A stretch of DNA of 63,548 bases, filler included, from Perkinsus chesapeaki ATCC PRA-425 (Eukaryota > Protista > Perkinsozoa), in NCBI GenBank assembly GCA_013115145.1. It is 10 parts of 10 records of this genome, joined end to end, with 100 filler letters (N's around TTAATTAATTAA, not from the genome) between each part and the next. Parts side by side here need not be neighbours in the genome. Positions count along the whole stretch, not along the records: positions 45,025 to 52,258 come from JAAPAO010001041.1; 9 more parts are not named here. One strand, written 5' to 3'. The notes beneath the pieces are model-generated. The model worked only from the letters and a program-made list of their open reading frames with translations. It was not told where the DNA came from and did no database searches. How positions within the stretch are numbered: position 1 is the first letter of the stretch; each line of letters starts with the position of its first letter. Positions 1 to 63,548 of the stretch are shown piece after piece. The position numbers and the translations under genes are program-made.

Positions 1-330
1 TCATGATTTTGACCGGCCAATCCTTGATCACCCGGATCACACGTGCCCCGAGTACTCTCCGATTGACCTCGCAATCAACACGGGCAGCACGACGCGTCAG
101 AAATTGCTGGAATGCTACGAGAATCAAAAGGTGCAGTTTTTGATAGTGCTGAACTCTTACACACTTTACTGCTGAATAATTGTGTGCGTTGGCCGAGCTC
201 AGCTTGGCCGTAACGCACACAATTGTTTTATTCTGATAGGGATTACTAATTAACTCAGAAATAGTACTGTGCGGACAACATCGATAACACACATGAAGGC
301 ATGTAAACAGGAATGGCGTAAACAGGAAAT

Positions 331-1200
331 CTATCCTTGAAGTCGGCACGGCGTCGGGTACTGTGACGGCGTTACAGGCTGATCAGGAGGATTGCAGTCA
401 GATGGTGTGGTGGGCTGAAAAAGCGAAAATATTCACACCGGTGATGTCATCTCCTATCGTTCTCTTACAGCAGACGTTGTGAGTGCTGGTTGAGCGTCAT
501 CGTTATCAACATCCACTTCACTTGTCCCTTTATCATCATCAACACGCAAAAACGGATCGGCTTCCAACGTGGAGCTCTTACGAGTCGGCGATAAAGCCTC
601 AGAATTATCCTAGAAACTCACTCAAGGGACAATGCAAAAGTAACCTCGGTGAACTTGCCTTTAATTTTTCATCACCAAGAATGCTCTCGCTTCCACCTGA
701 GCCTACTGTCGAGTTGCCGGGAGCGAGACTCGTAGTGGTGGGCTCATCTCCATCGGCCTTGAAAGGGTTCGGCCCAATGTCATCGGGCTCTGGCGCCTAT
801 CCCAGAATGATAAGTTCATGACGACAAACAAGCTCTTACTTCCGTATCGTCTTCATCAGCGAAGCTGGGCGGCAGAAGCTTCTCAACCTTAACCGATAAA
901 ATCCCGCACAGGTTCGATCCACGGGCCTTACATTCTGTTCTGGTTCAGAATTTTCATTGATGCTACTTGATAGCCTACTAGGAGACTCTTCTGGGGTCGT
1001 GGTAGTATTGGTAGTAGGCGGGTCCAGATTCAACACCTTCGACAGCCTCTTGGGTTTCTAACACGACAGGAACGATGGTTTTCTCCGCATCTATTGTCCT
1101 TGCATTTTCACACGTATTAAGTCAACACACGCTTTCGTTGTCAAGGTACTAAAGCGTTATTGCTGGTTCGTGTTGCTTACGAAATACATTGGCATATTGC
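331..1200 (-). CDS. Multi-exon hypothetical acidic, low-complexity protein (5' end uncertain)
   Basis: Manual splicing through 40-55 nt GT/GC-AG introns gives VKVEKLLPPSFADEDDTE|APEPDDIGPNPFKADGDE...KLK|DNSEALSPTRK...LTTSA|PTPSDC...RLQG*; TAG at 333-331. Confidence 0.55.
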
Positions 1201-1575
1201 TAAAATATGCCTTTGACAAATAACTCGATTGGTGCTCAATTGCCTGTGGTATTTTCATGTGTTACTTTCCTTTCAGTTGGTGTATGGTCATGTAGGAATT
1301 CCCTTAGGCCTTGCAGCCTCCAATGGCTAGGACGCCTCAATCCAACTGATCGCTCTTCATCGTCATCATTCTGGTGATTCCCAAAGTAGCACGACGGGCA
1401 ACAGCAGCACCCACCGCAGCCAGCGAAACTGAAACCGTCAATACTTCACACGGTGGAGAAGACATGCCAGGCTTACGAAATGAGAAGACTTAGTAGCGCC
1501 GCTCCTATAGTGAGTAATACAATAGTCTTGCGAAACACAAGGGACATGATTCAATAGCGAGGAGGCCTGCTAAAA

Positions 1576-1608
1576 TACCGTTACCGAGGATCGAACCCGG
1601 GTGAAAAC
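1576..1608 (-). pseudogene. tRNA-Glu-like 3' fragment
   Basis: Reverse complement GTTTTCACCCGGGTTCGATCCTCGGTAACGGTA: TTC anticodon loop joined directly to T-arm and acceptor 3' strand; no 5' half. Confidence 0.45.
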
Positions 1609-1915
1609 ACAGATGCTTGTTGGCCTCAAGAAATGGCAATGTCATGTCAACGGTTGAGTTGTTGGTACCAGTTGGTAGCCTGAGATGGAGGACCTTTCCT
1701 CGGCAATAGCGAACATGTCAACAAAATATCTGAGAAAGGAGTTGGGGGCAGAAAGTGCGATAAGTCGTACCGGGTAGACCAACCGTGAAGGGGCCGCTTG
1801 GAGCACCACTGACTGAATAGATCATCATCAGTAGCAACCTCATAACCACTCATAACAACTTTAATCATTACATTCACAACAAGGGAGACTAGTAGTAGAT
1901 GATACACGCAAAGGA

Positions 1916-1989
1916 CCTACATATAGCTCAGTCAGGGGACTTTCAACTCTCACTATGCCGAAACCCGGGTTCGAATCTCAGCAAGGGAA
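1916..1989 (+). pseudogene. Degenerate tRNA-Glu(CTC)-like sequence
   Basis: A-box-like TAGCTCAGTCAGG, loop CTCTCAC, B-box CCCGGGTTCGAATC, ends AGGGAA; 74 nt; anticodon and acceptor stems do not pair. Confidence 0.5.
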
Positions 1990-2099
1990 CACATATTACA
2001 ATTAAAGCAAACCATACGACAGATGATCGTTCATTGAGTAGTTCAGAGCTTCTAACAGGAGCAGGCTCGCCCAACACTGTTGTCAGAAGCACCTGACCA

Positions 2100-4400
2100 T
2101 CCCGATTGTTCACAATTTGACAATACCAAACCGACCATAGGCCACGCTCCGGCTATCGACAATGAAGCCTGGTGTCCTTCAACCGATGAGGCTCTCCAGT
2201 GGGAGGATGATGTTGCCGATACGATATGCGGGGTTATATACCTTACTTGGCTAACTCGGGACGGAAAGGGCTATGAAGCCTTACATGGTGGACACGAAGG
2301 CCGTGCCAAGTAGAAGTATTGGAACTATGACCAGTAATGATAATAAATCAAAGTGTATTATGGCCAACAATCGAGGAACCTGTAGGGGTGTGATCGAGTA
2401 AAGTGGGTTGGTGGAAATAATAAATCACCCATTTGGTGAGGGCCAAGTAGTCGAGGAGACGGAAACAACACAGAAATGCTACAAAACATATAAGGCATTC
2501 CAGTAGGAGAGCATTCCTGAAATAATGACACAGTCGGTATGTCAGTGACCTCTGCACGCATGTACACCGACTTGTCACTGTAATTCGAAGATGTCATAGT
2601 GATAAAGAGAAGGAGTCTTGCAACGGCAAGAGTCCATAGAACCACAGACGGTGTAGTAATCAACCTAATGGAAGTTATGTCACTAGAAGACCAACCGGTG
2701 GAGGGCACCACTCACTGAAGACCAACCGTCAGAGCACCAGAGAGAGGCGCACCAGAATACGCCTTATAGTGACTTCTAAGGTAACTGAAAATGTTAGCCA
2801 CATAATGCAGAGAGCGGTATGAAAAAAGTATTTCCTCACTTTGTAAACGAGGGATGTACCAGAGTAGCTCCCATACTTAATAAGATCACCATTAACGCCG
2901 TAACAAATAGACTATCTTGTAGTAGCTGATAAGGCAGTAGCAATTAAGCTGGAGAGTTGAAAAAACTCACTCCAAGCGGGGTTGTACCGGCTAGCTCAGA
3001 TATTATCAAAATCGGTGCAACATGTATGATAGTGGGGTCTCCTCGGGCACGAACTATCCCAATGTGGGCCTGTCACATTGAGAACATTGAACGAGCTGAG
3101 ACACTGTCATCACAGTGTGAAAGTAACCATCAAGTGGTCGACTCTTTATGGTCATTTCAACCTTTGTGACGTTTTGATGAGTTATGCACGAGCCACTCAG
3201 ATTAGCCGATACTTTCCCTTTCAGTTTTGCGCCCTAACTTGACCAATAATAGTTGCCTCCTTCGCAACCTACTCACCAGGTTCACTGAATCCTCCAGCAG
3301 GAACGGACCAGGTCTTGCTATATAACACACTCCTATAATATTAATAATAGGAGCTTCGCTCGAGTGTCAAATTCCGACCTTTAAGATTCTCCTTGGGGAA
3401 CTCTGGTATCAAACCGATGTAGCTATACGATTTAGTTTCGGGAAGGACGCCAATCAGAGCCTCCAAATAACGTTTGAAATCGTCGCTCGAATGCAGCTGA
3501 TAATACGATACGTATTCTGGGCCTGCGGCCTATAGTGAATCACTGCTACCGATGACTATCTCACCAGGAGTAGTGAAAAACGTATATATATTAGATCTGA
3601 TAGCTCTTGTCCATATAACAGCATAATCTGGTGTTGTTATCAATAGTAATATAACACTGGTGTAGAAGGCAATTCGTAGGGGGTTCGCCATGGTAAAAAG
3701 TAATGGAGTTAAGCGAGCATCTTGCTCACTTGTCATACCTTGCATTTCCTCAACGGCACAATGCATCCCCGACGATTCCAGTCGCCGCCTTTGTCTCTTT
3801 GACATGCATGCCATTATAGCGTTAATAGCGCTTTATTCCACCTTAGCAACTGTTGGTTCTGCCTGGGATTCTGCTCGTGTTTCCTCGGACTCATCAGGGT
3901 CCACCTCTTCACTAGGCAGGATCAGCACTGTAAGGAACGAAACCACTCTTATGCTCCAACGGATCTCTTGAATGAAAGAGGCCGTCTATAGGATGACATC
4001 TGGGGCCCATTCTGAAAGCTTCTTCGATTTTGAGAAGCAGCTCAAGAGGCCCGGCCGATTTCAAGAGTCTCTTCCTTTCGAAGAAATTTTTAGTAAAATT
4101 ACCTCTTTGGCCGCTCTTTCATTTAGAGGAGCTAGTTGCTCATGGAAGCCCTCTTGAAGTTGATTAGAATTATTTCTGAAACCGACTGAGCCAAAAGTTT
4201 CACCCTGTCTTAAAGAGAATCCTCTGGGGACTTTCGAGATGGGTCCCTATATAAACGAACCATAAGCCGTATAGCTCACCACGATCGATAGGCCGTTCTC
4301 TATCATCTTGTATCCGGTAACATTCGTCTTTGTATTTTTCAGCGTCGCCTCGTATACGTTTCGAGCAGCAGGCTGTACAGGTCGAGATTATTGAGGTCAA
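2100..4400 (-). CDS. Multi-exon polytopic membrane protein, possibly TRP/polycystin-like channel (boundaries approximate)
   Basis: Spliced segment LLLECLICFVAFLCCFRLLDYLALTKW|VPRLLAIIHFDLLSLLVIVPILLLGTAFVS across a 49-nt GT-AG intron resembles an S4-S5 region; further TM segment LRIAFYTSVILLLIT at ~3650. Full model not resolved. Confidence 0.3.
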
Positions 4401-5036
4401 GAATTGTTCTTACTACAAGTTGAGTTATTAATGATTATCACATTACATGTAAAAAGTATTGACGTTCATCATTTCATATCATCTTGAGTTACTCAGTTGA
4501 CAAGCACCACGGTGTGACCCGGAACAACCGCGATGGTAGCTTGGCTTCCCCACTAATATTTCTTCGAACCCAATCTCTGTGGTTTTGATGTCCCGCTGCA
4601 AATGCTGCGAAATCTACCGAAAATACATTTTCTTATTTTCTATCAAATGTACGTAAACGTCAATGACAGCTCTCCTCTAACCTCGTTTGGTGGATATAAG
4701 TTGACCGCTCGGCACATATCCAACAATACAATCAAAACGAAATTCACTGACACATTGGGCCGCCGCTCTGTTTGTCGAAGTTTAAAGCGTACAATAAGAT
4801 ATGGTATTCATCAGGCATTGTTAATCGGGGAATACCACACGTAGCCCAGCAAACACAATCCTTCAAGGGAAAGTGACGTGCCCTTGCTAGTCGAAAATTT
4901 CGATTTTGGTAAAATCGAGACATGGATTCTTATTTCGATTCGAAATAGGAACCTTTTTATGAATAGGGCTGCATTGCCAAAGGTTTACCTCATCTGTAAT
5001 GGTGCCAGTCACATCCCAGCTTCTAAATAAGTTGAA

Positions 5037-6002
5037 ATGGCCGACTTCGGCACGGCTCATTCAAACCGCCACTTCGTCTATCTAGCTCAGATCAGTTTGC
5101 TTGGACGTTCTGGTGTCAAAGGCAATACTGACGTGACATGGGCTATATGGAAATACATTCGTCGTCCTTGCCCCACGGCAATTGTTCATCAAGGCTCTAG
5201 CACAAGGAATGGTTTCCTGTCATGTCTGGCTCCCTGTCGCCTAACATCAAGCGTTATTATTGAGCGATTCCGTGATGAAGCTGATAGAAGGATTATGGAG
5301 CTCACACATAACGGTGAAGTTCGACAGTTGGTTTCTGACGCTAGCCGCATGCGCAAAGTTGGTTCCGCATGCAGCGATGGTTCGGTGCTCTACTGTGTTA
5401 ATCTAGCTGGCTGGGGTATACTGAGGAGACGCCTCGATGATGGAGGACGCTTGTCGACCATCGGTCTGCCATTTTTTCAAGATGATGATTTTCCTAAGGA
5501 CGTCTGTATTTCCAACTCAAAACTGTTCCTCCTGACTCTTGAAAAGTGTCGAATTTATGCCTACCTCATTGCTAGAAAGGAATGGAGTTATATTTTTGAT
5601 ATTGAAGGGGGCGTCCGATCGTTCGACGCTAAAAGTGGCTCTGATTCTGATTGGGGAAGCCAGTTCCTTTATGTTGTCCACGGCCAAGGCTCCCATGAGA
5701 TCCACTACAGACGGTCTTCTGGTGAAGTCATTGTCACTCCTCTGAGGAACGCCTGGAGCTGCAAGTTTGTCAACAATTCTGACGGGCGGGCATGTGCGGT
5801 GTCCACACACAGTGAAGATATGTGGGAACCTTTGACGTGGTCAGTACATCTAGTGGACCTCTACTCTCGATCGGTGTTATGCACAAGTACTCCATTTTTG
5901 GGGCATCATATCCGATTTATGGCTATTACCAATGAGTGGAATACTATTATTGCAATGGGAGGTCAAAATGATTATCAACTTGTGAGGTTCAATTTGATGT
6001 GA
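5037..6002 (+). CDS. Hypothetical protein, 321 aa, single exon, beta-strand-rich
   Basis: Uninterrupted ATG-TGA ORF with normal protein composition; no family recognised. Confidence 0.6.
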   Translation: MADFGTAHSNRHFVYLAQISLLGRSGVKGNTDVTWAIWKYIRRPCPTAIVHQGSSTRNGFLSCLAPCRLTSSVIIERFRDEADRRIMELTHNGEVRQLVSDASRMRKVGSACSDGSVLYCVNLAGWGILRRRLDDGGRLSTIGLPFFQDDDFPKDVCISNSKLFLLTLEKCRIYAYLIARKEWSYIFDIEGGVRSFDAKSGSDSDWGSQFLYVVHGQGSHEIHYRRSSGEVIVTPLRNAWSCKFVNNSDGRACAVSTHSEDMWEPLTWSVHLVDLYSRSVLCTSTPFLGHHIRFMAITNEWNTIIAMGGQNDYQLVRFNLM

Positions 6003-7339
6003 CTCTTATAAACATATTTCTTGATGCATGACTCTGACCAGTTCTGTTTTCTGTGTGCAAGGAGGTTTTAGAGTTTATGGAGCTTCTCGTCAATGACAAA
6101 ATCGCAGTAAGTGTGACCAACCGTGCCGACAGTCGAATCCCAAATGATATCTCAACTTGCATTTCAAACCATAAAAGATTAGCTCGGCCTACAACCTATT
6201 GCCTCTCGCTCAATGGCCGATATGGCTACGGTGGAACCGTCCCACTACTAGTGGACCACTACACTTTCTACCGTTAGCAAGGACCGTGTTGCGCAGACGA
6301 CAGTTACGCCCGTTCGCCGGAAGGCACCAAGGAATATGTGATGATCAGCAGCTACTTGATCATAGACAGTATGCTTTTAATAGTATGCTGCTATACTGTG
6401 TCGCAGAGTTATAGTAGCATTACAAATAGAAGCCATTCAGAAGGAGCGACTGACGACACGTGCTGAGTGATGCATTGACAGGATACCCTCTGGCGACAAT
6501 GTGGGCATTGGTCGCTGTGAGAAAATGATTGTTAACATTGAGCCAATGTCATTGGTATCGTTCTTCTCATTAGAGCAGTTTCCTACAATACTGCAAAGTG
6601 CCTACACCAAATCGGAGCAGGCAAGTCAGAAATGGCGCCTTTCATCGAAAGGCGTTTCCGGTGTTGTAATGTATGCACATGCTTTCCTCCATATGTCGGA
6701 AAAGCGGGAAAAGCTGTTTAGACAGCTACACGAACAAGTCGATTTTGTATTTGCTATATCTAATCGATGTCCATGATTCAGGGACTCGAGAAACTAACGG
6801 ATTTAGAGACGGAAATTAGAGCCTTCTCGTCCAGAGTGTCAGGGAGTGTCTCCAGAGCCACCAAAACTTGTTGACGAATGGTACCCATCAAGAGTCGCGA
6901 GCTCGTCAGCTTGGTGGGTTAGCCAGAGCATCAGGAGGGTCACCAGACTAACCTGGGCAAGCTTGTGGCCGCTGTCGTGACCAACACTTCGATTGATAAT
7001 ATCGGTAGACGATGGCCGACTCTGTTAAGACAACCCCAGAGCCTTCTCACGAAGTATTGCTTAACAGGCAGGCAATGCAACTTGGATATGATAGAGTGAG
7101 GTCCCGGAGCCAAAGAATGAAGAATAGGTTTATCTAGCCGCTCACGAGCAGCAACGATACAAGACTCCAGAGAAACAACTCTTGTGACGTGGGCACTTCG
7201 AGAAGCGCCACGCCCGTGACCGACGGTACACGTGGTCGAGCGCAATCGATATTCATACATTGCAGTGAGCACGCAACTACAGCAGAGAGTAGTTACTCGA
7301 CTTTAAATTATGCGCCCTCATTCTCTACTCCACGTTATT

Positions 7340-7627
7340 ATGCATATCTGCTCACTAATATTGTCCTTTCTTGTGATTGTCGAAGGCCACAACCCCCCGT
7401 ACGTAGGGGTATCCTGCAACGTGGCTGTCTGTCCTCCAGGCAACTTTGATAAGAGCAACTGTGGAAGAGATGATAACTGGTGCAATTGGTTCGCCCACTA
7501 TATGATTGGTGCGACTGGCTGGTGTGATACTAAACTAAACTACTGTGAGTATGGCAGCGTAGGGTATCATTTCCAAGAACGCTGTGATTGTCACAAAGCA
7601 GATAAAAACCAGTCGAGAAGGGTTTGA
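7340..7627 (+). CDS. Small secreted cysteine-rich protein (95 aa, 8 Cys in mature part)
   Basis: Second Met of ORF 7310-7627 begins signal-like MHICSLILSFLVIVEG; mature pattern C-x4-C-x9-C-x6-C-x13-C-x6-C-x12-C-x-C. Confidence 0.65.
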   Translation: MHICSLILSFLVIVEGHNPPYVGVSCNVAVCPPGNFDKSNCGRDDNWCNWFAHYMIGATGWCDTKLNYCEYGSVGYHFQERCDCHKADKNQSRRV

Positions 7628-7676
7628 GCTTCGAATCAACCACGCTTGATCATCTTAATTTTGCATCATGCCTTAA

Positions 7677-7890
7677 AGTCTTGTTGACCTCCTCTTCTTC
7701 TTAGTTAACTATTTGATGAGAACCTCTAAATACTGAGTTCGTGTGGTTACTTTCTTGACGAAGCAGATCAGAAAGCTGCTTGATTTTGCGGTATGTCTTA
7801 CAGTCTTGTTGACCTCCTCTTCTTGTTAGTTCACTATTCAATCAGAACCTTTAGTAGCCAAGTTTGTGTAGTCAATTATGGACAAAGTAG
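7677..7890 (+). repeat. Degenerate direct repeat, 2 copies, 125-bp period
   Basis: AGTCTTGTTGACCTCCTCTTCTT at 7677 and 7802, similarity continuing for ~60 nt. Confidence 0.8.
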
Positions 7891-8235
7891 GCGACAGAGA
7901 ACTTGTTCATCTGTCAGATAGAGCCGTAATTATACTTCCATACGCGACCACCTGGTGCAGAGGCCACTTAAAGCTCGCAGAACAGCTTCACCGTGCATTT
8001 ATACTCTATTCCAGTCCCCGGCAGCAAATCTTCCTCGAATTCTCCGGGGCGCGAAATCTATTCTCGAAACCCATCTTCGTTTGAAGAGGCGAGTGCCTCT
8101 TCAAATAAACGTGAAGAATGTGACCACATAAAATAGAAGGGCTGAGGACCGAAGAGCGTGGCTTCAGTTCCTCGGAGTGCTATGTTATTCAGCCTTGTAA
8201 CTCTCGAAACGTGAGATAGTTCCGTACACGCCCCA

Positions 8236-8311
8236 CTAAGTTGGATCTTGCCTCCTCTTAGGGGAGGCAAGATCCAACTTAGGGTAGGCAACGTAGAGGA
8301 GTCCTCTACGT
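8236..8311. repeat. Two adjacent perfect inverted repeats
   Basis: CTAAGTTGGATCTTGCCTCC-7nt-GGAGGCAAGATCCAACTTAG (20-bp stem, 8236-8282) and ACGTAGAGGA-G-TCCTCTACGT (8291-8311). Confidence 0.9.
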
Positions 8312-8444
8312 AACGAGTACAGTTAATAAGTCGGCCTAGCCGGGGTGATTGGAGCTTAATTGATGATTGATGGTTGACATTACTATACAGCCGCGCCGGG
8401 CCAAACATGTCTGCGTAACACGAGTGAGAGATGGTATGGCTCAC

Positions 8445-8515
8445 AATACAGGTTAACGTAGTTGACCCAGTTTACTCGGGGATTACCGTCCGGAGCGTGT
8501 TACTTGAATATTTGT
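8445..8515 (-). repeat. 71-bp repeat identical to the start of the tyrosine-recombinase contig
   Basis: Exact reverse complement of 62036-62106. Confidence 0.9.
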
Positions 8516-8517
8516 AG

Positions 8518-8617
8518 NNNNNNNNNNNNNNNNNNNNNNNNNNNNNNNNNNNNNNNNNNNNTTAATTAATTAANNNNNNNNNNNNNNNNNNNNNNNNNNN
8601 NNNNNNNNNNNNNNNNN
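8518..8617. other. Artificial contig linker (44N-TTAATTAATTAA-44N)
   Basis: All-frame stop 12-mer flanked by 44 N on each side; the same 100-nt cassette recurs 9 times. Confidence 0.98.
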
Positions 8618-8626
8618 TGGCTCAAG
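8618..8626 (+). other. 3' nine nucleotides of the perkinsid/dinoflagellate spliced leader (TGGCTCAAG)
   Basis: First nine bases of the contig; followed by CTCC, not by a GT donor, so not an SL RNA gene. Confidence 0.55.
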
Positions 8627-8702
8627 CTCCTTTGTTGTGTTATTCTTCAGAGTTCATCAACTAATACCGCGACACCTTTCTGGTAGCAGCCCTTTTGTGT
8701 TA

Positions 8703-9734
8703 ATGACCGGTACTCGCCCGTTTGACGACGAGATTGACACGGAGCTGGTGCGTTTACGTGCTGATTTAGAAGACTCATCTCCTTCTGTCCCGTCGTCTCC
8801 CGGCTCGCCGGGGGACGGCCCAGCGTTAGTCGATAGGTCTTCTCTTGGGGCGTCCAGTTCTGCGGTGCCGGTACGGGAAGCTGAAGTAGTCCCTCTGACG
8901 AGGTCGTCCGCTATTCCACCGTCACCTCCTCTTCCGGTGGTTCCTGCGTTGCCACCTCCCCCACCGATGTCGATGGTGCGGGGGGAACGTTCTGTGCTCT
9001 TGAGTGCCGAGTGCACGTTGTCCCGTGCCAGTAGTGGTGAGCCTCCGGCTCGGCGTCCCCGGCTGCACGGTCGTGAGGTTTCCGAGGGTTGGGCGGAGGA
9101 TAGCCCGTACGCTGCAGAAGAGAGACCTTATTTCTCTGCAACTTCCGAGTGGGAAACCAGGGCAAGTCTTTTATTGTCTCAGGATGCATCTAGGCCGCCC
9201 CCTACGGTGTCCCGATCCCCGACTCCGAGGTCGTCTGTTGGTTCCCTGCCGCCTAGTTCCGCTTTGGAGGAAGCTCTGGCCGATCTGCCCCCTCTTCCGG
9301 AAGCTCCGACCGCTGAGATGATTGCCCGTCGCCGGAGTGCTGCCGAAACACGTGTGGTACTTCTGGAAAGGCTAAGGCATATAGAGGAGGAGCTGAGGCG
9401 CATGGGGCCGCCCCCAGCGAGGTCGTCCCGGCGGTTCCCGCGCCCTTTACCCCTGGTATCGTTAGATGGGGTCCTGGTGCGACCTCTGAACTTGAGGACT
9501 CCCGATCCTTCGTGGAGCGTATGGACGACGTTGTGGATGAAGATGCCTGGGTATTATGGGATGATGGTATTTATCGTGCTGCGGGTGAACACCGAGATTA
9601 CTCTGAGGAGCAGGTGGACGAGCTTAACCGAGTCGCCAATGCTGGGCCTCACCCTGAGGATAATTGTGGTCCCGAGGATCCGTCTGCCCCGGTGGCTCTA
9701 CCCCCGGTACCTCCCGCGTTTGATTGGGATATAG
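8703..9734 (+). CDS. ORF1, Pro/Ser-rich protein with short coiled coil (unknown; gag-like composition)
   Basis: ATG at 8703 (MTGTRPFDDEIDTEL...); GC-rich; sequence after ~9450 looks out of frame. Confidence 0.6.
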   Translation: MTGTRPFDDEIDTELVRLRADLEDSSPSVPSSPGSPGDGPALVDRSSLGASSSAVPVREAEVVPLTRSSAIPPSPPLPVVPALPPPPPMSMVRGERSVLLSAECTLSRASSGEPPARRPRLHGREVSEGWAEDSPYAAEERPYFSATSEWETRASLLLSQDASRPPPTVSRSPTPRSSVGSLPPSSALEEALADLPPLPEAPTAEMIARRRSAAETRVVLLERLRHIEEELRRMGPPPARSSRRFPRPLPLVSLDGVLVRPLNLRTPDPSWSVWTTLWMKMPGYYGMMVFIVLRVNTEITLRSRWTSLTESPMLGLTLRIIVVPRIRLPRWLYPRYLPRLIGI

Positions 9735-10759
9735 ATAGTGCTATCGCCCGAGCTGGCCTACGCCATCCTGGTTGGACGACTCCGTCGCCGTTCGTCCCGA
9801 AGTCACGTTCGTGGGATTCTATCTGCTTGAGGGGTTCGGCTCGGGAGGATGCTTCGTGGCTCACCCGTGCACCCACGGCTATCACGGTGGCAGACTACCA
9901 ACGTCATGAGTGGCACGATTACTGGGAGACCTTCGGAGATGCCCGCTGTTCGTCCCGTATGTTGAGTTCCACGGTGATTTTTGAGAATCTTACGGTGGCT
10001 GTTGTGGTGTCTTCGCTTAAAGAGGATTGTGGCGGGCGTTGTTTGCTACTCTCTGGTCTGAGCGCTAGGCCTTATCGTGGTGTGCCCCGGGAGGAGAACT
10101 CCTATCCTCCTCCTTATGTCCCGGCTGCCCCCGCTATCCTCAGATGGTTGCATAGCGGCGACATCCCTGCGGCCGCTGTCACCATCCACTGTGATTATGG
10201 TCATCGTTACGGTGAACCAAGGAGTGAGTGTACCGTTCTGTTCTGTTGTGCTATACATGCCGAATCGAGTGTTCATCGGATCATGCGTTTGTCCCGGGAG
10301 CGACCTTTACGTCCTCGTGCGTATACGTTTGTCGCTCGCAGCAATCGCACTTTCGATCTGAACTTGTGGGACCAGCAGGGTCGCCGTTCCGGCCTGGATA
10401 AGCCTGAAGCCCTTGTCGACCTTTTGTACAAGTACGAAGTGGCGAAGAACCAGTTCGAGAATGTCCCGTTGCCCTTCACTCGGTTTCACCGCTGGCCCAT
10501 GTTCTATCAAGACATCCGGTCGTATGAGTGGTTGCTGGCTGAACAGCATGCCTACCCGTATGGCGCTGACTTTGAGGATGTTTCTATCAACTACATCTGG
10601 CGGCGTACTGGCCTGAACGCTGGTCTAGAAGAGGTGGTCTACCCGCTCTTGGACTACTATCGCGATGTTCCGAACATCATGTTCGTGAGCATTCTGTCCC
10701 GGCCAGGTGCAGCGAATTATCCGAACCCAATAAAATACAATCTTGAGAGGAGAACTTAA
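9449..10759 (+). CDS. ORF2 in the -1 frame of ORF1; probably the C-terminal part of a ~685 aa fused product of unknown function
   Basis: Frame is open from upstream of 9449 to TAA at 10759; protein-like composition; no RT/RdRp motif seen. Confidence 0.7.
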   Translation, partial: TPGIVRWGPGATSELEDSRSFVERMDDVVDEDAWVLWDDGIYRAAGEHRDYSEEQVDELNRVANAGPHPEDNCGPEDPSAPVALPPVPPAFDWDIDSAIARAGLRHPGWTTPSPFVPKSRSWDSICLRGSAREDASWLTRAPTAITVADYQRHEWHDYWETFGDARCSSRMLSSTVIFENLTVAVVVSSLKEDCGGRCLLLSGLSARPYRGVPREENSYPPPYVPAAPAILRWLHSGDIPAAAVTIHCDYGHRYGEPRSECTVLFCCAIHAESSVHRIMRLSRERPLRPRAYTFVARSNRTFDLNLWDQQGRRSGLDKPEALVDLLYKYEVAKNQFENVPLPFTRFHRWPMFYQDIRSYEWLLAEQHAYPYGADFEDVSINYIWRRTGLNAGLEEVVYPLLDYYRDVPNIMFVSILSRPGAANYPNPIKYNLERRT

Positions 10760-11261
10760 CTTATTACGTTCATAAAATTGCATTACAAAGCACTAGCGTC
10801 ACGCTATGCACAACACAGAAAATGGGACAATTATTGTGGGATGAGATATCATATCTGGGACAATCTCTACAAGGTGGTCTGGATGGAGTTATCGTGGTCC
10901 GAATTAGGGAAGTGGATATCGTCTTAGTTAGTCTTTTTCTCTCTGTCCCGTTGCCCGGTGTCCTGGCACCGCGGCCCGGTCGACCATTGCTGATTATCTC
11001 TGTATTTCTGTCCCGACTATTCTGTTGTCACAGTCTCTATTATTTCGAGTATAAGGGTTGGCTCGGGTTTAGCGGGGACGAGGTGTTGTGGGGCTAGATT
11101 AATCCCCATCTTGCTATATTGCTGATTTCCTCACAACCTATTATGTCCCGAAGGACCTTGCTATGTCCCGAAGGGCCCTCTGATGTATTAAACCTTCGCC
11201 ATTCCCTTTGTAGCTGTCGAGCCCAATATCGATCAATTGCGCAGAGTAATTGTGTTTGCGT

Positions 11262-11361
11262 NNNNNNNNNNNNNNNNNNNNNNNNNNNNNNNNNNNNNNN
11301 NNNNNTTAATTAATTAANNNNNNNNNNNNNNNNNNNNNNNNNNNNNNNNNNNNNNNNNNNN
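11262..11361. other. Artificial contig linker
   Basis: Same 100-nt cassette. Confidence 0.98.
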
Positions 11362-11990
11362 CCCAGGATATCGAGAAGGCCGTCGCTTTTAAAAGAAGGC
11401 GACCTGATACAAATTGGCGTGATGTCCTTTCAGATGCTTAGTCGGCTACCTACAATCGCGGCCTTCAGTTCAACCATCATTAGCTGTTTTGCGCTCAGCA
11501 CAAGGAATTGAGTTGCGTTATTCGCTCCTGCCTTCATTTTTCCTGGCGTTGATGGTGAGCAACGCGTTACTCGTATTGCGAAAGTACACCGAGTGGTACC
11601 CTTTCACCCAAGGAGATCGGAATAGTCTAGCGGGTTGACGCGGAATACGTCCATCGGCACCTAATCTATGGGTGGTCTTCCTCGGACGCGGGTACTCCGG
11701 GCCTCGGAGTCCGGGGTGTTCACAGCGTGCACTGATGAGCAAACACCGAGTCGGGCTCACCTTCTGAATAGGCCCCCATTTGCGGATGATAACCCTTTCT
11801 ACAATCGAGGCAGCCCACTTGCCACCCACTGTCCTATTCGAGCCCTCCTGGATGGAACCGCCTGCAAGGCAACGAGAGCTTATCGGGCTTCCATGCGCGT
11901 GCGTGCAGCGGAGGGCGTGACGTCGGAGAGGTCTCGCGTTTATTGCCGTCTCCGAATTCATCAGTCTCCTTGAGGCGCTACCCTTTTCCA

Positions 11991-14832
11991 ATGTCTCGGC
12001 TATTAGCATTACTTGCTTTGCCTTTATCGGTGAGTGCGCCAGAGTTGTTCTGGTCTGTAATAGGGCTCCTCAGGTTTCTGGATTCGGCGTTGAATGCGAT
12101 ATCCTCGACAACGATAAGTTCAATATAAAAGATGGAAAGTACGACTATTACGACGGTTTGGCGCTCAAGGTGAGTTGTGTGCGTAGCTTTGGCTTAAATG
12201 GCGTGAGCAGGTAAATTCATTTTTCCTGAGCAAAGGCATATCTTTTTTGCCGAGACTTGATGCAATCTACAAGTTCGGGGTAGGCGGCGGCCATTATAGC
12301 TTCTACAACACTCAGCTGTGACCCGTTTATTCAGGGCAGCTGTCTCAAGCGCTGGGAAACGCAGATCAACTTTACAGAGACCCCTCCGATCCATCGGCCC
12401 CTCATGAAGCTGGGTGCGTCCATCGTTCGACACTCAGCTCGTGCTACTCATTTTTTGCAGACGCGGAAGGCTATGATGACGCTAATAGATTTTACAAGGA
12501 GGAGCAGGCCGCCCTTGAACAGGCACGCCGTGGACCCTCCTCATGGCCCCTGCTATTTCTCTGATTTCAGAATGTTACTCGTTTTTTTGGTCCCGAGGGC
12601 AAGAGGACATACACGTCCATTGAAGACCTTCACAGGGCCTATCTCAGTAGAGCCTCAGACCCTGTCACTGTCATCAAAGTACCGATGATTTCAGTCTTCT
12701 GCACAGACCGTATGTCATCCATTTCAGGGAGTCCTCCAAGCGGCTATGAAACTGAACGTAGATGTTCACGCTATCGAAAAGCTTCTCCCTTCCGCCGAGG
12801 TTCTCTCGATGGCGGAAAAGAGCGCGGCTCGTTTTAGAGAGGGAAAGCCGTTATCGATGCTTGATGGAGTTCCTTTTGTTGTCAAGAATGACGTTAATGT
12901 GAGAGTAAAGTGGCTGCTGTGTGAATCGTCTACTATTCAGGTGAAGGGTATATCAACTTTAGCTGGAATGTCGGCCACGAGCAAAGTTGGCAAGGCCATA
13001 AAACCTGCGGTAGGACGATGACATCAGCAAGTCTTACCGATCTCCTCGCTACACAGGCTGAAAACGACCGCGTCGTGGCAAGACTTCTCGACAGCGGGGC
13101 CATCCTTATCGGTGTTGCTGCCCAAAGTGAGCTCGGTCTTAGTCCCACAGGATTCAGTGGTAGGATGAATGATTGGTCGGCGCGTCAGATCATGGTCTAT
13201 TTCAGAATGGAAGAAGGGACCCCTTAACCCTCACCGATTGAATCGTTTCACTGGAGGGAGTACTTCAGGTGTTGCAGCTGCCGTCTCCATGGGCTTGGTA
13301 GTATCCCGCAGATGAGCCTGTTAGATTATCATCCCCATCAGGTGCCCTTTGGCGTTGGAACAGACGGAAATGGGTGCAATAGGATACCGGCGTCCCTTAC
13401 AGGTGTAGTTGGTATGGCTCCAACGTATGGTCGAGTGGGTTGACAGTAAGATGTTCGCTTGAGTTGACGTTTTTTCGTTAGGTCCGGTTTGACGCCCCCA
13501 CTGCGAGCGCCTTTAAAAATGTCCACTACGGTCCGATTGCCGGGAATGTCGAGGATGTCGCCCATGTTATGAGCGTTATAGCCGACGGTGAGTGGGATAA
13601 ATCTATTAAACTATACGGAGACCGCTTGCTCGCCTATCACTTGCGGTTGCCGTTATATCAAACTCCTCCGTGTAGGAAAAGAGAACCATGAATACGACAC
13701 TTATTATCACATGCACTACAGGCAGGGTTTCCTTCCCAAGATGCATCTGAGAGCCTTCACTCATCCCTCCAATGAGGTTGTTAAAGTCGGAATTTTCACC
13801 AAATGGGCAGATTCATGCTCCAAAGACGTTATAAAGGTAGCGGCTATCCCGAGCGGCACGCCCTGATAGCTTTTCAAAGGTCTTTTATGATACTGTGCAT
13901 AAGTATCCTGGCTGGAAGGTCGACCACTTCACCGTGCCACAGATGGCCGGTCAGTTGAAAACCCAAAGTAAGTATCCTTGAGGATCATCGAAGCCTTTCT
14001 CATTCAGTTATATCTCTCCTCGGTGAGTACGGTAATCTTCTCAGTGAAGGAAGCCTATCGCATCTAGAATACAGCTCCAAAGTGGGATTCCTTAGGAGGT
14101 CGGGTACCCAATTCAATGTGCGATTATTTAGATAATGGTCGGATTGGCAAGGACAGTAGCTGGGTCCAAGTCCAAGAAGAAGGCTGTGTCATCCATTCGA
14201 GGTTGGGCCATGGCGAAATGGTGAGGAATATCATAACTCACAATTCATCTGGCTGCTTGCCGTATCCTTGAGGCATGTCCCTCACTTCGCATCCATTTCA
14301 CGAAGATCTTCGTTTTCTAGTCGAAGCATACGGAACCACTTCTCTTCTTCAGGGAGGCCGTTTTTAAAAAGGTTGACTTTATTGTTGTGCCAACAGTACG
14401 GGAAGTCGCTCCCAAGATCCCGGGCAAATACTTTGACCATCGTAAGGCATCGTGTCCTCGGTTATACTGCTTTCAGGAGCAATACTCAAACCGGTGTTAT
14501 CTGCACATGTTTGCAGCTTCCAATGCTTACCTCGATTCTTCGATTAGGTCCCTTCGACCCAGCTTTCGAGGAGATGTTCGTGCGATCAACTTGGGTCACA
14601 AATCTGCTGGGGTATCCCTCGATCAGCGTTTCTATGGGAATGAGCAAGGAAGGTTTCCCTATGGGCTTACAGGTGAGTAACCCATTGGTTTCCATACCAT
14701 GTCAGACCGCGACTTTAGGTCATTGGCAAGCATTGGGAGGATGACAAACTTATGAAAGTCGCCAGCCAGTTCCAGCAATACACCGAGCCTACTCGAGCCA
14801 AGCCGACGATGTACAACCATGAGCTGATATAG
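11991..14832 (+). CDS. Amidase-signature enzyme, plant-type FAAH-like paralog 1 (signal peptide; nucleophile position is Cys)
   Basis: Multi-exon. MSRLLALLALPLS|VSG leader; MLDGVPFVVKND (catalytic Lys); FTGGSTSG; GTDGNGCNRIPASLTGVVG; C-terminal GFPMGLQ|VIGKHWEDDKL; TAG at 14830-14832. Confidence 0.9.
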
Positions 14833-15123
14833 AAATCTAATCGAAACCTGACGGTCCGTGACGTCCCGTTACCGAAAGGACCGTTACCTTACTTTCAGCC
14901 CACTTTTCCATGGCGGTCTTCAACTTACTCTGGTACCTAGACGCTCTGCCTTTTAACAGATTTTAACAAATGGGGGTCGGCAACTTCAACGCCTAGAAGG
15001 CTTCACAGCTGCATTTCCTTTACATATTTCATGTTGAGTTCTTTCTTGCGTCGTCTGTGCTCGTTCTTTCTGTGCTAGCGTCATCTGGATTTCAATGTTG
15101 CTTTCGCGCACTCGAATTCGCTT

Positions 15124-17915
15124 ATGGTCAGTTTTCCTGCAATGTGCTTTAGCCTACATATCCTCAGTCTCCTGCTCTGCTTTATGCCTGGGGTACCAAC
15201 AGGATTACCTTTATTAGATATTTGTCTAAGTGGATTTGACTTTCAGGTTCGAGCTACAGGCAGTTATAAATGTAATGCACTCAACGTCTTAGACTTCAAC
15301 ATGAGACCAATATCCGCTCCCACAGCAACCGGAAAGAAACTTGGGGTGAGTGTATATGTGATATTCCTACTCTGTATCTTAATGTCGTCCTCGCTCAGTT
15401 TATCGCTTGGTGGGCGAGGAAGGGGCTCCTAGGAAAGCCACTACGCAGCTACATGCTCAATTCTAATGGCGTAGGCTCGTTTGTCTTCAACGTCGGAGAA
15501 TGTTGTCAGATACAATGCATCCCTGAGGTCGCTAAAGAGGTCAGTCCTGAAATAGCTCCTGTTAAGTTTCCGATGATAGCACTAAGTTAGTTTTAGTATA
15601 TTTATCATTTGCATTTCACTCGCCGTTCTTAGGTGATGAAGATTATGAGAAGGCGCAGGAATACTATAGTAAAGAAGAAGCCCAACTCAAGAAGGTAAAA
15701 CGGAATATTCGATTAAACTATGTTGGGTCGTTATCCCCTCGCTCAGAATGTATCTCGGTATTTTGGTTCGGGCATCAACAGTCCCTACAGGTCAATTGAG
15801 GATTTGCACACGGCCTATATGAAGGGCAAAGCCAATCCAGTGGACATCATTGATGTACACAGATAAGCCTTCTCAAATAGCTATGGTGTTCTGATTAGAA
15901 TGTTCTTCAAGCCGTAAGAGACTTTAATCCAACTCTAAAAGCTTTCAAGGAGCTTTATAGTGTTAAAGAGATCAATCGCTTGGCCAAAGCTAGCGCCGAG
16001 AGGTTCAGACAAGGCAAACCAAAATCCATGCTTGATGGCATACCATTTGGTGTTAAAGATGAAATGAATGTGAGACCATTGTTACTCGCACATCCGAGAA
16101 TTTTCTCTGCAGGTTATCGGCCAAAAGCTGCTTGATGGCATTAATCCAAAGGGGAGAATGGCGAAGTCTCTGCCGATAAAGGTGAGCTGGATCGTTCACA
16201 ACATCCAGCTTGGATGCTTGGGCAACTTTGTTCTGTGATTAGACGACAAACGATCCCGTTATTGATGCCCTTCTCGATGCTGGTGCTATTCTCATCGGAA
16301 CTACAACGATGCATGAGTTAGGCATCAGCCCGCTGGGATACAACAGTAGGTGGTTTACGGTTAACAGAAGCTCTATATTGACTCATTTTTAGGTTGGTAC
16401 CAAGGACCCCTCAATGCCTTTGACACCCGCCGCTTCACTGGTGGAAGCTCCTCGGGTGCTGCTACTGCCGCGGCAGCTGGAATGGTATAGACAGCCCCAG
16501 CAGTGTTTTCTTGTATTATTTACCAGGCTCTATTTTTCATTGGCTTTGATGGTGGTGGATCTATTCGTATCCCTTCTGTTTGGTCTGGAGTTGTTGGGCT
16601 TGCTCCTACCTTCGGCAGAGTGAGTTCACCATCTCGTTCCCGATCTCGCAATGAAGATTCCGCTAGGTTCGTTATGACAATGAAGAACTAAAAGTTTTCA
16701 CCACCCTGCACTGTGGACCGATCGCTGCTAATGTAGCCGATGTCGCGCATGTTATGAGTGTTATTGGGAATGTTCAATACAAAAGTACGTCTACTAACAG
16801 CTCAGATTGCTGCGAGACATCACATGTTAGGAGGTCAGCACTTCTACGATGGTCTCTACCAAAAAGCCGCTGGCAAGGAAACAATGCCACCGATGCATCT
16901 TAATGCTCTTCTAACTCCCTCTCCTAAAGGCAAATATAAAGTTGGCGTCTTTGATGACTGGGTGAAGTTCAGCAGTGAAGAAGCGCAATCCGTATGAACG
17001 GTCCCTTCGGCTATCGAGTTTGTCTATTCTCATCGTCTCAGGCCTTCAATACTGCACTAGAAGCTATGAAGGATCAATGGGATCGTCATGAGTTTCGTAT
17101 GAAAGATATGCAGGATCAGGCTCTCTCTCATAGTAAGTGACATCCGTATCGGTTCAATACGTGATTGCTGCGCTCTTTCAGCTTTCGCTATCGCCACGGA
17201 GTTCGCCGATACTCATCCTGACCAGCCACTGGATGGCTACGAGTACAATACACAGGTTAGACTCGATCAATTGCGGTAACTTGGAACACCCCGTGTTGTT
17301 AGATATCTCTCGCTCTTGGTCGAGATATTGTTAAGAAAAAGGATGTAGTCGATGCCATACCTAAGCTGCGTGGTTGGGCTATCCAACAATGGTGAGCCCA
17401 TAAGCCGTCTGCTGGGGTACAGCCGGATTCGCTTAGGAATGAAGTTTTCAAAGGTGTTGATTTCATTATCACACCGACTATCGCCTACGGTGCCCCGGAG
17501 ATCCCCTCGGGTGTCTTTCAATATGGTAAGCTAACGTTCCGTGTGCTTAACACCACTCTGGGGAGTCACGCTCATAGATTATTATCAACTATGAGTTTGT
17601 TATTGTTGCTCATCAGGTGAATTCAATCCGACAAGAGTTTCGGAAATGTTACGCTTTATATGGCCGACCAATCTGGTTGGCTTCCCATCCATAACCATTC
17701 CAGTTGGCCAGAACAAGGAAGGAATGCCCCTCGGCATTCAGGTCAGTAACTTATATAACAACTAGGATGCATCTTCATTAATATCTTATCAGATAATGGC
17801 TCCACACTGGCAGGATGACAAACTTATCAAAGTCGGTCTAGATGTTCAACGTCAACTTGCTGGCGGTCGTATCCGTCCCGAAAAATACTATCGGGACATT
17901 ATGTCCGAGCAGTGA
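15124..17915 (+). CDS. Amidase-signature enzyme, plant-type FAAH-like paralog 2 (intact Lys-cisSer-Ser triad)
   Basis: Multi-exon with intron positions shared with paralog 1; [57 protein letters not shown]; TGA at 17913-17915. Confidence 0.92.
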
Positions 17916-19201
17916 TGTGGCGCTTGACCATTTTTTCTTCCCTTTTTTGGCTTCTTCAAAGTCTTCCAAGTCGGACTCTCCGACCGCTCCCTTACAGAGC
18001 TCTGATGACACCTCCTTAAGCTTTCATCTCAATATCCTTCAGTGTTGAGTGTATATACTATCTCTGCCTACACGAGCTCAATTAGAGGCTCGGGAGAGGG
18101 GGTGACTTAGGCGACAATTGGAACACATGTCCGCAACGCTAGTCTCAGAAAGGTCACCAATTCATCAACGCACATGAGGCGCAGGCAGTAACTCGAAGAG
18201 CACGAACATGTTGTATAATTCTGCTTTAAGCCAAGGCATTCGTGGTGTACGTGGCGGCCATCTTGTGGCAGGAACCTCCTCGTAAATGTCAGGGACTACG
18301 AATTCCTTAGCCTGCGTCTTTGATAAATGGATAAAAATCGGGAAGGATGAAGCCCCCATCCTTAACAAAGGCAAGAACCGGTACGGACTGGGAGCCGCCT
18401 TTGGGCGAGGATCGAATTGCTAATTAATGTCACTTGAAAGGCGCAATGGAGATACGAGGCAGTTGACACGACTTTGTTAAATAGACAATGTTGATACCTA
18501 GGCCAATTTATTGGTCTAGAATTGGTTCATTTATTGGTAGCTGTGCTTCTAGCCGTGTGAAAGGAACACAGGATCAGCGAAGCACTACGACAGTACAGTT
18601 TCCACGACGAGAATGAGCTCGGCAAAGCCATTTTTGGCGCTGGACTATAAACTCACACACGCAAAGTGACTGTGTCAATCATCGTTCCATGGGCGAGTTG
18701 CGAATTCAGAACCTGGGGTCCAGAAAGTTCATCGGGCTTTCACTCCCAGTGGTATGGATGTCTGTCAGCCAGCATCCTGGGTCGAAGTTAAGGAATGAAT
18801 CTGCAGCTGCAGCTAACGCACAACAGTGGGTACGCCGAGTCTGTGCCGCAGGCTGGCCGAAATATTCATTAACAACCAGCACGCGTATGTCGAAGCGCCG
18901 GAAGATGGGCTAACAATCTCAGAATCATTTATAACCATTATTATTTTGAAATGTCTTACTGGTAGCCTACCAATGACAGCCTGTCATGGCTCCTGTCATT
19001 GACAGGAGCCATGTTTTCTTTCTCTCCTCTATTGGTTGACCCCAGGACGTGCGGCGCGCCCCGGAGGCGTACAGTATCCTGCCGCGCGCCCCGAAAACAG
19101 GCAAGGGATGCTCGCACGAGAATGGCCATGTGCCGTCCGAGGGACAGCGCTACTTCTTTATCGCTCGCCTGAAACCGTCATATCTGTAACGGTTCTAAGA
19201 T

Positions 19202-19301
19202 NNNNNNNNNNNNNNNNNNNNNNNNNNNNNNNNNNNNNNNNNNNNTTAATTAATTAANNNNNNNNNNNNNNNNNNNNNNNNNNNNNNNNNNNNNNNNNNN
19301 N
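19202..19301. other. Artificial contig linker
   Basis: Same 100-nt cassette. Confidence 0.98.
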
Positions 19302-19620
19302 GATCTTGAGGTTGGCGTTCATATTCTTGATCATTAGAGCCAGGCGACTGAGCGGGGATAAACATCCCGGTAGAATGTGAGGGTAGTATAGGGTCGTGAT
19401 TGTGAACGGGGACAAAGATGTCGTCAGCTGTAGACGGAGCGAGACGAGGATCAATCCTGTGATCAAACGGAGAAACATCGGAAGCGCGTTCAACCGAAGA
19501 CGCAGAACGTTTAGCTTTAGCCTTAGATTTAGACCTAGGCTTACCAATACGAGATGACTCACTAGTGATTCTAGGTGATAGCTCAGACTCAAGATGATAA
19601 TTTGACCTCGTTACAACCAT
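19302..19620 (-). mobile_element. LTR retrotransposon gag N-terminal fragment (truncated by contig edge); LTR-like leader at 19620-19900
   Basis: ORF starts MVVTRS..., basic and Pro-rich as in many gag N-termini; short repeats in the upstream region. No RT visible, PBS not identified. Confidence 0.45.
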
Positions 19621-20077
19621 CCCAATACTATCTCAGCGCGACAAGTATCAGATAAAGATTACACTTAATCAGTTCCTACTGTTCCGAACTTACACAGTTC
19701 AGATCAATACGATAGATTTCAGTTCCTTAGAACCTTAATCGAAAACCGATCGAAACAAATCGCTCGAATCTGCTCGAATCTGATCCGTACAACCTGTACG
19801 TTTCAGATAATACAACCGTTTCAGATATGCAGATCTAAAACTACTAGATCTTAGTGATCAGATTATTGGGCGAGCGAGATTGGAACCTACGTTGTTCCTT
19901 TCCCGTGCTCTCACAGCAGTTTTTCATGCAAACTGAGTGTTCGCGTGCCGCTGCCGCAGCTGCTGCTTTGAAGTGCTCATCTTTACTTTTGTGGATAGGG
20001 ACATGAATATGATGGGCTAGTTTTCAGACCACCACTTTTTACTGACTCTGATGACAGGTGGGATATTTGTAAGTTAA

Positions 20078-21333
20078 ATGTTAAATAATGATATTATTAC
20101 CTATTATCCATCATACTCATTTATTATGATATATGGTATGATTATTATTATATCATCATTATATGGTAAAACATATCCTAAGATACTTATAGGATTTGTA
20201 TTATTATGCTCATTAGTAATAATAAAGATATTATTAATATATACATTTATAATTCTATATATAATAGATACCATTTATATTACCAAATGATATGATGTTT
20301 ATGCTTGAAAGATGTATTATATTCTTACACTTAACATGTAGTGTTATTTGGAAATATATCGATTATATACCATCAAAGACAAACAAAGTGATAATAAAGC
20401 CCCGTCAAAATCGTAAAGATTGTAGGAAATATTCAAATAATAAAAGGAATAGATCATCATTTGATATAACTGTAATAATATTATCAATAATATGGTCATT
20501 AATAATATTCTCTATAAAGCAGTATTATGATAATAATGCATTAGGTACATACTTTAGCCTATCAAGGTATAACTAATAATGCTGTTAGAGTACCACCATT
20601 TACATTTAATCGTAGATCATTATATAAATTATTAATATTATCAATAATATATCATATTATTATTAAATATATAATACCATCAGTAATATTCAATCTAACA
20701 CCATTAATAGGATATCTTGCAACACGTTTTATTGCTGCTTTATTATTAGCCCTTGGTAATGCTGGTCTATTCTGTTCATTATCAATAGCATCACAGTTAT
20801 TGTTTTCATTATTTGGATACTCATTAGAACCATTTTATAATAAGTTTTGGTTATCATCAAGAGTATCACAATTTTGGAGGCGTTGGAATACACCTTTACA
20901 AAGAGTATTATATCGTTATATATTTTATCCATTAAATGGTGTATTAGGTATACCTAAAATATTATCAACTTTAATTGTATTTTTAGTATCAAGTGCAATA
21001 CATTGGATACCTATCATAGCTTTTATACCCAATGCATCCAAGATAGTAGCATTCATAACGTGGAATATATTCTTTATATTACAATATATTATATTAATAA
21101 CTGAATCGCTTATAGATTGGCTTATTGCCAACCATGCATTATGTAAATATAATAAAGCAAGAGTAGGAGTAGGAGGAGGATGTACTGTCACTGTGAATAA
21201 TAATAATAATGTTTTATATTATTATGTGTGTTTATTTAATAATCCTAAAGTTAGACGTACACTTACATTATTATGGGTATCGTTATCTTCAGCAATTGTT
21301 CATGTACCTATATTATCATATATGGGATATTAA
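20078..21333 (+). CDS. MBOAT-family (wax synthase/sterol acyltransferase-like) O-acyltransferase 1
   Basis: EPFYNKFWLSSRVSQFWRRWNTPLQRVLY and FLVSSAIHW (catalytic His); exons align with the paralog at 28618-29938. Confidence 0.85.
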
Positions 21334-21410
21334 TAATAATAATAATAATAACAACAACAACAATACTACTACTACTACTGCTACTACTACTACTACTACT
21401 ACTATTACTA
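21331..21410. repeat. Compound trinucleotide microsatellite (TAA)n(CAA)n(TAC)n
   Basis: Directly visible. Confidence 0.9.
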
Positions 21411-21476
21411 TACCCTCTATTATTATTTTTGTGTTAAAAGTTAAATAATAATTATACATAGTTTTATTTAATAACA

Positions 21477-22937
21477 ATGGATAAAGGTGATATAGATCAT
21501 GATAATAATATACAAGATGGATTAAATGACAAGGAAGAATATAATGACGAGGAGGAGGAAATATTCCAATACGATGGTTTAGCAATGATGAGAAGGAATT
21601 ATCTTAATAAACTAGGGTTATTTGGTAGTACCAGCCCCCCTACTGCCACTGGTGTACCATCTACTACTAGTAGCGGTAGTAGTATAGTAGTATCTAATCG
21701 TAATGGTAGCATTACATATAAAGAAGCACCTGGTAATCAACAAGAGTCATTTATACAGTATGGTGAAAGAGATAATAACAACAGACTCTCTAATACGAGA
21801 CCAATACAATCAGAATTTAAGCTTAATTTTGGTAATGTACCTGAGAGATCCGCTGATGATTTTAGAATGCAGGTAGTAGTAGTATTAATAATAATAATGA
21901 TGTATATTTATATTTTATTATTAGTACTTGAAAAAGCTATCATACACAGGTGTATGGGTACCACAGGCACAGAAGCCACCACAACATCAGACAGGTGGTT
22001 ATAAGACTAGTTATTATTATTATTATGTATTAATTATTATTAGTTATTATATTCGATTGGGATGATACTTTATTATGTACATCCTATCTAAATTTAAGGG
22101 CTGGGCAACAACAGAATCGACAAGATATATCAAAAAGTGTTCAAAAACATTTAACGAATATATCTACAACAGATGTAATAATAATAGAGCTTATATCACA
22201 TTTTATCAGTACTATTATTATTAGAGTAAATTATTAGAGATGGCTATGGCTCATGGTGAAACATTTATAATAACTAATGCAATGAAAGGATGGGTTGAAT
22301 ATAGTGCTAGGAAATACGTACCTGAACTATTACCTACCTTACGGAAGTAGTAGGAGGAGGAAGGTATTAGTAAGGAAATAGTATTTAATATTATTAGGGT
22401 AAGGATAATATCTGCACGTACTGAGCATGAACGACAATACCCCGGTGATTATCATCAATGGAAGGTAGTTATAATAATGCTTATTATTATTAATGTATAA
22501 CAGTGTAAAATCTTATTATTAGATATCGGCATTCTTATCTGTTCGACAAGCATTAAACTCACAAGTAATAACTAATCTAATATCACTTGGTGATAGTAAT
22601 ATTGAAATGGATGCAATACATGTTATGGGCAGTGAATTCTCACAAGCTTTAATAAAAACTATTAAATTTAGGGAGAATCCATCACCAGATGAATTAGTAA
22701 TAATAATATTAATAATTACTATTTTTACTATAATCGCGTTAGGCTAAACAACTTGAGTTGGTTTATCAAAAGTTTGATAAAATATTAGTTAATGCTCGTA
22801 ATTTAAAGATATCACTTGAACGTAAATGGATACCTTCACCTAAGAGTCGTAGTCCATCACCAGCAACATCATCATCATCATCAACAGCAGCAGCAGCAGC
22901 AACAGCAGAATCGCCAAGTAGTAATAATGATACATAA
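21477..22937 (+). CDS. HAD-superfamily hydrolase, apicomplexan/ciliate conserved type
   Basis: Exons give IIFDWDDTLLCTSYL (DxDxT), IITNAMKGWVEYS, RIISAR, ISLGDSNIEMDA, KTIKFRENPSPDEL; TAA at 22935-22937. Confidence 0.85.
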
Positions 22938-23093
22938 GGATAATAATAATAACAAGATCAATTATTACTGGTACAACGACGACGTTATAACAATGATATC
23001 ATTTCTGTTGGTTAATAAGTGTTAAGCTATTATTAAATATAAGGTTGTTCTTGTTGTTGTTGTTGTTTATACTATTGTTGCTACTGCGCTAAA

Positions 23094-23097
23094 ATGC

Positions 23098-23137
<40 letters not shown>

Positions 23138-25281
23138 AGACGGCGACGTAAATGGTAATAATATAAGTAGTATATCAATAACTAATGATAATATTGTATT
23201 ATTATCATCATCATCATTGGAGAGGAGAATGTTCCTGTAATAATAATTTATATAATCATTATATCCTCCTCCTCATTATTATTATTAATAGGTTTTTTGC
23301 CATGGCGCAGTTCCTACAGATTGGAGCTTATTGGTTGATAAGGCCTGTTAAATCTGGTATATTTGCTAGATTAGTTGGCGCAGATGAAGAAGCTTTGGTG
23401 AGGATTATTCTAACACCTGTAATAATAATAATAATAACAGCGGTGGTGGTGGTGATATTATTACTATATTAGATGTTATTTATACTGCTTGTTGGTTATA
23501 ATGTATTAGTTCAAAGTATGTTATTGCATAAGGATGATGATGATGATGCTGTTGGTAGTAATAAATCATCATCTAAATTGGTTGGTTTATTAGCTACACC
23601 ATTTGCATTATTATTTATTATTGGATGGTTTTGGATGGCAATAATTGGTATAGATAATACACCATCTATATTAGGTTGGATATTAGCATTAGCATCTGAA
23701 TCAATGTGTCCAATATTAGTAACATTAAATTGGTCAATAATATCAGATGCAGCTAAAGATTATACCTCAACAGTTGCCTCATCAGCATTTCCAATAATAA
23801 CTATGGCATGCCAATTAGGTTGTTTATTGGGTAGTTGTATAACTAATTATTTAGCTAAGAAAGCTAAAGGTATCGGTAGTATTGGGGAAGATGTTGGTGA
23901 AACGACATTATTACCAGTATTACTATGTGGTATATCATTACTAGGAGTATGGGCTTGTATGAGCAAAGCTAATATATGCCATAATAATGATATAAAAGCA
24001 AGAAGAAAGAAGGTAGCAGCAGCAGTAGTGAAAACAACAAATAATGTAATAGTAGATGGGAATAATAATGACTGGGTATTAGAATATAATAGTAATAATA
24101 AAAATAGATTGGGTTTAATGGAGGTTAATAATAATAACAAGAATAATAATAATAATAAGTTGAAGGTTGTATGGATGTTTAATAATACGGATGTCATAAA
24201 AGGATCAATTAGAGGATTATTATATATAATATCATCATTATATGTATTCTCTATATTTATTGTATCAACTGCATATGAATATTTTGATACTGCATTTGAT
24301 TTACAATTAAAACAATTATTTACTAAACAAGCTAATATAGATTGTAAAGATACTTCATTTTATTGGAAATGGAGAGATGAAGAGTTAGTTGATGAATGTC
24401 GGCATACACACTTCTTAGCAAGTTATTCACGTAACTCACTTAATGTTGCATTATTATCAACAGTATTAGCCATTACTAGTGCTATATTACAACAATATAA
24501 TAATAACAAGAAGAACAAGAAGGTTGAGGATAGTGAATTGTCTGATAATAGTAAAACTAGTAATAATGAGAACAATTTGAAGAGTAAGATTAAGATGATA
24601 ATATCGTCATGGTCACCATCATCATTATTTGGTCCAACTTGGGCATTAATTATATATCCAATAGTAGTTGGTTTATGTTTTTGGGGTGTATCAATAACAA
24701 CGACATTAACATCTTCTGATGATGCTGATGAATTAGGAGTCTCATCATGGTTATGGAATATATCAAAATTAGGTAGAGAAACTATTGCAGTACAAATATC
24801 AGTTATGGCTGTTAAAGCATTTGGTTACACACTTAATAATCCAGCTAAAGAAATGTTATATTTACATACATCACAAGAAGTCAGATATCAATCTAAATCA
24901 TGGATAGGTAGTAGTAATAATAATACTACTGTATACAATTGTTGTTATTATTATTCAGATATATGGTGCCCTAAGATATGGTCATCACTAGCAGCTATGG
25001 TATGTTATCAATTTATTAATAACAACAGCAATGATAGTACATTTATAGTAGATGATGATGAAGGTGGTGGTGGTGGACTTAGATATAAATTATTGAAAGC
25101 AACATTAAAAGGTATTATTAATATGGGTATGATAGCTTTAGTTGGTATTATTGTACTTGGTATATGGTTATTAGCATCTCTATATGCAATAAAGGAATTT
25201 AATAATAGAGAAAAAGAATTAATAAAAGAAGATAATAATAAAGAAAATGATGACGACGATAACAACGACAGCAACAAGTGA
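23094..25281 (+). CDS. TLC/NTT-family ATP/ADP or nucleotide transporter, bacterial-type
   Basis: AYWLIRPVKSGIF, LNWSIISDA...AFPIIT...QLGCLLGS, KAFGYTLNNPAKEMLYLHTSQEVRYQSKSWI|D match NTT motifs; about 10-12 hydrophobic segments. Confidence 0.75.
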
Positions 25282-25425
25282 GTGGCAGTAGTAGTGGTCG
25301 TAGTAGTAGTTTCTATATAGTTTAACAACAACGATAATGAGAACCTATTGTGAACGTTTACTGTATGAATATTATTAATGTTGTTGAATTATAATAATTA
25401 ATAGTCCTTAGTATTACTTGTTATT

Positions 25426-28300
25426 ATGACATTATCATCACCTATTGGTTGTGATGATGGTATTGTTAACATATGTGGTAGAAAAAGAAGATATAATGAT
25501 GAATATGATGATCATGGTGATGAGGGTGATGTAATACAAGAATATGGATGGAGATCTTATCAAGATAAATATAGATATAGGGGGACTAGGTAATAATACA
25601 GCATTTACCCCTCATGTTTCCGACTCACGCATTCTTATATCCGACCGATTCATGCAACTTGATTATCCGACCATCATTCAAATATCCAATACACCATTTT
25701 CATTAAAAAGAGGAAAATCACTCAAGCAAGCCACAAACGTGCTGGCCCATAGAGCGAGCTTCGGCGGGGGCGGCTCGTAGTGTGAGCTTAACACGTNNNN
25801 NNNNNNNNNNNNNNNNNNNNNNNNNNNNNNNNNNNNNNNNNNNNNNNNNNNNNNNNNNNNNNNNNNNNNNNNNNNNNNNNNNNNNNNNNNNNNNNCGGCT
25901 ACCGTCGGTTCGGCGGAGGCGGCGGCTCGTAGTGTGAGCTTAACACGCGGCTACCGTCGGTTCGGCGGAGGCGGCGGCTCGTAGTGTGAGCTTAACACGC
26001 GGCTACCGTCGGTTCGGCGGCGCTTTATTGTGCGGTAGTCTTTTTTTGCTAAACTGCATGCACTGTGACTCTATGCCACAGTCACGGAGCATGCTGCTGC
26101 TGCTCTGGTAAGTATGGTGCAGGAAAAGCTACTCTTGTGTAACACAAGTAGTTATGTTGCTTGGATAATTGATGCATGAATCGGTCGGATATAAGAGTGT
26201 GCGAGTCTTTGGAAAGATGAGCGGTAAATGGTGTGGCCTAGTTATTATTGAATAATATACTATTATTAGATGGGATATATTAACTAAACAACTTGATAAT
26301 GCATTTGATCATATGTGGAATAGAATTAATAATGATAAAATTAATGGTAATGATACTCATGCATATGTTTGTTTAGTATATGGGAATAGAGTAATAATAA
26401 TAATAGTTTTATTATTATTAATATATTGATTGATTATGTAGATTGATATTATTGGACAAGCTATTGCATGTGCTAATAGTATACATAATAATGGAAGTAT
26501 TTATGATGTTATATGTATGGTAACTGATGATGTATGTACTGAATATATTCAAATACTTAATATGGTATTTGATAATATTGTAATAATAATAATAATACTA
26601 ATACTACTATCACATTATAAGGTAAATGTACCTATTATATATGGTGCATCATCATTATATAAGAAAGATTGGTTTAAAGAAGTATTTACTAAATTACATA
26701 TATTCAATCGTAACGGTAATAATAATAATAGTTGTATATTATTATTGCTAATGTTTATTATGTTAATTATGTTGATTTATTATTATTAGTTTTACCATAT
26801 ACAAGTGTATTATTTATCGATTGTGATGTTTGTATAATTAAACCTATTGATGATATATTTAATTTAAGACCTCCCGCAGCTATGGAGAATAGTAAAGGAG
26901 GAAGTTCCTGGAATAATAATGAGTAATAATAACTAATACTTAGTAATATACTTGTTGTTGTTGTTGTTAGATTAACGCCATCACCACCACCATCATTCTG
27001 GTTAAAACATGGTGAACATATGAATGGTAGATGTTGGCTTATTAATGCTGGTGTTATATTAGCATCACCTGATAATGATATATTCCAATTATTATGGTAA
27101 TGATAATTAAACACTTCTTCTTCTTCTTCTTTTTATTATTACTACTGCTGATACTGTATATTCGATTAGTACTGATATAAGTATGCCACAAGAACATCAT
27201 TTAAAGGGTATGACACCTGAACAATATTATCTAGCTGGTATACTAGGACCGTAATAATAATAATATCCAACTAATACTACTACTTCAATATTAGTTATTT
27301 AAGCCATATTGATCAAAGCTTAAATTTTGAAATACAACTTCATGGCGGTGTACCAATTACCGATAAATGGAAAGAATTAAAGTAGTAATAATAATAATAG
27401 TTGATAATATTGAGTATATATTATTAACTTGTATAATGTTATGTTGATAATTATTATTAGTTATGATGATATAAGATTAATACATTTTTCTGGTGGTGAA
27501 ATACAGTCAGCGTTATATCCACAATCGTTTTTAGGTAGACAAGATAAATATTGGGCACGACAGGTATTATTTTATTATTAATATAATTATCATCAATTAC
27601 ATATATTTATTATTCAGGCATATGATAGATTATCATGGGATATTAAAGATTTATCATATAATAGAGCTCAAGCAGCATGGTGTGATTTTAATATTAATCT
27701 TGCAAATGCTATTAATATTATTAAAAATAATATTGGGTAATTATACTAATTATATCCTAGTAGTATATATTGAATGACAGGAATGATAGTAATATTGATG
27801 ATATTGATAATATGCTTAAGTATGCTCATCTTACTGCTCCCGCTGCTCCTGCTGCTGCTGAGGTAGGTTTATTTAATAATAACTATATATTCGTATTATA
27901 TAGATAATATATGATATTAGTGATAATGATGAATGGTATGCTATAGGTGATGATGATAATAGTAGTGATGATGATGATAATAATAATAATTGTAGTTAAT
28001 AAGTTAATATTATTAAGTTAATATTATTAATTTAGTATCACTGCTGGATCCTATTCAAGTTCATATTGGATCATCATATCAAGATGATGATGGTGAAGAA
28101 TGGATATTAGTTAAAATAATACCAGAGGATGATTACACTTGCATATTTGTTAGTAGTAACAACCAATTTAATAATAACAAATATGGACGTCGAAGGTAGT
28201 AATAACAACAACAGCAGCAGCATTAGATAATAATCATCTAATAATTAGATATTATTATCAAACAAGTTTATCAGAAGCTAAATCATTATTATGTTTCTAA
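25426..28300 (+). CDS. Glycosyltransferase family 8 (glycogenin/galactinol synthase-like)
   Basis: HAYVCLVYG, VFTKLHIFN, YTSVLFIDCD (DxD), LINAGV, IHFSG across about 11 exons; start approximate. Confidence 0.85.
25756..26020 (+). repeat. 52-bp tandem repeat (minisatellite), copy number unresolved
   Basis: Unit CGGCTACCGTCGGTTCGGCGGAGGCGGCGGCTCGTAGTGTGAGCTTAACACG at 25896 and 25948, partial copies at 26000 and before the gap. Confidence 0.92.
25797..25895. other. Scaffold gap inside a collapsed tandem repeat
   Basis: N run without the TTAATTAATTAA core; the same 52-bp repeat unit lies on both sides. Confidence 0.9.
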
Positions 28301-28617
28301 TGTTAATTATTATTGTTTTGTTTTAAACACAAATTACTATTGGAGTAGTTTGAAACTTGTAGGAGTTAATGTTATTATTACATAGAGTAATAATAACTAA
28401 CTACCAAACAACAAGGGCGGCGGCAATGAACAATTGTATTATTATCATCAGTAACATAAGCTACTGAATAGTAGTAGCTTTATTATTAACTACTATAAAT
28501 GATAAGTCTAGAGAGTACAGGAATTACCATCATATATAGCAGTAGATAGCAGGAGTAGTAATTGTGTAGTAGTATTAGCATTGATTACGTTATTATTATG
28601 TTGTTATAATAATGATA

Positions 28618-29938
28618 TCAATGATAATATAATGGAATATCCGTATATCCATAGAAATAATTAACTATTGGTATATGTACAGCAGTTGCTGATATACCAA
28701 CCCATATTAATGTTAATGCATGATGTAAACCATTTGGCATAGCAGCAAAGAACCATCTCAATGTATTACTTAATGCTTGTCTATTATCATTCTTTCTTGT
28801 TCTTTTTGTTATTATTTTATTGTTCCATTTTAGAAATTGTTCAATACCACATACTAAATATTGAGATATAAAGAATATATTCCATGAATAGAATGTCTCA
28901 TATTTATTAACACCTGGTACAAATGCAGATAAAGGTACCCAATGGGCAGCACTTGATACAACAAATGTGGCAAATGATGATAAATTCTTTGAATATCCCA
29001 ATATATGATATAATGGATGATAAACATGACGATATAATACACGTTGGAAAGGTGTATTCCAAAGTCTCCAAAATGTAGTTACTTGATTAGCACCCCAGAA
29101 ATTCTGGCAAAATGGTTCTAGCTTATAACCAAATAGTTTAAATGCAAAGTCCATGCCCTCTGATATAGCTGTAAATAGACTAACATTAGCAAATCCCAAC
29201 AAACATGCAGATATACATTTAGATATTGGCATACCAAAATAAGGTGATAAACCAATAAGTATTGAAGGAACAAGATAATTATAAATGCTATAAGTGACAA
29301 TACTATGACCAAGACATTTAATAAATGATACATTATCAAATGTAAATACAGGAACACGTCCAGTACGTTTAGTTACACCTTGATAAGTCAACATATGTAT
29401 CTAAATATACATAATATATTACTAATGTATATTATTATTACTATTCTATCCATAGGATGTTTTTCAATATCAATTCCATCTGAGGTTTGTGTACTAGTAT
29501 CAGTTGCTGCTGGTGAATCTGCTGTTTTAATACCATCAAAAGCATAATCAACAAAACGCCATATTTCACAACAATAAAGATGAAAGAACATAAATATTCT
29601 TTCAGCAGTTGATAAGGCATCTACTGGTGCTATCCATGGTACCTAAATAGAGATTATACTTTAATATATATTTATATAATTATTATTACAAATAACAAAA
29701 GGAGTACGTATATGAATGATAATTTAGGATATCTAACTGATCCTAAAGTGACTATAATCAATTGTATATAAACACTAAGGAATGTTGGAGATATTAATGA
29801 TAATATTGATGTTGTATATAATGATAATAAAGACGTATTATCATCAATAACAGCATCAGTAACAGCAGAAGGAGCAGATTCCATAATATCACTGCTAGGT
29901 ACTTCTAATGCAGTCGATGATAGCATCAACAATAACAA
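28618..29938 (-). CDS. MBOAT-family O-acyltransferase 2
   Basis: EPFCQNFWGANQVTTFWRLWNTPFQRVLY, FVVSSAAHW; at least 3 exons; 5' end approximate. Confidence 0.85.
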
Positions 29939-30249
29939 CTAAGGATTCGATTACAACAACAACAACAAGCCATAGAAGGTAAGATTAATAGCAACGCAAC
30001 AGATAGCGCTCGCCATTCGAATCGATAATTGAGTTGCTACTGTTAACATGTATGTAGTTTAGCCCATCTAATAGTAGTAGCAGATGTACTATTATTATTA
30101 GTGATATTTTTATTATAATTATTATATAGATCTAACCAATTTAATTCATTATTATATGTATTATTAGGCATATTACTGAACATATTACTATCTAATAATA
30201 GAGATAAATAATACTAATATAATGTTATACCTATATCTTTTAATATTAT

Positions 30250-30900
30250 ATTCCTTTTCCCTTTATAGACCTTCATGTTATCGAATGGATTGACTTCATT
30301 CTTAGTCCACATTTGTGATGGTATAATATTAAATGTTATTGACATTATTATATTTGATGATAAGGTTTGTATTATCTGAATTATCATCAATAGAGATTCA
30401 GATAATATTAATAATCCTTATACTTCATTTATACTTATATTTATGACACTATTCCTTACTGGATCTTGTTCATTTATTAATTCCATATTATCGATAATCC
30501 TGATAATTATCATTATAATACTATTATTATACTGTCATTACATTAAATATTGTTCATGCTGCTCTTCGTAATATATATTATCACACTGTTTGTCGTCTAA
30601 TAGTGATTTATGATAATATATTCCCTTATTAGATAATTCATTGTATCGTAATGTACTAGTATTATTCATATAAACGTCTATTCTACTTATATTATATATA
30701 TTATTGAATGATAACCCAATAACAACAACATCATCAATATTATCAAAATCTTTTGAAGATAATATTGAAGGTAATTCTTCTTTATTAAACATAATATTAA
30801 TAGTATTATTATTGTTATTATTATTATTATTCATTATACTATAAACCATCTCATCCCAATGATAATAAGCTTCATCTGTTTCGTCCATGTTTATAAGCAT
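30250..30900 (-). CDS. Hypothetical Asn-rich protein (model uncertain)
   Basis: 120-aa open frame (MDETDEAYYHWDE...) and further exon-like segments; no family recognised. Confidence 0.3.
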
Positions 30901-30997
30901 ACCAAGATTGTTATATATTAATTAAATATTATTATAACACAATGTGAGTAAAGATTATTAAAAACATCATTATTATTATTAAAACAACAACATGTTA

Positions 30998-33900
30998 TTA
31001 TTTTTCTGTTAAAGCACGATATCCTTTCCAATCTAAAGGTGCTTTATTATTATATGATTCAATATATTCTAATAATGCTACACTTGGACCATCACCACCA
31101 TCATCTGCATTTAACATATCTTTAACTTCTTTTAATGCTTTATAAGCAACATCCCATTCACCAGCTTCATAATTACGATAGCCCATATCAAACTTCATTA
31201 AGAATTCTTTATTATATTTTTTACGTACTAATATAAGATCATCATCATTAATCCAGCTATGAGTAACTATATAATTCTCACTCCATTTGTTATTTTTTCT
31301 AACTTCTCGCATCCTTCTTAATTTAAATTTATTAATAGTTCTATTATGTATAATAATATTATTACTTGATTGTAATCCATAATCTGTAATATATTGTGAT
31401 ATATTTCTAGTACCACTACGAACAACAATACCACCAACATTAGCTAATACACCACTTTTACTATTTCCCTCCACACCTCCTTTTATTAATCCTTTAATTA
31501 TTCCTTGTTGTTGATGTTGGTCAGCAATATTTGTATTAGAATAAATAAGATTAGCTTTAACTGTTGCTAAATCATCATTATTATTATTATTATCGTAATT
31601 TAATGAATTACTCCATTCTGTTATAATATTATTAAAATTATTATCAAGTTGTATATTATCAGCCACATTTAATGCTTTATAATCAATATCAATAGTATAT
31701 AATCTAAATGGTACTTTAGATCCTTTAACAGTAATATGATCAATAACTCTACAATATTGTCTCATTTCTCTTGAACACATATTATTAATTAATGATTCAG
31801 ATGCTAATAATAATGTATTATACTGTCTATTAGCAGCACCTAATCTACTAGCCATATTAACATTTGGTGATAAATAACTAACATCAATTTTAAATTCAGA
31901 ACCAATAGCACCTTCTATAGCCCAACCATAATGTAAACCAAAGCCCATAGTAACTTTATAACCATTTTTAAATCTTTGTAATAAACCAGGATGATTCCTA
32001 TATTCTGATAATATTGGTGATTTATTAATAGCAATAATTATTTTAACAAAAGACATAATAGACATATCTCCTAACTTTTCTCTTTTATCTTTATTATATT
32101 CCTCAGATACCCTCCATACCATTAAAAATGCTTCCCCTAGATTTCTATTAGCAACACCATGATATTCATCAACAATACCATGTACAATCTCACCAATCTA
32201 AATAATAATAATAATACTATTAATAATAAATAATAATAATACTATTAATAATAAATAATAATAATACTATTACTTACTTGATTAACAAATACCATAATTT
32301 TATCTTGTAGTATCTCAGTAGCCATATTAAAATGTCTTATATCACAAAAACCAAATATAGCATTGATTCTTGTACCAGATATCATAGGATCAATAATACT
32401 ACCTCCTATTTTATTACCTTTCATATTTTCACCAATAACTTCAGTACCAGCTTCACCAAAACCAACAGCTAATAATCCACCAATTTTAATAATAGTTTTT
32501 TCTAATATAACTGTTTCTAATGGTTCACTAAATAATAATCATCATTAACAATAATTAATCAATATTATTATTATTACCCCCCACCTTTATCCATTCTAAT
32601 ATTCATTTTTCTTTTTATTCTCCATTTACTTATTGGATTATTAGCATTAACTAAATCTAATTTTAATTTCTCTCTTTCAGATGTTTCCCTTTTATACTCA
32701 TCATCACCTAATTTAGTTGCATATAAAGGATTCCTGAGTAGCAGCAGTATTGATAATAATAAATGATATATTTAAAAATAATACAGTCTAATTTTATCCA
32801 TTTTATTAGCCATTCTCTCTATTGGTCTTAATACCAAATCATTAGCATCTTTTGAAAAGAATAATGCTCCACCACCTACAATAAAATAATAATAATATAA
32901 TTCCTATACTTTCCTATACTTGCCTAATAAACAACATATAAATAATGTTTGTATTATATTAAGTATTGCTGATGCTTTTGTATATGATCTTTGATCCATT
33001 ATAATCTCAAAATAATAATATGGATTATCATCATGTATTAATGCTAGATATTTAACTCTTTCAGTAAATCTAATATCTTCTGGGCATTTAATAATATTAT
33101 CATCATTGATATATGATATTATTAAACCTTTAGTATTATCAACTATAGCTGTATCACATTCATTATCCCACGGTAATGATAACTTATTTAGTGAATCTAA
33201 AGGTATATTACCAGTATCTAAAAATATGATAATAATAATAATCATAATAATAATATAAATTATCAATATATTATTATTAGTACTCAAAATATATCCATCA
33301 ATATTATATAATGAATTAATTGTTATATAATCATCATCATTTGGTGTATGGTTATTAAATATAATATATGGTTCTGGATGACTAATAATAATAAATAATT
33401 ATTATCATTACTAGTTTAATAATATTGTTACTTGTAACATTCATCGTCATCATATAATGTATAATAGCTAATCCAAAAATAGAACTGATTATATCTGATT
33501 ATTATTATCATTATAATTATAGTATCAATAATATTATTACGATTTTCCTATACACATCATATTATCACCATTATTACATGCATCTTCTATTTTACTATAA
33601 CCGTTATGATAATACATAAAATTAAGTAACTCTCTTTCATAATTATACCTATTATCATTATATCCTATTATATCCTTATTATTACTACTACCTTGTTATA
33701 TTAACTATTAATGTATTATTAATAGAACCATTTCTTAATTTAATACACTTATCAATATATAAGCTATATGTACGATATATACTATTTATAGAATATCTAA
33801 TAATAATATTATTAATAACTAATAATTATCATTATTACTGTGGACTTGATGACATCTCCTCAAAATGTCCATTCAATTCAAATTGTGGTATGACAAATAA

Positions 33901-34960
33901 CATAGCTAATACTAATAATATAACCTAAATATAAACAATAATAATAGCTTATATAATAATAATACAACAACAACCGCGACCACCATCACCACCTTTCTTG
34001 TTGTTAATTCTGATAATTTTTTACCAACTCTACTTTCATCTCCGATACTGTTGTCTTCATCATCCTCTCCATTATTAATATTATTATCAATTGTTAATAT
34101 ATCCCCCAAACTCGTTCCTTTACTCTTTTTATTAATATCTATTTTGCTTTTAGTTTTACTTAATTTGATTTTATTATCTTCTTTTCTTTTCTTATTATCT
34201 AATGCCGCTTTATATAATTTAATAATCCTTAATAATCTTATTAATCTTATTATCCTTACAACCCTTCCTGCCCTGGTACCAGCTCTACTAGCTCTACCAG
34301 CTCTAGCTACACGTGCATCACTACTACTACCACCATTACCAAATAACACTTCGGCTACAAATGTTAAATCAAGTATTAATGATGATGTTGATAATGTATC
34401 CAAGAAGAAAAAGAATGACCATAAATAATCATCTTTACCAATACAACCAGCAGTAATCTAATAATGTATATATTTATATGTATTGAATATATAATACTAC
34501 CTCAATAATAAATATTATTAAACTTATTAATGTTAATATATTAAATGTTGTATCTGCTGATTGATTAGTTATACCTACTCTAATATCATCACCAAATAAT
34601 GCATATATTGTTAATAATGATGTTATTATCCTAATGATACATAATTACTATTAATAATATATATTATTATTACGAGAATATAGTATTATCAACTAATAAT
34701 CTACATTTTAATTTAATCTTATTTGTTAATGATGTCCTTTCTTTAAGATTAGCTATTAATTTTGTCTTATCATCAATAACTCTAATAATTAATAATAACT
34801 TATAATTAATAGTAGCTTACAATTTAGCATCTCTTCTTGTATTATCTATTATTCTATTAATACTACCGGTTACTCTGTTCTTTATTGATGTATCTTTATT
34901 TTGTATCTTTATTATTAATAATATATTTAATTATATTAATATTACCATTATCGGTAATAG
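30998..34960 (-). CDS. ACalpha: Adenylyl cyclase alpha: voltage-gated K+-channel-like domain fused to class III cyclase and TPR-like tail
   Basis: S1 LTIYALFGDDIRV; S4 ARAGRASRAGTRAGRVVRIIRLIRL; ESRVGKKLSELTTRKV; FSKDANDLVLRPIE; AIFGFCDIRHF; HYGWAIEGAIGSEFKIDVSYLSPNVNMASRL; WKGYRALTEK*. 5' end approximate. Confidence 0.92.
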
Positions 34961-35063
34961 ATTATCCCCCACTTGTAATTTACGACGCCCTATAGACGGT
35001 ATTGCTATATGATACTATTTTCAATAACAGGTTATAATAACCCTGGAAACAGAAGACGTTAAT

Positions 35064-35155
35064 TAAAGTAGTTCATTAACCTTTAATAAAGTAGTTCATT
35101 AACCTTTAATGAAGTAGTTTATTAACCTTTATTACAGTAGGTTATTAACCTTTAT
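35064..35155. repeat. 23-bp tandem repeat x4 in the divergent promoter of the two cyclase genes
   Basis: TAAAGTAGTTCATTAACCTTTAA at 35064 and 35087, diverged copies at 35110 and 35133. Confidence 0.9.
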
Positions 35156-35260
35156 TAAATTGGCGTCTCCCCGTCTCGTTAGTATTAATAAGATAGCAAG
35201 TTTATATTGTGCGACATTTCCATCTTTATATTATTATTTTCTTATTATCATAGTTCAATT

Positions 35261-38200
35261 ATGGGTGTTAATAATAGTAGAGGATCAGCTAGCATTAAGC
35301 CAGCTACTGGCTACTTAAAAGGGTCGTGTCATGATGATTATAATAATGGTACAAGACAACGTGGTGTATTATCTAATGATGCACGTGAATGGTTATTAAA
35401 AAGGAATGTATCTACATTATCACAAAGTGTTAGTTTTATACCATGGATAATACAACAAGGTATACGAGATAATACAGTTATATCTGGTCCTAATCATAAT
35501 ATAGTTGTACATAAATGTTATGGTGCAGTAGTATTCTCTGATGCTAGTGGTTTTACTAAATTAACTGAAGCATTAGAAAGAAAATCTAATGGTGCTGAAT
35601 TATTATCATTATGTTTAAATAAATTCTTTACACCATTAATCGATATTATTAATTCATATAGAGGTGATGTTATTAAATTTAGTGGTGATGCATTAACAAT
35701 ATTATTTCCAGCTATATGTGATTATGATTATGATTATCCATGTGGTAGTGGTTGGTCTAATTGTAAAGGACATAATGATTTACAATTAGCTACATTAAGA
35801 GCATCTGCTTGTTGTATTGAGATACATAAAAGATTACATAATTTTGATACTGGACAAAATGATGTTTATTTAACATTACATATTGGTGTTGGTGCTGGAC
35901 CAGTTACTATATTACAAGTAGGTGGTCAAAAACCACCACATTCTAATGTAACAAGATTTGAGTATGTTATAGCTGGACCACCATTAGAGCAAATATCTAA
36001 AGCTGAACCTATGGCTGGGTCTGGTGAAACAGTATTATCACCTGAAGCATGGGAACTAGTTAAAGATACTGTTTTAGAGGGTGAACCATTATTAGATGAT
36101 GAATGTATTGGTTTTCATAGATTATTATCAATGGATGTTAATAAACATACATATGCTACTATTAAAAATGCAGCAAAAGATGCTGATAGAAGAGAAGAGA
36201 TGTAAGAATAAGCTAATATTATTATTATTTATATTATTATTATCAGGTATGCATTACGTATTAATGAATTATATATAGCTAAATGGTTTATACCACCAGC
36301 AGTATTCAAACAAATAGAGAATGATACAATAGCATATGTTAATGAAATGAGAACAGTAACAACTATATTTATAAGTGTACCAGAAGCTATAGATGTATCC
36401 ACATCAAATGGTGCATTAATAGCACAAAAGTTAATGGAAGCAGTACAAACTAGTTGTTATGAACAAGAAGGAGATGTTAATAAATTCTTAGTTGATGATA
36501 AAGGTTTATTATTTTTAGCAATGTTTGGTACACCACCTATGGTACATATTGATGATCCATTAAGAGCTGTATTATCTGCAATAGCTATAGTTAAAACATT
36601 AACGACACAATTAAGATTAACATGTAAAATAGGTATAACTACTGGTAGAGTATATTCTGGTGTAGTTGGTAGTAATTGTAGACAAGAATATACATTATTA
36701 GGAGATTCAGTTAATACAAGTGCTAGATTAATGGCTAATGCACCTATTAATTCGATATATACTGATAAACCTACATATGATTTAAGTAAAAATGATATAC
36801 CATTTATTAAACATGAACCTATTAAAGTTAAAGGTAAAGATAATAAAATACAAGTATTTGAACCACAAGAAACACATAATAATACAAGTCCAGATGGTAT
36901 TATACCTGAATTAAGTCCATTATCACCTGCAAGTGATGGAGCTGCATCATCATCTAGTAATGTACAAACAACCACAAGTGCTACATTAACATCAACACTA
37001 CCAGCATCATTGAATAATGGCAATGCTGCTGCTGCTGCTCCTCCTCCTCCGCCACCTCCTTTAAGGACAACACAAAGATTAACTACTATGGTTAAGCAAA
37101 CCGAAAGAATGTTACCATGGAGAACATTATGTGATAATGTTAATCAATTGGCTAATGAAACTGCTGCTGCAGCAGCTCACAATAGGGATGGAGGAACATC
37201 ATCGGCAACATCATCGATAGTTAATAATAAATCACGAGGTACGTTATCTGGGTTATTATCAGAATTATCATCATTATGGCCTGAAATGGATGAAGTATTA
37301 AATATTATACCAAATATTGGTGAAGATGGTGGTGTATTAATAATAGAAGGTGAGAGTGGTTTAGGTAAAGATCAAGTTGGTGAATTATTAATGGATGAAT
37401 TAGTTAATGAACATGATGCATTAGTATTATATGGTACACATAGAGGTAGACCTAATGAAGAGACTAAACCATTATGTGAATTATTAGAATCAATAGTTGA
37501 TGCTGTATTAGAAAGTCCAATAGCTATTGATATTGGTGTTATACCTAAAACAACACCCAAATTAAAAATATTAAGTAGATTCTTAAATGAAGCACAAAAG
37601 AATGGTAGTGCTAAAGCTCAAAATTTAAATATTAATGGTATTACGGTACATGAACAAACTAAAGCTATTGAAATACCTTATTTAACCCAAGTACTATTAA
37701 AACAACAACAACAACAACAACAACAAAGTGGTGATGGTGGTGGTAGTGAAGATAATGGGTCTATGTTATTAATACCTGATCCATATACTAGAAGGAGTTC
37801 ATTAATACCATTGAGGGAAGATATTGATAAGTTCTTTGAGATAATAATAAGTCTTATTAAAGAGTTATTAAAACATAGACCAGTATTTATATTATTAAAG
37901 ATATCTAGAGGTACGAGTTTATTTAATATAGCTCCTAATCCATCATTTTGGACATTATTCGAAAGATTAGCCAATTTAGCCATCGAATCTAATGCTGCTA
38001 ATCGAATAATTAATGATGATAATAGTGATAATAATCATAATCAATTGGCATTGGTATTATTATGTAAAGAACATCCAGCTAAAGATAAAAGTGATATAAT
38101 GTCCAATGCTAAAGTTATTAAATTAAAACCATTCTCTGATGAATGTACAAAAGCATATATATTAAAATTATTACGAATAACAGAAGATAAAGTATCAAAT

Positions 38201-38927
38201 GATTTAATAAAATATGTTACAGCTTTAACTGCTGGTACACCATTATATGTATTGGAATCATTAGCTGAATTAGAAAAATTAGGCATGATAAGAAGAATAA
38301 GAAGTGATAATGGTGGTGATATCAGAATTGAAGTTACTTGTAATAATTTAAATAATGTTAATATATCTACATGGACACATACTAGTATGGTTGGTAGATG
38401 TATATCTGTATTAGAATCATTAGATCCTCAAGCATCAGCTATAGTTAAAATGTCTACATGTTTTAATGGCCCATTTACTATTACTGATTTAGCTGCATCA
38501 TTGAACCCAAGATGGTCAAGAATATCTAAATCATCAAGATTAGATACTTTAAGGATATTTAATACATGTATGACATTAGTCAAATTAAATATATTACAAT
38601 TAGCTAATAATACACAATTCAGTCAAGATACTGATGATAAGTAATATAATCATAACTAATATAATACTACTACTGTTAGTATTATTATTATGTTTTAGGT
38701 TTATGAATTATATATCTGATGAATTTAAATTTATATTAAAAGATGAATTAACACGTAGAGTTGCCGGATTTATGTTACTTGAAAAGCAACGTATGTCTGT
38801 TAAAAGACAAGCTATGGTACAAAGAGCACTTACTAGAGATTTACAAGATAGAATGTATACATTAAAGAAGAAAAAGCTTATGTTACTACATGGTAGTCCT
38901 TATTATTGTTTAGTACGATTAGATTAA
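35261..38927 (+). CDS. Soluble adenylyl cyclase-like protein (ADCY10/sAC type: C1 + C2 + P-loop NTPase region)
   Basis: C1 VFSDASGFTKLTE, VIKFSGDAL, LHIGVGAG; C2 EMRTVTTIF, VNKFLVDDKG, QEYTLLGDSVNTSARLM; P-loop IEGESGLGKD. 3' end approximate. Confidence 0.9.
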
Positions 38928-39092
38928 TAATGATTGTATTAATTGTAATATATTATAATAATAAAAAAAACAACAACAACATAATCATTAATAACAATAG
39001 CATGTTTATATTGTTAATGTATTGTACTTAATAATATTATTATTATTGTGTTTATTATATTATTATTAATAATAATAACAACCCAAAGGTAT

Positions 39093-39867
39093 ATGTTTAA
39101 TAATAATAAATGGTTATCATCATCACATAATAATAATACTCGTAATAAAGGTAAAACATCATCGATTATATGTTATAGTGCTGCTGTTATTATAATACTA
39201 TTTATTATAATATACCAACATTATTCATTATCTTTATTATTTACAACACCACCATCATCATCATCATCCTCATCATTAGCCAAGAAGACAAGAAGAAGTA
39301 GCCGAGATGGAATATATAGGGAGTTAATATGGTTAGGAAGAGAAAAGAAAGAGGAGGAGGAGGAGGAGGAGCTAGAGCTATATAAGAATGGAAGGATAAA
39401 TGAAGATAGAGTACCTGGATGTGTTAGTAGAGTATATATATCATGTAATTGGATGATAACAGTACCAAATAAAGATGATAATAATGATAAAGTTGTAGTC
39501 GAGAATAATAAGAGATTATTGCATTATAGTGTTAAAGCGAAGGATTCAGCATTAACAAGAGGATTAGCTAATTTATTAGTTAATAAATTTAATGGTATGA
39601 CACCAAAAGTAGGTTAAATAATAATTATTATTATTATTAATGATTATGTTGTTATGTTGTTATTAGGAAGTATTGGAAATAGATGGATCCAAACTATTAC
39701 AAGAATATGGTTTAGCCAATACGTTAACACCACAGAGAAGTAATGGTTTTGTGAGTATGATAAGACATATGCAAAGACAAGCATATAATAAACTAATAGA
39801 AGAAGAATATGATGATGAATTAAATAATAATAAAGATGATAATAATAAGAGTATTATTATAACATAA
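39093..39867 (+). CDS. sufE: SufE-family sulfur acceptor protein with N-terminal leader
   Basis: RVPGCVSRVY (catalytic Cys), DSALTRGLANLL, GLANTLTPQRSNGFVSMI; one intron near 39610-39670. Confidence 0.85.
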
Positions 39868-39971
39868 TAATAATTATAATTATATTTACTATCATCATTA
39901 CTTTACTGTCATCTCCTAATGTGTTTTTGTTGTTATTGTTATTCTTTAGAACTTTCTATCTTTTCTATGGT

Positions 39972-41331
39972 ATGAGAAGTGAATCATCATCTTCAGCTAA
40001 ACTATATAATAAAGATGAGAAGAAAGATAATAGAAGAAAATCACCTAGGCTGCTAAAAACATTATCAATAAATAGGTTATTATTATTAACTACTATTATT
40101 ATATATCATTAATAACAAAGGCAGATACGCTATACCTGGTACTATATTTAATAAATGTTCTAATGGTCGTAACGGTGATAGTGGTGGTGATAGTTATTTA
40201 TTTAAAGTGTATAAGAATCCAGATAATTTACGAAACCAATGTGTTAAATTATCAATAAATACTCTTGCACACAGTTATATTAGAAATATTATTAAATATG
40301 ATTATAATGATGATAATTTATTATTACCTTCCTGGAATAAAATAAATAATAAAAAGGATAAAATCAAAGGATCATGTTTTGGCGATGCTTTAGCTGAGGG
40401 TAATAAATAATACTACCTATTATTGTTAAATACTAATTGCTGATGCTGATGCTGATGATGCTGATGATGCTATTATTATTAGGTGCTTACTATACATTTA
40501 ATGATACGAATATAATAATACCATTAAAAGTATGGTCATATTATGGCAACAGTTATCCTATATCTACTGGCAATATATCATTACTTATTAGAAGAACGCT
40601 TATTAATACTAATTGTGGTATAGCTGTCGGTGTACGTAAACATATTAATGATAATAGACATGGTATATATTATAATATTAAAGATACATATAATCATAAT
40701 AATACTACTACTAAACAAGAACAAGAACAACAACACCACGAAGAAGAACAAAATAATGATCTATTAATATATAGAAATATATTATTAAAGAAAGGTCAAC
40801 AAGGACAGCATGCATTTGTAATTGTTGGTTTTGAAATTAATAATAATATACCTGGTGGTGGAGTATTCTTATTTATAGATAATAATGGAATTAATTGGGG
40901 ACATCGTGGATATGGTTTATGTTCGTAAGTTATAATAATATTTCAATTATTAATACTAATCTTATTATTTTAGGTTTAGCTTTATTGATAATAATGTTGA
41001 TGATATTGCTCAAGTGATGGTTAATAATAATAATATGTTATTATTAACATCAGTTGATGATGTTCATCATCATGATGGTATTATTAATAATAATACATTA
41101 CCATTTCCTATTTATCAGTGTTGGTATGATAAATATGATAGATATCATGTTAAATGTTGTAAATGCCCCTCTAATTGTTGTTTAGATCATCATCATGATG
41201 ATGATGATGATGATAGTAGTAGTAAATGTAATACCACCACTACCGCCGTCACCGCCGCCGCCGCCGCCAAGGACCGCCAGCAGCAGCAGCACATTATACC
41301 ACATTGTAATTGTATAGCATGCTGCTCTTAA
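39972..41331 (+). CDS. Divergent papain-like (clan CA) cysteine peptidase with Cys-rich tail
   Basis: Spliced product has KGSCFGDALAE, QHAFVIVGF and FIDNNGINWGHRGYG, in the order and spacing of the C/H/N triad motifs. Confidence 0.5.
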
Positions 41332-41411
41332 TTACTATATAATAATAATAATAAATAGTATTTAGTTAATACAATTAATAAAATCAATAATCATTATTAA
41401 CAACAAATATA

Positions 41412-42106
41412 TCATTCTAACATGCTTATCATATCATCATTAAACTGCGTTGGATATCTCATAATTGCCTTATTAATTTTCTTATTAAGTTTATATTCCT
41501 TAATATATTCCTAATAAGTATAATAATTATATCTGCTGCTGCTATTGTTGTTATTATTATTACTACCTCATATTGACTATTTCTTTCAGTACCTGGCAGT
41601 ATACCAAACCAATCTGTTATTACTTCAATAATAAACATTATATTATCAATATAATAATATCTCATAACTAATAATAATAATAATGATGGCATGGCTGATG
41701 ATGATGAGCATGTAAAAGGTTACCACCACCACCGTCGATAATACAATGTTATTATGCTACGTTCACAATAATAATAAATTATCGAAATACTAATAATAAT
41801 CAATGAGCTTGCATCATCAACTTAAACCAAGATTATCGACTCCAGCTCTAACTGTACCCTCCTGAACAAGCACACGCGGTGGTGGTGCTGCTTTCTAAAC
41901 CAATCGTTATATTAACATATTAACCTTGTTATTCGACCTCCTAGAGATCCAACAAACCTCGGTCCATCCACAGTCCTAGCCAGATAATAAATTGGTAACA
42001 CAAAACTACCTTCAAATCCATCTTTATTGAACATCATCATTATGTACGCTGATATCATACAACACAGTACAGTATTAGTCTGCTGTATGAACGACGGCAT
42101 CATCAA
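41412..42106 (-). CDS. Multi-exon hypothetical protein
   Basis: Exon-like segments ...ARTVDGPRFVGSLGGRITR|, ...ITDWFGILPGTERNSQYE| and ...NKAIMRYPTQFNDDMISMLE*; model not resolved. Confidence 0.35.
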
Positions 42107-43056
42107 TTAATCAGCCCGCTGCTACAAGCACAGCAGCCCACATTAAGATTAACATGTAGAGTATTAGTACTAGTACCCTACCACGGGTGCCCCTGAAATC
42201 ATCACTAAATATCTGACAATGGAACTACGTAGTATACATGCAACTGCATGAATAGCTTAATTATCGAACTGTCACAAAAAATGACGTGACTTCCGATTGG
42301 ATTGAATAGACTGCAGATTACAAGTGCATGCGGTTGGATTTAAAGCGCGGATTTATTGTCATAAAGGTCTTCTGGACTCAGTCTGTCTAAATTAGACAGC
42401 TTATTATGTGAAAATGTCGTCTTGTCATCCAATTGAATGAATTCCATTCGGCTATTAGTAAACCATCAAGGACGAAAACGTTCGGGGAAGCTTTCCTCAA
42501 ATCTGAATGTAAAAGGTAATAAGCGATGGGAGGGTGAATAAGCCTGGGAAGCGAAAATCTCTGACTTTTTCAACTTGTCAGCCAAGCCATTTTCATTGTC
42601 GCCAGGCTTTAATTAGTTCATTGGTCAACTGAAACATTTCGGAAGATGTTACACATAGTTTCTCCTACATAAAATGTCTGCTGTTGGATTTAGCATTTAA
42701 TGATTGTGAATTTCAAATTCACTTGTTTATTACACGACGGCACTCCCGATGCTGCTGCTTAGTTTCTACATATGATTTCGCCTGAGCAAATTTAGTGAGA
42801 ATCCCCGATTACAGACTATAGATTGGGAGCTGGTGGAATTCTTCCGACTAACAATAACCTCGAGGCTCGAGCGAAGACTCATACGTTGGCAGTAGATGGC
42901 CTGATTATTATATTAAAATTATCAGTATTAGCATCAGTATCAAAATCAGTATTAGAACTAAGTGAGGCTAACTTAGAGTATGGATTGGTTTTGAAAATCA
43001 GCGGCTGATTTTCAACACTAAAGGCAGCCTGGCTGCCTGGTGACTTTTAAATATTA

Positions 43057-43156
43057 NNNNNNNNNNNNNNNNNNNNNNNNNNNNNNNNNNNNNNNNNNNN
43101 TTAATTAATTAANNNNNNNNNNNNNNNNNNNNNNNNNNNNNNNNNNNNNNNNNNNN
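43057..43156. other. Artificial contig linker
   Basis: Same 100-nt cassette. Confidence 0.98.
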
Positions 43157-43385
43157 AGCGGAGCTCATTTGTGAACAAAACCCGTTCATGATGCACAGTA
43201 TACGCACCGGTAACACTCATTACGGTGGCTGAATGTATCGGCGTTGTGAACTTGTTTCACGACTTCCAGGAGGGTTAAATATGCCGAGTACACAAGGTGC
43301 CAATCAACTCGCGGCAATCTCTCCTGACTGTCTTCCCGGTGAACGCGTGTAACTTACTAGGGAACTGACGCCACTTTATACCCCT

Positions 43386-44291
43386 TTAATCTCGCAGAAC
43401 ATGAAGGTTTGAAACTATGAAGATGGTCAACTTTGGCTTTGGCATTATATTCATTTTCGAGAAGTATGAAGGTACTGAATATCCTTTAGCGGATCTAAAT
43501 GGGTGAGGTGTTGTGTTCAAGATTATTATACAGACGGTGTTGTCAGGTGGCGGAAGCGGCAAGCAACGCGGCGAACAGTACCACTCGGCCATGGTCGGAG
43601 CATTTTACACTTGCTTAGATCCTTATCCTAAGCCTGATAGAACCTGCTTTACGTCCGGTGACGTAGGTTAAACCGGGTGTAAATGCCCGAAGGGTATGGG
43701 ACTGTACTGCGAGAATCCCGTAAGACAACGCATTTGCGAATTCCTTCAATGGTGTCGAATGCCTCATCTCTGTCCAGGGCCAGTGGTCAAACCTTCCTGA
43801 GGCTTGTGTCTGCGTAAATATATGTTCCCAGGATTCGAACTGTCCCGGTCCGCCCGATGGTAACGCCAATGCCTCCTGCCGCAATGGTGTGTGAGTGCTG
43901 AGTTGTGTGGTAAGCCACCTGTTAATAAGAGGTAAGCTCCATTTCTTAGGGGCTCAAGACATGTCCTACAAGCATGCACTGTAGTCCTATTCTCTGTCAG
44001 TGGCACAACGATTGACAATGTTACCTTCGTAAATGCTGTTCATCGAAGCTTTATGTTGCTATTAGTGAACTCTCCGAATGAGAAAACACTCCCCAGCGAA
44101 TGTATTAGGTCCACTAGCGAACAGTGAGCCGTTATCATGTACTGTGCATCCCAACTCTTTCTGTAAATTGTCGAATTGTAGTTATCCCCCACCGCAGGGC
44201 GGTTTGAGGTGGCGAAACTGGAATGTGTTTCTATTATGGGAAGAAAGACTCGATGAGCTCGGTCCACTATTTCATGAACCTTTCGGTTCAA
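43386..44291 (-). CDS. Possible multi-exon hypothetical gene
   Basis: Several overlapping minus-strand ORFs separated by splice-like signals; no family recognised. Confidence 0.2.
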
Positions 44292-44924
44292 TATATAGTT
44301 TGCGGCTCTTCGCCTAAGTCGTTAGTGCCACTAAATTAGTGGTCTCTCTTCTGTTGTTATGTGCTCACTCGAGACCCCTTTCTTTTGTGAGCAAGGCCCT
44401 TCGTCCACCGGCCATGCGCTGCGCTAGTCATGGCCGCTCTGCGCTGAGCTTAGGGAATGGGCTTGCGTGCACAAGAACACTCTGTATTCGTTCATAGATC
44501 GAGTAGTTGTAGGCGCTGTGCCTTATATCAGTGCTCGCTTCAGTCGTTATTTCCCCCACTTCCCGAGGAATAAACGAAACATCCCCGAAGCGTTGGAGTT
44601 GTCACTCGAAAGACTCGGTTTAGAGCCACAAGATGCTGCACAGCGCGTGCCCTCTGTGCCATGTGCAATTGCCATAGACAATATTATGCACGTCATCGTT
44701 CATCACGAAGGACAGTTCCAGGCTACGCTGGGTGCATCTTCACTAGTCTAAGCTGCCACAGAGGAGTCAGTTCCCTTGAAAAAATACTAGAAAGAAGGCT
44801 CTGAGTACTCTCTTTCTGCGCCCGTTGCGGGTATCGAGTTAACGAGCCCTTGGGGGGGGTCCACACAACAATGACAACAATTACTAACATCTAAACGCGG
44901 TCGTTAGAGTTCCGTAAACCGAAC

Positions 44925-45024
44925 NNNNNNNNNNNNNNNNNNNNNNNNNNNNNNNNNNNNNNNNNNNNTTAATTAATTAANNNNNNNNNNNNNNNNNNNN
45001 NNNNNNNNNNNNNNNNNNNNNNNN
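44925..45024. other. Artificial contig linker
   Basis: Same 100-nt cassette. Confidence 0.98.
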
Positions 45025-45036
45025 CCCGGCGCCGCT

Positions 45037-45530
45037 GTTGTTAAGGTTGTTAATGTTGTTAAGGTTGTCGGTGTTGTTAAGGTTGTTGTTGTTGTCTAGG
45101 TTGTTGTTGTTGTTGTTGTTGTTGTTGTTAAGGTTGTTGTTAAGGTTGTTGTTGTTGTTGTTAAGGTTGTTGTTGTTGTTAAGGTTGTTGTTGTTGTCAA
45201 GGTTGTTGAGGTTGTTGTTGTTAAGGTTGTTAAGGTTGTTGTTGCTGTTGTTAAGGTTGTTAATGTTGTTAAGGTTGTCGGTGTTGTTAAGGTTGTCGTG
45301 TTGTTAAGGATTTCGTTGTTGTTAAGGATTTCGTTGTTGTTAAGGTTGTTGTTAAGGTTGTTGTTGTTGTTCTTGTTGTTGTTGTCAAGGTTGTTGTTGT
45401 TGTTAAGGTTGTTGTTGTTGTTAAGGTTGTTGTTGTTGTTAAGGTTGTTAAGGTTGTTGTTGTTGTTAAGGTTGTTGTTGTTAAGGTTGTTGTTGTTAAG
45501 GTTGTTGTTGTTGTTAAGGTTGTTGTTGTT
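45037..45530. repeat. Punctuated (GTT)n microsatellite array with AAG interruptions
   Basis: GTTGTT...GTTAAG units over ~495 bp; a ~53-bp block is duplicated at 45034 and 45244. Confidence 0.95.
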
Positions 45531-45706
45531 ACAGTTGAGAATGGAATTGTTGTCTGGAAATACCAGCGCGCGGGCTTCGGTTCGGGCGCCACAATGCAGA
45601 AGCATCAAGGTTGGCAAGCACGCAATGGTCGTAAATTCCAAGCTCGAGAAACTCCCATCAAACGCGCAGTTATGGTCAGCAATAGCGTTAGTTGAAGTGC
45701 TTTGTT

Positions 45707-48700
45707 ATGCCCTTCCACGATTTCCAACTCGATAGTGACCAGAAGGTTGTACTGGAGGTTGTTCTCGAGAGCATCCTCCTCCCACAAAGCGAACCTCACT
45801 ATCATTACATAACAGGTTTCGCTGGTACGGGTAAGACACACTTAGCAAAAGCGATTATCGCGATTACGCGCGATTGCAACAAACGCCCGATAGTAATATC
45901 TTGGAATGGAATGGCGGCTCGGGTTCTAGAAGGTGATACGTTTATGAGCTACTTCGGGCTCAAATATGAGAGATCCGGCAAAGTAGGGGATAATGCCTTC
46001 ATGAGATATCCTCGAGAGTTAGCTGCTCGAATATTGGAAAGCCTCTCAGCTGCCAAGCGCAGAGATCTCTTGTCCGGAGAAGCTTTCCTGATCGTGGACG
46101 AGGTGGGGATCGTGCATGATACTATATTAGACGGATTGTCGCAAGCTTTGAAGACCCTAAGGAAAGAAGAGTTACATGGAGATAGACCTTTCGGAGGAAT
46201 AGTTACCGTTCTCCTAGGAGATCCTTGTCAGCTTCGAACCATCAATCTATTCGAGGAATCTTCAGACTTCCCTCCAAAGGAGTTCCCGACTGGTCCTTTT
46301 TGGAAGAGTATGGTATGGCAGGAAATGGACCCTAAGATAGCATACCTTACGAAATTCCACAGGGGGGAATCGGATGATGATTACTTACAGCTCCTATCCG
46401 AGATACGCAGCGCCGAAGAAATTATTCCTGGCGTGCCGCGTTTCAGCCAAAAATCTCTCCAAGTCCTCCAAGATATTCGGGATCGGGATGCAGGAAATAA
46501 CCCACCTAGGTAAGGCTACAGTATGATCCGATAATAATATTATTAGATAATGATATGTATTCCTTTATATTGATTAAAATTATATTGAGTCAATGTAGCA
46601 TATAAGACGTATAATTCGCTGGCAGAATACTCCATCTGAAATGATATAATTCTCATTGAGAACTTTTCAATATATGCACTGATTCTCCAACTCAGCACAT
46701 TATCACACATTAATACATTCATTCTCAACACATTATGTAAATTTCAATTAACTCTTTGAATAACTCATGATAATCATTTTGGTTCCATTTTCACCAAAAT
46801 GCTCATAGTAGGAAAGAAAGCTATTCTTCAGATTCGATCATACTATAATATGCCTGACTAATGCCGAGGCCGACAAGTACAACGAGAGACATTTAGCTAG
46901 CCTACCGGGTGATGCCTATATCTTCGGGTCTATCGATCAGGCAGGTGAGCAGGAAGCAAACCTTAACGGCATCGATATGGAAGCAGTATCTAAAATGGGG
47001 TACAGACCCGTCGTTAAACTGAAAGATGGATGCAAAGTGATGGCCACTATTAACGACCCACTGAAGCGCTTCGTTAACGGTCTCACTGGTAAAGTTGTTG
47101 GGATTCGACGTGCTGGAGGGTCAGAATCAGTCGTTGTTAAGTTCGATGGCACCGCAAATAATGTGGAGGTAGAGCGTTATGTCTTCACCGTCGAAGATAA
47201 AGACGGTAATGTGATATTCAGTCGAAGACAGTTTCCATTGATGATAAGCTATGCCCTAACGTGTCATAAGACGCAGGGGTGTACCTTAGATGGAGTGTGG
47301 GCCAAACTGCCATTCGCTAGGGTACCCAAGAGCAGCAATCATAAAATCGCAGCTCTCTGGAGTCAAGATTGGCTACGAGGCTCAGCTTACACCATGTTGA
47401 GCCGAGTAGGTTCCCGAGACAAAATCCGCGTTTTCCCCCTGAGGAACGTAAAATCTGCCGAAGACTTGAACCCCATCTTCTTCATGGATCCACAAGCTCG
47501 AGCATTTGATAAGGACTGCATGGAGAGAAGCTGGCTGCGTACAGGCCAAGTAAATGCTCCACCTATTCACCAAACGCAACCTCCTCAACCGAGCAGCGAA
47601 GAAGCACATCCTTCTAGAGGTGATACATTAATAACAGTCGAGGACATCCAGCGATTAGAAGATAAGATAGGGGACGTGCTGGAAAGCGTCAATGTAAACA
47701 ACACGAGATGGGTAATGTTGCAGCACTTTGAAGCTCGAAGGCCGAGCCATGGGTCTGGCGAGACCTTTACTAACCCAGTCTTCTACTGTTGGACGAAACC
47801 GTCGCTGCGAGAGAGAATCATCTTGCTCCCAGCTGATTGCCAACTCACTTTCTACGAGCGCCTATATGAGCACCTGAATATAACAAGAGATACAGTCAGC
47901 GAGGAACAAATTCTAGATATGATCTGCGAGGTAGATAACGAGACACAGAGGCAAAAGAGACCTCTTACGAAACGAGTTGATGATGCGAGCCACATACCCT
48001 GTACACTACCTGTACAACCGTCATCGGCCCAACAGAGCGTCCCGAACGATGTGAGCGATGACCCAGAACAACCGGCTCCGAGTTCACCCACGTCGCCGCA
48101 GAACGTGGATGAACCCATGTCCACACAATCAGACAGTGATGACTCGCCGATAGACGTTGAAGAGGTTCAGGCTGAGGGTTCTGCTCCACTTCCCCGGAGA
48201 GAAGGTTTCGACAGAGAGCCGTTCTTGATATTCCGAGGAACTATCAGAAGAGTTGTTGAGAAGTACCTGGAAGAGAATGCTCATTTACGGCTCACCGGAT
48301 GTTCGATAGACTCACTTCATGAAGGTCCCATATCTACAGTTCCATCCGACATCCGTCGCAAAACTTGTGTTCTTTTATGCAAGAGAGCCATCCCGCCGTC
48401 TTTAGTAGGGAAGGAGCCATCCACACAGGGACGCCCAGATTGGCGTAGCTGGCCGGAAGCTGCCTGCCCGATGACAGAAGTTCTGGTTAAATCTTCTGGG
48501 GAATTGTGTTACCTGTATGGAAAAAGCAGTGGCAGCGTCACAAAAGAGCAATGGAGAAGCCACCAACACCCACACAGGAGCTACACCTGCCATAGTAGAT
48601 ATTTACCGCCGGAAATAGCAGACGATTGGTGCAAGTGGATGTCAACTTGCGATACCCCAACGATAACGATGTCGAAATTAATAGAAAGAACAAACAAGAA

Positions 48701-50743
48701 GAACATGGAGGGAGCCTACTCACCGACTTCAATGAGATTCATTGCCGAAGGTAAGATGAATTATCCAGAAAAGCTCCGTGGAGCGTACCGCTCCATTAGT
48801 GAGCATGGAAAGTCCGGATTAAGTGTTGATACTTTTCTCTCTGACCTGAACCCAGTTATGCACACCATTGGCGACGACTTTGCAGCTGCAATGCTACCTG
48901 TATTAGAGAGCCTTCGCAGGGTAAAGGGCGACCTTGCCACGACCGGGGACCATGATCGAGTAAGAGCAGCAGACAACTGCATCGCGTTCAGTGACGTACT
49001 CTGCGAAACCGACGACTTGGGAAAGCTCTCAAACTTTTGCCTGGTGCTCAGCAGCTGTCGAATGTTGGGTAACCTGGAGAACTGCGTTACCATAGGACTG
49101 GATGCAAGCTTCAACCTATTATGTGCAGATCTCGCCGTGTGCGTAATCTGCAACCTCAGGCGAGGATCCACTGCATTGCCGGTAGCACTTGCGATAATTC
49201 GGCGAGAATCAACCGCATCCGTACACCACTGCCTCCGAGTTCTTGCCAAAGCAGCAGAAGTGGTTGGCCTTGTAAACTGGAAACCTCGAGAAGCCGTGCT
49301 AGACGGCTCTCCAAGCCTTCATAGAGGGCTGAAAGAAGCACTAGGGGATAACATAAAGACCACCAGCTGCTACTTTCATGTCATTAAACGAGCCAAGGAC
49401 TGCAAGGGGCGCACGCAGCTGGACGCAGCGACATGGAGGGCAGTCAGGAATGACCTGAAGCTAATGGCATCGTCATGGAGCCGAGTAGAATGGAGTCGAT
49501 TACGAGATCTATTTTGTGAGAAATGGAACGAAAGTAAGCCCTAGCAACGACGCATTTTTACAACACACAGCTATAAATGATCCGCTTCATGATATAATAA
49601 ATGAAATACCAATACAAAGCGAATATATAGAGGTTGAATCCATTGAGGCTCACAATTTCTGGGCAATATAGGAACCGAGAATATCTCTGTACTCTAGAAA
49701 CCCACTCTGTTCAACCTATGAAGAAATTTGAAATTACCAAGCTTTATGCATCACTTTGAACTACTGGAACAAATTTTGTAACAATATTCACGAGTCCAAC
49801 GACGCAGAACCCACACATAGGAAAGTATTACTTACAGGCGCTCGAGACCAGGAATGACTCTGACTTGCTGAATGTTTTCCTTCCGTCAGTTGGACTGAGC
49901 AATAGCAGAGTGAAGGCCTTCTTGAAGGAGTTCCGAGTTTATCTGAAAGAGGAAGAGTGGCGCAGTTACTGGGCCAGGCACGCATGCGAACAATATGGGC
50001 CACGGACTAACAATGCGGTGGAGCGATTTAATCGAGAGATGAAGGACCGCATAACCATCGACCGCCGACCTCGAACATTGTCCAACTTCGCATCCTTCGT
50101 GAAAAATCCGCCTTCATGGGCAGGACTTTCACAATACGGTAGAGCAACGACGCGAGGACAGATCACCAGAGACCTTCGGCGACAAGCAGCTAAGGACTAT
50201 GTGGGCAACAACTTCATGCAAGTACCGAGAACCTGGGCATCAAGTGTTGCTAGTGCGCTAGGCAAGCCCCAAAATCAATGGATTTTCAGTCGCAAAGCTG
50301 ATAATACGGGGCCGAATTTGCGAGAGAATGAGAAAGCAAAACGCTTACTACGAAGTGAGTACCGTGATCTCAAGGATGCGCACAAGCTACACAAGTCATT
50401 CTGCATCGTTAGCTATACTACCAGCTCCAATCCAGACTTACCGGCACCTGCAGGACCCTGGTGCAGTTGCGATATGTGGGCCAAAAACGATGCCTGCTCG
50501 CACGTAGCTTGTACCGTGTATGCGGTAGGGGGCGATGGATCTGAAGAAGCACAAAAGCAATGGAATGAAATATTCGCAAGTTTTGACAAACCGGCGAGAC
50601 GAAGAGGAGAAGGAGGGCGATACGACACTCAAGAGCTAACCGAAACAGTGCGATACGGCTTAAACAGACACAAGAGGAAGCCCCAAGAAATGCCAGAAAG
50701 TGAACCGAGCGGGAAGAGAAACTGTCCGGAAGAAAACATGTAG
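45707..50743 (+). CDS. Pif1-like helicase-MULE transposase-SWIM fusion protein (3 exons, ~1452 aa)
   Basis: Exons 45707-46509, 46832-49533, 49890-50743 total 4359 nt in one frame with GT-AG introns. Pif1 motifs: ITGFAGTGKT, IVDEVG, FGGIVTVLLGDPCQL, YLTKFHR, CLTNAEADKYN, RRQFPLMISYALTCHKTQG, AYTMLSRV. MULE motifs: GLDASF, VLDGS, CYFH, RTNNAVERFN. SWIM: CSC-x7-CSH. Confidence 0.9.
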
Positions 50744-52258
50744 CACAGACACACAAGAAGACAGGTAGGGCATAGGCATTAAGATATCGAGGTTACACGT
50801 TGAAATATTATAGGTACCAACCACTCAATTGTTTATAAACCGATAACCAAAGCTTACGTATTCGTAGGCAATAAGTTGTATCAGAAGATGCATAGCACTG
50901 CTCCCATGTTGACGCTGTTGGTAAACAACTTGTCTGGTTACAGTAAGTACAATTGTGTGAGGTGCCACCAAATAAATTGCCTAGTGAGCTAATACAACAC
51001 GTAAAATACCTGACAATCACAGGGAGAGGATTGCTATACTCGATCATGTCCTACCTCAACCTTGCGGACAACCTTCTACAAGACTGACTTCCTATAAGTG
51101 GGTCTCGGCAACGTTCGATATAAGGCAATTAACGGGCCCATGAGAAGGTAATCAGCAAGGATAATCACTGAACCACGTAAAACAACAATCACAAACACGA
51201 CATTGAAAGCACTACAACTCAAGCTAAAGCCTGCATATTAACGAGCAATAGGATATAAGGGGAAGGGAAAGATAGGCGCTATGAACTCGCACGCAACGCG
51301 AACCGTTTCAGATTTATGGGCGAGCGAGATATGAGGTCGTAGGGTCGAATGCCGGCAAGAGCATTTTTAAACATTTTTTCCACGCGCGCGAAAGAGAAAT
51401 GAATGAATAACTCCTCACAGACGGGGAACTTCCAAAGTCCCGGTACCCAGAGAGGGGTAGACTGACTCGTATAGGTGTGCGGGCCGAAGGCCCGCTCAAT
51501 TTAACCGATAGGTCAAATTTCTGAGAAGTGATACTTTTGGGACCACCGTGTGATACATTTGGGACCGCGCAGCACCAAACAATCAAAACAAATGTTAGCT
51601 GCTCGTATTCATACAACTAAGGTGATGAGTATTTCAAGCTGTAAACTGATCTTTCTACATCAACTACAGATGTATGCTGTCTCGGTGGGTTTTCGACAAC
51701 CTTTATTGCCGGGTATTTGATATGTAGATGTGATGTCTGAATTATAGACATAGTCAAGGCTAATGGTTGTCGGACAATAATTAAATTGTCTTTGAATATA
51801 AGAGTGTACACATTCGAATGTTTGGGTGGTCTTTCGGATAAGTGGGTTGTTTGCACCTAATGGACACCAAGGGTCTATAAGAGACCGCAGGTCTTTAACG
51901 TGACCGAGAAATGGTTAGTCTTGTCTTGTAAAGCAGCTGCAACATTGCGCCGCACAATAGTAGGTGAGGGTGCTAATATACTTTGTAAAATATGATGTCG
52001 TCGAATAAGCCCATTTATACAGTAGAAGTCGATCTCATTACTGGTTCACCATAAAGTGGGATGGTAGAAATAATTCCATAATTAATTCAATGAACAGAGT
52101 GAGTGATTGTGCGGAATTGGATAATATGCGCCGCTGGGGGGGGGGGGGGGGGGGGGGGGGGGGGAAAAAAAAAAAAAAAAAAGGGGGGGGGGGGGGGGGG
52201 GCGGCCCCCCCCCCCCCCCCCCGGGGGGCGGGGGGGGGGGGGTTGGTTTTGCTATTGG

Positions 52259-52358
52259 NNNNNNNNNNNNNNNNNNNNNNNNNNNNNNNNNNNNNNNNNN
52301 NNTTAATTAATTAANNNNNNNNNNNNNNNNNNNNNNNNNNNNNNNNNNNNNNNNNNNN
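52259..52358. other. Artificial contig linker
   Basis: Same 100-nt cassette. Confidence 0.98.
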
Positions 52359-55352
52359 CGCGATAGACTTCGGTGGTCACCAGCGCATACATTGAGCTTC
52401 CTGAGGAGACCACGGATCGCTGGTCTAATACTTGATATCGTCACATAGCTTGAACCGGATAATGTTTTAGTCACCTTTTCGAATGGAGAGAGGAGTTCCA
52501 ACAACCCGTCGGTCAGATCCTCGTCTCTTGGAGTAAGTGCATAGCGAGACATATGCTGCCTCAACGGGTCAGATTTCGGCCTTGCCAAACACTGCCGCTG
52601 GAATAAGCCAAAACCATCCCGAAACTTCACGAACCATGAGAGTAGCCTGCTGGTGGAGTTCCAGCGAACAACAACATCACGGGGGATAACTTGGAATTTG
52701 AGTTTGCCGTCGTAGGACCGAGAGATACTCTCATCGAGCAAGTCGTGAGCAACATTGGAAACCCGTAAGAGCCTGGCATGAGAACGAAGCTTCTTCACTA
52801 ACCCACTGACGCTTTTGGTATCTCTGCTCCCATCAGTTTCCACGCCTTCTGACCAGGCACCATCCAGATCGCCATCGATGTCGGCACTTCCAAGGTCGGA
52901 GTCGTCACCGTCGTCGTCATTTTCGTCCAATTCAAGAAACCGGTCGTCTTCGCGTATGAGGTCCTGGAGGGCGTAGTCTACTGCATCGGGTCCTAGGACT
53001 GCTGGGTGATCTCCTGCAGCGTTTGTGGAGTCAAATTGGGAGTCCTGAGATTGCTTCAAATCCTCAAGCGAGGTAGAGGCCCACATTCCTAAGCCGTTGA
53101 CTACACACAAGTGCAACTTATGTGCAGCGCAGCCAAGATGGACAAAGTCACCCATATGCAAAACGTCCTTAAGGACAGTCATGGCGCGGAAGTTAGAGCT
53201 TGCACTGTCTGTAGTAAATGCACGAACCTTCAGTAGGCACTGTGAAGCTTGTAGAGCGTCATGAACATGTCGAGCAATATTCTCACCAGTGTGCCTGCCG
53301 GTGAGCTCAATGAAATCGATGCGCTTGCTCCGAAGGCTTCCCTCGGAAACGAAGTGCCCCGTAAGACTGATGAAGGAACTTCTAGAGGACCGCGACCATA
53401 TATCTATGGTCAAACTGAGGTCGAGAATGTCTCTCAATTCATCTGAAACGAAATATATTAGAGTCTGTATAATAGAAAATGGTAAAAAGTCTCACCAGCA
53501 GTTGCTTGAAAATGGTCTTGTAGGCGCCTTCTAATCTCTCTGCCAAGGGCCCTTCTTGAGTCGACAGATTCAGTGTCATCGCTATCGTCATCAGGCGTAG
53601 CTCCGTCAATACTGAAGTAGCTTATAACAGATTTGACACTCTGGTGTCCATCAGCCTGGAACTCGGTGCTGCTATACTTCGGGTCAAGAAACGTGGAGCA
53701 AACACATATATCACCAGTGATACTGTTTGGCTGCAAAGCATACTGAAAGTAATACTCGAATTTGTCAGCCAGACCTTTGCTCAATCGCGATAGACTTCGG
53801 TGGTCACCAGCGCATACATTGAGCTTCCTGAGGAGACCACGGATCGCTGGTCTAATACTTGATATCGTCACATAGCTTGAACCGGATAATGTTTTAGTCA
53901 CCTTTTCGAATGGAGAGAGGAGTTCCAACAACCCGTCGGTCAGATCCTCGTCTCTTGGAGTAAGTGCATAGCGAGACATATGCTGCCTCAACGGGTCAGA
54001 TTTCGGCCTTGCCAAACACTGCCGCTGGAATAAGCCAAAACCATCCCGAAACTTCACGAACCATGAGAGTAGCCTGCTGGTGGAGTTCCAGCGTACAACA
54101 ACATCACGGGGGATAACTTGGAATTTGAGTTTGCCGTCGTAGGACCGAGAGATACTCTCATCGAGCAAGTCGTGAGCAACATTGGAAACCCGTAAGAGCC
54201 TGGCATGAGAACGAAGCTTCTTCAATAACCCACTGACGCTTTTGGTATCTCTGCTCCCATCAGTTTCCACGCCTTCTGACCAGGCACGATCCAGATCGCC
54301 ATCGATGTCGGCACTTCCAAGGTCGGAGTCGTCACCGTCGTCGTCGTTTTCGTCCAATTCAAGAAACCGGTCGTCTTCGCGTATGAGGTCCTGGAGGGCG
54401 TAGTCTACTGCATCGGGTCCTAGGACTGCTGGGTGATCTCCTGCAGCGTTTGTGGAGTCAAATTGGGAGTCCTGAGATTGCTTCAAATCCTCAAGCGAGG
54501 TAGAGGCCCACATTCCTAAGCCGTTGACCACACACAAGTGCAACTTATGTGCAACGCAGCCAAGATGGACAAAGTCACCCATATGCAAAACGTCCTTAAG
54601 GACAGTCATGGCGCGGAAGTTAGAGCTTGCACTGTCTGTAGTAAATGCACGAACCTTCAGTAGGCACTGTGAAGCTTGTAGAGCGTCATGAACATGTCGA
54701 GCAATATTCTCACCAGTGTGCCTGCCGGTGAGCTCAATGAAATCGATGAGCTTGCTCCGAAGGCTTCCCTCGGAAACGAAGTGCCCCGTAAGACTGATGA
54801 AGGAACTTCTAGAGGACCGCGACCATATATCTATGGTCAAACTGAGGTCGAGAATGTCTCTCAATTCATCTGAAACGAAATATATTAGAGTCTGTATAAT
54901 AGAAAATGGTAAAAAGTCTCACCAGCAGTTGCTTGAGAATGGTCTTGTAGGCGCCTTCTAATCTCTCTGCCAAGGGCCCTTCTTGATGGGAGGACGAATG
55001 TGGGGCAGAGGGAGTGGACGAATCTCTTGAAAAAGGTACCCTCTGCTATTGACAGGGGCAGTCCTGCATTGACAATGAGATCCAACGTCGTTTTCAATGA
55101 GCAAGCACTAGCCCCCATTTCTCTGAGGTCTTTCATAATCGGTGCCTCCGCCTGGCCATTTTCCTGGGCTTTGCGAACCTTGCACGTACGATTGTGGGAC
55201 TCAACCCCAGTTAGACTGCTTTTGGTCATCTTTATAAGCTTGTGACACCAAGGGCATCTTGCCTGTTCAGGCTCAACGAACTCCCAGTCTGGATATTTCA
55301 CAGCAAGATTGTCACCACGCTCCTTCTTAGGTTTCTTAGGCGGCGGCGGCAT
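52359..55352 (-). CDS. hAT-superfamily transposase with BED zinc finger and an in-frame internal duplication; 3' truncated by contig edge
   Basis: Exon 1 BED finger CPWC...HNRTC; 53-nt intron 54922-54870; LTIDIWS, FTTDSASSN, CxxH (GCVAHKLHL), VRWNST, FLDPKY; unit 53560-54986 repeated with a 1427-bp period. Confidence 0.9.
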
Positions 55353-55498
55353 TCTTCACTCAAAGTCTGGTACACTGCAATAATATCGCACCAGAAAACG
55401 TTGGGCTCGGGTGTCTTCTTCTAACTATGTCTAGCATGAACTTGCAGGGTGAATCTTGCAGCACCCACTGGGTCCGCGCGCGGTCTAATAGTGCAAGA

Positions 55499-55583
55499 TT
55501 ACGCCGTAACGGCAGCTACCGTAGTTTTATACGATTTACGGAGTCGTAACCGTAATTGCCGTAACCGTAACCGTAATCGTAAA
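55499..55583. repeat. hAT subterminal repeats (CCGTAA/TCGTAA cluster)
   Basis: About 7 copies upstream of the transposase at the contig end. Confidence 0.7.
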
Positions 55584-55683
55584 NNNNNNNNNNNNNNNNN
55601 NNNNNNNNNNNNNNNNNNNNNNNNNNNTTAATTAATTAANNNNNNNNNNNNNNNNNNNNNNNNNNNNNNNNNNNNNNNNNNNN
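55584..55683. other. Artificial contig linker
   Basis: Same 100-nt cassette. Confidence 0.98.
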
Positions 55684-56381
55684 GTTAAAAGTCAAAAATT
55701 CCGTGTACGAGTTTCATGTGTACGTAATTTATGTGTACCAATCGTTATACACCCGTATAGAGGTGCTCTACTACCGATGGAGTCCTTCCGATACCGATGA
55801 TGACCTTGTTATCGGATGACCTAGTGGTGGTAGGAATTGGGTCTGAGCCAAGGAGCTCAGGGACTTGTGGTTTTCAGGTACTGCATCCAGGAATCGGACA
55901 CCTGGTGTCGTCTTAATGGGACATTTTCCCAGGTTCCAATCCAATTTACTAAATAAGTTTTATTTTCAACCTCACACCTAATCTCTTGAGTTGATACAGT
56001 TAACCTATTGGTTGTATAGTCCTCCAAATTTACTCAGACTATGTCATAGTCTCATAGTCACTATGATGTTCTTGTGGCCATTCGCTAGTAGATTGGCAAC
56101 TCTGGGACGCTCGAATGTCAATTAGTAGTCTCGCAATTCATGAGACTCGTTTCGAGTCACTCGAAGACAGTGTCGCACGGCACGGTGCTCAGACTTTGGG
56201 CCTCAATGCTAATTCTTCATGCAGCACGACTATGTTCTGTGGTGCTCTTCAGCATCTGCGCTTACTATTGCCACCATCCTGATAATGTCAGAAGAAAAAA
56301 CTACATTCAAAGCTATTAATCGTAACCCAACAACAATTAACATTTATTGCAAATGTTACCATTGGATTTATACAAAATGGG

Positions 56382-57309
56382 CTACTCAAGTCCGAAAGGC
56401 AAAACTCGCCGGGGGCTTGGGTCGTCGACCTCGCCGGAGGCCCTCCGGCGGAGGGGAAATGGTTGAGTATCTCCAGAAAGTAGGCACTTCTCCACGTGGG
56501 ATCGCATTACGGCTTCATCAAAGACAGCTGCCGTAGGATCACTTCGACATAACACCACTTGCGTCAGTCGAGCAATAGTGTGTAAAGCACATAGGTTGCT
56601 TAGTGGAGATTGTTGCTGCACACCAACGAACGTACAAGAGCGGCTCGGACCGAATAGGTCACGAAGCCGAAGCCTCGCATTCTCGGGAACCTGCCTCGCC
56701 ATACTATCTGCATAGAAGATATCGCCGTGTGGACCAGCAGTTCTAATCACACCTGCAAAGTGGTTCTGGTTGATGAAAACCGGCTGCAACAAGAGATTAA
56801 AACCGGAGCTGGCTCGAAGGAAAGTCTAGAGACGGTAACAGATTCGGGCTTCGACATCTTCGCCTGAGACTTTCGCCAGTGGCGAATCGCCACAGAAGCA
56901 TCATCCAAGTGTCAACCACACGATCTGCGACCATCTCTCCTTCTTGCATGAGCTCAACATGGTCTTCTTCCGTCAGAACCCACCTTGCACCATCCACGTT
57001 GTGCTCCACCAACGTGTCACTAAGAGAGGAAGCCTGCGAGTTCTGCGACACAGACGGTCGCCCGGCTTCCCCATTAGCTCTGGAGCTACCTTGAACAGCT
57101 CCAGGTCGAGACTCCGGTTGGAGAGGAATGGTGACCAAATCCTCTTCGGCCTCACCACACACAGGAGTGGCTTCCACCTGAGTCTCACCAGGCGCGTCAT
57201 CGACGGGTACGTGCAGTACCACACTACCATCAGGTTGTTTCCCTTGGCTCTCTTCCATGTCGAAGAACAAATCGTCAAAGTCCTCTTTCAAATCAGAGCG
57301 AGGAACCAA
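56382..57309 (-). CDS. Ulp1/C48-like cysteine protease of the transposon-associated type, with acidic N-terminus
   Basis: LTEEDHVELMQEGEMVADRVVD, NQNHF (His), FYADS (Asp), VQQQSPLSNLCALH (Gln/Cys), DP..VFDEAVMRSHVEKC...PFP; frame change at ~56800-56865 (possible 55-nt GC-AG intron or frameshift). Confidence 0.75.
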
Positions 57310-57909
57310 CCTTCTTGTAATAGCCCTCGCGCGATCGAACCTGTCACCGATTGTAGCCTCCAGTGTCGTTGGCCCTTGGAAAAAAAGTCCGACTTTATTT
57401 CCGGAAGTGAAATAAATATGGAAAAAAAGGAAGAAAATGGAAGAAAATAGGAAATTAATTCGGGCGCGCTTTCCAGCGTGGCGGACCTTCGGTCCGCCAC
57501 ATCTTCGAACAATGGAAAAGCCGCATCTACTCGCCAGTAGCCAACACTGTTGGCTATCTCGATTCGAGATTCTCGAGGCCTGATCTGTTGGCCCAACAGA
57601 TGACTCGAGATAGCCAACTGATTCAATAACCAGAGGCTGAGCTCTCCGAGTGAATCACTCGGAGTGATGGCCCGTTTTGTGAATCGGTGCGCAGTTCTTG
57701 CTTTTCTTGCTCTCTTGCTCCTTCCTTCACACCTTCGGCGAAGTAATTGCGCAGCAATATTACTTTTGCGAATTGTGAAATGTGTTTGGAACGATGCTCG
57801 AGTCGTCGACTCGCTGAGCATGCTCGAGTGCTCGACGAGCAGCTCGAGAGCACTTGGCTAAGAGTCCGCTGTCTACTAGACAGCCTCTAGTAACGGGTTT
57901 CTCATTCCA

Positions 57910-58416
57910 GTGCTGACTGCAGTTTGTTCCACGCATGACGCGACTTCGACAGTCACCGATGCTTACAGGATATTCGGTCCAAGTTGTCCTATGGACTTCA
58001 AATCGGCGTTCATGCGTTGGTATAGCCGCAAATGCTATACCCCGATAAACAACCAAGGTAATCCTGCGGAACTCTTGACTGCACTTCGTCCGCCACGTGA
58101 AAGCGATCCGTTCATGTTGGAATGTAGCTCGTTGCATTCTAGTCCCGCTGCAGCTGGGGAACCAGAAGGTAATTGGCATTGGGCTTCGTGAAGTGTGAGG
58201 TTTGAGTGCCAGTGTTCAGATGGTGGGCCGCTGGAAGATCACAACGAACTCTCTCGCTTCGTGACACACGAGTATCTCAATTTCTATACAGACGAGGGCG
58301 TGACTGCGACGGTTCTGGATGACCAGGGTTTCCGAGAGCTACGGGTCTGCCCTAAGAGCGTCGGCAATGGTGGAGTGAGACGTTACTATTTTGGCGATCG
58401 GAACTACCTGTCTTAG
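57910..58416 (+). CDS. Possible 2-exon hypothetical protein
   Basis: Two consecutive ORFs joinable by a GT-AG intron near 58170-58220; start unclear. Confidence 0.3.
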
Positions 58417-58488
58417 GCGACCCGCCAGCAATCATAGATTGGGGAGCGATACCAGAGGGATACTCGTTGATCAGCCGCCTGAAGACGT

Positions 58489-58537
58489 TACATGGATCCT
58501 TAATCTGAAAGATTAAGGATCCTACATGGATCCTTAA
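58489..58537. repeat. 13-bp hairpin nested in a 15-bp direct repeat
   Basis: GGATCCTTAATCT-GAA-AGATTAAGGATCC (58494-58522); TACATGGATCCTTAA at 58489 and 58523. Confidence 0.85.
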
Positions 58538-58571
58538 CTGATGATTTAATCTACCCCTAGATTCCTATAGT

Positions 58572-59061
58572 ATGTCCTCCGAATCAAGTGAAAGTGAAAT
58601 ACACAGTTATACAGGTAAAAGCTCGCAACTATGAATTAGAGTTTTCATCTCATCCAGGAGAGGGCGAGAGACAGAGTGCTATCCACAATCGAGCTAATGA
58701 CTTGGAAGGAGCTGGTAGAAGGAACTCGCAATCGGTCATCAAGTTGCTTACGCACGACTTCCTTACTCGAGAAGGTCGCGGTGATCTCGGTGTACCAGTT
58801 ATCCATCGGACGTATGAATCCCCAGACATTTCTATTACAAGCCCACCTCAACCTCGGTTTGATACTGGGCGAATAATGGAAAAAACTAGGAGGAACGTTG
58901 GTGGGAGGCGCCAGAACAGAGGCCCGAAATTGTACATCATCTATTACGACGAGTTGAGGCAACAATATCATCGTGGGTTGGAAATCAGAGAGCTCACTGC
59001 TATGACCAGATCTGGAGAATTGTACATACCAATGCTAGAAGATGCAGCACATGATCGCTGA
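58572..59061 (+). CDS. Hypothetical 2-exon protein
   Basis: MSSESSESEIHSYT, then a GT-AG intron, then GEGERQSAIH... to TGA at 59061. Confidence 0.4.
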
Positions 59062-59553
59062 TTTGTATTCGGGGCCGCGTAGAGCAGGCAGTGACTAGCA
59101 GTAACTTGTTGCCATCAAGATCTACTCCTTACGTTGGCAACGTAACGTTGCATCGATATGGTAATATGTATTCTCATTACGATAATTACAGTACAATTAA
59201 CTTCAGAGTGTGCATGTCACTGCATATTGCCCTAAGTTTTAATCATTATAGTTACCAATTTGTGTTAGTTTACCACTTAATTCGGTTCATTACTGTTACT
59301 TGGCCACGATATAATTGTGAAATGGCTAAGCCATTATGGCTTTGTCACCAAAAACATTATCTGGGCGCGCGCTACCTATGGCAAGTCCATCCATCGTCGT
59401 TTCTCTGCAATATGACTTGTAAGGCCAACTGCGTAGCGTTTAGGACGCGTTTTTTGTAATATCTGGCACTACGCGAGTCATTTGATGTGGGCACAAACTT
59501 AACGAATATTAAAACCCCAAAAAGTGGTAAAAAAGGGTTTTTTTCCACTTTTT

Positions 59554-60225
59554 TTAATTTTTTTCCTCGACTTTTCTTCCATTGGAATTTTTCCTAATTT
59601 CCTTCGGAAGGAAATAAATATTTATTTCGAAACCAACGACCCTGGTAGCCTCCGTCAAATCATCTGCCGGGGAGGAACACAGATCATAAAGCAGCTGATC
59701 CGTCCGAACATAGTAACTCTTACGCTGAGGGATATCGCCCACACCATACCTCACCAACTCCAGTCGGTTCGCGGCAAATACATCGTGAACAGTGTCAATC
59801 CAAACCCACAAATTTGGATGAGCCGTGTCGCGGAAAGGACCATTCCACCTTCTGTGGAACCCCTCTTGACCATTGTTAGTACGCGGTAAATCCTCCAGCA
59901 CGCGATCACGCTGGCCCCACAACTGAGGTGCAAAGAACTTGAGAAAACCATACTGTGATCGCAAATAAGTCATAATGGTCTCAGACTCAGAATGAGGAAG
60001 ATTAGCGCATGCGAAGCGGAAACCGAGCAGCAGTTTCGAAGTAGGTAGAAAGGGCAATGACATAAGGTTGTAGAACGCCTTCTCGCGGTTCGCGTCAAGT
60101 GCATCGTCTGTCGAGGTCCACAGCTTGAGGGCACCAAACTTACGATACAGTGCTTGTCCGAAATGGAAGAGGCATATAACCACCCGTGACCGAGGCCAGA
60201 CCTCCAAGAATGCCTTCACGGCAGC
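59554..60225 (-). mobile_element. MULE transposase, C-terminal fragment (5' truncated by contig edge)
   Basis: KAFLEVWP....ICLFHFGQAL (CxxH) and PRTNNGQEGFHRRWN (catalytic Glu region). Confidence 0.88.
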
Positions 60226-60325
60226 NNNNNNNNNNNNNNNNNNNNNNNNNNNNNNNNNNNNNNNNNNNNTTAATTAATTAANNNNNNNNNNNNNNNNNNN
60301 NNNNNNNNNNNNNNNNNNNNNNNNN
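60226..60325. other. Artificial contig linker
   Basis: Same 100-nt cassette. Confidence 0.98.
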
Positions 60326-60699
60326 GCAGATCACTATGGCCGCATTCTATGGTCTGCAATAGCCAAACAATCTACAGCCTATCCGAGCTAGTGCTGCATA
60401 CGTTAGTAGCGTAAGTCTCCAGGACCCAGTGGACAGGAAATAAACACCATATTAATAATCCGCATTGCAACCTTTGTGCGACACAGTATTTCGAGTTCCT
60501 CCAGTCTCAGGGAATGCGTGCTAGCACAACCCGCATTGTGTCAGTGCTACCAACTCCCTCATCATCGTGGCCATTGGGCACAATGATTGTGCTAATAGAA
60601 CGAGCCTGGGTCAGACGGTCTGGCTATGTAAGGAAGCTCTCCTAGATTATCACGAAGTCGAGTTCGCCCCAGTAGTTGGAATAACAGCAGTGCTGTTGC

Positions 60700-61750
60700 T
60701 TTCAAGGATGATTCGATCTCATATCCTCTCACGCCTCCAGTTAAATGATCTGCGAGAAGCCTGTCGTGTCGATGGGACAACGTTCATCTGACGAACAATG
60801 TGACGTCGTCAATGTGCGCCAGCAAACTTTATTGCTTTTGGCGCTACGATATCCCAGGGTAAAGCAGCATGAAAAGGACTTCCTCTCACTGGAGTGTTTT
60901 CAGCGGTCGACTAGCAGAGGAGGCCACTGAGACGCATACAACTTGTGTGGTCTGGAGGCAATATTGTGTGCATCATGCAGCAATGCAGCATTGCACAGTG
61001 CATGCTCAGGCTGGTTGTAACCAGACTTGCCGGTAACTTCTCGATATGCTCGTCAACCGGTGTAGACTGAACAACTCGACAGCCGTTTTGACTGGCTCAG
61101 ATGGAGTGTTAATACAAACAGTACTAGTGGGTGGACTAGACTAAGGAAGGGGACAGCGTGCGCACAATGATGGTGCCACAAATTGCCAATTGTGAAACAA
61201 TTTGTTCTTCACTTTCTCTTGAACTATTTAGTGGTTGGAAAGGAATGACTCAACTTGTTATATCGGTATCGGTATGGTATCGGTATATATCGGTATTGTT
61301 ATCGACCCCTCTCATCATGGAATCTTTTGCTCTTCAAATGGGCTCAGTGATGATGATGTTGATAATGACTTGTCGAGATCACCTTTGCTAGCACGGGTTG
61401 GTACTACCAACTTGGTAGGATACCTGGTATCCGATACCAGACGACTACATTTCCATGAAGAAGATTCTTGATAATTATGATCCTGATAATGACCGCTGGT
61501 TCCATTTGAGTAGTGCGCCTGCTTACAAAATGCGGGTCCGCAGGCTACTTCCTTCGGAACAACGGATACACCAGAACAGGTCTATTATTCTGAACTGGAC
61601 CTTCATGGCGCGATGCACCGTATTGATGATATCAACTATTCAAGAGATTATTCTGGTAAACTCACTCAGCGTCTTTCCAGTCAAGAGAAAGACCTATTTT
61701 ATATAGATGGGCATCGGTACGGGGTGCGGCCAGTACGGAGTACGGGCCCG
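60700..61750 (+). pseudogene. Possible F-box-like gene, fragmented or multi-exon
   Basis: MIRSHILSRLQLNDLREACRV resembles an F-box core; downstream protein-like segments in changing frames. Confidence 0.2.
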
Positions 61751-61935
61751 TAGTTCGCAATACAGGATAGTGCGACCAGTACGAAGTACGGAGCGTGATG
61801 TTATTTAAGCCTTAAAATGTGCTTGAACCAAACACCAAATACCCAGAACCAACACAGCGTCCTCACTGGGAATCTTCCGTTGTGTTGAGAGTGTTGTTTG
61901 CGAATAGTGCATGCTGCACGCATGTGCAGTCTTTC

Positions 61936-62035
61936 NNNNNNNNNNNNNNNNNNNNNNNNNNNNNNNNNNNNNNNNNNNNTTAATTAATTAANNNNNNNNN
62001 NNNNNNNNNNNNNNNNNNNNNNNNNNNNNNNNNNN
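61936..62035. other. Artificial contig linker
   Basis: Same 100-nt cassette. Confidence 0.98.
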
Positions 62036-63548
62036 ACAAATATTCAAGTAACACGCTCCGGACGGTAATCCCCGAGTAAACTGGGTCAACTACGTTAACC
62101 TGTATTACCCGAGTCCTTCCTCCCGAGCGGTAGGGTGTCGAATACCTAAATTGGAACCCGCGACCCGCGAACCGTTCGCTGGTTGGCTGGGTTAAACCCA
62201 GTGGGTTTCCAATTTCGAGGTATATAGCGCTCAGCCAGTCTGGTAACTGACCGCCCGAAACTAGCCCACTGCATTGGATAGTTGAGGTGCTAGTTAGAGG
62301 CATCAGTAGCCTGATGGAGAGACGCTTCACCCAACGTTCGACATCCTAAATTTGACTCGGTAGTACTGAGTCTATACCCGTCTGGGTCTTAATATCAGGC
62401 TGCTATTATCAGCCCAAGAACATATCAGTAATTCTCCGCTCGACCAGCTGACCACTCGCAACTCAATACTAAATCAATGTGAATATCGCTAGTTCCACTA
62501 CTAACTAGTACTTAATAGGAGCACAATCACACACATGCAGCTCACGAAGTTATGACATGAATCAAAGAATCGAAGAATTGCTAATCATCCTCCTCATCTG
62601 ATCTCCTCATCATTACTTCCGCTAAACGTGCACGCTTAGGCGCTGATGCACCCCTAAGATATTCGTGAATAGCATCGGACGACCAACGCCCCTGTTCTCT
62701 CAACACGTGCTCGTCGACATCTTGACTATAGCCCAGTTGGACCCCCGTTCGACGAAGCGAGTGAAGACCAAAGTCTTCAAGTTTTGAAGACGGCACCCCA
62801 ATACAGCCCAGTGCGCTGCGGAACTCCAAGGCGAACTTATCATAGCTTAACCGATCGCCATCGCAGACGAATAACGGTAAACTGTCATCTCCACAATTGA
62901 GGTGACGTAGACGATGTAGTGCACAGTATGAGACACAATTTTTAGCTGACGGATCCCCCAAGGCGCAACCTATGAAAACTTTTTCCGTTTTTCCGCTTTG
63001 GTCCGTCTTTGACACGCGGACAATCAACTGTGCAACTACCCGATCGTAGATTGCAGGAAAAGTCAAGTCACCCACATTCAAGTTAACTATCTCATCTGGT
63101 CTCAAGAAGCCGTAAATTCCAACCAGGGCTGCTGTAACATACACGTTTCGCTCGTGCCTATCCAAGTTACCCAGTGCTATCACCTGAGTTCTAGACAACG
63201 GTTCTTTCTGTTCCAAGGAAAGGTCGCACACTTTTGCCGCAGCTTTTTTAGCTTGAGCTATTTGGTACTCGTCGAAATTAGTTAGAGTGTGACCATATGA
63301 AGTATTAGTCGTTTTTACCGCACTCACATAACTATTCACTGTAGAAAATTTATAGCCGGCTCGGCTCAAGCTCCATATGAAAAGAGCAATGGATAAGCCC
63401 GTAGCAGGAAAAGGGCGTACTACGAGACCCGTCACCCGCCGGTAAAATTCAGTTACCGAGTGATATTTTTCTTTCGTAGCCGAAGCGTGGCCATTCTGGA
63501 TGAACGTCGATATCTCCTTTGCAAGCCAAACTGTATCTTTCGACGCGA
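62036..63548 (-). mobile_element. YR-encoding element (DIRS-like retrotransposon or Crypton), 3' part
   Basis: YR ORF followed by a structured noncoding tail containing a repeat shared with another contig end; RT not visible in the window. Confidence 0.7.
62581..63548 (-). CDS. Tyrosine recombinase of DIRS/Ngaro type (5' truncated by window edge)
   Basis: Frame is open to the window end; SAM-like SATKEKY and TVNSYVSAV; GFLRPDE (R), VSKTDQ (K), HSLRR (HxxR), GRWSSDAIHEY (Y). Confidence 0.92.
   Translation of the reverse strand, partial: ASKDTVWLAKEISTFIQNGHASATKEKYHSVTEFYRRVTGLVVRPFPATGLSIALFIWSLSRAGYKFSTVNSYVSAVKTTNTSYGHTLTNFDEYQIAQAKKAAAKVCDLSLEQKEPLSRTQVIALGNLDRHERNVYVTAALVGIYGFLRPDEIVNLNVGDLTFPAIYDRVVAQLIVRVSKTDQSGKTEKVFIGCALGDPSAKNCVSYCALHRLRHLNCGDDSLPLFVCDGDRLSYDKFALEFRSALGCIGVPSSKLEDFGLHSLRRTGVQLGYSQDVDEHVLREQGRWSSDAIHEYLRGASAPKRARLAEVMMRRSDEEDD

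What the first reader, a model, noticed from the sequence alone, without database searches (positions are those of the whole stretch)
45707..50743. Single spliced gene fusing a complete Pif1 helicase to a MULE DDE transposase and SWIM finger
Seen: three ORF-track pieces join through two canonical introns (46510-46831, 49534-49889) into one 4359-nt frame (~1452 aa). The order is Pif1 (all SF1B motifs intact), acidic/Pro linker, a C...C...HxH segment, MULE D-D-(CxxH)-E, SWIM. Established: Pif1 helicases are typical of Helitrons, where they pair with an HUH Rep; no HUH motif is present here. Pif1-carrying Mutator-like elements have been noted in a few lineages but are rare. Inference: an autonomous helicase-equipped Mutator-like family, possibly undescribed in perkinsids, in which the helicase may unwind donor or target DNA or support replicative transposition. 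No TIRs were found.
Basis: partly seen in the sequence, partly recalled or inferred. Interest (0 to 1): 0.8.

Follow-up and report, generated by a model that had tools for sequence, protein, structure and literature searches.

The report
Pif1 helicase fused to Mutator transposase
This Perkinsus chesapeaki contig carries most of a jumping gene of the Mutator type whose single three-exon gene joins a complete Pif1 DNA helicase to the transposase. I found this helicase-transposase pairing described in no paper, and related copies with inverted ends and 9-bp target duplications show the family really moves.

Summary
Three + strand ORFs join through two GT-AG introns (46510-46831, 49534-49889) into a 4359-nt frame. 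The public P. chesapeaki gene model uses the same introns but starts at a later Met and loses the Walker A motif.

Exon 1 and the start of exon 2 are the two halves of one Pif1 helicase. Exon 2 then runs without a stop through a linker, a Cys/His module and the MULE D, D and CxxH. Exon 3 holds the catalytic E and a SWIM finger. The fusion therefore does not depend on splice prediction.

The same layout, with introns at matching positions, occurs in paralogues only about 35-45% identical in P. chesapeaki, P. marinus and P. olseni. Helicase and transposase are both under purifying selection (dN/dS 0.09-0.15).

Two paralogous copies have terminal inverted repeats (115 and 564 bp) flanked by perfect 9-bp target duplications. 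These repeats carry a GC hairpin 77-79 nt from the tip. The same 17-mer hairpin lies downstream of the window's gene (51479-51495), with the element's 3' tip at about 51572. The 5' end is lost because the contig breaks in a minisatellite.

Verdict: a real Pif1-carrying MULE family and a new variant of a known kind. What the helicase does is inferred, not shown.

The parts
45036..45531 (+). Minisatellite (GTTGTTAAG / 18-nt unit, about 28-55 copies) just upstream of the gene. The contig starts inside it, so the 5' TIR is missing.
   Evidence: Tandem arrays sit in the same place, between the 5' end and the ATG, in L001, L005 (3.5 kb) and L007.
45707..46509 (+). Exon 1: Pif1 helicase domain 1A. 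Holds Walker A GFAGTGKT at 45815-45838, Walker B LIVDEV, the Pif1 signature region and motif III GDPCQL.
   Evidence: Pfam PF05970 at 74.8 bits, E 1e-20. PDB Pif1 chains at E 1.5e-13 over aa 28-237. The N-terminus aligns with those of P0003 and P0004.
46510..46831 (+). Intron 1 (GT..AG, phase 2, AT-rich).
   Evidence: Same junction as the public model P0001. The position matches in L001, L002, L005 and L007. The intron does not align between the window and L002 while the flanking exons are 82-86% identical.
46832..47540 (+). Exon 2, first part: Pif1 helicase domains 2A/2B (motifs IV-VI; ...ALTCHKTQGCTLD).
   Evidence: phmmer against PDB: human PIF1 residues 223-370 at E 1e-11, Helraiser only 3e-5. 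dN/dS 0.145 against L002.
47541..48350 (+). Exon 2, linker: acidic and Pro-rich, with a conserved NPVFYCW...FY..L...LN(I/L)T module of unknown function.
   Evidence: Translation. The module is conserved in P0003, P0005 and P0006. dN/dS 0.25.
48351..48659 (+). Exon 2: Cys/His module. C, C and H are invariant and a second H nearly so, with three invariant Trp. It is the presumed DNA-binding zinc module of the transposase.
   Evidence: Alignment A4. AF2 pLDDT 71. No fold match, best Z 3.8. No Pfam hit.
48660..49533 (+). Exon 2: helical region plus the MULE RNase-H-like catalytic core. First D at 49101-49103, second D at 49302-49304, CxxH at 49368-49379.
   Evidence: phmmer hits to proteins that pass Pfam MULE. 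Conserved columns D268, D335, C357 and H360. AF2 pLDDT 87. ISCth4 is the top Foldseek hit and scores VIA Z 7.4; integrase cores reach Z 8.0. dN/dS 0.086.
49534..49889 (+). Intron 2 (GT..AG, phase 1). It splits the DDE domain between CxxH and E.
   Evidence: Same junction as P0001. The position is conserved in paralogues.
49890..50743 (+). Exon 3: catalytic E in TNNAVERFNREMK (E at 50021-50023), SWIM-type CxC..CxH (about 50450-50518), basic tail, and stop at 50741-50743.
   Evidence: Alignment with classical MULEs. Pfam SWIM at 16.9 bits, below the cut-off. UniProt names paralogues 'SWIM-type domain-containing'. dN/dS 0.089.
51286..51572 (+). 3' terminal region of the element. Holds the palindrome GCGGGCCGAAGGCCCGC (51479-51495), two direct repeats GTGATAC(T/A)TTTGGGACC (51528-51544, 51550-51566), and the tip at about 51572 (+/- 2).
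   Evidence: More conserved against L002 than the 3' spacer, and similarity stops at 51566. The same 17-mer lies 77-79 nt from the tip in L001, L002, L004 and both TIRs of L005.
51573..52258 (.). Flanking DNA outside the element. Homopolymer G/A/C runs at 52131-52242 mark the contig end and are probably an assembly artefact.
   Evidence: No similarity to L002 beyond the tip. Repeats. No Pfam hit for its ORFs.

Best explanation
The piece is a whole 7234-bp Perkinsus chesapeaki contig. It holds most of an apparently autonomous DNA transposon of the Mutator (MULE) superfamily.

Its one gene has three exons and encodes 1452 aa. The product runs, from N- to C-terminus: a complete SF1B Pif1-type helicase, a linker, a Cys/His module, a MULE DDE (CxxH) catalytic core and a SWIM finger.

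The element belongs to an old, low-copy family found in P. chesapeaki (at least five lineages), P. marinus and P. olseni. Complete copies have this layout: 5' TIR, tandem-repeat array, fused gene, roughly 0.8-3 kb of 3' sequence (with a 42-nt tandem array in L005), 3' TIR. They are flanked by 9-bp target-site duplications.

Shown here:
- the fusion itself;
- its conservation and purifying selection on both halves;
- TIRs and TSDs in paralogues;
- a GC hairpin at a fixed distance of 77-79 nt from each tip.

Inferred:
- The DDE core cuts and pastes the element as in other MULEs.
- The tethered 5'->3' helicase works in cis at the ends. It may open the conserved TIR hairpin or cruciform, or the flanking duplex, to help synapsis or cleavage. 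Alternatively it may drive Pif1-type D-loop migration, so that the emptied donor site is refilled from the sister copy and transposition yields a net gain.
For: Gene model and fusion:
- Frame arithmetic and splice sites check out, with junctions identical to the public model.
- Exon 2 is one uninterrupted 2.7-kb ORF holding both the helicase C-half and the MULE D, D and CxxH.
- Pfam PIF1 hits exon 1 at E 1e-20. PDB Pif1 chains match both halves at adjoining positions.
- The MULE segment hits Pfam-verified MULE proteins by phmmer.
- Paralogues 34-45% identical pass the MULE gathering score. P0060, P0019, P0017 and P0003 carry both PIF1 and MULE hits, though the MULE hit of P0003 and the PIF1 hit of P0017 fall just below the gathering score.
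- The AF2 model (pLDDT 87) is nearest to the IS256-family ISCth4 transposase and to integrase cores.

Conservation:
- The same three-exon layout occurs in L001, L002, L005 and L007.
- dN/dS is 0.09-0.15 in the helicase, MULE and SWIM parts at dS 0.5-0.87.
- Helicase and transposase divergences co-vary (r 0.96 over 15 pairs).

Mobility:
- L005 has 564-bp TIRs at 99% identity and the TSD CTGTTAAAG.
- L003 has 115-bp TIRs at 96.5% identity and the TSD CCTTCACAC.

Hairpin:
- The identical 17-mer hairpin lies 77-79 nt from the tip in five lineages, including the window.
Against: - The window copy shows only one end, so its own TIR pair and TSD cannot be seen.
- No transcript data were available to show that the two introns are removed from one mRNA.
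- Each lineage is single-copy at the 90% level in the protein database. Recent activity of this particular copy is therefore unproven, and a domesticated state is not excluded.
- The window's MULE segment does not itself reach a Pfam hit.
- Nothing tested here bears on what the helicase does. The hairpin's predicted stability within its 108-nt context is not exceptional (z -1.47).
Confidence: 0.85

Rival explanations
1. This particular copy is a domesticated host gene derived from such a transposon. It is kept for a cellular job such as DNA repair or programmed rearrangement and is no longer mobile.
For: - The ORF is intact and under strong purifying selection in all domains.
- It is single-copy at the 90% level.
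- Its closest relatives are in other samples or species rather than in the same genome.
Against: - The non-coding 3' terminal region, with the TIR hairpin and tip motif, is conserved and ends abruptly at the expected tip. A domesticated gene has no need of it.
- Sister lineages keep TIRs with 9-bp TSDs.
- The catalytic D, D, E and CxxH residues are all kept.
Confidence: 0.1
2. These are two neighbouring genes, a helicase and a transposase, wrongly merged. Alternatively the contig is chimeric.
For: Annotators split the P. olseni (L005) and L007 loci into two gene models.
Against: - Exon 2 alone is a stop-free ORF carrying helicase motifs IV-VI and the first two catalytic Asp of the MULE.
- The same collinear order is found in an independent Logan assembly and in three species.
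- The splits in L005 and L007 fall at the conserved introns (intron 1 in L005, intron 2 in L007), not between the helicase and the transposase.
Confidence: 0.02
3. The helicase is a passively captured host fragment (Pack-MULE style), or a remnant of a Helitron inserted into a MULE, with no function for the element.
For: MULEs are known to capture host gene fragments. In eukaryotic transposons Pif1 is otherwise typical of Helitrons (established knowledge; PMC4778049).
Against: - The helicase is full length with all motifs.
- It is fused in frame, with dN/dS 0.14.
- It is retained in lineages only 28-45% identical and co-diverges with the transposase.
- There is no Rep/HUH domain.
- It resembles Helraiser less than it resembles cellular and bacterial Pif1.
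Confidence: 0.03

Closest known systems
Mutator/MULE transposons (MuDR MURA; FAR1/FHY3-type transposases; Pfam PF10551 + SWIM PF04434)
   Same: [quoted passage not shown]
- The TNNxxExxNxxxK motif and a C-terminal SWIM CxC..CxH.
- An N-terminal Cys/His module.
- Long TIRs and 9-bp TSDs in complete family members.
   Different: - An entire Pif1 helicase, about 500 aa, is fused to the N-terminus of the transposase.
- The TIRs carry a conserved GC hairpin 77-79 nt from the tip.
- A tandem-repeat array lies between the 5' TIR and the gene.
- The Cys/His module matches neither the FAR1/WRKY profiles nor their folds.
Helitron RepHel proteins (e.g. Helraiser, PDB 7lcc)
   Same: A transposon-encoded Pif1-family SF1B helicase fused to the element's DNA-breaking enzyme. 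There is also a GC hairpin near the element end.
   Different: - There is no HUH Rep domain. The partner is a DDE transposase placed C-terminal to the helicase.
- The elements have TIRs and 9-bp TSDs.
- The hairpin is in both ends.
- The helicase is more distant from Helraiser (E 3e-5) than from human or bacterial Pif1 (1e-11 to 1e-13).
Helicase-encoding DDE transposons: KolobokH (RecQ) and AcademH (helicase type not given in the papers read) (PMC9587614, PMC10045372)
   Same: These are cut-and-paste DDE transposons that encode a helicase. In KolobokH the helicase is in the same protein as the transposase.
   Different: - The transposase superfamily differs (Kolobok or Academ rather than MuDR).
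- KolobokH's helicase is RecQ rather than Pif1.
- In KolobokH the helicase lies downstream of the transposase, whereas here it is upstream.
IS256-family transposase ISCth4 (PDB 6xg8, 6xgx)
   Same: It is the top Foldseek match for the catalytic region, ahead of the integrase cores (E 4e-3, prob 1.00). It also has the longest aligned stretch of the four best VIA matches (Z 7.4, 153 residues aligned). It is the prokaryotic relative of the Mutator superfamily.
   Different: It is bacterial and has no helicase, SWIM finger or introns. Sequence identity is only about 16%.

Membership tests
Mutator/MULE superfamily | [quoted passage not shown] | tested here: met
   D, D, CYFH and E align with Pfam-verified MULEs. 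phmmer hits to such proteins. The AF2 model is nearest to ISCth4, integrase cores, Hermes and the P element transposase.
Mutator/MULE superfamily | Pfam PF10551 match above the gathering score | tested here: inconclusive
   The window's exon 2 gives no hit at E<0.1. Paralogues 34-45% identical do pass (30-41.5 bits against 27.6).
Mutator/MULE superfamily | Terminal inverted repeats | tested here: inconclusive
   The window shows only its 3' end, and the contig breaks in a minisatellite at the 5' side. Paralogues L005 (564 bp, 99%) and L003 (115 bp, 96.5%) have TIRs. The window's 3' end aligns with them.
Mutator/MULE superfamily | Target-site duplication of 8-11 bp, typically 9 | tested here: met
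   Met for the family: perfect 9-bp TSDs CCTTCACAC (L003) and CTGTTAAAG (L005). Not testable for the window copy.
Mutator/MULE superfamily | C-terminal SWIM zinc finger (frequent, not universal) | tested here: inconclusive
   CSCDMWAKNDACSHV fits CxC..CxH and aligns with SWIM-bearing MULEs. Pfam gives 16.9 bits, below the 19.6 cut-off.
Pif1 family (SF1B helicases) | Pfam PF05970 above the gathering score | tested here: met
   74.8 bits against 25.9.
Pif1 family (SF1B helicases) | Both RecA-like domains with motifs I-VI and the Pif1 signature region | tested here: met
   Exon 1 aa 28-237 match Pif1 domain 1A. Exon 2 aa 6-164 match human PIF1 residues 223-370. The motifs were read in the translations.
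Pif1 family (SF1B helicases) | ATP-dependent 5'->3' unwinding | not testable with these tools
   Needs biochemistry.
Helitron | HUH Rep endonuclease (Helitron_like_N) N-terminal to the helicase | tested here: not met
   No such Pfam hit in any exon or other ORF of the piece. The helicase starts about 35 aa from the N-terminus.
Helitron | No TIRs and no TSD | tested here: not met
   Family members have TIRs and 9-bp TSDs.
FAR1 / WRKY-GCM1 zinc-finger DNA-binding domain | C..C..HxH zinc ligands on a small beta-sheet fold, with a profile match | tested here: inconclusive
   The ligand pattern is conserved and beta strands are predicted. There is no Pfam hit and no fold match (best Z 3.8).

The most novel reading that the evidence does not exclude
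These elements may represent a helicase-dependent mode of DDE transposition. In it, the tethered Pif1 motor is loaded at, or opens, the conserved GC hairpin placed 77-79 nt inside each TIR. That step would license synapsis or cleavage, or would couple excision to Pif1-driven break-induced or gap-repair synthesis that restores the donor copy. The result would be a mechanistic hybrid between cut-and-paste MULEs and helicase-driven Helitrons.
Probability: 0.2. Interest if true: 0.8.

Novelty: new variant of a known kind. Interest (0 to 1): 0.6.

Why it matters
In eukaryotic mobile elements, Pif1 helicases are known as partners of HUH nucleases in Helitrons. DDE cut-and-paste transposases are generally thought to need no motor protein.

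Here an old, selectively maintained, in-frame Pif1-MULE fusion comes with a hairpin at a fixed position in both TIRs. That gives a concrete system for asking what a helicase can add to DDE transposition, whether in end opening, target choice or donor-site repair.

It also extends the short list of helicase-bearing DDE transposons (AcademH, KolobokH) to the Mutator superfamily and to alveolate parasites.

Practically, it corrects the public annotation. The gene models are truncated or split, and they are named only 'ATP-dependent DNA helicase' or 'SWIM-type domain-containing protein'. It also flags a repeat family that breaks Perkinsus assemblies.

Tried and rejected
- Pfam on exon 2 alone gave no MULE hit. 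The assignment needed phmmer, paralogues and a structure model.
- Rfam and tRNA scans of the piece found nothing, so the conserved 3' patch is no known RNA gene.
- Inverted-repeat searches inside the piece found only chance or homopolymer pairs.
- The ESM Atlas gave no usable hit.
- The fold search of the Cys/His module gave nothing above Z 3.8, so a WRKY/FAR1 fold is unproven.
- DNA folding of the terminal 108 nt is not exceptional (z -1.47).
- The bacterial-type promoter and terminator scan is irrelevant here.
- A suspected tRNA next to the L005 element was not confirmed.
- P0055's contig DNA could not be fetched.
- The AcademH paper (PMC7165386) is not held.
- Literature searches for Pif1 with MULE, Mutator, Perkinsus or DDE transposase found no description of such a fusion.
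- The joined 1452-aa spliced product was not built or searched. Exons were searched separately by reference. The public model P0001, returned by a tool, was used where a contiguous protein was needed.
Full report
**What the piece is.** The range 45025-52258 (7234 bases) is a whole contig of Perkinsus chesapeaki. The protein search with exon 2 returned a 100% identical public protein, FOL47_000315 (P0001, 1373 aa), on a contig of exactly 7234 bp. Perkinsus is an alveolate parasite of bivalves. Nothing here is a toxin or virulence gene.

**Check of the observation.** The three + strand ORFs are there. The intron borders were read directly: GTAAGG at 46510 and CAG ending at 46831, then GTAAGC at 49534 and CAG ending at 49889.
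- Exon 1 (45707-46509, 803 nt) leaves two bases of a codon that exon 2 completes.
- Exon 2 (46832-49533, 2702 nt) leaves one base that exon 3 (49890-50743, 854 nt) completes.
- The sum is 4359 nt, giving 1452 codons plus a stop.
- Both introns are AT-rich, with GC 0.33-0.40 against 0.47-0.52 in the exons.
- The public model has exactly the same two junctions. It starts at an internal Met (MSYFGL...), 79 codons downstream, and so lacks the Walker A motif.

Exons were searched one by one by reference. P0001, which a tool returned, was used where a contiguous protein was needed.

**The helicase.**
- Exon 1 hits Pfam PIF1 at 74.8 bits (E 1e-20).
- Exon 1 also matches solved Pif1 helicases over their domain 1A (E 1.5e-13).
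- The first 164 residues of exon 2 match human PIF1 residues 223-370 (E 1e-11). This is the part that follows directly, so intron 1 splits one helicase.
- Walker A (GFAGTGKT), Walker B (LIVDEV), the Pif1 signature stretch, GDPCQL, and motifs IV-VI (ending ALTCHKTQGCTLD) are all readable.
- Helraiser, the solved Helitron protein, matches much more weakly (3e-5 for the C-half and not listed for the N-half).
- Outside Perkinsus, the best database helicases are only 26-28% identical. They are bacterial-type Pif1 proteins, and a Helitron protein appears only at 1.8e-6.
- No Rep/HUH domain is found in any exon or other ORF.

**The transposase.** The window's own MULE segment does not reach a Pfam hit, so I tested it in other ways.
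- A phmmer search of exon-2 residues 490-900 against 1.84 billion representative proteins gave 49 hits.
- The named strong hits I looked up are all Perkinsus proteins; one further strong hit comes from an environmental metagenome.
- Most of the strong hits I scanned pass the Pfam MULE gathering score.
- Of the ten weak hits I scanned (E 7e-7 to 1e-4), all carry a Pfam MULE domain. Nine pass the gathering score, with scores up to 70 bits.
- In alignments, the first D (GLDASFN), the second D (VLDGS), CYFH, the E of TNNAVERFNREMK in exon 3, and the SWIM CxC..CxH all fall in the conserved columns.
- An AlphaFold model of the segment built with a family alignment has mean pLDDT 87.
- Its best Foldseek match is the IS256-family ISCth4 transposase (E 4e-3, prob 1.00).
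- VIA-align gives integrase catalytic cores Z 8.0-7.2, ISCth4 Z 7.4 over 153 residues, Hermes Z 6.1 and the P element transposase Z 5.8.
- These scores are modest. They point to the RNase-H-like fold and to the transposase group that shares the CxxH signature.
- The SWIM Pfam hit is below threshold (16.9 against 19.6 bits). UniProt labels several paralogues as SWIM-type.
- That segment has neither a profile match nor a fold match. Its likeness to the FAR1/WRKY domain of other MULEs remains a guess.

**The fusion is real and old.**
- Exon 2 is a single stop-free ORF that holds helicase motifs IV-VI and the first two catalytic Asp. The fusion therefore does not hinge on splice prediction.
- Mapping the 1550-aa P. 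marinus protein P0003 onto all loci shows the same three coding blocks, with breaks at about residues 269 and 1130. This holds in the window, L001 (P. marinus), L002 (a Logan assembly), L005 (P. olseni) and L007 (a second P. chesapeaki copy).
- P0060, P0019, P0017 and P0003 carry both PIF1 and MULE Pfam hits.
- Against L002 the exons are 82-86% identical while the introns do not align.
- dN/dS is 0.14 for exon 1, 0.145 for the helicase C-half, 0.25 for the linker, 0.086 for the Cys/His module plus MULE, and 0.089 for exon 3. dS is 0.5-0.87.
- Pairwise identities of the helicase and transposase parts rise and fall together across six copies (r 0.96 over 15 non-independent pairs). This fits one ancestral fusion.

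**The family is mobile.**
- Self-comparison of the paralogous loci found terminal inverted repeats.
- In L005 they are 564 bp at 99% identity (2702-3265 and 17160-17723). In L003 they are 115 bp at 96.5% identity (5558-5672 and 12798-12911).
- Both elements are flanked by perfect 9-bp direct repeats. In L003, CCTTCACAC lies at 5549-5557 and 12912-12920, directly adjoining the TIRs. In L005, CTGTTAAAG lies at 2687-2695 and 17730-17738, six poorly matched bases outside the BLAST-defined repeat.
- A 9-bp duplication is the Mutator hallmark.
- The L005 element (about 15 kb) contains the helicase exon and the transposase exons, which annotators had split into two genes.
- The L003 and L004 copies lack the N-terminal part of the helicase.

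**The window's own end.**
- Similarity between the window and L002 continues about 820 nt past the stop codon. It is weak and gapped up to about 51285, strong from 51286, and stops abruptly at 51566.
- The strong patch holds the palindrome GCGGGCCGAAGGCCCGC (51479-51495) and two direct repeats ending in TTTGGGACC.
- The identical 17-mer lies downstream of the gene in L001, L002 and L004, and inside both TIRs of L005. In every case it is 77-79 nt from the inferred tip.
- L003 has a different GC hairpin, 85 nt from its tip.
- The window's 3' tip is therefore at about 51572.
- The 5' TIR is missing because the contig starts inside a minisatellite (45036-45531).
- Tandem arrays occupy the same place, just upstream of the ATG, in L001, L005 (3.5 kb) and L007. 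This is probably why assemblies break there.

**How it most likely works.**
- Shown: the protein has every catalytic feature of a Pif1 helicase and of a MULE transposase. The family leaves MULE-type footprints.
- Inferred: the DDE core excises and integrates the element. The Cys/His and SWIM modules bind the ends. The tethered helicase acts in cis.
- Two helicase roles seem most plausible. It could open the fixed-position TIR hairpin or the adjoining duplex to help synapsis or cleavage. Alternatively, it could promote the D-loop migration for which cellular Pif1 is known, so that the donor gap is refilled and the copy number rises.
- Nothing here tests either role. The hairpin is not unusually stable in its 108-nt context (z -1.47).

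**Comparison and novelty.**
- By transposase, ends and TSD, the family is a member of the Mutator superfamily.
- It resembles Helitrons only in having a Pif1 helicase and a hairpin near the end, and it fails the Helitron membership tests.
[quoted passage not shown] They belong to other superfamilies, and KolobokH's helicase is RecQ, not Pif1.
- The survey of MULEs across eukaryotes (PMC6446971) mentions neither helicases nor Perkinsus.
- A 2013 paper only counts 21 MULE-domain proteins in P. marinus (PMC3558436).
- Five literature searches found no description of a Pif1-MULE fusion.
- The proteins are in public databases as hypothetical proteins. Repbase and Dfam could not be checked.
- I rate it a new variant of a known kind, of moderate interest.

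Noticed in passing
window 45707-45943 versus public model P0001: The public gene model FOL47_000315 starts at an internal Met (MSYFGL) and omits 79 codons, including the Walker A motif. The longer start at 45707 fits the N-termini of the homologues.
   Followed up: yes
window 45036-45531; L001 1-2000; L005 4318-7864; L007 1-490: Every locus with 5' sequence has a tandem-repeat array directly upstream of the fused gene's ATG. The unit sequences are unrelated (9/18 nt, AAC-type plus about 550-570-nt repeat units, 16/32/96 nt, roughly 60 nt by eye). Contigs tend to end in these arrays.
   Followed up: partly
P0055 (JGI metagenome 3300059473, 1065 aa): An environmental relative of this MULE clade carries an OTU cysteine-protease domain (aa 41-133, E 4.5e-9) at the N-terminus in place of the helicase. 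This recalls the protease-bearing MULEs of plants.
   Followed up: partly
L001 7480-7663 (P0003 aa 1472-1540); L003 10972-11169; L004 up to 6589: The P. marinus protein and two P. chesapeaki paralogues end in a Cys-rich, PHD-like extension (..CGCGRGHW..WHVDC..WYCFTCR). The window's protein lacks it.
   Followed up: no
L005 8945-9380: A 436-bp self-complementary (palindromic) stretch sits inside the enlarged intron 1 of the P. olseni copy. It may be a nested insertion, and it coincides with the split of the gene into two annotated models.
   Followed up: no
L005 3110-3265 and 16086-17315: 42-nt subterminal tandem repeats lie inside both ends of the 15-kb P. olseni element, with about 4 copies on the left and about 30 on the right.
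   Followed up: no
window 47541-48350 (e.g. NPVFYCW...FYERLYEHLNIT): The otherwise fast-evolving acidic and Pro-rich linker contains a short module conserved in all paralogues. Its function is unknown.
   Followed up: no
window 45567-45592; L001 2175-2192: Fragments resembling half of the TIR hairpin motif (GCGGGCTTCGG..; GGGCCGAAGG) lie 115-480 nt upstream of the ATG. They are not palindromic and may be chance.
   Followed up: no
L002 exon 2 (between 1155 and 1755): The closest relative (Logan run SRR12548988, 81-89% aa identity) has one in-frame stop in the helicase C-half, so that copy is probably inactive.
   Followed up: partly
window 52131-52242: Runs of G(>=18), A(10) and C(18) at the 3' end of the contig look like a sequencing or assembly artefact rather than genome.
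   Followed up: no
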